Shown here one piece after another: positions 1-64,000 of a stretch of 64,000 nt of DNA. The stretch covers positions 763,693-827,692 of the forward strand of contig NW_027192199.1 in assembly GCF_041956535.1 (NCBI RefSeq), read 5' to 3'. Position numbers and translations under genes: made by a program. Under the pieces are notes generated by a model. It did not search any database. It saw only the letters and a program-made list of their open reading frames with translations, and was not told the DNA's origin. Each line of letters starts with the position of its first letter. The stretch's first letter is position 1. The stretch comes from Calcarisporiella thermophila CBS 279.70 (taxonomy: Eukaryota; Fungi; Calcarisporiellomycota).

Positions 1-366
1 TTTATATTATCTTTCTTGAGATCGCTTAGTTTCTTTGGCTCTATGGTCTCATTTTCTTCCAATCGTGGGTTATGCTGACTGGTGGAACTCCCTAAGGTTG
101 TATCACTGCCCCTGTTGGGAGCTCTGCTGTCATCCAGCGATGAAGTTTGAACGACGATAGTCATTGCCTTACTTCTGGTTACTCTTCCGGGTGGATTATC
201 GTTGGATGAGGGTTGGGTTACCGCCTGGGTTGCGGGTTTCTTCTTGCCCTTGGATCTTCGACGCTTCACCAGAGTAAAGCCTTCAGGGTCGGTATACTCC
301 TCTTCCTGGAGTCTCACTCCCCGAATTCCAAAGTGACTGCTTACTCGACTTCTCCATACCAAAAAC
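1..366 (-). mobile_element. Open reading frame running off the left edge; resembles the N-terminal part of a retrotransposon ORF1/Gag (putative)
   Basis: Stop-free minus frame 366->1: ...RLQEEEYTDPEGFTLVKRRRSKGKKKPATQ...PGRVTRSKAM...; no ATG near its start; GFTLVKRRR-type basic motif is typical of non-LTR ORF1 proteins; begins ~27 bp upstream of a tRNA gene. Confidence 0.4.
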
Positions 367-392
367 TAATATCCTCATGACAAAATTAATAG

Positions 393-474
393 GACAGCTT
401 GACCGAGTGGTTAAGGTGTATGACTCGAAATCATATGGGCTCTGCCCGCGCAGGTTCGAATCCTGCAGCTGTCG
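393..474 (+). tRNA. tRNA-Ser (anticodon CGA)
   Basis: GACAGCT/AGCTGTC acceptor stem, D-loop GAGTGGTTAAG, anticodon arm TATGA-CTCGAAA-TCATA, long variable arm, GGTTCGAATCC T-arm, discriminator G, downstream T-run. Confidence 0.96.
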
Positions 475-651
475 TGAATTTTTTCATTTTTTTGCGATAT
501 ACCACAACTCGAAAGCCTATATTGATTTCTTAGCAAAATTGCTCTTAATTGGGTGTGTGACTGACTGCGCTCTTTATATGTTTTATACGAGTTTCTATTC
601 TATATCTTTGTCTACTTCATCTATTTTATTAATTGTACGAATGCTTTACAG

Positions 652-1436
652 ATGACCGCCCATACATCATATAATCGAAAAGATCTAGTGCGATCTTTTG
701 ACTCTCTCCTATATATTTATTTTGTTTATGTATACATCCTCGATTCTAGTCTGATGAACTTGATTGCGCGATGTTTTACCCAAATTGTGAATGTCGTCTT
801 GTAAACTCAGCTTATAGCCTGCTAATTTTGTTTTTCACTAGTTCATATCTCCGAAGACTGTCTCTCGTGCATTATATGCTGCATTTTTCATTATATCTTT
901 AACAAATCTCGCATCAGCTCTTCGACATTTTGGGGTTATCGATAACAGAGGAATACTCATAGATTTTGTTAGTCAAGGTTTTTTTCTACTTGCCTTCGAT
1001 CTGCTTTTATTGTTGTTTTTCATCTTGAGCATTTTTTTAATTCTATTTAGTTCATCCTCCCTCAAGATCATATCTCCTGCTTACTGATGCGGCAATTTTT
1101 TCCTTGCAGTGTATATTTTTGCTTATCGTATTTCTGACGGCAGGGACAAATCGTAGTCTCGGCAATAGCACAATCAATCAAAATACCGATAGTAGAGCGG
1201 GGCGAGATGTGACAGAGGATCTCACACAACAGAGTATGCTCTCATCTTTTCATAGACAGAGTCGGGCAAATAGGGATAACCAGGAGAGAGACGAAGATGG
1301 CGAGGAGGAAGAGGAAGAGAGCTCAAATTTGGAATATGTGCTCGATGTTCGGTTACGACCGATTCTAAGGGATATGCTGTCGAACAGAGAAGGCGAAGAA
1401 GAAACTGCACTTGCCGAGCGTCGACTTCCTGTATAA
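652..1436 (+). CDS. DUF1746 / Dsc4-like membrane protein (3 exons: ~652-786, 842-978, 1051-1436)
   Basis: Spliced translation MTAHTSYNRKDLVRSFDSLLYIYFVYVYILDSSLMNLIARCFTQI...RGILIDFVSQVHPPSRSYLLLTDAAIFSLQC matches recalled DUF1746 motifs; GT-AG introns. Confidence 0.7.
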
Positions 1437-1690
1437 ATTTCTTCACGATTAATGTCCCTATAATACTTTTGTAAATAGAGTTTTTATTTGCTTCCTCTCC
1501 TATTTTTCAGGCATCTGTTTCTCCCCTCTTATTTTTTATTTTAGATCTGGATGGAAATACATACCACACAATCAATTTCTCGAAATTGCCAAGCTTTCTA
1601 TTCCCCAAACGATAAAGAAAAGTATTCTCCGCTTCCAATTTTATCTCGAAAGATTGTGCCCTTTTCTTTTATTTCTAAACTTTTTTTATC

Positions 1691-3051
1691 ATGCAACGTA
1701 ACACTTTTAATTCACTGATTGTTATTTTCTCTATTACAATTCTTGCCTTTCTCTATCTTCGATCGCTCTCGCCTCGTGATTCTGTTAGCCCACCCATGCA
1801 TCAAACACCCATCTTGGAGAACGGAAAGCACGTTGTCGCCGGATACTATGTAAGAATTATCTTGTACATCTAAGCCCAGTATTTCACTTAATAATCTCCA
1901 ACTATACATGCTCTTTCATATAGGTCTCTTGGGCCATCTATGATCGTAAATATAACGTGAAAGACATGGATCCTACTAAGCTTTCCCATGTTCTCTACGG
2001 CTTTGCCAATTTAAATGAAACTGGTTCTGTTGTACTTGCCGATCCGTGGGCTGATGTAGAAAAGCATATTGATAATGAACCGTGGACAGCCACCCCCAAT
2101 CTCTACGGGAATTTTCGACAGCTTCTGCTTATGAAGCAAAAACATCGCCATGTCAAGGTGTCTCTATCAATTGGGGGCTGGTCTTTCTCAAAGAATTTCG
2201 CGGAAGTTGCAAGAGACGAGCAAAAGAGACGACAAATGGTTGAAACATCTATGCGACTTGTAAATGATTTGGGGCTCGATGGCATAGACATCGATTGGGA
2301 ATTCCCAAATAATTCAGAGGATGCTGAAAATTTTGTAAAACTGCTGCATGATTTTCGCACTGCCCTCACCGAGGACGCAGAACGTAAAGGCGATTCGATT
2401 CCATATTTGCTGACGGCGGCAATGCCTTGCAGTGAGGACAAATACAATTTGTTGAAGCTTGAACATATGGCACATTACGTGGATCACTTCTATCTTATGG
2501 CCTATGACTATGCGGGTAGCTGGAGTGCTCGCTCAGGCCATCAGGCGAATCTTTACGGGGGTGAAATCAACACCGATAAGTGTGTGCGCGACTACATTGC
2601 ACGAGGTGTTCCAGGTAGAAAGATTGTACTTGGACTACCAATGTATGGACGATCGTTCGAGAATACTGCGGGTCCTGGATCCTCTTATAACGGTGTGGGC
2701 AAGGGTACATGGGAACCCGGATCATACGATTATAAACAGCTACCTTTGCCTGGTGCTCAAGAACACGTAGATCTCGAGATGGTCGCGAGCTACTCTTACG
2801 ATCCAGCAAAGAAGGAAATGGTCACCTACGACAACCCGGAGGTCGCACAAATTAAAGCTGAATACGTGCGAAGAATGGGCCTAGGCGGTTGTATGTTCTG
2901 GGAGCTCTCAGCGGATAACTCATCATCTGGTCGATCTCTTTTGCACACGGTTTATGAGACACTTGGAGGAGCAAACTCCCTGGACAATTCACCCAATCGT
3001 CTCATATACCCAGACAGTACATATGAGAATGTCAGGAAAAATCATATTTAA
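1691..3051 (+). CDS. GH18 chitinase with N-terminal signal/anchor (exons 1691-1849, 1924-3051)
   Basis: SIGGW and catalytic DGIDIDWEFP (DxDxE), LMAYDYAG, GLGGCMFWELSAD; intron gtaaga..atag joins VVAGYY to VSWAIYDR. Confidence 0.95.
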
Positions 3052-3473
3052 ACAAATATTAACCCCCACTCGATATTTATTCATAGCATATCTCAACTAC
3101 TATAAATTTGTTTTGATTTGTTATCTCAATTGAACAATAAAGTTGGTAAATTATTTCATTTTTTTTTAAAAAAATATAATTGCAAGAAAAGAATAAATGA
3201 TATATTATCAAAAACAAATAATATACAAAAAAAAAGATAATATAATTATAATCCTAGAAAATAAGAATCCCCTCAGACAAAAAAAACCCTGGAACTAATT
3301 AAATGAAAAGAAGTAAAGAATAGTAAGTATAAATTTTCCATTGCGAATAGGAAAACCACAAAAACTGGAAAATGTTTAAAAAAACAACTAAAAAAGAAAA
3401 GCCAATCCGAGGTAAATAAAGGTATCAATTATGCTTGTTTTCTCAGTGCAGTGTCTCCAGTTTTGGACGCGAA

Positions 3474-6400
3474 TTACTCCCTAAAATTTGAAGACCGATC
3501 TCCGGCTGTCTCGTTGCTATCACTGAATCCTGTCCGCCATGAACGAGCGGGTTCAGGTGTGGGAGCCCATTCTTTGGTGGCCTGTGCACCCAAACTCGAA
3601 TAGCCTCCAGTTCCACTGCTCTGTTTACCGCCACGCCGGCCAGTTGCAAGAGGTGGTCGCTGATGATAACCTTGTTGTCGCCCCATTCCACCCTGTGCTT
3701 GCTTGCCAAAAAGATTAGAGCTTTCTGGCGTCACCACAGGAGAAATAGAGCGATGAACAGGAGCACGCCCAACCCCAGAGCGGTAGCCCCCCTGAGGAGA
3801 TTGGACAGATCCATGGGGTGAAGGGCGATAATTCGACTGCATTGAAACTGAGCGCGGGCGTGTCTGGGGGGAATACGCGACAGGCGCAATGGGGGGCGCA
3901 TGCCAGGTCGTTGGTTGCTGTGGAGGCCTCGTCATTCCGGAAGGCACAGCGATTGTGCTCATCATGTGGCCAGAATGAATGCGCGTTCCTGGCTGAGTTA
4001 TAAACTGACCATGCATCCCAGGCTGGGTGGCAGGGACATAATAGCTGTAAGGCACGGCAGGAATAATGGGCTGCTGTGTTGCAGGCAATACGGTATTTGC
4101 AAGCATTGGAGATGCTGCAGGTGATGCCTGGCGATAGGAGCTAGATGCGTAACCAGTGGAAGAGTGCAAGTAGCCCGTAGTTGGTGGATTTTGATAAGTA
4201 AGCGGTGCTGCCGTCATCCAGTAAGTTTGCGGCATAGCCACATTGCTTGTTGTGTGGGGAGGCATCGGCTGCATAAGCACAGGATATGGGTTACGACTGG
4301 TGCGGGGATGGCCTTCTGATGAACGGATATTTGGAGATAAAGGGGAACCCGGAGAAACTGCAGTGGCAGGTTGTGTATTAGTTGTATTTCCACCCTTTTC
4401 CGATTTGCCTGAAGGAGCGTTAGAAGGGGTGCGCGAATCTTTCGACGCAGCCGGTGCTGGATGAGTTTCATTCTTTCGTAGCGTTTCAGGACTTGGCAAG
4501 GAATTCTCCACAACCTTCGAAGCAACTTCTGAGGTTTCTGTAGACGCCCCCTTCTTGATTTCGTCTTCGACCATAAAGCGCATATTGGCAGGCTTTTTCG
4601 CTATTCCTTCCTCGGAGGAGGTACGGAACAGAACAGGCACAGAGGATTCAGATGTGGGTTTCTTTTGGGAGACTACCTCAGGTTTTGCCCTAGCCTTCTG
4701 TGCTAGCTCAACGACTGGAGCCGAAGAGGTAGAAGTAGGGTCTGATGGTTTGCGGATGTTACTCACTAGCGAAGTAGACGAAGACGAGTTTGTTTCTGAT
4801 TTACTTAGTGAAGAGGCCGAGCTCGTGGCCAATTTTTTTGTTGGTTCATCGGGCGTCAATGCTGTAGAGGATGATTGCGATGAAATTGATATTTCAGATG
4901 AATGATCCATTAGGCCGCGTAAGTCAGTCTTCCGATCTTTTTTCCTAGTATCTCGCTTAACTTTCAAAACTGTAGAAGACTTATCTGTTCCATGCACATA
5001 GTGACCAGGCTCATTTTCCACCTCTTTGGCCGGGGTTTGCAATTTCCCGCTGGCTTTTATCGTACTCTCTGCGATATCTTGAGTAATGTCGTCTCGCTCC
5101 TTTTTTCTCCTCACCTTTCGTTTCCTGAGTTTAGCTTCAGTAGCAGAGTCTTTATCAGTTGTAGCTGAGGGCTTAGAATCCATTGTGCCGCTCCTTGTTG
5201 ATGAAGTAGCCCTGCCTCCAGGTTCATTAGATGCCTCAATTTCCTGACTCTGTTTATTATTACTTCCTTTACTCGCAGCTTTTCTGACTGGAGCTTGGAG
5301 CTTCTTCTCCACGTTTCTAATCAGATCCGACTTTTCGGTAGTGGTAGCAGATTCAGGTGTTGCACTGTCAGGTGGGATTTTTACAACATGCTGCTTTGCT
5401 GGGAAAGTAAAGAGTACGCTATCCAATTCTCTCCCAAAGTTTTCAGGCTGAATGGAAGGAGGTGGCATATCACGGGTTGGTTTTGCGGTCGATCTCTTTC
5501 TTTCATTAGCAGAAGGTACTTGTGGCGTGCCTAAGCACACTTTGATATGATCGGATAATAAAAATAGGTCATCCTTATCCTCAAGTACTGATTGACGTTC
5601 CAATGCCGATTCCTCAGACAGCTTACTGATAAGTTGGGGTTCAGATAAAAGGGGAGCAGAATTGGATTCGCCATTGACGCGCCGCCATGAGCTTGCCTTG
5701 TCGGCGTGGGTTAGCTTTTTAGTCTTGGGCCTACTCCGCAAACTGCTTCCCTCATCGATGGTGGACGAGCGAGCCTTCTCTGCTCGTTGATATGATGATG
5801 AAGACGGTTGCGTTTTCTTTGGGGTCGTATTGGCAACGGATGGTGCCTGCTTTTCTGAAGTGGTATTAGCCTGGACAAACTCTGGCTTTTTGATATCTAC
5901 ATTGGACTCTTTTTGGGGCGTGTGCGAAGTAACCAAGGAAGTGAGTATATCAGACTTAATAGATTGCTCACGTTCCCTCGAATTATTAGCCGAATTAACA
6001 CGTTGTTCCAGAGTGGACTTTGTCTCTTGGGCTTTTTCAAGATTGACCTTATTTTTGTCACTGTTCTTTGCGGTATTCTCTAGAATTCTCTCCCCATTCG
6101 GCTTACTACTCGATTGCGTCTTCGCAGACTCTTGTTCTCTTTTGAGTCGTTCCTCGATTTCCTTTAATTTTAATCGTGCGCGCTCCTGCATAGCTCTTCT
6201 TTCTGCTTCTTCCTCTTCCCGGCGCTTTTTTGCGCGCTCAGCAGCCGAAAGCATATATTCCTTCTGCATCTGGGTGATCTCTGGGGGACGGTCGATCTCT
6301 ACAAAACCTTCCACATCGGGTACACGAGACGATGTAGTAGAATTGGACGAAGGATGGCGTGCCTGGTCTAGTTGGGACACTGGGGGAGGACGCTCTGAAG

Positions 6401-7936
6401 ATTGTCGCCATTGAGCAGAAGCGTCATGCTGCAAAATAGAATATCGAGGGGTATCGCGAGACCTACTACGCGATTTGATACTTTCATTCTCTGTGCTGGG
6501 TCTACGCCGCCATTCAGGCTCTGGAACTGATGAAGGCGGTTGTGATATATTAGAAGGAGGTTGGGAATTTGGTGCGCATGCTGGTTGCGGAGTATTGGAA
6601 GATCGTATACGGCGCATCCCTTCTTGAGACCGACGGCGATTTTGGGATATAGTGGCATGTTCACGCCTGTCTTCGCCCAGTGTTCTATTAGAACTATGAT
6701 CTCTTCTCACAGCTTCTTCTGTCCTTTTATCTTCCGATCCACACCGCCAACCACCACGGTCGCTATCACGGCGGTCGCTATCACGGCGGTCGGAAGAGCG
6801 GCTACTACGCGGTGGTGGCTGGTTCACAAATTGATCAGTGTCAGGCTGGTAGAGGCGGCCAAAACCCTCGCGCCGAGGTTGATCCGTTGAATGTGGATAA
6901 TTACGGTCGTAGTCATCAGAAAATCTATCTTCCTTGCGTACTATAACTTCTGACTCTTGTGGCTTTTGCGGCTCTTCTTGGGATCCCGTGTGCGAAATAG
7001 CAGCATCCACTTCCTCTTCGTTATTTTTGTCCTTAATGGGCTCCACCTTTACTTGCGTGCCGTCGCCAAATTCAACCACAGCAGAAAAATCCAGTCCTAC
7101 ATCTTCATCCTGACATAAAAATATCAAGTTAGAACGTAAAATACAACACTGCAAAAGTAAGAGCTCACTTCGTCCCAATTCCCATAGAGTTTAAATTGTG
7201 ATCCTTTTCTCTCGGGTATAGGTGGCTTCGAAGTCGCACGAGACGCAGATACCTCTATAATTTCACAGAAAAAACTGATTAGTATGCTTGACTGATGTTA
7301 AAATTTGAAGTACTAACCCTGTTCTTTGCCAATTTTGTTAACTTCTGATGCCACTGGAAACTCACTGCTAACGTGGGTCACTGTCGGTTTCTCAACAGGT
7401 GCCCAGGTACGCACTCGGTTAGTGGAAGACAAACCGTCATTGCTCGTTGTGGTTTGACCATGACCATCTTCAGGATTCATCACACTCTCCTCTTGAGTTT
7501 CAGTTTCTAATTTAGATGATTTCTCCGTCCCATTAACCGAGATAGACGACGATTGTGTACAATCCATGCCGGATCCGCTAGTCCCGCCGCCACTTCCTCC
7601 CCAACCGGAAGTTCCCAGTGGTACAATACAAAGACTTGGATCCTGGCCACCATGTTCACTACGGAGGCTAGGAAGATTAAGAGGTTTAGGTGCGGAGACT
7701 TTGGCAGATACGAGCCGCGCGCGACCGTGATTTGGAGTACGGCCTTTTAGAATTTGCAGATATGAGATTAAATACATTTGGAATGCATAAAATAACAAAA
7801 TTGTCAAGAAATTACCAGCGTTGGCATTTCCCCATGCCGCGGGAGTTTTAGAGAGAGCTCGAAATCGATTGTTTACGCTAAGCGATGAAAATTTTGCTGT
7901 GGTTGCTGTCGTTGCATGGCGTCCATCACCGGACAT
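3474..7936 (-). CDS. PRRC2/BAT2_N-domain large disordered protein (about 4 exons)
   Basis: N-terminal KFSSLSVNNRF and APKPLNLPSLRSEHGGQDPSLCIVPLGTSGWG (BAT2_N motif), central coiled coil (AAERAKKRREEEEAERRAMQERARLKLKEIEERL), low-complexity tail. Confidence 0.75.
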
Positions 7937-8886
7937 GATTAAAAATTTGAGAGAGATTCGTTACTTGAATTGCAATGAAAAATTCAGATTAAATTAATAA
8001 GACGACGCTTCGACGGTGGCCGACTAGACACAATAAGGACAAATTGGTTATTAAATAGATGCTTAAATGCATTAAGGTTAAAATGATGGATCAAAGATGC
8101 ACTACAGGGTTGCAGGCATCGTTCTACAAGATGCATGCAGAGATCAAGGTGTAATCTACTCACGCGTTAATTAGGTCCGATAGAATATGAAATATGTTGA
8201 GTAAACCAAGAGAAGAGTATATGTTCCCAATCGCTTTTCTATTATTAGAGCCCTAAATCTCTTATGCTTCCAAAATAAAACGATGAAATCTTTTGGAAAA
8301 CGACCTGATGATAAAATAATGAGATTGAAAAAGCACTCGACAAGCGCTCACTGACAATGGGAAGTTTCGCCACGGAGGAATATTTCACTACCGATGACGT
8401 TGCTTCCTTTTTTTTGCCACCGCATCACTTCACAGATTAAAAACATCTTTTCATATCTACGTTGAGACGAGTAAGAGAAAAGCTAAAAACTAAGACTACA
8501 AAACAAGAACTTTTGAGCGGATCTTGTATTAATAAATTATACTTTGCACTAGACTCTCATTTCTTCTGAGCTTATATTTAAATACCTTGTTGCTATTTTG
8601 CAATTCAACAAACATCCTCCAATATAGTATAAAAATTGGCCCGTAAATAGCACTACTTTTACAACAAGTTGGATTATGTGGTACTATTGATAAAGAGATG
8701 GATATTGGATACATCAATATTATATCCCCTTAAATAGAGTTGATATAAGTAACTTTATAAATGTTGATTTTTCCTGTAAGAGCTGGAGTGGAGAGTTTAT
8801 AAAATTAGATGTTGACAGTCACACTTTTTTGTATGAAAAGTATTATACTTCTCTTTCAAGTTTGATGTTATAAATTTTCCTTGGGT

Positions 8887-9054
8887 ATGGGTGCTCTTCC
8901 AAATCTCCGTAAAATCTATGCTTCCTTTCGAACTCCTGAAGAAGAAAGGCAAATTTCGCGATCTGCATTCTTTAAATTCGCCGGATTTGTTGCATCCTGC
9001 TTGTTCATGACATGGTTAGCTAATCGATCAAGATCTCCCGCGGTGAAGCTCTAA
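8887..9054 (+). CDS. 55-aa single-TM microprotein (possibly Tom5-like / mitochondrial)
   Basis: MGALPNLRKIYASFRTPEEERQISRSAFFKFAGFVASCLFMTWLANRSRSPAVKL*; coding-like composition inside AT-rich intergenic DNA; hydrophobic helix followed by basic tail; below the ORF-track cut-off. Confidence 0.55.
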   Translation: MGALPNLRKIYASFRTPEEERQISRSAFFKFAGFVASCLFMTWLANRSRSPAVKL

Positions 9055-9340
9055 AATAATGAGAAATGAAGGTTGCAAGTTTGGGTCCAAATAAAATACT
9101 AAGCATCTGTTTTTGTATTTGCATACATAATATATATTCTGAGTTTTTAGAATGTAGTAATGAATTGGCATATTAAATTATATGCTAGGCAACTTACGCG
9201 ATAAGCATTTCAAGAACATATGTAAAGAGAGCAAAGGAAAAGTAAGATATTTAGCGGGTTCGACGGGATATATCAAAACAATAAATGGAATAAATACAAC
9301 AGCTATTATAAACAGCTAGGGGTATTGCACAACAGAAAGG

Positions 9341-12111
9341 CTAAATATCAACCCAAGAATCCGCACTGATTTTTCCCATCTGAAGCTCCAACTCCAACTG
9401 GCGCAACAGCTCCTCGTCTTCGGCATTAAGTGCATTTGAATCCTTTACCTCCCTGGCAGGCTCAATTTGTTCTTCTCGTAGGGTCTTCTCTTGTCGTTTT
9501 CCTTTCCTAGTTACTCCTTCTCCTTCACTATTCTTTTCTCCTGCTATCATCTCAGCATTTCTTGTGTCAATGTTCTTCCCAGCTTGAGGCTTGAGCAAAA
9601 GCTCCAATTCTTCCCGCTCCAACGCCTCTTTGAATTCTGCATACCCTGCACGCCACTCTCCTCCCACAAAAATTTGGGGTGGCTCTCTCCTTCCGCTCCT
9701 CTTCTGCATTATATTACGTGCTCTCTCATTCCCTACCACATCTACCTCATCAAAGGCAAGGGAAAGTGAACGCAATACAGTTTTGATTTCTTCTTGCCGC
9801 TTTTTGATGGCGACGCTACCGCTCATTGTCGATAGGTAGACTTGTATCAAGTGAGGCTCTGGGTCGGAGCAATAGTCATCTTGAAATGAAGATGAGGGGA
9901 TAAAACTAGTTGGTCTCTTATGCTGAGATACGGGCCTTAGGCGAGCTCGAAGGACACTAAGAGGTAGTGGTGCAGGCCACGATACTGCATCTGTAGGTTT
10001 GACTAAAAGTGAACATGGTTGTTTATCTGCATTTGTGGGGGTTCGATCTAAAGAGGGCCCAATACTAGATAAATGGCGAGATCGCAATGAATCCAATTCA
10101 TCTCTCTGGCGAATTTTAAGTTTCTCTATCAGTTCTTCTCCAACAGCATGCTTTGCCTGCTGAAAAAAAAAACCGATTAATGCAGATAAATACCTTAAAT
10201 CTATGACCCTATAATATAATACAGACTCACCTCAAACTCAGCAAGAACTTGCTCCAATTCGTCGTTTACCTTCTCTTTTGTTGAATAGGTTATTTTTGCT
10301 ACCATCTCCTCTAACTCCTTCTTGTGGCGCCGCTGCATTTCTTCAACAGCAGTGCGGTGAGCCTTTTCCATCTCGGCAAGTGCATACTCTTTTGCATTTC
10401 GTTCAGCAAGAGCCAATTCTGCGATTCGCTTTTGAGTCCGTAACTCAGCTTCAAGCGTTACAAGTTGTATCATAGCGTTCTTGTCAATTCCAGATTCGTC
10501 TGAAGTTTGACTACTATTTTCGGAGCTATTCAAGGTGTTCTTTTCCTCCTCTGTTGGTTCTTCTCCACTATCATTTAATCTTCGCTGTAGTTCGAAAGAT
10601 AGGGGTTGGGGTCGTATTTCTTTTGAGTTTTCTTCTGCTTTATCTACATGTGCAGTTGCTGTACTATCATCCAACTGTGGAGAGATTAGCTCTTCACAAA
10701 TATCCGTATTTGCTAATGAAGGAGAGCTATTTTCCAGACTATCAGTCAACTGCGACTGGGATGGCTGCTCTGTAGAGGTTGAGTCATATTGATAAGACTC
10801 GGCATCATTAGTCTGTGATTGAGATAGTGTGGAATTTTCATCCAATGTGACAGAGTCGTCTGAAACAAGAACTTGACCCTCCTTCTCATCTAGAATAACG
10901 CACCTGTTTTCATTCTTTTCCTCCAGAGACTCAATGGGAGAATCTTTGTCTAAGGAGTCATTCTAAAATAGAAAAGTTAATTGAACAACATCACAGCACA
11001 ACAAAAATGGGATTTCATTACCATCAATGGCAAACTTTCCGTAGGGAGGATTTCTTTTTCTTTCTCTTCCAAAGCTGGCTCATTATCAAGTGCCTTTTCG
11101 TTCTCACTTATCTAACATGCAATAAAAAATCACGTATTAATATTATTTACTTTTAACAATATACCAAAGCAATAGCTTGGATCTCTCAGAATACTAATGG
11201 GAGATATATATAACTTACCTCTAAATTTTCTAACTTAGCCTGTTGCTCAAGCTTTATCCGCATTACCTCGAGCTCGGCCTCACGTTCACGCAATAAAGCC
11301 TCCTGTTTAGCGAGTTTTTGAAGGGTCTCTTTGTTCTATATAAAAAAGAAGCTCCAATTGGTATATTACAGCATTGAGTAGAAAATCGGTCACTAACCAG
11401 AATTAATAGCTGATCCCGTTCATTTTTCAGCTTTGTGACTGAATTTTTATCCAAGCTCGTCTTTTCCGTTGTTGTTCTAAGAGGAGTTATACTTCTTGTA
11501 ACTGCGGCTTTATTTTTGGCTGAAGGTGATGGAGTAGATTTATTTGCCGATGCCGAAGTAGCTTTAGTTCGAGTGCGTGGTGATGTCAGGCTTGTTGACC
11601 TAGATCGTGGTTCAGTATTCTTGCTTGGAGTAGTGCATAGGGGTTTCGATTGAGTACGTCGATGCTGAGGAGTTGCTGAGTGAGGTGAGGATGCTGCAAA
11701 ATTCGAAATGGGGGAATTTGGTTTAGAAGGAGTACGAAGAGGTGATTGTACAGGAGTTCTAGGTGCCGCTGTTCTGGCCGTTGAAATGGGTTTTGTGGGA
11801 GTGGTTTTTCTAGCTGAGGCTATTTTTTTCTCCTGGCTACTATTAGAATTTCGCGGTGAATGATAGGTAGGCACACTAGTGGATGAAGGCGTTATTTTTC
11901 TTGTACGGACATTACTCCCGGCAACCGCCTTTACGGTTTTTGCGGAGACATCCTTATTCGAATCAGCAGAGGTTGAGCGCGCGAGAGTTCCCTTTGGAAT
12001 ACTTGAGCTTTTACGTGTGGAAGAATGAGGATCGCTCTTAATGCTGGTGTCGTCATTTTCTGAATTAGGGCAAATTTTACTATTGTTTGAATTCTCGCTT
12101 GTGAGCGCCAT
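9341..12111 (-). CDS. Large S/T/P-rich and coiled-coil protein with C-terminal SH3BGR (glutaredoxin-like) domain (about 5 exons)
   Basis: ORFs 11263-12183, 10201-10845 and 9341-10096 join through GT-AG introns; IQVYLSTMSGSVAIKKRQEEI...PPQIFVGGEWRAGYAEF is the SH3BGR signature. Confidence 0.75.
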
Positions 12112-13376
12112 AGATTTAGAAATGAAATTTGGATAATTCTGAGATGGTTGAGAAAAATTTGGGCGGATGAAAGGAATTTTCAAGGCGATAATTTAAACCA
12201 AGTGTAAAATATAGAAAAAATAATCAAGAAAAGGGTAATACGTATGAAGTTGTTTGGTATATACTTTATTCTGGTAAAATAAAACTATTTTTGCAAAAAA
12301 GATGAATGCGGGTTTCTTAATTTAATTCTGTCTGCTCTGCTGCGGCACCGTAATGAAAATTTAGCTCAGCACCACTACCGCCCAAGAATTTCTTCCTAAT
12401 TACGGCTGAGAGGTGGAAAGGAAATAAAGCGAGTCTTGCAGAAGAACAAAGTGAAGTCATTAAACCTAATACTAACTCTTTGTAATCGCTGCTAAAACAT
12501 GGTGGTGTTCACAGCTGCATTTCGTTTGTGTATAGTCTATGCTTTAGCGAGTGACAGTTTATTCTAGATTTGTGATCAGCCTCCCAACTATATTCAGGAA
12601 AACGCGAAATTGATTTTTCTCTCTGTTATAAACCAGCTAAATCTGCAATTCAACACAATTGTCATATTACAAGGAGAGTTACTGGTAAAGCAGAATCTAC
12701 TATACCTATTATGAGTGTTCTAATTTATTATAAATTTTCAAATGGAAGTCACAAATTGCTTCTACGATTCTTTTATTACTGACCGTGGTACTGGGACCCG
12801 ATGCGTGGTCAAATACCGAAATTAACTACATCTTGCTTATATATGAGAAATCGATTCTTCATTTCTTTCGCGTGGCAACAGATCCTCATCATTAATTTAC
12901 TGAAAATTGAAGAGAGGATATTGCACTCTTCACAAATCTCTCATTATTTTCAAGCTCAATTACTTTACATTATCCTCTTCGCTCTATGTGCTTTCGAGTG
13001 TTATGAAACAGTAACATCATTATCTAGCATCAATCTTTAGTAACAATACTACACTAGTAATAGAAAAGCTCCGCTAAATATTTGAAAATTTACGACTCAG
13101 TAAGTCATAATCTTCTGTGTTCACTTCTAGCGGTATATCCTCAAATACAAGGGTGGAAGAGTAACCGTTTAATCAGAAGTTTAGCAGACACCCACTCGAA
13201 GCTTAGGATCTCTACAACCTTATTTTGAAGAACACCTTTTCCGTAGCGTCGCACTATCCTACGTTTTTCTGCCATAATAAAAGTGTTCAAGTAAGCTTTA
13301 ATCTTTCTCGTGCATATTCGCAAACGCTGAGCTCTCATCCCAACATATGTTAACATTTCAGGGGTTAATTCAAGAT

Positions 13377-13997
13377 ATGTCGTCATATTTATCTCTTCTA
13401 CATCCTATGGCCCGCCGTTCGTCATCCTTGTTGCCTACTGAAAGCTCCGAGAACAATAAGAGCGGCAACGAGCGCGTTGACCTGGCTGCCATCGTTATTC
13501 CACTTGCAATCATTGCCATAATACTTGTGGGTTGCATGTGGTACCTTTTGCGCAAGCAACGTCAGCATTTTACTCCATCTACTCTTCCAGTAAAAAATCC
13601 GCTGGCATCTCCCCGTATTGTAAATGTTTCCGCAAAAACTTCCAAAAACTGTGGAATGCTACATCATATGCAACCCTTGCATTTGGGGTCTCCACCGCCC
13701 GTACATATATCGACCGTCGAAAATGAGGAGCCATGGGTCAATGCTGATACTATTCTTTCGATTTCCCAGTGGAACGAACAATTGGCCTACAGTGGAGAAG
13801 TATCGCAGGTTAATGCTGCTCAACCGCTAACGAATGCTTACGCTGTTAAATTTGACGCCATCATCAATCCAATGATCGAGTGGGACGAAACTAGAGATGA
13901 GGAGGAAAGGCGATCCGAGGTTGGAAAAGTAGATCGAGAGAAGAAATTAGAAGCTTGCCAAAATTATTCTGCGCGTTTTAGAAGAGTGTCCTACTAG
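13377..13997 (+). CDS. Hypothetical single-pass membrane protein
   Basis: TM segment LAAIVIPLAIIAIILVGCMWYLL followed by RKQRQ stop-transfer; start codon uncertain (13347/13377/13407). Confidence 0.6.
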   Translation: MSSYLSLLHPMARRSSSLLPTESSENNKSGNERVDLAAIVIPLAIIAIILVGCMWYLLRKQRQHFTPSTLPVKNPLASPRIVNVSAKTSKNCGMLHHMQPLHLGSPPPVHISTVENEEPWVNADTILSISQWNEQLAYSGEVSQVNAAQPLTNAYAVKFDAIINPMIEWDETRDEEERRSEVGKVDREKKLEACQNYSARFRRVSY

Positions 13998-14333
13998 AGT
14001 AAAGAGAACAGAGTCTGTACACACCCACCGTGGTTTTCTCTGCATATGCGCTCAATTTCAGTATATCTCCTTTTTCCGTGCTTTTACAAATATTCTCAAT
14101 ATTTCTAGATTTTGTATGGCTATAGGTTATGTATAAAATAATAGACTAACGAAATCATTTAGATATTCTAAGTGACTAAGCAAATAGGCTTGTTTATGTG
14201 TTTTTCTTAAGTGATTTGTATAATGCGTATTTACTGTCACTTTTGCGGAACGAAATTATGAGCGTGAAATAAAAAAGCAGATCTATTAGCTATAGAAGGA
14301 CAAAACACATAAAGAAAAAACCAGAATTGCAAA

Positions 14334-14664
14334 TAGAATCTATGCTTCTCTATTCTTCTGTCGAATTTGATGATACTTTTTTCTTCTCATGGATATTGTG
14401 CCACATGTTCTGGACAACCAGGCGAGAGATGTAAGTATTATTATAGCTTGATCTCAAATTAGAAATTGAATCCAACTTACATTAGATTTAAAGGCGAGCC
14501 AGGTTAAGCCTACTGGAACAACAGCTGCCCAAATGAATGCACTGCGTACTGTTTTTGGCGTCCAACGAAAGTGTAGGTGAGTATTTTCACGCATAGCCGC
14601 CCATTTTTCAATGCTTGGGTCAATTTTAAGATGTCCTGATTTGCCAAAATTGAGTCAAGATTAG
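14334..14664 (+). pseudogene. Possible degraded small secreted Cys-rich (defensin-like) peptide gene
   Basis: Signal-like NLCFSILLSNLMILFSSHGYC, two canonical introns (14431-14493, 14577-14630), spliced ATCSGQPGERCEPG*AYWNNSCPNECTAYCFWRPT/KCRCPD with in-frame TAA at 14505 and a frameshift. Confidence 0.35.
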
Positions 14665-15075
14665 AAAAACAGATGGAGCAATCATTTCAAAAAAATTCAT
14701 GCTTTTAATATGAAAAATAAAATAAGAATGGATGTGGTTGCGTCCTTACCGTGATCGCCTGCCATGTTGGATATTTTGTTGCAATTTGAAAATGAGATGG
14801 CTACTTTATTACTTGCCCTGGCTCCAAAAAAAACATTACTGCGCCTCACTTATGAACAATAATGCAGCAATAAATTGCGGCCAAATTCTACGGCCGAATT
14901 TACAGCCGAATATGTCTTACTACTTACTCTCTTAATTGAAGGAAACGGATAAAAATTCATATGCTGGGCGGCGCAGTTATTGTTGTCAAAGGTAACAAGA
15001 ATTATCCCGAAAGAGCTATGAAAGCGAGTGTTCTTGTTAGCTTCAACGATTCAAACCAGGGTGACTCTACACATA

Positions 15076-16290
15076 ATGGAATCTCTACCGATACCAACAC
15101 AACCGGCCAATGGCCATAAAAACTATCCGAGGAAAACAACTTATAACATCGGGACTAGAAAATCTGCTTTAGCCCTTGCCCAGACTCACCACATCTTACG
15201 CGAGCTCCAGCGAACGTATCCTACAAATCAGTTTTCCATCACTGCTATGTCGACCACTGGTGATAAAGTGCTTGAAGTTGCATTATTTAAAATCGGTGAA
15301 AAATCACTTTTTACAAAAGAGCTGGAAGTTGCCTTGTTACGGGGGAAAATCGATTTCATTGTTCATAGTTTAAAAGATTTGCCGACAACGTTACCAGAAG
15401 GACTTGAAGTCGGGGCAATAACTGAGCGAGAGAATCCAAGAGATGCGGTAGTATTTCGTGAGAAGTGGCGAGGATATAGACTTGAAAAGTTACCAGAAGG
15501 ATCGGTCGTTGGAACAAGTAGCGTACGAAGAATTGCTCAATTAAGACATCTTTTCCCTCATTTGATTTTCAAGGATATCGTAAGTACAAAAAAATGATAG
15601 GCTTAATCCAATTTACAACGCAAGTGATAACTCGAGCTTATACTGATTTCTTTTTTAAACTCTTCTCTCCACCCTTCAAAGAGAGGCAATGTGTAAGGAT
15701 ATCTCCATATTTTTCTTACAAACCGTTCCATTAACTTTCCCATGTGTAATAGCAATACCCGGCTTTCAAAACTCGATGCACCTGATGGACCTTACGATGC
15801 TATTATCCTTGCTGTTGCTGGTCTGAATCGTCTGCATCTTTCCGATCGCATCAGTTATGTTTTAGAGGAGATGCTGCCTGCAGTTGGGCAAGGGGCTCTT
15901 GGAATCGAATGTCGTGCTGCAGATGAAGCAACTAAACTACTGCTCCAGTCGCTTGACCATCCTGAAACACGCCTGGCATGCATTGCAGAACGAGCACTAA
16001 TGCGCTATCTGGAAGGGGGTTGCTCCGTTCCTATTGGTGTGGATTCAAAGGTTGAAGAGGGACAGAGACTTATTCTTAAAGGTTTAGTGGCTAGTTTGGA
16101 TGGGAAGCGTGTGGTAAGAGCAGAGGCTGCGTGTGATCTTAGCAGCGATGGAGGAGTATTAGCTTCAACTGGAAAAGCTCGAGAACGCAATGATAAAGAA
16201 GCTGAGACGTTGGGCATAGAGGTTGCAAAATCGTTAAAAGAAAATGGGGCAGAGGAAATATTAAACGAGCTCACTTCTACAAAGACATAA
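15076..16290 (+). CDS. HEM3: Porphobilinogen deaminase (hydroxymethylbilane synthase); exons 15076-15579, 15682-15692, 15753-16290
   Basis: [58 protein letters not shown] with cofactor-binding Cys. Confidence 0.97.
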
Positions 16291-16589
16291 ATTATATATT
16301 CTTTACTGCTCCTCTCCGTCTCTTTTCTTGTTTCCTTTTTTATTTTTCCATGCAACCGAAGGGAAAATATAAATCATTAGCTTTCAATTGTTATTAAAGT
16401 GTTGACTTATTACTTGGTGAACTTTTTATTATATTTTTATATATACGTGCAGTGTCTGCTCTATGATTATTTTGTTTGATCCGATTATTATGAAATGGAA
16501 TCTTTTCTATTTTTATTTTTAAATTGCAAAAAAGGGATTCAGGCAAATAAGACGATTGGATTAAATATGTAAAAATATAATAGCACGTA

Positions 16590-16876
16590 AAAGGAGGAAG
16601 AGAAGGCGAGGGAAGGAAAAGGGGAGGGGAAAGGGGAGGGGTAGGGGAGGGGTAGGGGAGGGAGAGGGGAAGGGGAATGTTTATCCTTACCGCTATAAAA
16701 GAGTAAGGGGAACACACTGAATTCCACAAGAAAAATAATATTGTAGTAAGGATCAAATAATAGCAGACAAAGAAATTGGCAAAGGAAAATAAGGATCTGG
16801 GGACAATTGAAGGGAGGGAGTGGGGGATAGGGGGAGGGGAAGGAGAGGGGGAGAGAGGGGGGGAAGTAAGGGGAAA
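16590..16876 (+). repeat. Two polypurine (GGGGA/GGGGT)n tracts
   Basis: e.g. ggggaggggaaaggggaggggtaggggaggggtaggggagggagagggga and 16800-16875; lies between the convergent HEM3 and nucleoporin 3' ends. Confidence 0.8.
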
Positions 16877-16963
16877 TGTCAATAATTATCGCAATTATAA
16901 AACAAATTTATATAAAGAAAAAAAGCAAAAAAAATCAAAATTGGTTTTTAGGATCCGTTTTGA

Positions 16964-19214
16964 TCATCGCCTTACACGTCGTCGAGTCTTAGCTGTAGCA
17001 AATTTCCGTTCACCGGTATTCGGCGGCGCAAACCCGATTGCTGAAGTGGCCCCGAAGTTAACAGCCCCGGCTGGTGTTGCGTTAAACCCACCGACCATTC
17101 CTCCAGAAGCGCTAGAGGCACCAAATCCACCATTTGCCTGGCTTGGCGTATTGAAACCACTTCCAAACGTGAAGCTTTGCTGCGGTTGCTGTTGCTGCTG
17201 CTGCGGTTGCCCAACAGGCTGACCGAATCCTCCACTAGGGGCTCCGAAGCTAGGAGTCATCGTGCCACTGCTGGATCCAAATTGGAATGGGGTAGGAGGG
17301 TTGCTAGTTCCAAAAGTAGGAGTATTAGTGGTATTGGAGGAAGCCCCGAATGTGAATACTGGAGGATTCGAGTTATTTGAACTAAATAAGGGCGGATTTG
17401 TATTCGCGTTAGTAGGCTGCCCAAATGTGAGTGAGAGGTTGGAAGATCCTGTGCTAGTAGCTGTCGAAATTTGAGGTTGTTGCTGAGTTTGGCCGTTAGA
17501 GAACGGTTTGCTACCGAATGCAAAGCCTCCCTCTGTGCTTGTAGAGTTTGCATTGGTCGCCGACCCAAACGAGAAAACAGGTGGCTTTGCTGCATTGGTA
17601 GTGGAGGTAGCATCTTTTGTACCACCAAAATTAAAAGAGAAAGGCGCGTTGGTTGAGTTGAGTGTGCTCGTCTTTTCCCCCTCTGAAGTGCTTTGTGTAG
17701 ACCCAAATGTCAAGGGTACAGGGGTAACGTGCGGTTGCGTACCATTAGGCAGAGATGTTGCTTGATTACCTGTCGAAGGAGCGCCAAAGGTGAATGATGG
17801 AGTAGTAGTGGCAGTTGAGGAGGAGGTAGAGGGCAAATTGGCCTGAGTTGCGCCAAATGTAAATGGGGGTTTTGGTGGCCCGCTCACAACATCGGCGGTT
17901 GTGGATATTACAGAAGAGGCGGTGATGCCTAGGGAGGCGGGAGTGGTAGTAGAAGAGGAGGATGGTAGGATATCTGTTGACGTTGGTTTACTCGAGTCAG
18001 GTGCACCAAAAGTAAACGTAGAGGATTTCATCACAGTCGAGGTCTCAGTCGCCGTAGTCAAAGATTTCATGTCATTATTAGGGGTGCCAAAAATGAATGG
18101 AGAGATCTTAGTTGGTTCTGATGTGGCCGAAGGTGTTACCTCAACTGTGGTCACTGGCTGAGTGGTAGAGGTGCCAAACTTGAAGGTAGGTAGCTTAACA
18201 GAATCGGTGGTTGAGGGAGTCGCGTCGGAAGTACTGGTGTGCCCAAAAGAGAATGAAGGTATTTTCTGGGCAGAATTATCAGCGGTTGTGCCAGAGAGTG
18301 CTCCGCTAGTGGCTGGGGTCCCGAAAGTAAATGAGGCACCCGCATTTGTTTTAGATGCGTCTTCACTAGATCCTGGAGTAGCAGAAGGAGCTCCAAATGA
18401 AAGTGAAGGAGGTTTAGACTCTCCCGATGTAGTATTAGGAGTTCCAAAGCCGAAAAGTGGTTTAATATCCCCTTTTTTCTCCTTCGTATCTTGCGATTGA
18501 GATACAGCTGTAGCCGAGCCAAATGACAACTTTGGTACATCCGATGTTGATGATTTCTCGGAACTGGTGGGGGTTTTTTCTGCAGCAGAAGATGCCGAGG
18601 ACGACGCAGCTGTTGCTCCAAAAGTGAAAATCCCTGTTGCTGACTCAGTGCTACTTGTAGAAATGCCTTTACCAGTCAATGATCCGAGGATTGCGGGTGC
18701 ATTTTTCTCCTCAGTTTGGATTTTATTTTCTTTGTCCTCACTCCCTGATGCTGGAACAGCTATTGGCCCACCATTTCCGTCCATCGTTCCATTAATTGCT
18801 ATACGCTTCGCTTCTCTCTCTTGTACCTCCCGTTCCTCACTTTCATCTAGAGCAAAACGTCGTTTTAAAGATGGATCAGAGCTGATCTTGTCTGCGCGTT
18901 TTTTAGCATCCTCCAGCTCACGCCTTAGTTCCGCCTGTCTTGCTGCAACTAGAGCATGGCGCATCTGCGGTTTAGGCGAGCCAAGCTTCAAGCGACCAAA
19001 TTTATTGATACGCTTACTCGCTGTATTTAGCGGAGGAGTATAGTCCATATAGTAATAAGGGGAACGCGGCGTGCGCGGTGTCCCCGACGCGGTCTGTATA
19101 TGATGGAGCATCGATGTTAATATAGACGTATATTTGAATAATAGTTGGCCAAAGAAATCCAGGATTAAATTGAAATTATTCTTCATATACCTTCAGTATT
19201 GGTGTTGTTGACAT
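16964..19214 (-). CDS. FG-repeat nucleoporin, Nup1/Nup153-like (short first exon 19214-19191, then 19093-16964)
   Basis: Many FTFG/FSFG repeats; C-terminal basic motif RKFATAKTRRRVRR resembling the karyopherin-binding tail of Nup153/Nup1. Confidence 0.85.
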
Positions 19215-20170
19215 GGTTCACCAACTCCGCTACAACTTCTCCCTTCCGTTTTCCTTAGATGCTAGATGATTTTGTAAATGATCGTAGGTGCTATCGAATA
19301 TTATTCTAAACAGATGAAAAGCAGTGACGATTGAGCGTGATGTAATTGTATGACGTCATCAATTCGTATTGTTATTCTGGTGATCCATGCGCCTAAACGT
19401 GTTTTAGACCCTTTAATTTGTGATTCGGCCAAAACCCTGATCTGGCGAGCTGAAGAAGGAATTCAGCGACCTCATAAGCTCATATATAGAGCAGTATCAA
19501 TCAAATGATGTGTATTCCTATATTCAATGCTTAACTTTCTTTAATTATTCTCACTCATCTCAACGAATGCTGAATAATAGTAAATACACATTATCAATGC
19601 CAATTTCCTGTGATAAACAATGACCATTTTCAATAGCAAATAATGGTTCAAATGCCATGGGGAGTTTAGTGCTTGTGCATAATTGCCCTCTTGCGATATG
19701 ATATGGTTTGACTTAGCCTTTGGTTAAAGTCAAAATATCGTCCATCAGAAGCACATGGATTTTTCCATTGAGAGTTCTTTTTTGAAGATTAGACGCCTTG
19801 TTAGGAACTTAGTGGTTTTTCCCATTTCCCTGATGTAATTTTACCAGGGCGCATTTTCCTCTTATCGCGGGGTGGAGGGCCTAGATGGAGAACATTGGCG
19901 GGAGAATTTGGTCGTTTTCAACATTTTGCGATCTTCGGTCACCCTTTTTTTGGGAACTATTAAATATTAATTTGTGTTAGAAAATCTCCAGTCCCTTCTT
20001 TTCCTCTACATAATTCTCTTGCCCCTTCACCACACACACCCGTGTTGCTTCAGAGGGAGGATCGTTCTCCTTTCATTTCCATTAGTGCTGTCATCAATAT
20101 TATTTTCACCTTCTCGTTCTGAATCATTCATTCGTTCATTTTCATACATTCCATTTCATTAAATTTCACC

Positions 20171-20500
20171 ATGAATTACTTCTCTGCACTTGCTCTTCTC
20201 GCCCTTGTTCAATTCATTTATGCCATTCCCATTTCCAATACTCAGCCAGAAATTCTGACATCCCCAATTTCTGGAACCAATGAGGTAGAGCGTGATATTC
20301 AACGTCGAGCTGTTCTCACTTTTCTAGAGGAGGAAGGGTATATCGATGAGGGCGATTGGTACTACGAGGAGCTAGAGGAGCGTGACGCAGGCGAAGAAGA
20401 AGAGGAGGAGGATCTAGATGGAGAAGGTGATGAGGATGAAGATGAGGATGAAGATGGAGAATGGGCCGATAATGATTCTGATTATGAATATGAATTTTGA
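20171..20500 (+). CDS. Small secreted, highly acidic protein
   Basis: Signal peptide MNYFSALALLALVQFIYA-IP, dibasic QRR site, Asp/Glu-rich C-terminus with scattered W/Y. Confidence 0.8.
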   Translation: MNYFSALALLALVQFIYAIPISNTQPEILTSPISGTNEVERDIQRRAVLTFLEEEGYIDEGDWYYEELEERDAGEEEEEEDLDGEGDEDEDEDEDGEWADNDSDYEYEF

Positions 20501-21414
20501 ATGCTTTCATTTTATCTATTTTATATTTATGCTGTATGTTTGTCCTCTCACCTATATTTTTGTGATCTTATATTCATATTTTCTGAAAGTGCGGATAGAT
20601 TCCGAAAGCAGCATTTTATTTTTATAGGGAATTTCCATAGTGAATATCATATCTATACAATTGTTTTTCTCTTGTTGCATTATACTGGTTTAGAAAATAG
20701 AAGCCGGATTTCTCTGTTTCTCCTTGGCTCTTCTCCACCAATGTCTTATTCTGTTTTTCTCTTTTGATCCTTAGCAATTGTTTCCTAAATATCCATTATA
20801 CAATGTCATTAACCATTTTTGATATTTTGTGAATAAAGGAAAAGTCAATTTGTTGTAAAGGACGTCTCTATCCTCTATTGAAAACAAACTGCATGCTAAA
20901 TAGCATCATAAACCGCTCGCGGGGATCAATACAACTCGCTCTCTATTCTGCCTGGTTTCGCAACATGATTCCTTCGCGATCGATGCAATCTTCAGGGACG
21001 CGACATGGCCAAATTCACGCTCATCACATGCTTCAATGTCGGGTTAAATGTCCGATGCATCCTCCATTCTCGCATTGCATTTCAATTTTTGACGCGCGAA
21101 CCAGGGGCAAAAATTTTCTGGGAAATGTGAGGAAAGAAGATCTGCCCTAAATCCTTCAAATATTCTCCAGCGATCTTTTTCTATTGGGCCCAGCCATTCA
21201 GGTCCCTACGCTAAACTATATCTTCCGCCATGATCCTCGATTCCTTCTCTCTTCTTCTTTGTTTCTATTATTTTTCGAACTTCTTTACTCGTACCATTTG
21301 CTCTAGAGTGTATTTAGTTTCGGAAGGCTGTAATATAGTTAGATATATAGATATATAGATATATATTTTCTCGTTCTATTTTTCATTGCTCCGCTATTAC
21401 AATCTGTAGAGGAT

Positions 21415-22333
21415 ATGAAATATACTACTCTTGCAACCTTGTCGGCGTTGATATGCTTTATCACGCTCACTCAGACGGCGCCCATCGTCAGAAATGATGT
21501 TGTCCTTCAGGAGCGTGAATTGGGGCTGGAGAAGTTACCTATTATATCAAAGCTGGTTGAAGAGTATGTATTATTTTTCGTCATGATAGTTCAAGACTTC
21601 AATCGCTCATCATGAGATTTTTAAATGTATAAATAGTGATGAAAAAATAGTGAGGGGAACTGGAGAGGCCACAGAAGCCGGAGTAGCCAATGAAGAGAAA
21701 ATGGTTAAAGAGGTGGAGGGCGAAGAGGAAGATAACAATGCCTTTGAAAAGAGAGGATGGATGCGCGAGGATATACAACGGGATAAGCTTCGCTTGAATG
21801 AAAAAGACATGCAAGCGAAAGAACAATATCGCCGACAGCCTATATATAAGCGTCAGACCGAGGCATCCGCTCACCTTACATTCAAACCTCCGATGCAAGC
21901 GCGACTTTTGATGCCAGAGAGCATGATCGATAATCCTATGCAAGCGGTAGGTGAGATGCCTCTAAATGAGGCACTTGGGATGATTTCTATGCCAAATATG
22001 CGCAAACGTCAGCTGCCAATTATTGGGTCTCTGCTTGGAGGATCTGGAGAGACACCCGCAGCACCACAACCTCAACCCCAGGCTCCAGCTCAGGCACCAT
22101 CCATGGAAGCACAAAGTACGCCTCATGAGAAATCCAGAAAATCCTCTCAGACCATAAATCATCGAAGGCAACTTGATAAGTTGCCCACTGATAATCTTCC
22201 TCTCACGGGATCCTCCAGTGACGATGAGGATGATGTGGACACCATCGATGATCAACGTGGGGATAAAGTTGGAGTTAAAAATAAGAAGCCAGCTGGGCCG
22301 CTTGGAATGGTGAAGGGATTGCTTCCAATCTAA
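21415..22333 (+). CDS. Secreted protein with several Kex2-type dibasic sites (exons 21415-21563, 21637-22333)
   Basis: Signal MKYTTLATLSALICFITLTQT-AP; intron gtatgt..aatag; sites EKR-G, YRR-Q, YKR-Q, RKR-Q, HRR-Q; recurring (K/Q)LP(I/T) motif. Confidence 0.8.
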
Positions 22334-23824
22334 ACTTTTATATTTTCTTCTAGATTCTTGTTATATTTTTTAAAGTATAAAAATCTATATCTACTACATT
22401 ATTGAATAATAAATATTTTGAATACGTTGTAAAATTATTCCTTCAAGCTAGAATTTTGGCGTTTAAAGATATTTTTTCAATACAAAGACGCCACAAAGTT
22501 ATATTACTTTTACAACTAATTTGTATGAGTAGCCATAAATGCTTTCGTTACATGAGAGAACCTTTCACATTTGGATAGAGAACGTGAGAAGTTGAAATAT
22601 TGGATGGCTATTTACTACCAAAGAAAAATAAGCCGATCTTAATTTATCTCATTTATTTTATAGCCCATATGGAATCTATCATCTCTTCTATAAACTCTCT
22701 CCATATACTTTATGCTTGTATTTGGTGGGAATTGAGTTTGAATAACGGTGCGAAAAGGGCTTCCAGAATCAATACTGTTATGATAAAGCGTTAATATACG
22801 CAGCAGAGGTATAGCCTAATGATTCTCATTTCATTCTAGTTCCCTTTTCCACTTCATAAGGTTCTCTATTTTTTATTTATTTAGTATACATCGATTATAC
22901 AGTTTGGATAGAAATATAAAGCCCCTTTATTCATTTATTATTTGATTTTCCTTGCTTCTAGAGTTTAACTAGGAAACTCCTCTACTTTTTTGTCGATATC
23001 CGTCCTCCTCCTCTTTCTTTTTCTCCATTTCTTCAACCCTAATCGACACGATATTTATGGCCACAATTGGGATAATAACACGCCTGTGTATATAGGTAGG
23101 GAAAAAAAGGTACGCAACAAAAGTAATTGGAGCAGAGAATACTATGATAGTAGTTCTGATCTGGAACAATTTGGTTTCATATCAATAATCATTTGTAGCG
23201 ATCTTTGGTGGATTTCAACGCTGCAATACGTTCATCACGACGTTGATTATCTATTCTCTCTTTAAACGTGTCATCTCCTTAGTTAGCATTTATGATGGGA
23301 ATCTCACGATGTGTCATTGGATATGGTTCAGGTGAATTTTAACAGAATTTCAGGGAAAGGGAAATTGTTTTCGTTTGAAACACATTTTCAGCGAAAACAA
23401 TTTGAACAAAGTCGATTATAGCCGACAAAAGACGAAGAACAACAAAAAAAAGTGAGAGGTTTTCATATATGAAGATCTACCTTCATTTCTTTTCAAGCAC
23501 ATTATAGTTATATGACTGTCTTGGGCCTTTGTGTGCTTTTCCGACTTTATAAAAAGAGGAGCAATAGGAGATTCCCTCACTCCACACACTTTTCTCTCTC
23601 CACGCGATCCCACTCATTAAAGAAAAACAGGGTCTTCAGCTGCCTTCGTTTTCCTTTCACTTTTTTTTTGCATTTTTCACTTCGCATTTCCACGTCGCAA
23701 CTCCCCCCTTCACTCTCAACCCTCACTCTAGCATTTTCACTTTTGCATCTTCTCTTTCTTTCACTTCAAATCCTTTAGTCTGCACTTGACATTATTTCTG
23801 CATTTAAGCCTATCTCCTTTCAAA

Positions 23825-25165
23825 ATGAAATCTTGCATAGTTCTCTCTTTGATCACCATTGGTTTGGCAACCCTTGCGTCTGGTCTCCCCATCGACAAGC
23901 GTGGGGTGGTGGATGGGTCCGTGAATAACGCTAAAGTACTCAGCAAGATCGGCTTGTTGAATGCCATGGTCAATTCGAACCCCCAGGATTTGGAAAATAA
24001 CAACAGTAACACTCGTGCTCAAGGCAAGAAGAACAACGCAGCTGGTCAAGAAATCAAGCGTGGCCTTATTGATGGATCTCTTAATGATGCCCATATCATT
24101 GACAACATCAGCATCCTAAACGCTCTGGCAAATTCTAGCCCCCAGACCCTCCAGAATAACAACGCCAACACGCGTGCGGCCGGGAAGAAGAATAACGCCG
24201 CCGGTCAGTACGAGAAGCGCCACAACCGCCATTGGGACGGCGACAATATCTACGACGATGCTCACGTCCTAGATCACAATAACATTGCCGACACGAACAT
24301 CAACTCGGACACCGTCTACGTTTCGAATGACAATGCAAACACACGCGCGCGTGGAAAGGGCAACAACTCGGCCAATGCTAAACGTGGGCTCATTGATGGA
24401 TCGCTTAATGACCCGCATGTTCTCGATAATCTTAACGTGCTCAATGCGTTGGTGAACTCGAATCCTCAGCAACTGCAAAACAATAATGCCAACACTCGCG
24501 CGGACGGTTGCAAGAATAATGCCGGTGGACAATATATGAAGCGCAACAATAACTGCCGTCGTGGTATCATCGATGGTTCGCTGAATGATGCGCATGTGCT
24601 AGCGGGTGTCAATGTCCTAAACGCGTTGGTGAACTCAAATCCTCAACAAGGAGAACAAAATAACGCCAACACCCGCGCGGAGGGCAAAAAGAATAATGCC
24701 CTTGGACAGGTCATTCGCCGTAGTTTCAGCGACGATATATACTCTGATGCGCATGTACTTGACCACAATAACGTAGCAAACACCAACATCAACTCTGACA
24801 CTGTGTACGTCTCCAACAGTAACGCCAACACCCGTGCTCGTGGGAAAGGAAACAACTCGGCAGACGCCAAAGTTAAACGCGGCAGCGCTGACAATATCTA
24901 TGATGATGCCCATTTGCTCGATCACAATGATATTGCAAACACAAACATCAATTCAGACACCGTGTATGTATCAAACAACAACGTTAACTCGCGCGCACGC
25001 GGTAAAGATAACAACTCTGCCAGCTACAAGGTCCGTCGTGTCCTGCTTCGTCGCCATGACCACCACAGCAAATCCAAGAAGGCGCACGATGCCCATGAAT
25101 CCAAATCGCACGAATCAAAGAGCTCGTCCAAGGAGGATGCATCAGTTGCTGCTGACCAGATTTAA
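23825..25165 (+). CDS. Secreted Kex2-processed repeat protein (KEP) with seven ~51-53 aa Asn-rich repeats
   Basis: Signal MKSCIVLSLITIGLATLASG-LP; repeats separated by KR/RR; four type A (GLIDGSLNDAH...NNANTRAxGKKNN) and three type B (DNIYDDAHVLDHN...NSDTVYVSN.NANTRARGKGNNSA). Confidence 0.9.
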   Translation: MKSCIVLSLITIGLATLASGLPIDKRGVVDGSVNNAKVLSKIGLLNAMVNSNPQDLENNNSNTRAQGKKNNAAGQEIKRGLIDGSLNDAHIIDNISILNALANSSPQTLQNNNANTRAAGKKNNAAGQYEKRHNRHWDGDNIYDDAHVLDHNNIADTNINSDTVYVSNDNANTRARGKGNNSANAKRGLIDGSLNDPHVLDNLNVLNALVNSNPQQLQNNNANTRADGCKNNAGGQYMKRNNNCRRGIIDGSLNDAHVLAGVNVLNALVNSNPQQGEQNNANTRAEGKKNNALGQVIRRSFSDDIYSDAHVLDHNNVANTNINSDTVYVSNSNANTRARGKGNNSADAKVKRGSADNIYDDAHLLDHNDIANTNINSDTVYVSNNNVNSRARGKDNNSASYKVRRVLLRRHDHHSKSKKAHDAHESKSHESKSSSKEDASVAADQI

Positions 25166-25639
25166 TTATCTTTTTTTTTTAGCAAAATTTTAAACTTCCT
25201 CCCATTTCTATTATTTCACGCGAAATGAGCGTTTTAATACTTTGGTACCTCTGGCATTGAGTGCCTACTTCTATATTGTCTCGCCAACACCTTATTTTTT
25301 CGTTCTTACGTTGGTTTTATGTTATTGTTTATTTCTATACCTAATGTTGTAATTCAATGCAGACGTCACTAATGAATATATCACAGTAGAAATCTTCATT
25401 CTTATAAGATATATAGGTGAAAATGTTAGAACAAAAGCCATAATATTATCCCATGCGTTTACTTAAATGGCATATTGTTAACGCTAAGTGCTGCAATGCA
25501 ACCTTCGAGTTTTTTTATTTGACCTACGATAATCAATAGTATGCACAGGATACTTAACGTTATTGGTCGTGGGTCCGCCAGGTAGAAAAGATAATACTTA
25601 GAAAATATTTTTTAGATATGCCACAATCCTTACCGTCTA

Positions 25640-26160
25640 AACGATATTAATTTGAGTGGAATATCCATGTAAACAAATAAAAGCCAATAAGATCAATCTT
25701 CTTTAATAAATTATACAGAGGGTGAATGAAGCCAAGAATTCTATGAAAAGACAAGTACAAGACAAGTATGCTATAAGGAGGTATATTGAAGGAACACTGC
25801 AATAATTGGCTGTTTGAATATATTAGGAGTAAATTAATGGAGTTAGAATCAGATACCCAAACCTTGTCCATAAGCAATAGATCTATCTCAATAACCTGAA
25901 TATACACTCTGATTTGGAAGGGGAGAATGTTTTGAAGATATCCAACACTTCTCATCAATGCACTGTAAATGGAGTTTGAAGCTTTGAATCAACCACCGTC
26001 GAGTGACTTGCCTATGCTATTTTGCATAATTCACAGGAGATGAGCTGATGTATAAAATAATGTCACTCTATGAGCTAGTTATGTAGTAGCATTTAAATAG
26101 CTTCATATTAATTTGCGGAGTCACTTTGGCTCTAATGGCACCATATTTAGACTTATTTCT
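25640..26160 (-). mobile_element. Heavily decayed Ty3/Gypsy-like reverse transcriptase relic (putative)
   Basis: Collinear broken fragments on the minus strand: DIILY (YIDDIIIY-like), HLQCIDE/EVLDIF, GY-EIDLL, FIHPLYNLLKK...FTW; many stops and frameshifts. Confidence 0.4.
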
Positions 26161-26689
26161 TTGCCTTGTTTATGGATTTAAGCTAATCCTAGTATTTCAA
26201 AATAGAGGTTTCAGGTTATTGAATTCCTATTATTTTATAACATAATAATTGACTAATACAGCATAAATAAAAGAACTCTGTACTTCGCCCAGCTTTTGTG
26301 CCATCCGCCATCAGGACAGAAAGTCGGGCAGAATAAAAATTTGACCCAAATCCTTGTTTTTAAAACGATTAATCTAGCTCTATCACAAATTTTTTTTTGA
26401 GATTGAAGGATCTTTTATTGAAAAGTCTCCTATACAAGTTAAATGATAGGATTTGCACGCTATTTCTAACGCTCAACCATTGCTTACATGTATTTCTTCT
26501 GACAGGCCCTATATTAAACGTATTTCTTGTTTTCTGAGGACGATCATAATCAAATTATTAAGAACGAAGTATCTTATAGCTCGATTCTTAGAGTATGTCC
26601 CTGACCCTAGCACTATCGCAAAAAATTTTTCCGAAATTTTGAATTTTAAAGTTTGTTTATATTCATTTTTGTGAATATCGTTTCCAGAT

Positions 26690-26771
26690 GACAGCTTGTC
26701 CGAGTGGTTAAGGAGTGTGACTAGAAATCACATGGGCTCTGCCCGCGCAGGTTCGAGTCCTGCAGCTGTCG
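26690..26771 (+). tRNA. tRNA-Ser (anticodon AGA)
   Basis: Body nearly identical to tRNA at 393; anticodon arm TGTGA-CTAGAAA-TCACA; GGTTCGAGTCC; downstream TTTT. Confidence 0.96.
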
Positions 26772-26890
26772 TTTTGCCATAGAATTATATTGTTTTTGTT
26801 TAAATATTGTTTCTTTATATAAAATAGCGGGAATAAAAAAGCTTAAAGGGGTATAACCAACATTAAAACTGCAAAAGAACAGTGGCGATT

Positions 26891-27765
26891 TCACTGGCCA
26901 TATGTTTTGTCGAAACTAAAGGAAAATGCTAAGAAGCACATCATAACAAGTAAAAATAATCCGAGAACTGGGCCTAGCAGGATGGCAAGCGGGTCCATCG
27001 GGTGCTTTGAAGATTGCGGCTGCAGCTGAATAGGAGGAGGTTTGGAACCCACGGGATTGGCCGGGAGTACGGATGTACCATTAAGCCGTTCGGCGACGAA
27101 CTGGGTGATGGTGGAGGTCAATGTGGTGACTTTTTTTTTAATGATTCATCGGCATTGGTGTTATTAGAGACATCGATCAGCGGCCCGCTCGATGTAGCAC
27201 TGTTAACAATTTTATGGATGAATTGCTGCAGTGTGTTGCTTGTGGAGCTATCGGCAGCAGAGTTGGAATGTGCGGTAGAAGCAGAAGCTGCGGCCGGAGA
27301 GATAGCAACCTTCGTATCTGGGGGTTGGGAGACTTTGGAAATAGTAAGAGGTTGGGTATTTTGCTCACTCGTAGGTACTTCTCCTTGCTTTTCGGGTTTC
27401 CCTTCCTCCGGACCGGCTGTCATCGACGAAGACAAAGGGGGTGGATTCAAAATTGGCCGAATAACCACCTTCTCCCCACCGGCCTGCTTTGTTTCTTCCG
27501 CAGCCTCCATCCGGGCATTGTGGTCGGCGGCGACACGGATAACTAGAGGTAGCTTGACGTCGCTCTTTTTATTGGTCATTGGCAGTGCCTTGTTGGCGCC
27601 CTCACTGCCCAGCCTAGAAGAGTACAGCTCTGGCTGATAGTTTTTCATCGTTGGGTGGAGGTGGGAATTGTGCGGTTGTTGTGGTATCGAGGTTAGCGGA
27701 TATGAAAAGGCAAGCGAGCATAGTAATAAAAAGAGAGGTATTGTTGGGTATAGGAGATCTTTCAT
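26891..27765 (-). CDS. Secreted/cell-surface S/P-rich protein; C-terminal TM segment lies in another frame past an A9 run (27131-27139)
   Basis: Signal MKDLLYPTIPLFLLLCSLAFS-YP; ORF 27118-27765 stops just after TTAAAAAAAAAG; the -1 frame continues VTTLTSTITQF...PLAILLGPVLGLFLLVMMCFLAFSF to 26891. Confidence 0.7.
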
Positions 27766-28305
27766 AGTTTTGAGGGGGGAACGGAGTATAAAAGGAGAGG
27801 AATGTTATATAGAATTGGATAAAGAAGGGTATGGGGGCATATGCGAAGAAAAACAAAAAAAATCACAGAGGGTTGGATTTTTCATCGATTTTAAGGCTTC
27901 AATATCTCCGTGGAGATCGAGAAACTGCCCGATCTCAAAATTCTATTTTGAACGTTGGCTTTCGGTCTAGTCCCCGCGCGAATATTTCAATTTCAACACA
28001 CCATGGTTGTTATAAAATAGTTATTATCAAAGCATGAGGAAAAGAGGATGAAGGGGAAGGAGAAGAGGAAGTGGAAAAGAAGCCAGAAATAGGTTGAGCA
28101 GATTCAAATAATATTACATACATATATATATAGAATTGGGGTTGTGAAAGTGGTCATTTCAAAATTTACGAAGAAAACACTATATAGTTGAGAAAAATAA
28201 TCCTACATGACTAAAAAAAAAAAATCGAAACATTCGATATGTACTATGAAAAAGAGCTTGAATGGGTAAATCAATAGCTAATAATATTTCATGGAGCCTT
28301 ATCTT

Positions 28306-30220
28306 TTATTTCCAGCTTCCTCCCAGATACGGCCAACTAACATATCTTGAGGAAAAATAGAGGCAAGCAGCCGTCACGCCCGCAAACATCATGAGCATTC
28401 CCTTGCCGAGCCATATTCCCCACAGTGAATATTCTTTCGAGCCGGAGCGAGGTTTGCGTGGAGAGGTACGGGGCGCGGGAGGGACACGTTTCTGCATGAC
28501 TACAGAGTCGTCGATTGTGATAGGTGGATGGTGCAGCGCTAGGGGATCTCGCGGGTTTGCAGCAGAGGAGCGCATCAGTATTGCCGCAGCCTCCGTCACT
28601 GATCGTGGATAGGGTCGTCCCTCGTCCACCATCCCATCGTGGTATACTTTTTCTGACAATTGGGAGTCGGCCACCGTGGTACTGGCCGAAGTAAAAGTAG
28701 ACCGATGTGTACGCCGCCACTCCACGAATTTATCGGCGGTAGCTTGGCGCAGAAAATTAACGTGGGTGTGGAAGAGCATTGTGTAGAGCTTGGAGAGCTC
28801 TGAGGAGTGCAGCTGTGGGAAGAGATTGGGTTGGGGATTGGGTGATTCATGGTGCGAGGAAGGGAGAGTGGCTAGGGGGGGATTGGGTGGTTGGGAAGAA
28901 ATCGACTCAACCGAGCGAACACCTTCCTCCAATGGGGCTGCCTCGGATACCATGGTCGACACCGCAAAAGGTGGGCAATTTGCATCGTTGGGAGATGCAC
29001 AACCGAAATCGAAAAATTGGATTCCATGCTCGCGAAGGTCGTGCAATACCTTCTGCTTTAGTTCTGCAACTTCGTGTGAAGAGATAGTATCTGCTTTGAC
29101 AATGATCGGGATTAGATTGACAACGTGGTGGAGACTGCGCATATACTCAATGTCGACGGGTTTGAGGCGGTGTAGAATTAGATAGAGACACGCATCCACA
29201 TGGGTGTGTCCTCCGCTGCCTGTGGTGAGAAAACGTGCAAGCTCGGGGCCATTGGGTGCAGACTCGGAAAAGAATCCGTTGGTGCGCTTGAATTGTTGGA
29301 TCACATAGTCGACAATGGGGGCGATGCACAATTTAGCCTGTGGCATAAGAAAAATAGGATAAGAATTCTCGTATACGAAGAGCGTGGTGGATAGACACCT
29401 ACATCCAAGTGTGTTCCGTAGCCCACCGTATCCACAAAGCAAATGTTTTTCACCAGAACGCTATTCCGGTCGTGGTCCGGATAATTGTTGGAATGTAACC
29501 ACGGGGGCAGGACCATTGTGCTTGCATAAAGGAGATTGGCTACCCCACCGCTACTTTCATGTATGTCACTGGCCAGTATATCAGGGCCACCCATGAGTGT
29601 GTGAATGAGCTGGGTTTTTCCAATGCCTACAGGAGAGCATAAAGGGAGCTTAGAGCCAATTACATTAATGATGAATATTGAGTCCGCTTACCAGTATCGC
29701 CACAAACTAGTACCCTCATGTAGCCAAGATTTTGGCCCTCATTTGTTGGATGCTTAGCCTCGGCAATGGTTAGAGTAGGCATCACAAGGCAACTTTCAAA
29801 ACCACTTTGTAGCTGATCCAATTCCATTCCTGGAACATTCTCATCACCCACAGGAAGCGAAGAGATGCTCAATGGGCTCCCAGGGGTCGTCGGGCAAGAG
29901 ATAAGGGTACGTCTGAGCTGGTTCAGCAAGGGGGTATCGTCTTCGACTGAAGCCCCACCTTGATTCTTCTTTTGCTGTAAGTATCGTTTCTCGTCCATAT
30001 CTTCTTGACTGCTCGTGGTAGCGCGGGTAGAGAAGTCGCGCGATGGAGGAGAGAGCTTTGCTGAATATTCATCATCACTTTCTGTGGACAGCGTCTGGAA
30101 GCTACGCACTCCATAGGACTCATCGTCTGGAGTAGGCTCCATGGCTACGAGCGAAGAGGCAGACGACTGCCGTTTGGGCGGAGAAATAATTGTGAATTGG
30201 GTCCCCGGATGCTGATGCAT
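28306..30220 (-). CDS. Atypical septin-like GTPase with C-terminal hydrophobic helix (3 exons)
   Basis: MRVLVCGDTG/IGKT P-loop, ICFVDTVGYG (G3), HVDACLYLILHRLKPVDIEYM, NLIPIIVKADT (G4); tail LWGIWLGKGMLMMFAGVTAACLYF. Confidence 0.85.
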
Positions 30221-30539
30221 GCAGTTATATGTAGAGGATAAGCGCAAATGATTTTGCCGCTGGAATGTTAAGCTTTTTGAGTGAGAGTGAGAGTCAAAAC
30301 AGTGGTAAGGATTGAAGACAAGTGTTAAAATGTATTAAGCGAACCTACATCTCAGAAAAAAGGGAAAAAAACTGTCACGTTATTCATCAGAGGATGGGGG
30401 CAATTTTTTCATTATCACCTAACCTGTAGAGAAACCGGTGGAGAGGAGGAGAATCGATCCATATCTATTTTTTTCAATTTTTACGCCCAACATTTTTTAT
30501 TCCATCTTATTATACTAGACTCTTCGAGCCAAAGATCCA

Positions 30540-31120
30540 AGGTAAATTCTTGAAGGCCAGTTTTTGACAACTATCCCATTCATTTGCTCAAACACTGGGA
30601 TTTTACTAGCAAGATTATTCCCAGAATCTTGGCTTGTAGATTAACCAAACATTTTAAACTTAAACTTGGAAATGATCTCCATTAGCTAGCAAAGAATAAT
30701 GAATGTTCATGCCATGAAAATTAAAACCACTTTGTGATTTGATAAGCTTTAAAACTATCTTGTGAGCCTTTTTAATACACCCTACTTGGAATCAGGAGGT
30801 TGAATATGATCAGACAGTGGAGTGTCTATATTTTCATACTCAAACTCTGTATCATATCCGTCTTCAGGGGCAAATACCCTGAGCGAAGCGATGACTAATA
30901 TCCCGGGCATATTGTCCATGTCCTAAGAATCGAGGTATCAATGAAACGAGAAAGTGTCTATGCAAGACATCCGTAGAGGAGGCATGGAATTGCAAGTGTG
31001 GTAGAGGCTACTACACTGGAGACCTATGTAGGGCCATTTCCTCAATTGGAAACAGTATACTAAACACCAACCGATAGGAAATTACCACATCGATAAGTCT
31101 AATGATATTCTACGAAGTAT
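30540..31120 (-). mobile_element. Possible very old LTR-retrotransposon (RNase H/integrase) relic
   Basis: ORF-less intergenic DNA with coding-like composition; faint fragments such as NEWDSCQKLAF (WD..L.FAYN-like); weak. Confidence 0.2.
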
Positions 31121-31665
31121 ATACACGGTGGTTGCTTGGCCCAAGTTTCCGCAATGGGGTTAAATTATTAGGCGATTTTCTTCGGAATTGCACTATCTTA
31201 TCTCCAATTTCGAAGTGCTATCCTGCCTTACCCTTAGTTAAAGAGCTGTGTTATAGAATTTACACTGGAACACTCTCTAAAGGTTGCTTTAAAATAAGTT
31301 TTAAGAAAGTATTCATGCTTGTCATGGTGCATCTTCTATTTCAGGGGGGGGGGGTTATGCCAATCTTCTAAAACCGGATAATGATAGGAGGCACAAAGTT
31401 CCACCTCAAGTCAGAATTAGTAATTTAAGTGGCAGCTATCAAACGTATCAATGCGTATCAGTTCGCAAGCTCAAGCTTACCCTCATTTATGCATGTGAGA
31501 ATGGCTTAGCTTTCCGTGTCCATACTGTTTTCAGTTTTGAGACAGATGTAAGACCTTTTTCGTAGTTTCATGAAGGTGATGAGGCTCGAAGAAAATGATA
31601 TGTTACAATGTATTAGGTATATGGAAAAAAGGTTGAAATGGTACAGAGTCTGTGTAATAATTTCA

Positions 31666-32834
31666 TCACATTGATTTCCCGCGGGTTCTCGACACAATCT
31701 CTCGGTGTTCTTGCTGCTTAGTCTCAGCGACTGGGCCGCGTGGAAACTGGTGTGCATGAGGAGGATAGGGTCCTGCTGTTGGCGGAGGCCGGTCTCTCAT
31801 ATAGGCCTCATCATTCGGATTACTATAGGTGGCAAGGCCGTAGGAATCTCGGCGTGTCGTGGTAACTACGCGTATCCCCTGGTCTTCATAGAAAAAGGAG
31901 CGATTCCGGTCGGCCTCGGCTCGTGCGCATTCTAGGGGGGAGAGAGGGAAATAAGAAAGCATCAATAAAACCGCTTTGGAAGAAAAGCAATATGTATATT
32001 ATTAGTATACCGAGTAAATGTGCACGAAGTTGCATTGAATAAGCGTAGTCTAGAGCTGTCCAACCAGATTTGTTGGCTGCAAGTCTGCAGCCTCGCTCGA
32101 TCAGAGTGGAGACTGTCTTGCGATGGCCCCACGCCGAGGCGCTTAGAGAGGACGAAAAGGTTAGCACATCGGCCTAAGAAATGGTGGAAAATATCCATAC
32201 TGATGCAAAGGCGTGTTTCCATCCGCGTCCATATGGTCAATGTCAGCCCCATTATCCAGCAGAAGATTGACCATAGTATCGTTGCCCTTCAGGGCAGCAT
32301 AAGTAAGCGCGCTTTTGCCCTCTGAATTCAATAGATTGACCGTGTCGGGAAATCGAGAAATATAGAGACGGAAAATCTGTAAGACCCAAACCATAGATCA
32401 AAATTAAACAAACTTCTGCATCAGTGGATTTTCACAGTGCGGCTTGCCCACCTGCTCCTGCCCGTGTTGCGCTGCAATCATAAGAACGGTGTTGTGGGAA
32501 TAATCGGTAAGGATGCCCCTGTCTTCATGCCCATTTTCTAGGAGAAATGCCACTATTTCTTTACGGCCATACCGTGCCGCGTACATTAAGGATGTCCTAA
32601 CAAAATTGGTCAGGGGATAAGTGGATTTGAAGGGGACGGACACGGCTGCAGAATGTACCATCCGTTTTTCGAGTCGACATTCCTAATATCAAATCCCTCA
32701 TTCTTTTCGTAGATGCGTTTGACAGCGTGCAGGTTGTCATCAAGAATGGCGGCGCGGAATTTCTGCGAGAGGCGAGCCTCGCTGTAGCGATGGGCCGGCG
32801 GCGAATATGAAGCGGCCAGATTTACCACGGGCAT
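31666..32834 (-). CDS. AVO2: Ankyrin-repeat protein, Avo2-like TORC2 subunit (about 5 exons)
   Basis: FRAAILDDNLHAVKR...NVDSKNGWTSLMYAARYGR...GHED...NTVLMIAAQHGQEQ...DADGNTPLH parallels recalled yeast Avo2 (LREAIIEGNLLIVKR...DSENGWSSLHYA...GHEQ). Confidence 0.8.
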
Positions 32835-33278
32835 TTGGGTTATCAGCTAGCTTTTCTCTCTGCCTTGAATCTAACCCAATATTGTTTTGCATCTAAAATG
32901 ATGGCTAATCTCTCGAAGCTGAGTGGTCGAATTTTCTTAATTCTTAGAAGTTGAGTGCGAAGAGGGGATCTCACACGTTGACCGAACCACTTGACAGAAA
33001 TCAGCCCGGGAAGCGGTTATCAGCAATGCGCCCTCCGTTATCTACGCTCATCAGCGGCTGTCTTATCAACCGCACGGCGAGCGTAGCATGTTCTCGGCTG
33101 CTATCTTAGTATCGCGGACGCCATTAGCGCACTCACGTAGGTTCAGACAGCGACGTGACTTGTCATTTGAATTAATTTATTGCAAAAATAGAAATAGAAA
33201 AATATTTTCCAATTTTTTTTCCGTTCTTTCCTTCTCCTCCCTCCACTCTCTCCACTTTCTGCCTTCGAAGCCAAAACC

Positions 33279-35809
33279 ATGCATTTTGTCATTATCCTCC
33301 TTCCTCTAATCACGCTAGCAGCATGGCTTCGTGGCTTCTCTATCCACCGCAGAGCTGTAGCGTCTCTTTACCCCATCGACACTCTGCCAGACGACCAAAC
33401 CATCGCGCAGCATACGCGGGGGCATTCTGACGAGATTGTTATCGGAGATAAACCTGATAATATATTTTACTTCATACAAGTACGGGCTCATCCATATAAG
33501 ACGGATTGATGCTTGCCTGTTCAATATCTTATGACTAATCATTACTCTCTAGGTATCTGATCTCCATATTTCCCGACACCATACATCAGGGGGCACAATC
33601 CACTTTCTTCACTTTCTTTCTACAGCCCTTCCCCAAATTTCTCCCTCCAATGTCTTCGCTACAGGAGATCTGACTGATGCCAAGGATGCTAAGAAGCTTA
33701 TTGGATTACAGTATCTTGAGGAATGGCTCCTATACAGAGCAGCTCTTGAAGAATCGGGAGTGCTTCGATATCCCGGCTTTTATAGAGACGTGCGTGGAAA
33801 TCATGACACCTTTGGGGTTTCCGGATGGGAAAGCAAGGGTAATTATTATCGTGATTTTGGGGCAGACGGAGGGCATCCTGGGTGGGTTCTGAAGGAAGAG
33901 AAAGAGTTTGGGAGGTATGCATTTGTGGGGCTAGACGCATGCCCCAAACGAGGGCCATCCCGTCCATTAAATTTCTACGGATACATGGATAATGCTGACA
34001 TGGATGAGCTCGATAAGACCATGATGGAGCTGAAGGGATACAACCATACTTTTGTTGTAAGTATTTGCATGGGAATGCTTTTAAATGTGGAGAGATGATT
34101 GACGGCATCACAATTTTGGGATAGCTGGCACATTATCCGACAACCTCTATCCTTTTTGGAAAAACAACTAAAGGTGGGAAAACATTTAATGAACTTTCTT
34201 CCCAGTTCAGCACATACCTCTGCGGACATCTTCATAAACTCATACCAGGTATTTTTCAGGTTTTTTTTATATATATCTTTATCAATGTAACCTGCTCATC
34301 ACCAAAAACTGATGCGTTTTTATTTCAGGCGTGGGGGATACTCTACAAGCATATCAGCCTTCTGGCTTTCTCGAACTCGAGCTTGGGGATATGAAGGCAC
34401 ATGCTCTATACCGTGTTATGGCTGTTGACCATGACCTAATTTCCTTCACGGATGTCCCTCTTCCACTGACCAAGATCCCCACCAAAGAATCTGTCGATCT
34501 GCGCACCTCACCACTTCTTCCCGCGCGTATCCCCTCTCCTCCTGTTGTCCTCGTTACCAACCCAAAGGATGCGCGATATTTCATCCCAAACCGCGAGCCA
34601 CTTGACCGCCTTCGACGCAGCACCCATATTAGAATGCTGGTTTGGGCTGATATGGAGATTCAAAAGATTCAGGTCAGAGTGGATGGCAAAAACTATAAAG
34701 AACAGGTGGAATACCGAGGTAAAGGACAGAGGCTGGACCTGAAGGGGGGAAAGGGCGGGAGACCAGGAGAATACATACCACTCTGGGTTGCCCCATGGAG
34801 GCCTGAACTCTACGATGATGGCCAGGAGCATACTATGGAAGTGGTGGCAACAGACGTGGAGGGCAAAGTAGGACGGACGCATATCACATTCAGGGTAGAT
34901 GGTGAACGCGCTCCGATTAATGGTGGACCTGGAGAATGGATCATTTCCAACGATTTTACCTATATTGTAAGTGGGATGATAGGCTACGGTGTCATTCATA
35001 TTTGATCTCTTTTGGCTAACTCTCTTCTGATTTTGCTCCAGTCGAAATTTGTTTTCCTCACCGTGTATCTAACCACCACCCTCCTATTTCTACTCCTTCC
35101 GAAACTCGCACTCGCCTATCTAACTCTGACTCGCCAACGGGGCGCTTTTCTTGCTTGGTTGAGTGCACGGTGCCAGCAGTCGCCCAGTAAAGTGGACGGT
35201 ATCCTTCGCAAGGCTAGCCACTTTGTGTGTATCTGGACGCTTCGCTTCTTACTCTTGGCCCAAAGGGCGCACCTGTTTTATCCCCTCTATGCATATGCTC
35301 TCTATGTGTCTGCTTTCCCTTGGTTCTACCTGAAATTCGTGCAGCCGTCAGAGGGGGAACGGATCGATGGAGGGGGCTGGGGGTACTACTATCTTTATGG
35401 TCTTAAAATCGGCTCGGAGTGGATTCCCCTAGTGGATACCTGGTGGTGGGGTACCTGGGATCTTACGTTTGCCCTGGTGTTGCCTACCCTTTACCTTGCC
35501 CGTCTCACTACCCCCGCACCTACAAGCGTGAAGCTCTGTGCCATAGGACTCTATCTTTGGCGCTGTAGCGAGACAATGGCGCTCGGCTGCATCTATGGTG
35601 GGTGGGCAAGCGTGGTTCGAGGAGTGATGTTCTGGTGGTGTGTGGCAGCGGGAGCATTAACCCTACACGCGATGAACGTGTTCGGAGGAAAAGGGGGCAG
35701 AAGAGTGGTGCGTGAGTGGGTGGGAAGACTGCGAATGTCCATGTCCGTTGGATGGCGAAAATTGCACGTTGGACACTGGAAACGACGTTCTAGCAGAAAA
35801 AGAATCTAG
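33279..35809 (+). CDS. TMEM62-like calcineurin-like metallophosphoesterase, multi-pass membrane protein (about 5 exons)
   Basis: Metal-binding motifs QVSDLHIS, TGDLTDAK, RGNHD, GHYP, CGHLH; ELELGDMK; C-terminal TM helices. Confidence 0.88.
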
Positions 35810-36155
35810 ATCTTGCTTTTTTTTATTTTTGTTTGCCTTTTTTCATTTCTTTTTGGCCCTTACTTTCATATTTCATCCATTATACATTACGCTATCTTCT
35901 TTTGTGTGTGTTTTTCAGATATATATATATGGTCTGGAGTGGCCCCTTGGGGGCCTAGAGTTGTTTTTCAAAAATCCTGTTTATCGTTTCTCCTTTGCTT
36001 TTTCTCGCATTGTTGTAATAAATATATTCCGACAACATTAAAGAGGTGAATAGGACATGAAGCTAACAACAGACACCTTTTTAGAGTAAGTAGAATAGAT
36101 TATGGGGAAATGGGAATATGTAAGATTAAGTTCTGAAATTGGATTATTGTGCGAG

Positions 36156-39100
36156 CTACTTTCTTGGCCCTGAATAGGTTCGCCACCCTAGCGAATTCTC
36201 TTGCATTAGAGGGGGTGAAATCTCGATCGTCCCATTCTCTGACACCTGAGCGATTAGCTCCTCCCCTTCGCCTCCTTTTCTCAGCCTTCTTCTGCGTTTA
36301 TAGGCGGTAATGATAATGGCTGTCAGTCCGATATAGGCGGCCACGGCAGCAGCAACGGAAACCCCAATGACAAGTCCCTTGTTATCACTAACCCCTTCAG
36401 CCTCTGGTTGGCCACTCCTTAGGCTGCTGTCGGTAGTCGCGCTGTTATTGTTCCCTACAAAAATAGGAGGTTTATCTATCGAGAGTTAAGGAAAATAAAA
36501 AATAAAGAGTTAGTGAGAGGGAAAAGACCAGATGAAACCAGACTGCATCCATCCTACCCTGCGAATCCTTAATTACCAGCGAAAAAGAAGAGTCAAAAAA
36601 CTGTGTCAACTTTCCGTTAGGATTCGTGTACAAAGAGCTTGATCGATCCTTTAACACTCTATCCAGATTTCCAACCACCTCTTTTGGCACGGCCATGGTC
36701 ACCAATATTCCACCCTCGTTGTCCGAGTTTTCCAAGTTGATCTCCCGCTTCATCATTGCTCTCTTCCGACGCTTACCACCATTGGTAGCATCGCTGATGC
36801 TAAGCACAACTATTTTCGACATCGGCACGTTCAAACCAACAGCAAGGTCATTTGGAAGAAAGTTGACGATCTGGGCAGCTAGCGTCGAGTCTCTACACAC
36901 CTGCTCATAGCTGGGTGGCAATACAGATGGAGGAATAATGAAAGATTTTCAGATTTTAGAAAGGGATATTCGCAGCTAACATAACTTGTTTTTGAGCTAT
37001 ACTTACGGGATAATGTTTAATTTCATCGTTACGGCGCTGCTGCCAGCTGGCATGGATGCATGAGGATTTGGGATAATAGCGTCAGGCAGTTGGCGTGATG
37101 CTGGTTGCGACGAGGTTGATACTTCTGTTGGGCCGGCAGTATTGGCAGTAGTCGTGGGCGAGAATTGGACGGTTTCTGGGAGCCAAGGCTCGAATGAGGT
37201 TAAAGGCTCTTTCTCATTGCTACCCTTCGTTTTGCTGGGTTGATTGGCTTTGTCACCGCTATCACTGCCATCTCCTCCACTAGTGGTTTGACCGCCGTTT
37301 GCTTTAACTTCTCCATTGCCCTCCTTAGGTGCGGCATCACCTCCGACCTCCTCTTGGCTAATTTGTACAGGGTTGACTTCCACTGGCTTGTTATCGCCAA
37401 GCTTAATCTCTGCTACCGTTTCTACCCCAGACTTTTCTTTGGGTGGCGTGCCTTCATTCGGTTTTGCTTCGCCCTGATTATCGGCAATCGGCTTGGCCTC
37501 TCCCTGCTTCTTCTCTTCCGATTTCTGCTCATCTGGTTTCTCACCCCCCGGATTACCGACATCGAGGGTCGCCTTAACTATCCCTTCCCCTCCTGCCTTC
37601 TTATCCTCAGGATTTCCGGCGCCAAGTATTACCTGAATCAAACCCTCCTCTCCCGATTTCTTGTCCTCTCCTGGCTTGTCATTGACGGGCTTTTCCTTGC
37701 TACGATCTCCATCGTCGGTCTTCTTATCTCCTGTCCCTTCTACTCCAGACTTTTGCTCGTCCACACTTCCTACTCCCCCTAACTCTACTCCGAGATTAAC
37801 GCCTGCCAACTTTGTATCCCCTGGTCCACTATTACCAGGCTCCTTGGGTTTTACATCGTCGAGCTTCCTCTCTCCAGCTTTTAGCTCGTCCACCTTGTCA
37901 ACTCCTCCCAGCTCTACCCCGAGATTAACGCCTGCCAACTTTGTATCCCCTTGTCCACTATTACCAGGCTCCTTGGGCTTTGCATCGTCGGGCTTCCTAT
38001 CGTCTTGCTCATCTCCTCCAGACTTTTGCTCGTTCACCTTTCTTGCCTCCCCCAAATCTACTCCGAGATTAACGCCTACCAACTTTGTATCTCCTGGGCC
38101 ACTATTATTGGGCTCTTTTTCTTTGGGCCTTTCACCCTTCGTTTCCTCTTCAGATTTGCTGTTGCTTGCGACTTGTTTGTTGGCCTTATTTTCTTCGGAA
38201 TTGCCGTTCTCCACTATTTTTTCAGCCGATTTCCCACTGTCAGACCCCTTTTCGCCCTTACCCTCTAACCCGAATAACGAAGCTCCCACATTAACCTCTG
38301 TCAGCTTTAAGCCTCCTGAATTGATATTATCGGATTTTCCCTCCCCAGGCTTCCTATTTTCATTCTCTCCGTCTACAGGCTTTTTGTCACTAAAATCTCC
38401 AATGGCTGCCTCCCTACTCTCAGATTTACCCCCTTCGGACTTGTTATCCTCTGATTTTCCTCCACTAGGATTTAGTCCATCCTTCTTCCCAGATTCTATA
38501 GACTCATTTTCCTGCTTAGCGTTTATTTGCTTTGTATTATCTGAAGTGCCATTGCCAAGTATCTTATCCGCAGGCTTTTCACCCCGAAGCGTGCCCTCTT
38601 TGGGAGCCTTACTCCCTGAAATCCCACCTCTTTCGTTATTTTCGCTCTGGGTTTCGGCCCCGAGTTTCTTATTACCCGAATTATCGTTTCCCTCATTTGT
38701 GCTCTGCCTAACTGCCTCCGTATTGATCTTGCTATTATTCGCTTCTGGTTCCTGGACGCGAGAATTCTGCTCTAAATTTACCTCTTTGACCTTCTCGATT
38801 GTCTGTCCTTTCTTTTCGGGTCTAGAGCCATCTGTCGAGCCACCTTCTTTTTTCTCAGCGTCGTCATTCGCGTCTACTAACTTGGCACTCTTTTCAAGCT
38901 TGGATGTTGCTTGTTCTTTCCTGGGATTCTCATCTTTGGTCGCTGCTACTTCCTTTTCGGGTTCTGTTGTCTTCGATTGCTTTGCTTCTTTAGTGGCCCC
39001 TCCTTTCGAGGGTTCTGACTCTTGTGTCACCGTACTCTTTCCAGTGGTATTATCATTCTACGGATTGAAAGGACAAGTTAAAAAGTGTATATTAGTTTTG

Positions 39101-39324
39101 GCAAAACTTAGAATCAGTCGATAGAAACATACAATCGCTCGCACTCTTATCCTCGAAACATGTTCAGTTCCTAGTCGAACTCCAGCTTCTGCTCTTTGGT
39201 CTAGCTCATACGCTGTTTTTTTTGGTCCCAATGAAGCCTCTCTGGGCGTCATAGCGGCGTGCGCAGAAGAAAGGACGAGGAGATATGCAAGTGTTATCGT
39301 GGTTATACTGTGCGCGCAAACCAT
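36156..39324 (-). CDS. MSB2: Msb2/Hkr1-like signalling surface protein (about 4 exons)
   Basis: Signal peptide, long low-complexity ectodomain, HMH-like region (YEQVCRDSTLAAQIVNFLPNDLAVGL), TM + RRRR, C-terminal ISPPLMQENSLGW typical of Msb2. Confidence 0.78.
37770..38125 (-). repeat. Three intragenic repeats encoding PKEPGNSGPGDTKLAGVNLGVELGG
   Basis: ccgagattaacgcctgccaactttgtatcccc recurs at ~37790 and ~37919, with a variant at ~38063. Confidence 0.85.
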
Positions 39325-41181
39325 ATTATATTCAGGAATTACCTCTATCCACAACACAAAAAGAGGGGATAGCAAAGGAAAAATGGTTATTTAAGTATAT
39401 CTCTATGTATATATAAGGAGATATCAAGAAAACGCAAAACTAAAAATTGCAACACGTTGTATTGCTCTCTGCAAAACGAATGTGGGGGAGAATGAGAAAA
39501 GAAGGTGAAGGGATTGTTTGCTGTGACGAGGACGCAACCAACTTTTAGCGTCGACACGATCTTGGAGGGAGAAGCCAAAGAGGAGAGAAAAATGTCGAGA
39601 ACGCTGCAAGGCGAGAGGTGTTGAATTCTTCTTGGTGAATGTGTGACATGGCTTCGGTTGTTACCGAAGTCTGTGCAATTGGCCAAAACCGCTTGTTCAC
39701 AACAGGTTTGGCTATTAAAGCAAGACAAAACCGTGAACCACACATGGCCGAGTAGGACCTTCGATTGTGTACAATGGCGACTATTGAATGTTAAGAGGGC
39801 CACCGCCGCGGTAGGGCAGGGTTGTGGGGCATTTGTAATGTTGTGGGATACCAATGAGGCAAGTCCGATGCAAAGAACCTCCCAGAAGTTCATCTTGCGC
39901 GTGTGCCAATTCCTTCAATGCAAGCGAGACTCGATGTTGCGAGGTTTCCATTTTTGGCATGCGAAATCCAAGGATTATCCACATTTCAGTTTGGAACATG
40001 TAGGTTTCGCTTCTCTGATCCTCCACTCAACTTCTTGGTTACGCGCATCTGCAATCCACTGGTCTTGAAAGGCTATATTGGTCGATATCCTAGCCGTATT
40101 TTGTGGAGTGCTCTTTAGTGCTAGCATTTTCTTCCATCATGGTTTCCCTTCACCTTTGCTTGTTACATGAGGAGCTGCCAAGCTGAGGCCAGTCCCCTGT
40201 GCCCCTTCCCCTCATGCTCAAGTGGTGCGCAGCATTCCGAGGAAACGTAGCTCTCTATCGTTGGTTACTCGAATTATATGGGATGGGAATAGTTACACTC
40301 GCTCGAGTGTAACCACTTGACACTTTCCAAGTTTCTCGTGATAGCCATCCGGCAATATTAATCCAGTAATACGAATAGGGCTGCACCGTTATGGCGGCCC
40401 TATTGTCATCCGCAGTGCGCAACAGATATGACAAGGTTCATAACGCGTTGAATGATTCCGAGGGCTTATCTTTTACAGGCCTTCAAAAATCTAGCGCTCA
40501 GAGCGATAAACCATTGTATGTGTAGGCTAAGCAAACATGCATATTGCTTTGGGAGCCACCGCTCTGTGTATTCATGATCAATACAGCTGATGAATCAAGT
40601 AAGTCAAGGGTGGCGTTTTTCTTTGATTCTTTTTTGTCTTTCGAACATTTAACTTCATAGCCATCCAATATTTATTTTTTCATATAGTGTATTAATGCAT
40701 AAAGAGCAACGTTGCTTCCACCCTATTATCCCACATAACTTTACTCTCTTAACCATCCTTTATGTTTTATGTAACTGATTCATTTTATCACAGCCTTTTC
40801 TCCGTAATTAAGACCCAAGACTGATCAAAAAAAAGCAAGTGAAGGGCTGTGCAAACGTTTACATAGGGCAATTGAGGCATTCTGACGTTCCTGTGGGTTT
40901 GTGTCACTTTAATTTCTCTAACTTTTCAATATTGGTTAAAAATAGGATTGAAGCTTCCCCGGATAACGTGTCGGTTCTCCCCAACAGACTTGATTTGCAC
41001 GTCTTTCTCTTGATGAGCTAAAGAGTCCTTCTTTACAGTCTACACTTGTTATCTTGATAGATATGTTTGTTACCGCTAGTGAATGAAGAAAGTTTATCCA
41101 AAGAAATAAAAAAAACAAGACCGCAGATATAAATTACAAAAGGAAAAAGCTAGCAAAGGAAAATATAAATTTTGTATAATA

Positions 41182-44100
41182 CTACCAGAATGCGCACCTG
41201 TATGGAACAGCCAAAGTTCAGTATACGAGAATGAAGAACGCCATAATAAACGATCTTACCATCCAACGTAGCTCTGACACAGATTGTCGATGGAACTTGC
41301 CTGTTGAATTAGTTTCTCCACTTGCGCTGAAACATCCAATGCCACCGCCGGATTGAAGTCTCGACCTGTGTATGAGAGCATCAAGGCGTGTGTTAGAGAA
41401 GGAAATGAATATGAAACAGAATGTTGGATGGATTACCTGTTAGCTTGTTGGACACTCGGTGTATGACAGCAACAGCACGCTGGTTCTTGCCCTCGTCTAG
41501 CTCTAATTAACCATCGAAACCAATCAATATACCATACACCCTTTCCATCCCATAGCCTCCATTTACCCATATTGATAGCCTCGCTCTCTAGCCCCTGCAA
41601 CTTTCGACTATCACGCACGTTCTGCTGAGCCTCCTCTTCGTCGTCATTGGCCCTTTCCTTCTGGGAATTCGGCTCATTCTCTGCCCGCCCTTTACATCAT
41701 TGGCAAAATGAAAAAAAATAGTGAGAATTAAGATGCAGCCGGGGCATAGGGGTTTTGAAAGAAGGCCTACCTTTTTGTTTCTCGGCGTTTGGCATAAACA
41801 GCCGGAAATTCAATAGGGGATCATACACGAACGCCTCCAGCACGGCCATAAGACTCTCCTTGTTTTCGCGCAACACGCGCATCACGTGCTCGCTGGTGAT
41901 GCGGTAGCTGCCCTCAATGCCGCTCACTTCCATTGCGTTGACAAGCATACGAGTCAGCCGGAACGGCACCCGTTCTGGCAGCTTCTCACGGTTCATGGCA
42001 ACTGAAAATCGACAATTCATCCCCCCCCCCCCCCGCGGATGGATTAGATTATTGCGTATGAAAACGCCACAGAAATGTCTATGCTTTACCTTCAAAACAG
42101 TCGCCAAAGTCAATATGAACCACGCGTCCCGTGGTCCGCTCCAGCATCAGGTTCGATGGATGCCGGTCGCCCAATCCGAGAATGTAGCCCACCATGGACA
42201 TCACCGCCAACGAACGAGTATAGTTTGTCCGCCGCTCTAGCCATGCTTCAGAGCTCCTGCTACGTAGCCAGAGTATGTGGTATAGGTCCTGGCCAGTTGT
42301 ATTCTCCATCGCATGTTCAAATACCTCCACCTTTTGCAGGAGAGTGAGATTGTCGTAGTCGGGTGCCATCTGGAGCATAAGACGATGCTCACAGTTGAGA
42401 AGGATAGACCGGCTCTCACGGTATTCCCGGATGAGGGCGTGCAGAGTGTCAGTGTTGGGCACCCAGCCGAGAAGACCAGAATTGGGCGAGAGCGGTATGG
42501 CAGCGTACCGAACAATTTGTAGGTGACGCCGATGGGTTTCCGGGTCATTCGTAAGAAGGGCGTTCACCAGCCCAAACAGCTGCATCACGCGTTCATCCAG
42601 CCGCAGATCCTCATGGCCTAATAAAATAAAAAATACACGCACACGTGTTCTCTATGTTAGGCTGTAGAAAGCCAGTTAGAAAGAGCTCCTATCCTTCACC
42701 TTTCAGCAGATATTGGTATTGTTGTCCATCCGTTCCCATTACAGTAAGTTTACGCGGCCGTTGTTTCGAGGTTATTACGTTCAGCACATGGTGAAAAGAG
42801 GCAATTTTCACGGCAGGCTCGCCCCCCCGGTAGGTTCCCGGGACGGCAAGCTCCAGGTTGCGAGCTTGCTCCAACTGGGGTGAGACGTACTGCAGCTCGA
42901 GTGAGTTCAACTGCTGTAGTAGTTTGCCTGTGCGCTTGAAAACCTAAAATTAAAAGCCAAAATGAGCTCTCCACACTCTACACGTTTGGAGCTAAAAGTA
43001 CTTGATAATAAAGGTCCCACGCTTGGTTAAGATCATTGACGTCGTGTGTCCTTTTGTAGCGTGAACACCAGTCCTGGGCTTCTTGTAGGTCGCGTCCGCA
43101 AGACTGGCTAAATGCAATCTCGCTTAATGTTTCCGGGCCCTAGAATCGAATACGCACAATTTCGATTAACAATTAGTATCCTCTTGGATGGATAATGAAG
43201 ATGCGATTGACGATTTACTCTCTCCAACATTTTATGTAGCGGGTCCAAGGTGGAAAACATGCCCTCGACACTGTGGTTTCCGAAATATTGCCGCGACGCT
43301 TCCTCAAGCCCCTCGTGCCACAGCTCATGCCACAAGATAGCGACTCTAATCAATTCTTGGCTCACCAGGAGGGCTTGCTCCACCAAGAGTGGACAATGCC
43401 CGCGCATCTTATCCATGATGGCAAGAGCTGCACTGCGCCGCATCTGGTTCAGCGACTTACTCGCAACCATGAGGGAGTAGAGGAGGGCTTGTGGGTGCGC
43501 CTGGCCGACCTCCGAGAGCAGTTGGAGTATGAGGCGACGGACATTCGCTTCGGGAGCATGAATGCGAGCAATGAGCTGAGGAATGACTTGGAGCCAAGTG
43601 TCGACGCTGACTGTGTTGAACCCCTCGGCAATCGCATTGTAGACGTCTTGCTGATAGCCGTAACTGAACCAAAGGGTGAGCAAGCGTAGTGTGTCCTGTA
43701 GGGAGCTGCCTTTTGAGAGTGCAATAGAGCGGAAAAATCCTATCAAAATTGGTAGAGAAAGCGATGAGGGAATTGCGGGATCGACGAAATGATCCATTCT
43801 ACTAGGTACCTCGCACAGCCGGGACGATATGCTGTGCCAGCATGTTTGGCAAAAATGAGGTCCCGCTCTTTTCATAGTACTTGATCACTTCAAAGTTTGC
43901 CAGGGCCCAGGTGTGCCAAGCTTTGTACCAGTTGGGATCATGTTGGGTCGCGAGGGAGAGCGAGTGTAAAACCTTGGGGATAATTTCATCATCGAGCTCG
44001 TCGTGCAGCACTATCTGCCACTCGCCTTGCTTCAAATAGCATCGGGCCAGTAGGCGAGTGCACTCTTCGGGGCTGGGCATATTCGAAATTGAATGAGGCT

Positions 44101-47100
44101 CGAGCAGCGCCTTATACACGCTGCCGTTGGCAGGAGCAACCTTGAGGGTTTGCGAGAGCAGCGTTGTGTAATCTTGGAGGATATTGAGGGCCTTTTCGCG
44201 TGCGCCTATTGCCCACATGTACTTGAGGCGGGCATATACGACTTGAGGGGGAACATTGGTCGAATACTATGGTAGGGGGTTACAATGAATTCGTCATGTC
44301 CACCTTTAGTTGAACCACGGATGATGGACTTACTGCATCTTCAAGTATGGCCGACTCTCCTCCGCACAATCGCACTAGGGTTTTCTCCGCAATCGAAAAC
44401 CTGCCCACTTTGCGGCAAAGATTCGCAAACTTGATCCAGGTCTCGACGTCACTATGAGGTTGGGCAACCAGCATTCTAACCTTGAGGATTCGCTGCCAAA
44501 CATCGACACTTCGTTGACATCCCCTAAGGCGTTTCATCCATGTTCTGCGAATGGATGCCTGACGATCTGGCTGGTCAACAAACTGTTTATAGGAGATAAT
44601 TTCCTCGAGCTCGGAGAGCAGCTGAGTCCGCACTACCACTCTACAGAGGATAAGAGAAGACAAAAACAAAATCAGCATAGTGTTAGTTGATGCGTAGAAG
44701 GTAGCCAACAACGTACAGGTATGCCCGATTGTAGCTTTCCGCTAATAGAGTCGTCAAGTTTGAATCAATGGAATCTCTTGTTCGATTCACAAACTCGACC
44801 GCTTGTTCGAATTGGTCACGGTGCAACGCCAGAATTGCGCAGAAGAAGAGATAGTCGGTCGAGCCCGGCTTGATGGCCGTGATGTATTCGTTCATCAAAT
44901 CCCATTGCCCGTTTCCCCATGCGGCTGCGGCAGCAAAGGGCGCAATTTCCCGGCGCCGTTTGTCGTCTCCATTACACCATAGGTCTCGCGAGAGTTGGGC
45001 GAGCGTTTCCCATTCTCCAAGGGCGTGGAGACACCGCATCCGTCCAAGGGTAGCGTCAAAATTCTGTGGGCTCTGTCGCTGCTTTTGCTCGTAGGCCTCC
45101 AGCGCCACATCCCAGTGTTCGAGCTTTTCGTACCAAGTCTCCTTCAAGTTAATGTCATGAAGCTTTTTGCCGTATGCGAGCAGGCCCATCGCGGCATCAA
45201 GTTGTTGAAGTTTCTGGTTGATGTTCATAAGGTCTTCAATTGTGCTCTGTTTCGTGGGGTCTGTGAGGAACTCGAGTTCTTTGTAGTGTAGTGCCTTGGC
45301 ATACGCATGACAACGCAGAGCATACTCGGCAAGCGTGTTGTTCTTGATGCCAAGGGATTTTTCATCGTGCTCCATGAACTCAGCCAAGTTAAGAAGCTGC
45401 TGTACGATTTCGTTCGGAATGTTGGGGGCCAGCAAGGCTGTCTCAATGGCCTGGACAAGTTCGCTCTAAAAGTGAGAGTTAAAAAAAATGAAAATGGGGT
45501 CGTTTGATGATCTTTGCAAAATTGCTCAAATCGTTACCTGGTACTCGACGTAAAGCTCAGACCAGCAGGCTGAAAAAGCCGCATTAAAGAGCTCTTTTGC
45601 CAACGGAGAATAGGCGCCCGCCAACCGTGAGCATGCTCGCAGCGCTTGCGAGGGGGATTCTTTGAGCAGCTCAGCGCTCAGGCGTCGCATCCACTCGTGC
45701 CAGTCCTCCTTAGTGAACCGCTGGGAAGTCTCCCACGCCTTTCTCAAATGCTGCTGATTTACCAGCAAACCCTTGACCCCCCCCATATCACCACCCGAGG
45801 CATCCTCCAATTCGTTCAACCGCTCCTCAGACGCGCTTCCCAGACCCTGAGGCAGAGGCTCTCCCTTAAGCAGCTTCGACACCAGAATATCGTAGGTCGA
45901 GTGCTGCACGCGTTGTTGGACCAGGATCTTGTTGACCATGGGGATGAAGATGGCATAATCTGAACCCAGCTGAAAGACAAGTGCACACAGCGTGTCCATG
46001 GCTGACATCTTTAATTCAGTCGGACTGGTGGCGATAATGCGCGCCAGCGGATGGATGATTCGGGAGGCGTAATCTGTGACAATCATCTTCCGACAGAGCT
46101 GCCCGACCGTTACAATGGCCGCTTTTCGAAGAGATAGGGGGGTCTCATTGCGTTCGAATAACCGCACCACCACTGGAAGAACCAGGTGCATGTACTCTTC
46201 CAGGCTGGTGCCCAGGACGACCAATGTGTGGAGAACCCTGTGGGTCAGTTGGCGACGTTCTGTCTGATCCGTGTCGCACACTTGGAGTAGATAGGGCAGG
46301 AGCTTGGAGAGATACACCTTGAACTCGCCTTCGAGGGCCAGCGAGATCGTCTCCACGAGCCCCAACATCATTATTTGGATGTTGGTTCCAGCACTACGCC
46401 AAAGCTCCTCTACCACCGTGAAAATATCCCGTGCATATGCCTGCACATGCTGGCGCATCGTCACCACAAGGCTGCTCAGCTGTTTGAAATAGAACTCGAG
46501 CATAGCGGACTGGCAAGTACGCATTATGCCCAGGAGAGGAGGTAAAACACTGGGTATAAAAGGCAAACAGGACTTCGTGCCAAGGAATTTGAAGATATAG
46601 GTGATCGCCTCCACGGCGCGAGAATGATAAGTGCTAAGGGAGGAATCGCGCAAAATCTTGCTGAGGGCACCCACTGCTATCGTGGGGTAAAACTCGTCCG
46701 CCGTGGTGCAGGTACCCTGCATCAAAGGGCCTACTTCGGCGCTACCAGCCTTTAATTCGCTCTTCTCGTCAAAATTCGCAACGAAGGATACCTAAAGAAG
46801 AGTGTGTATTAATACCACACAATACCACTGTCAACCACGCCAAATTGTAATGGAAACGAATAAAGCTACTAACTTTGTGCCGATAAGGGTCGAGCGCCCC
46901 CAATACCCCAATGAGCTTGATAGTCTCCCTCCGGATATTCCGATCCTGTTCTTGTCGCAAAATTTTGACCAGCGTCGGAAGCAGATTAGGATAGCGAGTG
47001 TACGGCTCAATCACGAACCCTGTGCTGCTAGCTAGTTGTCCCAGCATCTTGAGGGCTTTTTCTCGTTTCATCGAGGAGGTGGGGCTTTGGTCTTGTAGCA

Positions 47101-49889
47101 TTTCAATTAGCAATGGAATCAGCAGATCCAAATGCTCCGCTAGCTTTTCCCCGCCCGCTTTAGCAAGTTCGCACAGCACTGTCAACACCCCCGTCGTCAC
47201 CCCCGGACTCTGACCCGAGACCCGAGGTAGCAGCACATTCACAATTGGCTGCAAGTAGGGCTGTATCAGGCGCTGCCCATTCGATGCCAACTTTGCAAGT
47301 AGCCGCAGAGCCTCCTCTTTATTTTTATTGGTCGTTGAGCATTGGACCTCGGTAAGCAATTGCACCAGGGTTTTTCGGAGGGATGGCATCACAAACGCGG
47401 GGTTATGCGAGCTAAGGCGCCCAATGATGCCGATGGCCTGTTCCCGTATCGGAAATACCTCATCGTTGAGTGCTATAAAGAGAGATCGCACCTTGTCGGG
47501 TTCGGCAAGATATGCGTCGAAAGATTCGTCCAGTGAAGTGAGAACAGACAGCCGAATGGTTGGGTCTAAAAGGCAGGAAAAGGGACCGAAGATGAATTGG
47601 AAATGTCATATCAACGAGATTTGCCCCATATAGGATCTGACCACGTACCTGGATCGGAAATCCCTACAGCTAAAAGTTTTTCCAACACTTCCTCGACCAC
47701 ATAGTTTGCATAATCCCTCTCGAAAATGGCGGTGTTATCACTTCGTAATAAATGGCAGCATGCAAGCGCCGCCGATTTTCGTATGTCTATCGAATCATCC
47801 TCGAGATAAGGGACCACACAATCCCGGACAAACTCTTCCAGCCCGCGGTCTATACACCATCAAAATTAAAAAACAATGAGCAACCGAGCCGTTTTTTTTT
47901 TGATAATATAGCTAAACCTCGGAAATCAAAGGTGGCAAGTATATAAAGGGCTTGGTTGATAGTGTCTAAGTCCTTTTGCTCAAGTGCCTGCATTTCCCGC
48001 AATTGGGTGGGTACGCTCGGTGTAACAGGGGTCATGGGAATGGTCGAGGAGCGATATGGCTGTCCACTCAGCACCATCGATAGCATCTCCAGTAGTCGAT
48101 CTAAAAGTGGAGGTTGCGGGTGAATAGGGGAAGCTTCGTTTCATTGAAACTAATATTTACCTTGTATGGTTGGCAATAATGGAGGGATTTCTCTTGCCAA
48201 ATCGACTAGTGCAATGCTTAATGGCTCATTCAGTCCACACGCAAATATCAGATCCAGTATCTCGTGCATGAACTTGGTGAGGGCAGGCCCCACCGCCCGC
48301 GCAAGCATGCTCACGCACTGGAAAATGGGGGTGTCACTATCTCTTGCCTTCCGAACTCCACTCTTTCCGCCTCCAACCCCGGCTCCCGCAAGCCCCTCTC
48401 TTATATTCGCAACGATGGGTTCCAAATACTGCGAGATGTTGCTTCCCACCTCCATGGTCACTTTTCCGATTGCTATAAATGCCGCGGACCGGTCGCGCTC
48501 TTTTTTCAGTTGGCCCAGCAGATAAGACATGCAACGGTGTAAGTACAGGTCAACAAACGTTTGGGTATTGTAGGCTGCAAGGGTTGGGATCAAGAGAGTT
48601 ACGGTGCGGCGCACTAGCTGATCGCGGTGCTCCTTGTAGCGGAGCGCGGTCTCGCAAATTTCACCATACATATCCCTTGCAAACTAGAGGGAACCATTTC
48701 GATGGATAGGTCAGGCAACGGCACATCACATTCAGGCATGCATCCAGATACTCACCATCCCAGCATGTTGTAGCACCTCCTTATATACAAGCAGTGACCC
48801 ATGTATTGCATCAACGGTATTAAGCCGTAGCCCTTTCTGGGCCTCCTCCAGAATTTTTTTGTACAGCTGTACTTTGGACGGGGTGTCTCGCTGGAACAAT
48901 ATATGCAAACATGCGCTCAGTGCATCCGCTGCCGATTCTCGGATATTCTGTTTTGATTCTCGCAGCGCAACCCAAATATGTTCAAGAAATTGTGGGATGT
49001 AGGCATAAAACTGGGTGGGTGCTTTCAAAGCAAGCTCACGAAGGATAAGAACAGCCCCGTGGTGGCGATATTCATTACGGTCCCCAGTGGTGAGGATAGT
49101 GGAGGATACATCAACTAAGCAGGATGAAATCAGTACATCATACTAAATACACGGAAAATTCAGGCATCTATGCAAAAAAGGGGGATACCTTGCAAATACT
49201 CGAAAGCACGCTTAATCTCAAATTCAACAATCTCGGAGGTTAGGGTAGAATTAATAATCGCAAGTGAGCCTATGTAATGTTATAATATTGAGGATCACAT
49301 TAAAAGAACTTCTAGCTCGCCTTCACTAACCGATCGTTTTGGCGCCAATTTGCATCAGCTGCGGATCATTACTAGGTACGACCATTCGTAAATAGTTTGC
49401 AAAACGCGTAACCATGGATGAGTTGTCATCGCAGAATTCGAGCAATTTATCTTTAGGGCAACACGCATCATTTTTCCTGGCATCCAATGTGACAAACAAG
49501 CAAAAGAGCGCTGAACTTACCAATAGCCACCACGCCCGCAATCTTGTCCTGAACATCGGGACTATTTATCAAATTGAATACCCTGCTGTTGATATCATTA
49601 GTGAATTTAACATAGCCTTCCGTGCTGCTCTCACGCAAGACCGACACCACCTTCCAAAGAAAGGAGAGGAAGTTATTAGAATCATTAAAATGTCCATCCT
49701 TTTCGAAAGATGCTTACGTGCTCCCGCAATTCTTCGCCTGCGCGTCGGCGAACTTTCTCATTTCTAAAAGGGATGCATCAAGATCATCGAAACATAATCA
49801 GAACCCAAAAAACAAACGCATACATACCGACTCTTCAGGTCCCCTAGTATCCTTGCTAGGGAATCATGTCCACCCGAAGCAGTCGACAT
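41182..49889 (-). CDS. TOR: TOR serine/threonine kinase (many exons)
   Basis: HEAT repeats, FAT domain, FRB ([17 protein letters not shown]), kinase ([36 protein letters not shown]), FATC ending QSYVGWCAFW*. Confidence 0.98.
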
Positions 49890-50132
49890 TTCCCCTAGGT
49901 GATTTCACAATAATGTGGGAAGGATGGCCTATTTAATTTTTTTATTCCTCCCGATACATTAAACTACAGCAGTCGTTTGAAATTTTTCTGAATTTGAATT
50001 CAACATTTCGAACGTTTCTTAAATTTGACCTCTCCGCAGCTTTCGTTTCGGCGGAGAGGGTGAATATCAACATCGGGTGAAAAATTAAATTTAATGTGTT
50101 ATATGCTAAATTACAATGGCTTAAGGAAGTGA

Positions 50133-51769
50133 TCATAATTCCACTAAAGCATCATCCGGATTTCCGCCAAGCTCCTTTGTAAGCTCTGCAAGGTGAAAAA
50201 TAAATGAACAACTTTTCTAGTCGTAAAGAAATTTGGATTCACAAAGACTCACCATTCAAACCTTGGATGATCATTTCGCTCTCCACCCTTTTGCCCTTTT
50301 TGCTTTCCAAGAGTGCCCGCCTCTCCTCCTCTCGCCAAGATTCCCAGAGTGGATCCACCAATTCTGACATTGCTTTTCGCTTGTTACGGCGCTCTGCAAG
50401 CTCTTCTCGCTTTGCTAAATAATCCTCCGAGAGCTTTGGTTTAGTAAGTGGGACGACGTCCAGAGGCGGAGCAGCAAACCACATCAGCTGCCCGTCAGAA
50501 GTGTGTCTAAATCGATTCACTACCCAATGCAAATGTAGAGGCTTCATTAGGCAACAGGATTCATAAGATTGGAATGGCGGAACAAAGTGTGAGTACCTAT
50601 ATTCTGAGAGAGTTGAGGAAATCCCATCGGTGGTTGCGCTTGAGGAAGTGATGGCTGTGGAGTTGGGACTGGCTGGGACGACATGGTCAGTCTTAGATGT
50701 GGCTGTGGTTGCGGGAGGTGTGGTTGTGGAGGGTATTGCTGCTGTTGCGGTTGCAGATGCGGATATGGTTGCTGTTGTTGCTGTTGGGGAAGAGGTGTCC
50801 TAGGAGTTCTCGTTGAAAGATGAGAGGAGAGGTGCACTTGTAATTCCTTTGAAGTGGCGAACGATCGGTTGCAGGGCACACCTCTCTCCTTTCCATAGGA
50901 GCACACAAAAGGTAGCCTCATTGCTTCTTTACGCGCTTGTGCCTGCTTGGTGGGAGATGCCATCCCTCCGATGGCCTCGGAGAGCCCACCGGATGGAAGG
51001 CCGCCCCGATTATCCACGCCACTAGCACCTGGTGTCGAGGGTGCGGACGGAGATCGTCCTTGATCCCTCACCTTCTCTTTTTCTTTTTCTTGTTCTACTA
51101 ACGTGCTATGGACCTTTCGAATCTGTCGAGGGGTTTCTAAAGGCTCTATTTCTAATTCTTTCACGCCCTCAGGCATAGAAGCCGCCCAATTTTTGATTTT
51201 GGTAAAGTGCTTCTGGGGTTCTACGTAGCGCGATTCGCATACATAAACAGCAGCATCTGGAGGAGCACCTTTAGGATGACCACGAATATAATCACGAACA
51301 GGAAGCACGTAACATTGATCCAGAACTTCTGAAATAGGGACGTCTTCTAGACCCGATGACTTGAAAACTTCATGTTCCATAAATTTTTGGGTTGCCCGAT
51401 GCACCGTCTGCTCCGGATGGAGATACCAACACACTCGCACACCCTTTTTTCCCCTATACCATTTACATGGTTAAAAAACAAAAGAAAAAAAATCCCATTG
51501 TAATGGAGTGGAACAAGCAATACTTCTGATCCACCCACAACGCGAATATATGACCAACATTGGGCTTGTTTGGATTGTATTTGTTTTTTATATGGACATA
51601 GTCTCCTGATCATCGTAAAAAATAGACGCGTTAACCAGATCCGATTGAAAGCCTTTTACATCGTGAAGTGGTGAGAAAAGAGCGGAAAAATCTACTCACC
51701 TACGTGTAGCTCTTTTCCTTTGTGTTCGATTACGGTGAGTTCAGACAGGGTTGGGTTCGATTTCGACAT
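50133..51769 (-). CDS. BAH-domain protein, Rsc1/Rsc2/polybromo-like, with a C2H2 finger and no bromodomain (about 5 exons)
   Basis: VGDYVHI, CWYLHPEQTVH..KFMEHEVFKS, VYVCESRY; C-x8-C-x12-H-x3-H finger; RF..SDGQLMWFAAPPLD resembles the Rsc1/2 C-terminal motif. Confidence 0.8.
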
Positions 51770-52025
51770 CTCACAAGTTATATCACCCTCTATCGATCAC
51801 CCCTCCTTCGAATTTCAGCAAAAAGAAGTTAGCATCCGAAATTGACTTCGCCACAAATCACAAATAGAAGAATTGTCGTCCGATTAAGCAATTCACCAAT
51901 AAATTAATCCAAAAAAAAACCAAAGCTGTTAGATATTAGAACAAGAGATCTCCGTGTCTTTTTTTCTCTTCCACCCCTTGCCCTCATCCCTAGTCCTCCC
52001 TTCCGCCCCCCCACTACTTTATTCG

Positions 52026-53702
52026 ATGAACGGTGTAGCAGACTTAAAAGTACATACACACATTTTTCCCCGTAATTTAATGTTTAATTCATTAATATGA
52101 ATTCAAATTTCAGAAATCAGAGCACGACATCATCATTGTAGGTGCAGGCATCGCCGGATCGGCACTCGCGAGTGTCCTCGGCCGTGATGGTCGAAAAGTT
52201 CTATTAATTGGTATGGACTTGTGGCCTCCTGCTCCAGCTTTTATCCACTGACTTATCGTGTAAATAAATAGAGCGAGATCTCTCCGAACCGGACCGAATC
52301 GTTGGCGAGCTTCTCCAGCCTGCTGGAGTCCAAGCTCTTACCAAGCTTGGCCTTGAGCACACCCTCACCGGAATGCAAGAAATTCCAGTTCATGGCTACA
52401 ATGTCATCTTCCGAGGAGTTGAATGCCATATCCCCTACCCGAAACTTAAAGATGGTACACGTGCAGAGGGGCGCTCATTTCATCACGGGCGATTCGTTAT
52501 GAATTTGCGCCGGGCCGCCATGAAAGAACCCAATGTGACAATAGTAGAGGCCACGGCCAATGAGCTGATTCGATGCGAGACTTCAGATGCGGTCATAGGG
52601 GTAGAGTGTACACCCAAGGTCAAAAATGGAGAGAATCCCCACCCTATCCAGGTAGAGTAAATGGAAACGATAGCAAAGAGGCCTTTTTGCCTGATACCTA
52701 TTCATACGCCTTCCATCCGAATAGTACTATGCTCCGCTGACCATAATATGCGATGGCTGTTTCTCCAAATTCCGCAAGGATCTTATCCAAAAACCGGTAT
52801 TATCCAAATCCAACTTTGTGGGGTAAATATGCTTCCAGATTTCTTCCTTCTTCACACACCACAGGACAGAGTCCCCTAATAATACTTCGCACTCTAGCTT
52901 TGTAATAAAGGATTGCCCCCTTCCGAAGCCCCAACACGGCCACGTGGTTTTGAGCAAACCTGGCCCCGTGCTACTCTATCAGATAGGACCTAATGAAACC
53001 CGCATTCTCATCGACATCCCCGGCAAGCTCCCTAGCGCAAGCTCCGGTGCTCTTAAAGAACACCTCATCTCCGTGGTCGCTCCTCAATTACCCCCCTCCG
53101 TGCGCGACAAATTCCTCGCCCATGTTGAAACCGAGCGTATCCGATCCATGCCGAATAGCTGGCTTCCGCCTTCGATCAATAGCCATCCGGGTGTGCTGCT
53201 GCTTGGAGATGCCATGAACATGAGGCATCCGCTGACGGGTGGAGGCATGTCGTGTGCATTCAACGATGTTGTCCTATTGCGAGAGCTGCTGGCGGGGGTG
53301 TCCCTCGACGACCGAGCCACCGTCTTGGCCCAGGCCCAAGTTTGGCACTGGAGACGAAAGCTTCACAACTGCGTCATCAACGTGCTCGCGCAGGCACTTT
53401 ACGACTTGTTTTCGGCCAACGACAACGCCACGATGCGGGTGCTCCAGGAGGGGTGCTTCGACTACCTGAACCAGGGCCCAGGGCCGTATCAGGACGGGCC
53501 GGTGGGGGCCCTCTCTGGGCTAAACCCCAGCCCACTCAATCTGGTGTATCACTTCTTCTGCGTGGCTTTCCATGGAATTCGGCTGATGTTCCGGCAGGTG
53601 GAGTGGAGCGAGGTTCCTGCCACGTTTGTGCGCGCAGGCGCAGCACTATGGACCGCTTGTGTGGTCATTTTGCCCGTGCTGTTTTCCGAGACGAAGTGGT
53701 AG
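52026..53702 (+). CDS. ERG1: Squalene epoxidase (about 5 exons)
   Basis: IIVGAGIAG FAD motif, EPDRIVGELLQPAG, GRSFHHGRF, ICDGCFSKFR, LLGDAMNMRHPLTGGGM. Confidence 0.97.
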
Positions 53703-55069
53703 CCAGCGCAACGTCATACCTCCCCCCAATTTCATTGCTATTTATTCCCATTTCGCTAATTGTTTCCATATCCATTCTTGTTTGGGATATCAAACTTGAG
53801 TTTCAAATTTACAAATAATAAAATACTAAGCTTGAGATCTGATTTGAGACCCTTCCTGTTTGAGGTTACTAAGGGGATTTCCTAAGCAGTCTCGTTTCTG
53901 GGTAACTCAAATGAGGGGTGGGGGGGAAAGGAACCATACACCATGCGTGTTCGGGGTTGCCGTGCAACACCAGGGTCGTGCGTCAAGGCTGTCGCCAGAG
54001 ACACGATGGCCGCTTCGACGCAATCGATTGCCTCGGTTGTGCTCAGCAGGGAACCCGTCCCCCCCTCCACCGTGGCATGGCTTGTGACGAAGCCCGGCGC
54101 AAGTGTCCACAGGAACGAGTGCCTCCGGCCACGAGCGTGCTCCCGCGCGAACTCTAACGGGAAGGGGGAGGGGGGCAGGGGCAGGCACGTTTCCCTGTGG
54201 CCTCAGTCTCGCATTCATCTCGGCCGTGTCTTTGCTAAGCGAGGTTAAGGTTGGACAGGCCGTTGTGAACAAACACTTAGCAATCGTCCGGCGGCATTAA
54301 GTATCAAGCGCGCGCTATCCCAAAGCTTTTCTTTTACCCGACGGTTTCGGCCGGGCCAGCAGTAACAATGAAAAGGATTCCCAAGTCTTAAGGTTTAATT
54401 TCCTTCGAAACCTAGCAGTTAGCATCCCCCATCCCCGGCCTCGATTTGGCACGATTCCCACACGCGGCCTCTGATGGCCAGGGACAAGGTCGGAGCCGCG
54501 GCGCAGCACACGCCTTTTGTCCCACCAGAGCTTGGATCTGGTTTCACGACACGGTTGAGTTACCTGGAGCCGGCTACGGAAAGGGAATCCGCGGGAAGGC
54601 CAGAAACCATTGGGCGATCGCCCCTGGTTGACACATATGGGAAAAAAGAACGAAGCTTGCTCCAGCTGCCTCCCACCGCACCACCAGGTTGTGCTCACCA
54701 GCCATGCCCGGCCCCACTGCGCACCGCCAAACGGTGGCCTGGCCCGCTGGCTGGCTGTAGAGTCAAAATTAATTAATAGGCTTTTTTACCCGTCTGGCTT
54801 ACCTTAGTTGGCTGGACGTTTCGCTTTATATTTCTAAATCCAGAAGCGGCCCCTTCAGAGCGCGGTCGGCTAGAATATACTTTTTTTCTAACCCTTTAGG
54901 CTATTTCTAATCGCTGTCCTCCCTTCACATTAGCAGCTTGCTTTCCTATTTTACTCCTCCCCCTCTTTATTTTCGGCTTCCCCGCCTTCTGTTTTCTGTT
55001 GATGATCTCCATTTGCTATTAGCGTTTTCCATTATTAACCCGACCCTTGCTAGTGACACCTATGATTAT

Positions 55070-56626
55070 ATGGAGCATCACGAGGGCGATTCCCACTTCT
55101 CGAATCCCGTCCATACCTCTCCGCCTATAACTACCGTTAAGAGTGAACCGCTGCATTCCTCGGGTAAATGGCCATGTCGCATTGGCATGATGCGAGCTGT
55201 GTTCTAATTGTCTCGACACATCGCATGCATGCCTAGTCTTGCCTATTTGTTTTTGTTTGTGTGGCCCCTTATTAACCATGCCCATATATTTGCGTGTCCA
55301 GACGTTTATCTCCCTAACCCTGACCTGCGCTCTTCCATATCCCCTCCGGCTCTTCATCCATCCTCCTCAGAAGACATGCGCCATATCTTGCCATTGCCCG
55401 ACGGAGGTAGGTTGACATCATGGTCTCCTCGCGAGCCGAATAGGAGGCTGGCCCTAGCACGCTCAGCATGCTAATCTCGCAACTCTTCAATGGATAGCCA
55501 AATTCTCTATTGACGAGGAGCCCTCCAACTTCAGTCTGTACATGTTTCGCGCCATGCGAAGCCGAATTCTCGAGTTAGAACACGCGCTGAATCTGAATTC
55601 CTACAACGTCGCGGAGCCACCGCCAGCCTCATCGCAGCCTTGTTGGGCCCAACCAATAATGCAGGTGAAACCGGCGCCGACCGCCCCAACCCCCTCCCTT
55701 CACCCTCGGCAACATGTGAGGAAGACATCCAGCGAGGAGCGTCATACTCCGTTAACCTCAACGCCGGTTGAAACCACTTGGCATATTGAGCAGCCTGGGC
55801 CAGAAAACCCTCGGCCGCAATCCACCGCCTCAACTGGCCCACTGAGTAGAATATACTTCACGCGCTTTGCACCCTATAACTCGCCAACCATTACCAGTCG
55901 CGCAAGGTCCCAGGTAAATATACAAACACCCTTTTTAAACTAGACAACCTTCCCTCTCTTTGCTAATGGACACCCGATCCGGTTCGGTTTTAGAAGCATG
56001 ACAAATTGAGTAAGTCTCCAACCAAATCCACCAAGGATTCCCGGGCTGCGAAGGAGGCGTCGGCCACTCCTTCACCCTCGACGAGGAAAGAGCCAAACCC
56101 GCCAGTGACCTCTGCACCCACAATTCAAACTCTGCAATGGTCCCATGCCCGCCATACATCCAACGCATCCTCCATCTCCTCTCCCTCGTCTTCCTCAAAC
56201 TCCCCCGCCTCGCCCGTTATCCCGCGGCTGGCACCCTCTCCCACAATTAGGCCGCATCCGCACACTCCCGATCATCTTCCCCCGCTTGCGTCCCAGCCCA
56301 TGGCCAGAATAGAGCTGCCTTCTCCCGGCAACCTATTAACCCAGCACCACCGGCATCCGTACTCTCAACCACCCCAATATAGACGGGCCTCTGCTCACGA
56401 GGAACTAGGCTCGACGAGACCCCCCGCGGAGGAACCACCCATCCTTATCCCAAAACCAACTCGCCTGTTTCCGCCTCCACCACTCCTGTCTTCGAGCCCT
56501 CCACAACCTCCGCCGCCCCAGCAGCAGCCCCATCCACAGCTTTCCCCGACGCGCTATGAGGATGCAAGCTATAGACCGCCTGGATGGGATCCTGAGAACA
56601 TGCAAGATTCACATAGAGAGCGGTGA
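55070..56626 (+). CDS. Hypothetical Pro/Ser-rich disordered protein (about 4 exons)
   Basis: ORF pieces linked by GT-AG introns; short helical motif LYMFRAMRSRILELEHAL; no recognisable domain. Confidence 0.55.
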
Positions 56627-57080
56627 ACACTCCATTATTATTCGTTGTTGTGGCCGTTCGTTTATTTAACTATTTATTGTATTTAGACGAAGGCTTATCT
56701 GATTTTTTCTACGCTGTTAATTTTGGGAAATCGAGGGGGAGGGTGGAATGCAACCAAATTCTCTGTTAATATGTTCCAATGTCTCTATACATTTTTTTTA
56801 TTTATTATATCTAACTATTTGTTTTTAATCTCCCCCATATATTGGGTGCTTCACTGTCCAATTTTGTGTTCGAGAGTGTGTGTTCAAATTTCCTTTCTTT
56901 CGTTGTCTTCTCCCCCACGTCGATAGGTTTCTTCATCGTTGAGTGCAAATAGATATAGAGATTGGGTGGCTTACGCAACTCTGAAGAACTATTTCATTTA
57001 GAAATTTGAATAAAGCATTGGGCCATCCACACTTTCAGTTTGATCGAGTTCGACCCCTCTGTGCGCTCCCATTGACGAAC

Positions 57081-57900
57081 ATGGATGATAACATTGAAAG
57101 TGTCCTGCTGGTAATACGGGAATGCTATGGTAGAATGCGTGTTTTACATTTGTACTTGATTGGTTTCAAGATGAGCCAACCATCTTAAGTATCATGATCA
57201 TCTTGTGTAGTGTATAAAATCCCCTCGCGCATGTCTAGTCGTGGCTACCGCGCCGCAGAGTGGGGCGATATGGAGAGCCCACTCTGGAAGGGGCGCCTTC
57301 GTATTGTGACTTCTGCCCAGAACGCCTATATACGCCTTGAAGATTCCACCACCGGCGAACTGTTTGCCGTTTGCCCCTACGATGATGAAGGAGCCGTGGA
57401 AGCCGTCTTGGACTCGAGCAGATATTTCGTGTTGAGGGTGGTCAATGAAGGCAGGAAAGCTTTCATAGGCATGGGCTTTCGCGAGAGGACAGAGGCTTTT
57501 GATTTCAATGTGGCATTGCAAGATCATGTCAAGTAATGTCGCATGGCTTTGAAATCCTGACGTCCATCTCGACTAACCGGGGTAGTTGATGAATAGACAC
57601 GTCAAGGCGGAGCAAGAAGCTGCCGAGAGAAAGGCAGCTGACGTTGCAAATCCCGTGCCGAAAAAGGACTACAGCTTGAAAGAGGGTCAAACCATAAGCA
57701 TTAGCATAGGCGGGGTGAGGATCGAACCCCTTTTTGCTTTCCTTTCCGTTTCTTCTCTAGCTTGCTCTAACATGATGGGTCTCCTATAGAAAACCCCCAT
57801 GAATCGATCCAAACCTCCCGCATCGGAGGAATCCGCTGCAGTGCCACCACTCCTTCCCCCACCTCCTCGCGGTACAACAAGGCGTGTCCAGCCAAAATGA
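57081..57900 (+). CDS. NECAP: NECAP-like adaptin ear-binding protein (DUF1681 PHear domain; 4 exons)
   Basis: ESVLLVIRECY/VYKIP, GYRAAEW, GELFAVCP, VEAVLDSSRYFVLRV, AFIGMGFRER.EAFDFNVALQDH. Confidence 0.92.
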
Positions 57901-58248
57901 TAATGCAAATTCGTTCTCTCCCCTCCCGTATCCAAAATATATCACCTTGACCTACCTCGCTATTTTTGCTTATTATGTGCCATTTTCATGTGTGCGAGAA
58001 AATTCATACAATATACACACATATACATATATATATTTATATTTATATAATCTTATACTACTGGTAAAAAGTTCTACAAAATACCCTAAAAAGTAGGGAC
58101 CAAATTACATAGTCCTATATGAATCATGTAGGTCAATACATATGAGATAAACAAGCACGCTAAAGCGTCAAGTGAAAAAAAAAAAAAAGAAATCCGTTAG
58201 TGGATGCATTGGTTAGATTAGATAAGAACTGGCGAGATACATCCCCAC

Positions 58249-61061
58249 TCATCCGGTAAATTGGGTCTCCAGAAGCTCTTGCAGCACGCTCTCAAAGTCT
58301 CCGTTGTAGGCCTCCAGCAAATGCCGGTTCAGCTCCCGGTTGCGAAAACCCATCTCATAGAGACTACGCACTTGATTCTCATGGGGGTATAGGCGACGCA
58401 GGTGAAGGGGCGTTTCAGCACTTCTGAGCTGGGTAGGAGGAGCAACGGCAGTAGTAGCCTGCTGTAGCGGCATTGGTTGAGGAGTGGGGGTTTCCTGTGG
58501 TGGAGTTGAGGTTGCTACTGGGAGAACCTGTTCACGGGTTTGTTCCGCGGAATGATGCGAAGCGGTATCGGTAGATTCTGCTCCCGGTCGGATTGTATCC
58601 GTGCTCTCTCCCCCTGTCCCGCTTTTTTCGTCCTCACTTGTTACGCTCTCTTCCGTATCAGGTTTGTACAGATCCGCGTTCTCCTTATCCTGGGCCGTCT
58701 CCTCCACCAGGACATATTCGTCCCCCTCCCGCTCATTCTCCTCGAGATCTTCACAGTCCACGAACGCTGCCCCGAACACCGAGCCCCGGGGGCTCGACAC
58801 GGCCGGGGTGGAGATGTCAGAGGTCGCGACTGAAACCACTTCACTCCCAAAGCTCATCTGGAACGAGCTCGAGTCGTCCCCATCACGCTCGAGCCCTCCA
58901 TTTTGAGTTTTTACCTGCGAGGTCGTCTCCTCATCCAGGTGAATCAAAGAGGGCTCCTCCAAACTGTGCTCCGCTTCACCATAATGAATGACGGGGAAGA
59001 TCATCGACGACCCTTCCAAGACCTCTCCTTGACGGTGTTCCGCTTGAAGCGGCTCCCAGATCTCGTCCGCCTTTTCTCTAGTAGCGGATTCCATTTCAGG
59101 TGCCTGCTCTGATGACGTTTCTTCTGCTTGTTTCACCGTAATATCGCACCACACGCGATGTCCAAATCGAGTCCCATCGGGTGCCACGAGACGCCAAAAG
59201 GAGGTGTATCGTCCAGGGATATCGGGGGCCCGCAAGTGGGCAACGAGATTTACCTTCTCACCAGGCGCTGCTGGGGGTACCACAAACCTCACCCCATTGT
59301 TCCTACCCCACGCCATTGCCGGTGAAATGATGGTCGGGTGCATGCTGTCGCCCCCTACGCACAGCAAAACTGTGCCATTCGGCCAAGCCCGATTGCCGTC
59401 ATTTTCCATGCACCATGTTTTGGTTATGGACTGGTGTGGCGTTACATAGGCCCCGTCGGGGTAGGTTATATCACTAACGAAAGCCGCACTATAATAGGGT
59501 TCTTCCACTTCGTAGTGATGTCGCGGTGCATCGGCTTGCAATGCACTATGATCCACGTCGGGAACCTGACGGGATTTTGAATCCAGGTCGAGCATATCCG
59601 GTTGCCTTGATTCCGATGATATTAGGAGTGAACTCTTTAACACCTCGTTTGGCTTCTGCAATACATCACCACCCCCCAACTCGTTCACCACTTCGGTGTG
59701 AGAGGTTGTGCTATCTCTGTCCATGTTGCTCCTCACCGCATCCGTGTCAGCGACGGCTACCTTTCTTGGGGCGAAACCGACGACCACGAATTGATGCTCT
59801 GGATGTTGCGTTTCCGCCAAAGGATAACACCGTGCACACAAATCAAAATCGGGGCATTCGGCGCATTTGTATCGCACCTGCGTGATAAAGGATTCACAAA
59901 AATCGCAAGTTGATCCGTAAAAGAGTCGCTGTGTACGCATGGATTGGTCATGGTATGGGTAGGGGATAGGTGTAAAGTGATGGCTATCAGGATGGAGATG
60001 GGCAGCCGTACCTCGGCCGGCGGGCCCTTTGCACCGTTGACAAAGATCAAAATCGGGACAGACCTCACATTTCCACCGTATCCCTTTTAGAGTTTTCTGG
60101 CAACCGTCGCATACCACATGCAAATGGTTAACCGGTTCACAGATGGGTACTACTCTACTGGGAGCGGCTGATATTGTAATTTGAAGCTCTTCACTAGCAG
60201 CTTGCGACGTTCCAGAAGCACTTGGAGCATGACTGGTATTATGCTCTGCTGCCGTTTGTCCACTGTCCATTGTATCATGCCTAGTGGGCATAAATTCGGA
60301 AAAATTCTCCTCGAAATTTTGTAGAAATTGTCGCAAAAAGTCTTGGAATGTGCTGGTTATATCTCGGGCACGCGTCTGGGCAGAGCGAAAGGTGGCAATT
60401 ATATCCTCTGCAATAGCATGCTCGTCGTTGTCTACACTGTGACATGGAGCATTGTTTGAACTAGTTCCGTTTACCATTGGGGAAGATTTTTGATCAATTT
60501 TTGGTTTGGGTGAGGAGGATGCTTCGTCATTTTCGACGTAGAATGAGAGGGGAATAGAATCTAAAAATAAGATTAAACCAAAAAAACATGTAGCATGTAT
60601 TAAATAGAGCTTGGCATAGAAAGTATTGCTTACCCTTAGTTGAATCAGCAATGGCTTTCTCCGAGCTTACGCTCGAACCTTGCGTATCCCCGAGTGTGTT
60701 CTCGTTGGTCTCATTTCTTGACGCACTTAATCGAACAACAATTTGTCCGTTACCTTGATTGAAATACCTAATTGCCTCTTCGATATCCAGGTTGCATGTC
60801 ACCGATATAACATCGTTATCCTCATCAATGTAACTAAGATTGAGACTAGGATCTCCGAGTAATTTGGTGATCTAGACATGTAAGAATATAAATGATTATT
60901 GGGCTTTGCACGACAAGCTAGGACATGCTTTTAGATTATAAATATGTTTCACTTACCCTTTCTAACAATACATCGAACTTAGGCACTTGCTGAAATGTCA
61001 GTCGCCGAATCCGTTCATGGTAAGTAACTTTGAATACTATGGTGCAGGCTGGTAAATCCAT
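58249..61061 (-). CDS. NBR1: NBR1-like selective-autophagy receptor (PB1-ZZ-ZZ-FW-LIR-UBA)
   Basis: PB1 (FKVTYHERIRR; YIDEDNDVISV), two ZZ fingers (CDGC..RWKCEVCPDFDLC; CDFC..RYKCAECPDFDLC), FW domain (KTWCMENDG..WP..FWRL..FGHRVWCDI), acidic LIR EGDEYVLV, UBA (LYEMGF). Confidence 0.92.
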
Positions 61062-61903
61062 AGAAATGCTAAAACTAGATGTATATGATTTTTCTCTGAG
61101 AAAAAAAAAAAGTATGTAAGAAAGGAGTGAGCTGAGCAGCGATGGTTTGCGTGGACGATAGCTACGACTTGCCAAGACACCACCCTTTGACAGTCACAAA
61201 CACGTAGCGGAATTTTAAAGCTTCGAGAAAAAACACGAATATTCAAAATTGATGTTCCAGAGAGGTGACTTACGCAAATCCTAGCGAGAAGTAACCTAGC
61301 ATATTCGTCCTTGATTACTCAAGCAGCATTACGGAAACCTGATGATCTGGGGGTGTTCCTGGTATAAGAGAACTTCGCTTTTGGCAAGCGAAGTTTATTA
61401 TGCATTTTGTTCACCTCTACTATTATCCCCAAACTCACGTTGCATAAATAAATTTTCACAAAATTGTTTTTGCTTTTCTCGACTTATATCATTTTGCTAC
61501 TGGTTATCTTTACTACACCATCTCTCTAATATACTCTATATATCGGTTATGTCTATACTCTCCACATTTATCCCTCATTCAATTCTCAATTTAGGTCTCG
61601 CTTTTTATCACATTCTCCAGAAGAGCGGGTAGGTGGGATTAGAGAATGCTTAACACAAATGCAATATATTTAAGTGGCCAATTTGGATATGGAATTCAAT
61701 GGAATTGAAGCAAACAGAGCTCTGGAGTAAAAAAGTGGATTAGACAGAAAAAGATGTCCGAGGATGAAAGATTAAGTTAGATTATAATTATCGAAAGAAA
61801 TAGCGCATAATCTGGTATTCTAGTTGTATAATATACAATATCTCAATAAAATAGCATCATATCGATATATTTAGAGTTTATTACTATAAATTTGGAAAAG
61901 ACT

Positions 61904-62659
61904 TCATTCTGTACATGATCTATACTTGATATATTCGGTAGGGTGCACGATCGCTCTCTCAAACGCGTTACAAGCCTCGTTGATTGTGAGAGTGTCGCTG
62001 GAGACGATGAGCTCATGGTTTGCAAATTTGGTGTGAAGCAGAGCCTGAGTGACAACGCGTCCGATATCACGACACGAGGTGAAGGTGACCTTTTGCTTGC
62101 CGTCGCCCACAATGGTCCAGTGGCGTGCTGCGTATTGAATCTAAATCAGGGGCTGAAAGCTAGATCAAGGAAGAAGCCTAGGTAGATGACGGTGCACTCG
62201 ATTCTGCTAGCTTTGACCTCGACAAAATGTTCCATCTTGTTCGTTGTTCTGAGTTCTTACAGGCGGAGTGTAGCGCATTCGGCGATGATCATAACTGAAT
62301 TTAGAGGGGATGTAGCGTTACACTCCAGTAGCCTCGGCCGCCTCAAACACCGCCTGCTCCACCTTCACACCGGTTGCCGTTCCGGAATGACGGTTTTCCC
62401 AAAGTGCGATTGCAATCACCACTGCATCCGACCCAGCAAGGGCGCTTCGGAGGGAGGTTTGGTCGGAATAGTCTGCAATGGGGACGAGTGATGGGCCGAG
62501 TCTTCGCAGCTCGTCAGAGGTATTGGATCGTGTTGACTCAGGGCGCGTCAGAACGCGAACTTGAGAGAATGCTCCAGATTTGAGAAGTTCCCGGAGAATG
62601 TGGGAGCCAAGATACCCCGTGCCTCCGGTTACAGTGACAATTGTACATCCCGTGGACAT
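61904..62659 (-). pseudogene. NmrA-like / isoflavone-reductase-like NAD(P)-binding protein pseudogene
   Basis: VTGGTGYLG Rossmann motif; GV*RYIPSKF (stop where GVKRYIPSEF is expected), second stop in AFSP*F, two frameshifts before VGDGKQKVTFTSCRDIG, C-terminus truncated. Confidence 0.85.
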
Positions 62660-64000
62660 GACAGACGATAGAATTTTTAACAAATAAATTTTAACTAGGA
62701 ACAACTATTGACAGTAGAATGTGCAATATATGTTTTCAACAACCAACCGGATTTATACCCTTTTCATCCCCCATAATAGTGCTTTAATCTAAATTTTACT
62801 CACTTGTGCACAGCTACTTCAAACAAACATCCAAACAAACATAAATAGGATATAGATGGGAATTAGAGCATGTTCACACCTCAATAAAGATGTTCGAGAA
62901 TATATACTGTAGGAATTAATTAAACCCGTTCCCAAATAATATTTTTAACTTTGCGATTTAATCACAATACTAATGTATCTCTGTACACCTCCCTTTAGGC
63001 CATCCAATGGTGTATACTATGGAGTCATTTGAATATAGGCCTTTAGTGAAAGAATATACTAGCATAATATGCGTAGACGAGCCTACTCCAAATTCCTCGT
63101 ATTTTCCCTACAATGAATCTCTGAAAATCTCTGTGCTGTTCAGAATATGTGGAACGCCTTCCTATTTCATTCGCCCAATTGGCGGTTATTGCGTTTGTCT
63201 GGAACTGAGAAGTTCGAAGACTTGAATTCTCAGGGTATCGTGTGATAAGAAGATTTGATAATGAGATCTGATTTATGCACCATTGAGGAGAGTCAAGCAT
63301 CTTTTAGATATTCAAAAAATCCAGTACACAGCACAGCCGAGATATGCCATTTTTCCGGTGGGAAAATTAGAGGTGGGCTGATAATAATAGACAAGAGGAT
63401 TCAGGCGAAGATGGCTTTATTAAATAGAATAAGCGCATTGTGTGAAATGTGGCCTAATTGACAAAAGACCTGAATGAACTTTTACTTAAGATAGACGCTC
63501 TTCTGCCCTCAATAGAATCCTTGATAGTCATAAGGATCTATTTTGCCAGGATAGTGCCAAGTTTTTTTTATTTTTATTTTTTCTATTTATAAATTGAGTA
63601 TTAATAGAATCAAGGAATAAAGATCCGTTTTTTGATTCTCATGTGAAAGTGAGAGTAGATAATTTTGAATAGGACATTCATCTTTTAATTTTGGGTGGCG
63701 TGAAGCATTCTTTTTTACCCCTGCAATGAGAAGTACCCGGATCCATCGGGCGCTCTGTTGCAATGAGCCCAGCAAGAATAATTTCCAAATCGAAGGGCTC
63801 AATCCAAAACAGTACTCTGCTCCCATAAAGGATCCTGGGTACTCTTGATTCAAATAAGAAACAGACGGCTGCTGCCGTTCGTTTATCGAAGGCGTGAGAA
63901 GTGGTGGAGTGTACCGGAGTGAAGGGTAACGCATGGCAGCCCTCGAATTCTATATATTGTCCTTGCACTGTATTGATCCTCTACTTCCTCTTCGTATCAC

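What the first reader, a model, noticed from the sequence alone, without database searches (positions are those of the whole stretch)
23825..25165. Two-type Asn-rich Kex2 repeat precursor: candidate hetero-assembling repellent or functional amyloid
Seen: a signal peptide, then seven ~51-53 aa units each bounded by KR/RR, in the order A-A-B-A-A-B-B. A and B share a frame (D-x3-DAHVLD-x2-N-x2-N-x3-NS ... NNANTRA-x-GK-x-NN) but are distinct subfamilies. A is aliphatic (GLIDGSLND, VLNALVNSNPQQ). B is acidic with His/Tyr (DNIYDD, DHNNIA, NSDTVYVS). The nucleotide repeats are far more diverged than the protein repeats, which suggests selection on peptide sequence. Known: Kex2 cleaves after KR/RR; Ustilago Rep1 repellents are made this way and form amyloid; Asn ladders typify curli and FapC. 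Inference: one gene releases two related cross-beta peptides at a fixed 4:3 ratio, possibly as a hyphal or spore coat in a lineage where such a system is not known to me.
Basis: partly seen in the sequence, partly recalled or inferred. Interest (0 to 1): 0.8.

Follow-up and report, generated by a model that had tools for sequence, protein, structure and literature searches.

The report
Fungal polyprotein releasing bacterial-type secreted peptides
A gene of the heat-loving fungus Calcarisporiella thermophila encodes a secreted precursor built to be cut into seven Asn-rich peptides of about 51 residues; the same peptide is made singly by Streptomyces and cyanobacteria, so the fungus probably acquired a bacterial peptide and multiplied it about ninety-fold, but what the peptide does is unknown.

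Summary
Window 23825-25165 (+) is an intact 446-aa ORF with a signal peptide, a short pro-piece ending in KR, and seven 53-55-aa units bounded by KR/RR in the order A-A-B-A-A-B-B. Synonymous sites between units are saturated while the peptide sequence is conserved.

The gene has Kex2-processed repeat protein (KEP) architecture. It belongs to a family of about 20 genes and at least 90 units in this genome, which other first-stage readers also noted on other DNA.

The new result is that the 49-aa core has no Pfam, NCBIfam or PDB match but has clear single-unit homologues elsewhere:
- Streptomyces, Kribbella and Phytomonospora, with a Sec signal.
- Cyanobacteria, with a double-glycine leader; one gene lies between HlyD and a C39-peptidase ABC exporter.
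- High-GC bacteria, as leaderless Met-Gly forms.
- Orbilia and Dactylella.

Identity reaches 86% between fungus and Streptomyces. The bacterial mature peptide is co-linear with the fungal KR-bounded unit at both ends. This supports peptide release and points to horizontal transfer followed by expansion.

The amyloid/repellent reading and A+B hetero-assembly remain untested. The peptides are hydrophilic and acidic, and pure-A and pure-B genes also exist. Function is open: extracellular self-associating matrix peptide versus bacteriocin-like peptide.

The parts
23825..25165 (+). Complete intronless CDS (446 aa plus stop) of the Kex2-processed repeat precursor
23825..23884 (+). Signal peptide, aa 1-20 (hydrophobic core, small residues before the predicted cut ..LASG)
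   Evidence: Read from the sequence. All paralogues start the same way. No SignalP tool was available.
23885..23902 (+). Short pro-piece LPIDKR ending in the first dibasic site
23903..24061 (+). Unit A1, aa 27-79 (49-aa core plus EIKR)
   Evidence: profile score 72.5 bits
24062..24220 (+). Unit A2, aa 80-132
   Evidence: 77.8 bits
24221..24385 (+). Unit B1, aa 133-187 (N-terminal HNRHWD extension, then the B core)
   Evidence: (55.3 bits)
24386..24544 (+). Unit A3, aa 188-240. It carries Cys229 in the core tail (..DGCKNN..).
   Evidence: (76.3 bits)
24545..24562 (+). Spacer NNNCRR, aa 241-246. Its Cys244 is the likely disulfide partner of Cys229.
   Evidence: Core-Cys and linker-Cys co-occur across the family.
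24563..24721 (+). Unit A4, aa 247-299
   Evidence: 73.8 bits
24722..24880 (+). Unit B2, aa 300-352
   Evidence: (54.5 bits)
24881..25039 (+). Unit B3, aa 353-405
   Evidence: (52.8 bits)
25040..25054 (+). Spacer VLLRR, aa 406-410
25055..25162 (+). C-terminal His/Lys/Ser-rich tail, aa 411-446. It is not part of the repeat.
   Evidence: Similar His-rich tails occur in paralogues.

Best explanation
The gene encodes a secreted polyprotein with KEP architecture.

Proposed steps:
1. The signal peptide is removed in the ER.
2. A kexin-type convertase in the late Golgi cuts after each KR/RR, and a Kex1-type carboxypeptidase trims the basic residues.
3. Four A-type and three B-type peptides of about 51 residues are secreted, plus small spacers and a His-rich tail.

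The released unit is a 49-aa module with G1, D4, S25, N32, N34, N36 and G41 nearly invariant. It is not fungus-specific. It belongs to an unnamed family that bacteria make as single peptides, with a Sec signal in actinomycetes, a double-glycine leader in cyanobacteria, or no leader at all.

The most economical history is that a Calcarisporiella ancestor acquired the peptide from a bacterium. It was then cast into the fungal polyprotein format and amplified to about 20 genes and at least 90 units, with B as a derived, Calcarisporiella-specific subtype.

What is shown: the anatomy, the selection on peptide sequence, the family, the homology and the co-linear termini.

What is inferred: cleavage (I put it at about 0.8), the direction of transfer (about 0.7) and the function.

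My best guess for function is a bulk extracellular peptide that is disordered alone and acts by binding or self-associating at the wall or in the matrix, with the variable tails supplying surface chemistry (about 0.35). A bacteriocin-like competition peptide is nearly as likely (about 0.3).
For: Anatomy and selection:
- ORF structure, units and dibasic sites.
- 72 of 75 unit starts in the family follow KR/RR.
- Six loci in the genome carry a kexin P-domain.

Family in this genome:
- At least 90 unit matches and 21 ORFs, all with a signal peptide and a pro-piece ending in Arg.

Homologues elsewhere:
- A profile search of 1.84 billion proteins gave 58 hits at E<=1e-3.
- These include single-unit peptides named from Streptomyces, Orbilia oligospora and Dactylella.
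- Ten actinomycete genome loci encode 76-93-aa pre-peptides that begin ..AHA|G or ..ASA|G. The Streptomyces ones end ..GQH[EGQST].
- The GG-leader homologue P0020 sits between a HlyD gene and a C39-peptidase ABC exporter. IMG annotates that exporter as a bacteriocin exporter.
- Neighbour genes place the P0023-type host among filamentous cyanobacteria.

Identity and history:
- Window A units are 65-67% identical to P0020.
- The last unit of paralogue L050 is 86% identical to the peptide of Streptomyces sp. AC550 and ends at the same residue.
- A single origin of the fungal units is not rejected (AU p 0.47).
- In bacteria the gene is rare and single-copy, found in 7 of 401 Streptomyces species genomes. 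One copy is on a plasmid.

Structure:
- The monomer is predicted disordered (pLDDT 56).
- Paralogue tails are rich in His, Tyr/Gly/Lys, or Asp/Trp.
Against: - No peptide, RNA or protein data exist here. No RNA run was listed, so expression and cleavage are not shown.
- Some bacterial members are leaderless, and one sits directly behind an ArsR-type regulator gene. Others carry the module inside larger proteins (P0046, P0051, P0059). The module is therefore not always a free secreted peptide.
- The tree has only 49 columns and cannot fix the direction or number of transfers.
- For a matrix or coat role: the peptides are hydrophilic and acidic and not amphipathic. The gene is far too rare in Streptomyces to be a core morphogenetic coat. 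Hydrophobin-like genes exist in this genome.
Confidence: 0.6

Rival explanations
1. Bacteriocin-like competition peptides. The released peptides are antimicrobial or growth-inhibiting toward bacteria or other fungi. The polyprotein format serves to produce them in quantity.
For: - A homologue lies in a canonical HlyD / GG-leader peptide / C39-ABC exporter locus.
- Distribution is patchy and transfer-prone: 7 of 401 Streptomyces, a plasmid copy and chromosome-end positions.
- Leaderless forms exist, as in leaderless bacteriocins.
- From general knowledge, class II microcins are likewise anionic and hydrophilic.
Against: - No conserved neighbour, and hence no immunity gene, lies within 3 kb in nine actinomycete loci, even among 40-aa ORFs.
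- The peptides are acidic, hydrophilic and not amphipathic.
- Cross-kingdom identity of 60-86% is unusual for antimicrobial peptides.
- GG-leader peptides of cyanobacteria are not necessarily antibiotics (EbfG1-4, PMC4997328).
Confidence: 0.3
2. A and B are two cross-beta peptides that co-assemble at a 4:3 ratio into a functional amyloid or repellent-like hydrophobic coat on hyphae or spores.
For: - Asn makes up 20-24% of the units, with near-invariant Asn/Gly positions.
- The monomer is predicted disordered.
- Copy number is high.
- Rep1 is a precedent (PMC3133707).
- All named hosts are filamentous organisms.
Against: - GRAVY is -0.4 to -1.3 and the beta-type hydrophobic moment is low. Periodicity is 3 residues, not 2.
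- There is no internal repeat or curli-like motif.
- Pure-A and pure-B genes exist, so the ratio is not fixed at the genome level.
- Bacterial homologues are single-type.
- Hydrophobin-like genes are present.
Confidence: 0.2
3. Signalling peptides. The units are ligands, pheromone-like or interspecies signals, sensed by a receptor, as proposed for many KEPs.
For: - KEP architecture is the route to alpha-factor and was proposed for new signalling peptides (PMC6339444).
- Strong sequence conservation of a disordered peptide fits a ligand.
Against: - Ninety units with very diverse tails are far more than a signal needs.
- No receptor or conserved partner gene lies next to the bacterial homologues.
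- Leaderless cytoplasmic forms exist.
Confidence: 0.1
4. Metal-handling peptides. The Asp/Asn/His-rich units and His-run tails bind Zn, Cu, Ni or Ca outside the cell.
For: - His runs follow many units in paralogues, and the window gene has a His-rich tail.
- One leaderless bacterial homologue lies 4 nt behind an ArsR-family regulator gene and next to a metal or siderophore-type ABC importer.
- Many conserved oxygen-donor residues are present.
Against: - The window's A units have 0-1 His.
- His tails are absent from the bacterial peptides.
- The conserved core has no recognised metal motif.
Confidence: 0.08
5. An uncleaved repeat protein. The dibasic sites are not used, and the 45 kDa protein is a wall or adhesin repeat protein.
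For: Cleavage has not been observed, and the expected number of internal KR/RR in the cores is too low for their absence to be informative.
Against: - Every unit start follows Arg, 72 of 75 after KR/RR.
- Linkers vary from 2 to more than 100 residues while the cores are conserved.
- Homologues elsewhere are single free units with the same ends.
Confidence: 0.05

Closest known systems
Kex2-processed repeat proteins (KEPs) of fungi (Le Marquer 2019, PMC6339444; Umemura 2020, PMC7329392)
   Same: Signal peptide, short pro-piece, and tandem peptide cores separated by KR/RR. Several such genes per genome. Already reported as common in Mucoromycota, about 9 per strain.
   Different: - The cores are long, about 51 aa.
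- Two diverged core types share one precursor.
- The core is homologous to bacterial single-peptide genes.
- The family has expanded to about 20 genes and 90 units.
- Calcarisporiella does not occur in the main text of the 2020 survey.
Ustilago maydis Rep1 repellents (PMC3133707)
   Same: One pre-pro-protein is cut by Kex2 into about 11 peptides of tens of residues that act outside the cell.
   Different: No sequence relationship was found. The 58 hits of the exhaustive profile search were the Calcarisporiella paralogues, small single-unit peptides, Orbilia and Dactylella proteins, two plant ORFs and one borderline unrelated 1052-aa protein; none resembles a repellent precursor. Rep1 peptides are amphipathic and amyloid-forming. 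These peptides are hydrophilic and acidic, and their assembly is untested.
Double-glycine-leader peptides exported by C39-peptidase ABC transporters (class II bacteriocins and microcins; cyanobacterial clusters, PMC3140520)
   Same: True homologues of the unit (P0020, P0023, P0025) have GG-type leaders. P0020 lies between HlyD and the C39-ABC exporter. The mature peptide starts at the same Gly as the fungal unit.
   Different: The fungal gene uses the ER/Kex2 route. No antimicrobial activity or immunity gene is known for any member. The P0025 leader scores just under the TIGR01847 cut-off (13.2 against 15.7 bits).
EbfG1-4 of Synechococcus elongatus (PMC4997328)
   Same: Small GG-leader proteins exported by a C39 peptidase transporter that act as biofilm or matrix factors rather than antibiotics. 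This is a precedent for the matrix reading.
   Different: Not homologous. The mature EbfG N-termini quoted in the paper are unrelated to the unit.
Streptomyces chaplins and rodlins
   Same: Small Sec-secreted actinomycete peptides of about 50 aa. They are the nearest named clusters in the ESM Atlas feature search, but only at 0.79-0.81, a chance-level score.
   Different: No Pfam ChpA-C or Rodlin match. Chaplins are hydrophobic and found throughout Streptomyces. This peptide is hydrophilic and occurs in under 2% of species sampled.

Membership tests
KEP (Kex2-processed repeat protein) | N-terminal secretion signal | tested here: met
   Hydrophobic N-terminus MKSCIVLSLITIGLATLASG by inspection. 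The same design occurs in all paralogues. No SignalP run was possible.
KEP (Kex2-processed repeat protein) | Three or more similar peptide cores separated by KR/RR sites | tested here: met
   Seven units are bounded by KR/RR. Across the family, 72 of 75 unit starts follow KR/RR.
KEP (Kex2-processed repeat protein) | Kexin-type convertase available in the organism | tested here: met
   Six loci with the P_proprotein domain score over the Pfam cut-off.
KEP (Kex2-processed repeat protein) | Peptides actually released | not testable with these tools
   Needs peptidomics. The only indirect support is that the termini are co-linear with bacterial mature peptides.
Rep1-type repellents / functional amyloid | Sequence relationship to Rep1, curli or Fap repeats | tested here: not met
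   No Pfam family at E<=10 other than noise. The profile search of 1.84 billion proteins returns no repellent, curli or Fap protein.
Rep1-type repellents / functional amyloid | Amphipathic or hydrophobic peptides | tested here: not met
   GRAVY is -0.40 to -1.30. Net charge of cores is mostly -1 to -6. Mean hydrophobic moment over core residues 7-26 across the family is 0.11 at 100 degrees and 0.09-0.24 at 160-180 degrees.
Rep1-type repellents / functional amyloid | Forms amyloid fibrils at the cell surface | not testable with these tools
   Needs ThT, EM and wall extraction.
Class II bacteriocin / GG-leader peptide | Double-glycine leader and a dedicated C39-peptidase ABC exporter | tested here: inconclusive
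   Met for the bacterial homologue P0020. Not applicable to the fungal gene. The leader model TIGR01847 is just below its cut-off for P0025.
Class II bacteriocin / GG-leader peptide | Adjacent immunity gene and antimicrobial activity | tested here: not met
   No conserved neighbour gene in nine actinomycete loci. Activity itself is not testable here.
Dikaritin-type RiPP precursors (ustiloxin-like KEPs) | UstYa/DUF3328 oxidase near the precursor and short cores of 4-10 aa | tested here: not met
   No PF11807 match in the genome, though the control genomes gave no positive either. Window neighbours are porphobilinogen deaminase, a septin fragment and unknowns. The cores are about 51 aa.
Hydrophobins / chaplins | Pfam Hydrophobin, Hydrophobin_2 or ChpA-C domain | tested here: not met
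   No such hit for the protein or its bacterial homologues.

The most novel reading that the evidence does not exclude
The 49-aa Asn-rich module is a previously unrecognised self-assembling extracellular building block. It is shared by horizontal transfer among filamentous actinomycetes, filamentous cyanobacteria and fungi, and needs a free N-terminal Gly.

Calcarisporiella domesticated it as Kex2 polyproteins that deliver set mixtures of core variants (A, B and others). These carry functional tails (His runs, Tyr/Gly/Lys, Asp/Trp) and build a tunable hyphal or spore matrix. That would be a new class of functional amyloid or biomaterial of bacterial origin.
Probability: 0.2. Interest if true: 0.85.

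Novelty: new variant of a known kind. Interest (0 to 1): 0.66.

Why it matters
KEPs are known to be widespread, but almost none has a function or a traceable origin. Here the released peptide can be traced to bacteria.

Four unrelated maturation routes expose the same N-terminal Gly of the same 49-aa module: Sec cleavage, GG-leader cleavage, Met excision and Kex2 cleavage. One Streptomyces peptide is 86% identical to a fungal unit.

This gives three things:
- A rare, clean case of a bacterial secreted peptide taken up by a eukaryote and re-engineered into a polyprotein.
- A new, unnamed protein family worth a Pfam entry.
- Simple test objects. A 51-aa unmodified peptide from culturable Streptomyces can be used to find the function of a roughly 90-copy fungal family.

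An Asn-rich family kept under purifying selection in a thermophile, where Asn deamidates readily, also suggests that the Asn residues themselves do the work.

Tried and rejected
- AlphaFold2 of one unit, with 35 and then 126 aligned sequences, gave pLDDT 56 with only a weak helix over residues 10-25. There was no usable model, so no fold search was run.
- Complex prediction on four copies of an A unit returned no verdict (score 0.01, alignment not used). This is not evidence either way.
- Pfam, NCBIfam and PDB sequence searches found no family. A weak NCBIfam hit of the window protein to the cyclophane RiPP AmcA (21.8 bits, cut-off 40, no stretch passing) is taken as Asn-rich composition noise.
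- The ESM Atlas gave only unnamed actinomycete clusters at 0.88 and rodlin/chaplin at about 0.8, which is chance level.
- No RNA run was listed for the gene.
- The search for related loci with the broad alignment failed for lack of a conserved stretch. A narrower alignment worked, but it only finds members with the exact NNNANTRA word.
- Conserved neighbours in actinomycete loci: none, at both 100-aa and 40-aa ORF cut-offs.
- Internal repeat within the unit (hhalign of the two halves): none.
- Avoidance of KR/RR inside cores: 2 observed against 2.9 expected, not informative.
- Multiple independent transfers: the tree intermixes fungal and bacterial units, but the AU test does not reject one fungal clade (p 0.47).
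- Phage carriage: two IMG/VR contigs hold a Sec-type copy, but nine large ORFs of one contig gave no phage hallmark, so this was not claimed.
- Short contigs for leaderless members P0036 and P0038 gave no context.
Full report
**1. The observation**

Window 23825-25165 (+) is an uninterrupted ORF of 446 codons. Cutting the product after every KR or RR gives these pieces:
- a 26-residue signal peptide plus pro-piece ending in DKR;
- seven units of 53-55 residues;
- two short spacers, NNNCRR and VLLRR;
- a 36-residue His/Lys/Ser-rich tail.

Asn is the commonest residue, 79 of 446.

Tandem Repeats Finder finds no DNA repeat in the gene. Between units, the proportion of synonymous differences is 0.60-0.98, effectively saturated. 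The non-synonymous proportion within a type is only 0.15-0.26. The repeats are therefore old and the peptide sequence is under purifying selection.

**2. Organism and gene family**

The word-index protein search returned six paralogues, all named from Calcarisporiella thermophila. This is an early-diverging thermophilic fungus. The window is contig 9 of a 28-Mb assembly.

A profile of 35 units (A1) finds at least 90 units in that genome. I fetched the loci and re-scanned them, which gave 21 ORFs, two of them fragments next to N-runs, with 1-12 units each.

Every complete gene has the same plan: a signal peptide, a pro-piece ending in Arg, and then units. Of 75 unit starts that match the profile from its first position, 48 follow KR, 24 follow RR and 3 follow a single Arg. 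Linkers between cores range from 2 to more than 100 residues and differ widely in composition: His runs, Tyr/Gly/Lys, Asp/Trp, or Lys/Asn. The 49-aa cores stay conserved.

The genome has six loci with a kexin P-domain. This is the known KEP architecture, which surveys report as common in fungi, with about nine genes per Mucoromycota strain (PMC7329392; PMC6339444).

Other first-stage readers of this scan noted several of these paralogues on other DNA of the same genome. None had been followed up.

**3. A and B**

In a tree of 126 units, the three B units of the window gene group with the three units of one other gene, P0016 on contig 21. Support is SH-aLRT 93 and the stem is long.

The A units sit with the four units of P0009 on contig 28 and with bacterial sequences. 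So the genome has a pure-A gene and a pure-B gene, and the window gene is a mosaic of both types. B is a derived, Calcarisporiella-only subtype. Its best identity to any non-Calcarisporiella sequence is 47-49%, against 65-67% for A.

This weakens the idea that a fixed 4:3 ratio within one gene is the point of the design.

**4. The unit is not fungus-specific**

Pfam, NCBIfam and PDB sequence searches give nothing for the protein or the unit.

An exhaustive HMMER search of 1.84 billion representative proteins with the unit profile gave 58 hits at E<=1e-3 and 34 at E<=1e-10. Besides Calcarisporiella, these are mostly proteins of 50-150 residues with one unit. The named ones come from the following organisms:
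- Streptomyces.
- Orbilia oligospora, with a signal peptide, a pro-piece, KKR and one unit.
- Dactylella cylindrospora.
- Two plants.

A genome scan found ten actinomycete loci in Streptomyces, Kribbella and Phytomonospora. One is on a 1.18-Mb plasmid and one is frameshifted.

The Streptomyces genes encode pre-peptides of 76-84 aa (77 aa in the shortest reading). They have a Sec signal ending ..AHA, and the mature peptide starts at the unit's Gly1 and ends ..GQH plus one residue. This is the same ending as the fungal units have just before their KR.

Three homologues (P0020, P0023, P0025) instead have double-glycine-type leaders. P0020 lies between a HlyD-family gene and a C39-peptidase ABC exporter. 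IMG calls that exporter a bacteriocin/lantibiotic exporter with a double-glycine peptidase domain. Neighbour genes of the P0023 locus cluster at 90% identity or more with Coleofasciculus, Leptolyngbyaceae and other cyanobacteria.

A further set in high-GC bacteria is truly leaderless. The ORF begins Met-Gly, with only 9-19 in-frame codons back to the previous stop and a ribosome-binding site in place.

So Sec cleavage, GG-leader cleavage, Met excision and Kex2 cleavage all expose the same Gly1.

**5. Degree of conservation and history**

Across 126 aligned units, G1, D4, S25, N34, N36 and G41 are 96-100% conserved, and N32 is 91%.

The last unit of the 12-unit paralogue on contig 9 (L050) is 86% identical over 49 residues to the peptide of Streptomyces sp. 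AC550. It also ends the protein at the same residue.

In Streptomyces the gene occurs in 7 of 401 species genomes sampled, always as one copy. It has no conserved neighbour within 3 kb.

Three points make acquisition by a Calcarisporiella ancestor, followed by expansion, the simplest history:
- The family is rare and patchy but spans two bacterial phyla.
- It is absent from all other fungal proteomes in the library except Orbiliales.
- It is present at about 90 copies in one fungus.

The tree intermixes fungal and bacterial units, but it has only 49 columns. An AU test does not reject a single fungal clade (p 0.47). Neither the number nor the direction of transfers is proven.

**6. What this says about mechanism**

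The co-linearity of the bacterial mature peptide with the KR-bounded fungal unit is independent evidence that the unit is the functional product. It is not a domain of an uncleaved protein. I rate cleavage as likely (about 0.8) but not shown. No RNA run was listed and no peptide data are available.

The function of the module is unknown in any organism. The relevant facts are these:
- The monomer is predicted disordered (pLDDT 56; the Atlas model scores 0.49).
- The peptides are hydrophilic, with GRAVY -0.4 to -1.3, and the cores mostly carry a net charge of -1 to -6.
- The hydrophobic moment peaks at 120 degrees. This reflects a strict three-residue spacing of Leu/Ile at columns 7-22, not alpha or beta spacing.
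- There is no internal repeat.
- There is no RiPP enzyme. UstYa was not found in the genome, and the window neighbours are ordinary genes.

These facts do not fit a hydrophobic repellent-like coat or a cationic membrane-active peptide.

Points in favour of a bulk extracellular, self-associating or wall-binding material:
- the copy number;
- the conserved Asn/Gly pattern;
- tails of a kind seen in cross-linked or metal-coordinated materials;
- the filamentous lifestyle of all named hosts;
- the EbfG precedent that cyanobacterial GG-leader peptides can be matrix factors (PMC4997328).

Points in favour of a bacteriocin-like role:
- the HlyD / peptide / C39-ABC locus;
- the mobile, accessory distribution;
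- the leaderless forms.

Points against a bacteriocin-like role:
- no immunity gene;
- the acidity of the peptides;
- the very high conservation.

My estimates are matrix/self-association about 0.35 and competition peptide about 0.3. Signalling, metal handling and other roles share the rest.

**7. Comparison with the known, and novelty**

The architecture is a KEP, which is known. The family is not related to Rep1, curli/Fap, chaplins or hydrophobins, and those membership features were tested and not met.

What is new:
- an unnamed 49-aa module found across kingdoms;
- its delivery by four different maturation routes that converge on the same N-terminus;
- its probable bacterial origin and roughly 90-fold amplification in a fungus;
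- a two-type mosaic precursor.

I classify it as a new variant of a known kind.

**8. Limits**

There is no experimental or expression evidence. Structure prediction failed, and the complex job gave no verdict, which is not evidence either way. Several family loci contain N-runs, so the census is a lower bound.

Noticed in passing
window 24512-24514 (Cys229) and 24554-24556 (Cys244); paralogues L041, L044, L045, L046, L048 and L050: Cys residues come in pairs. A Cys at about core column 42 (..GC.NN.. or ..GDCDN..) co-occurs with a Cys just before the next RR (..KR x1-4 C RR) in 16 of 18 units. An internal KR lies between the two Cys. This suggests either a disulfide-closed C-terminal loop or a two-chain product.
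   Followed up: partly
G000:C25:89122-89352 (+); G000:C18:373349-375051 (-): Three matches to Pfam class I Hydrophobin, the best at 80 bits, in an early-diverging fungus. From my own knowledge, hydrophobins are usually regarded as a Dikarya trait.
   Followed up: no
G000:C5:1110032-1112179, C7:757755-759762, C17:258385-258645, C19:558104-558436: Six loci carry a kexin/furin P-domain. Two pairs are head-to-head neighbours, and one locus has two stop codons. This is an unusually large convertase set alongside a large KEP family.
   Followed up: no
L059 6792-7341 (also L060, L061): A leaderless 54-aa bacterial homologue starts 4 nt after an ArsR/HTH_20-type regulator gene. It lies next to a divergent FecCD/ABC/periplasmic-binding importer. 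A similar sequence upstream of the start (AACGTTCCAnCAAnCCGAAAGG) recurs in the unrelated contig L065.
   Followed up: partly
L068 5001-5294; P0053: Single-unit ORFs with eukaryote-like signal peptides occur in plant assemblies. One is in Stipagrostis hirtigluma on an 8.1-Mb contig, isolated and intronless. The other is in Papaver nudicaule on a 9.6-kb contig. They could be real transfers, contaminant DNA or chance ORF calls; this is not resolved.
   Followed up: partly
L040 2699-3077: The Streptomyces sp. NPDC020096 copy is frameshifted after about 18 residues of the mature peptide, so it is a pseudogene.
   Followed up: no
P0046, P0055 and P0059 (C-terminal ~90 aa); P0018 and P0008 (C-terminal ~85 aa); P0051 (N-terminal ~215 aa): In some high-GC bacterial proteins the module is fused to another small domain with two Cys. 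P0046 has a weak Ig_VWA7 hit (E 0.057). In P0051 the module sits at the C-terminus of a larger protein.
   Followed up: no
L044 (P0003), L049 (P0033), L053, L054, L056, L043: Paralogue-specific tails follow each core: HGHHHH runs..KQGPEGFYYKGGHH.., an Asp/Trp-rich acidic linker, and a 52-residue His/Arg tail. P0004 also contains 39-aa half-units that keep only the ENRNANTK half of the core.
   Followed up: no
window 15028-16290 (+); 16964-19186 (-); 28306-29442 (-): The neighbours of the gene are ordinary: porphobilinogen deaminase in two exons, a 740-aa ORF with a weak bacterial alpha-2-macroglobulin MG5 hit, and a septin fragment. No modification enzyme or transporter lies next to the precursor.
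   Followed up: partly
L069 6001-6141; L070 5492-5722: Two IMG/VR 'viral' contigs with 62-73% GC carry a Sec-type copy. Nine large ORFs of L070 gave no phage hallmark in PHROGs, so the viral label is doubtful.
   Followed up: partly
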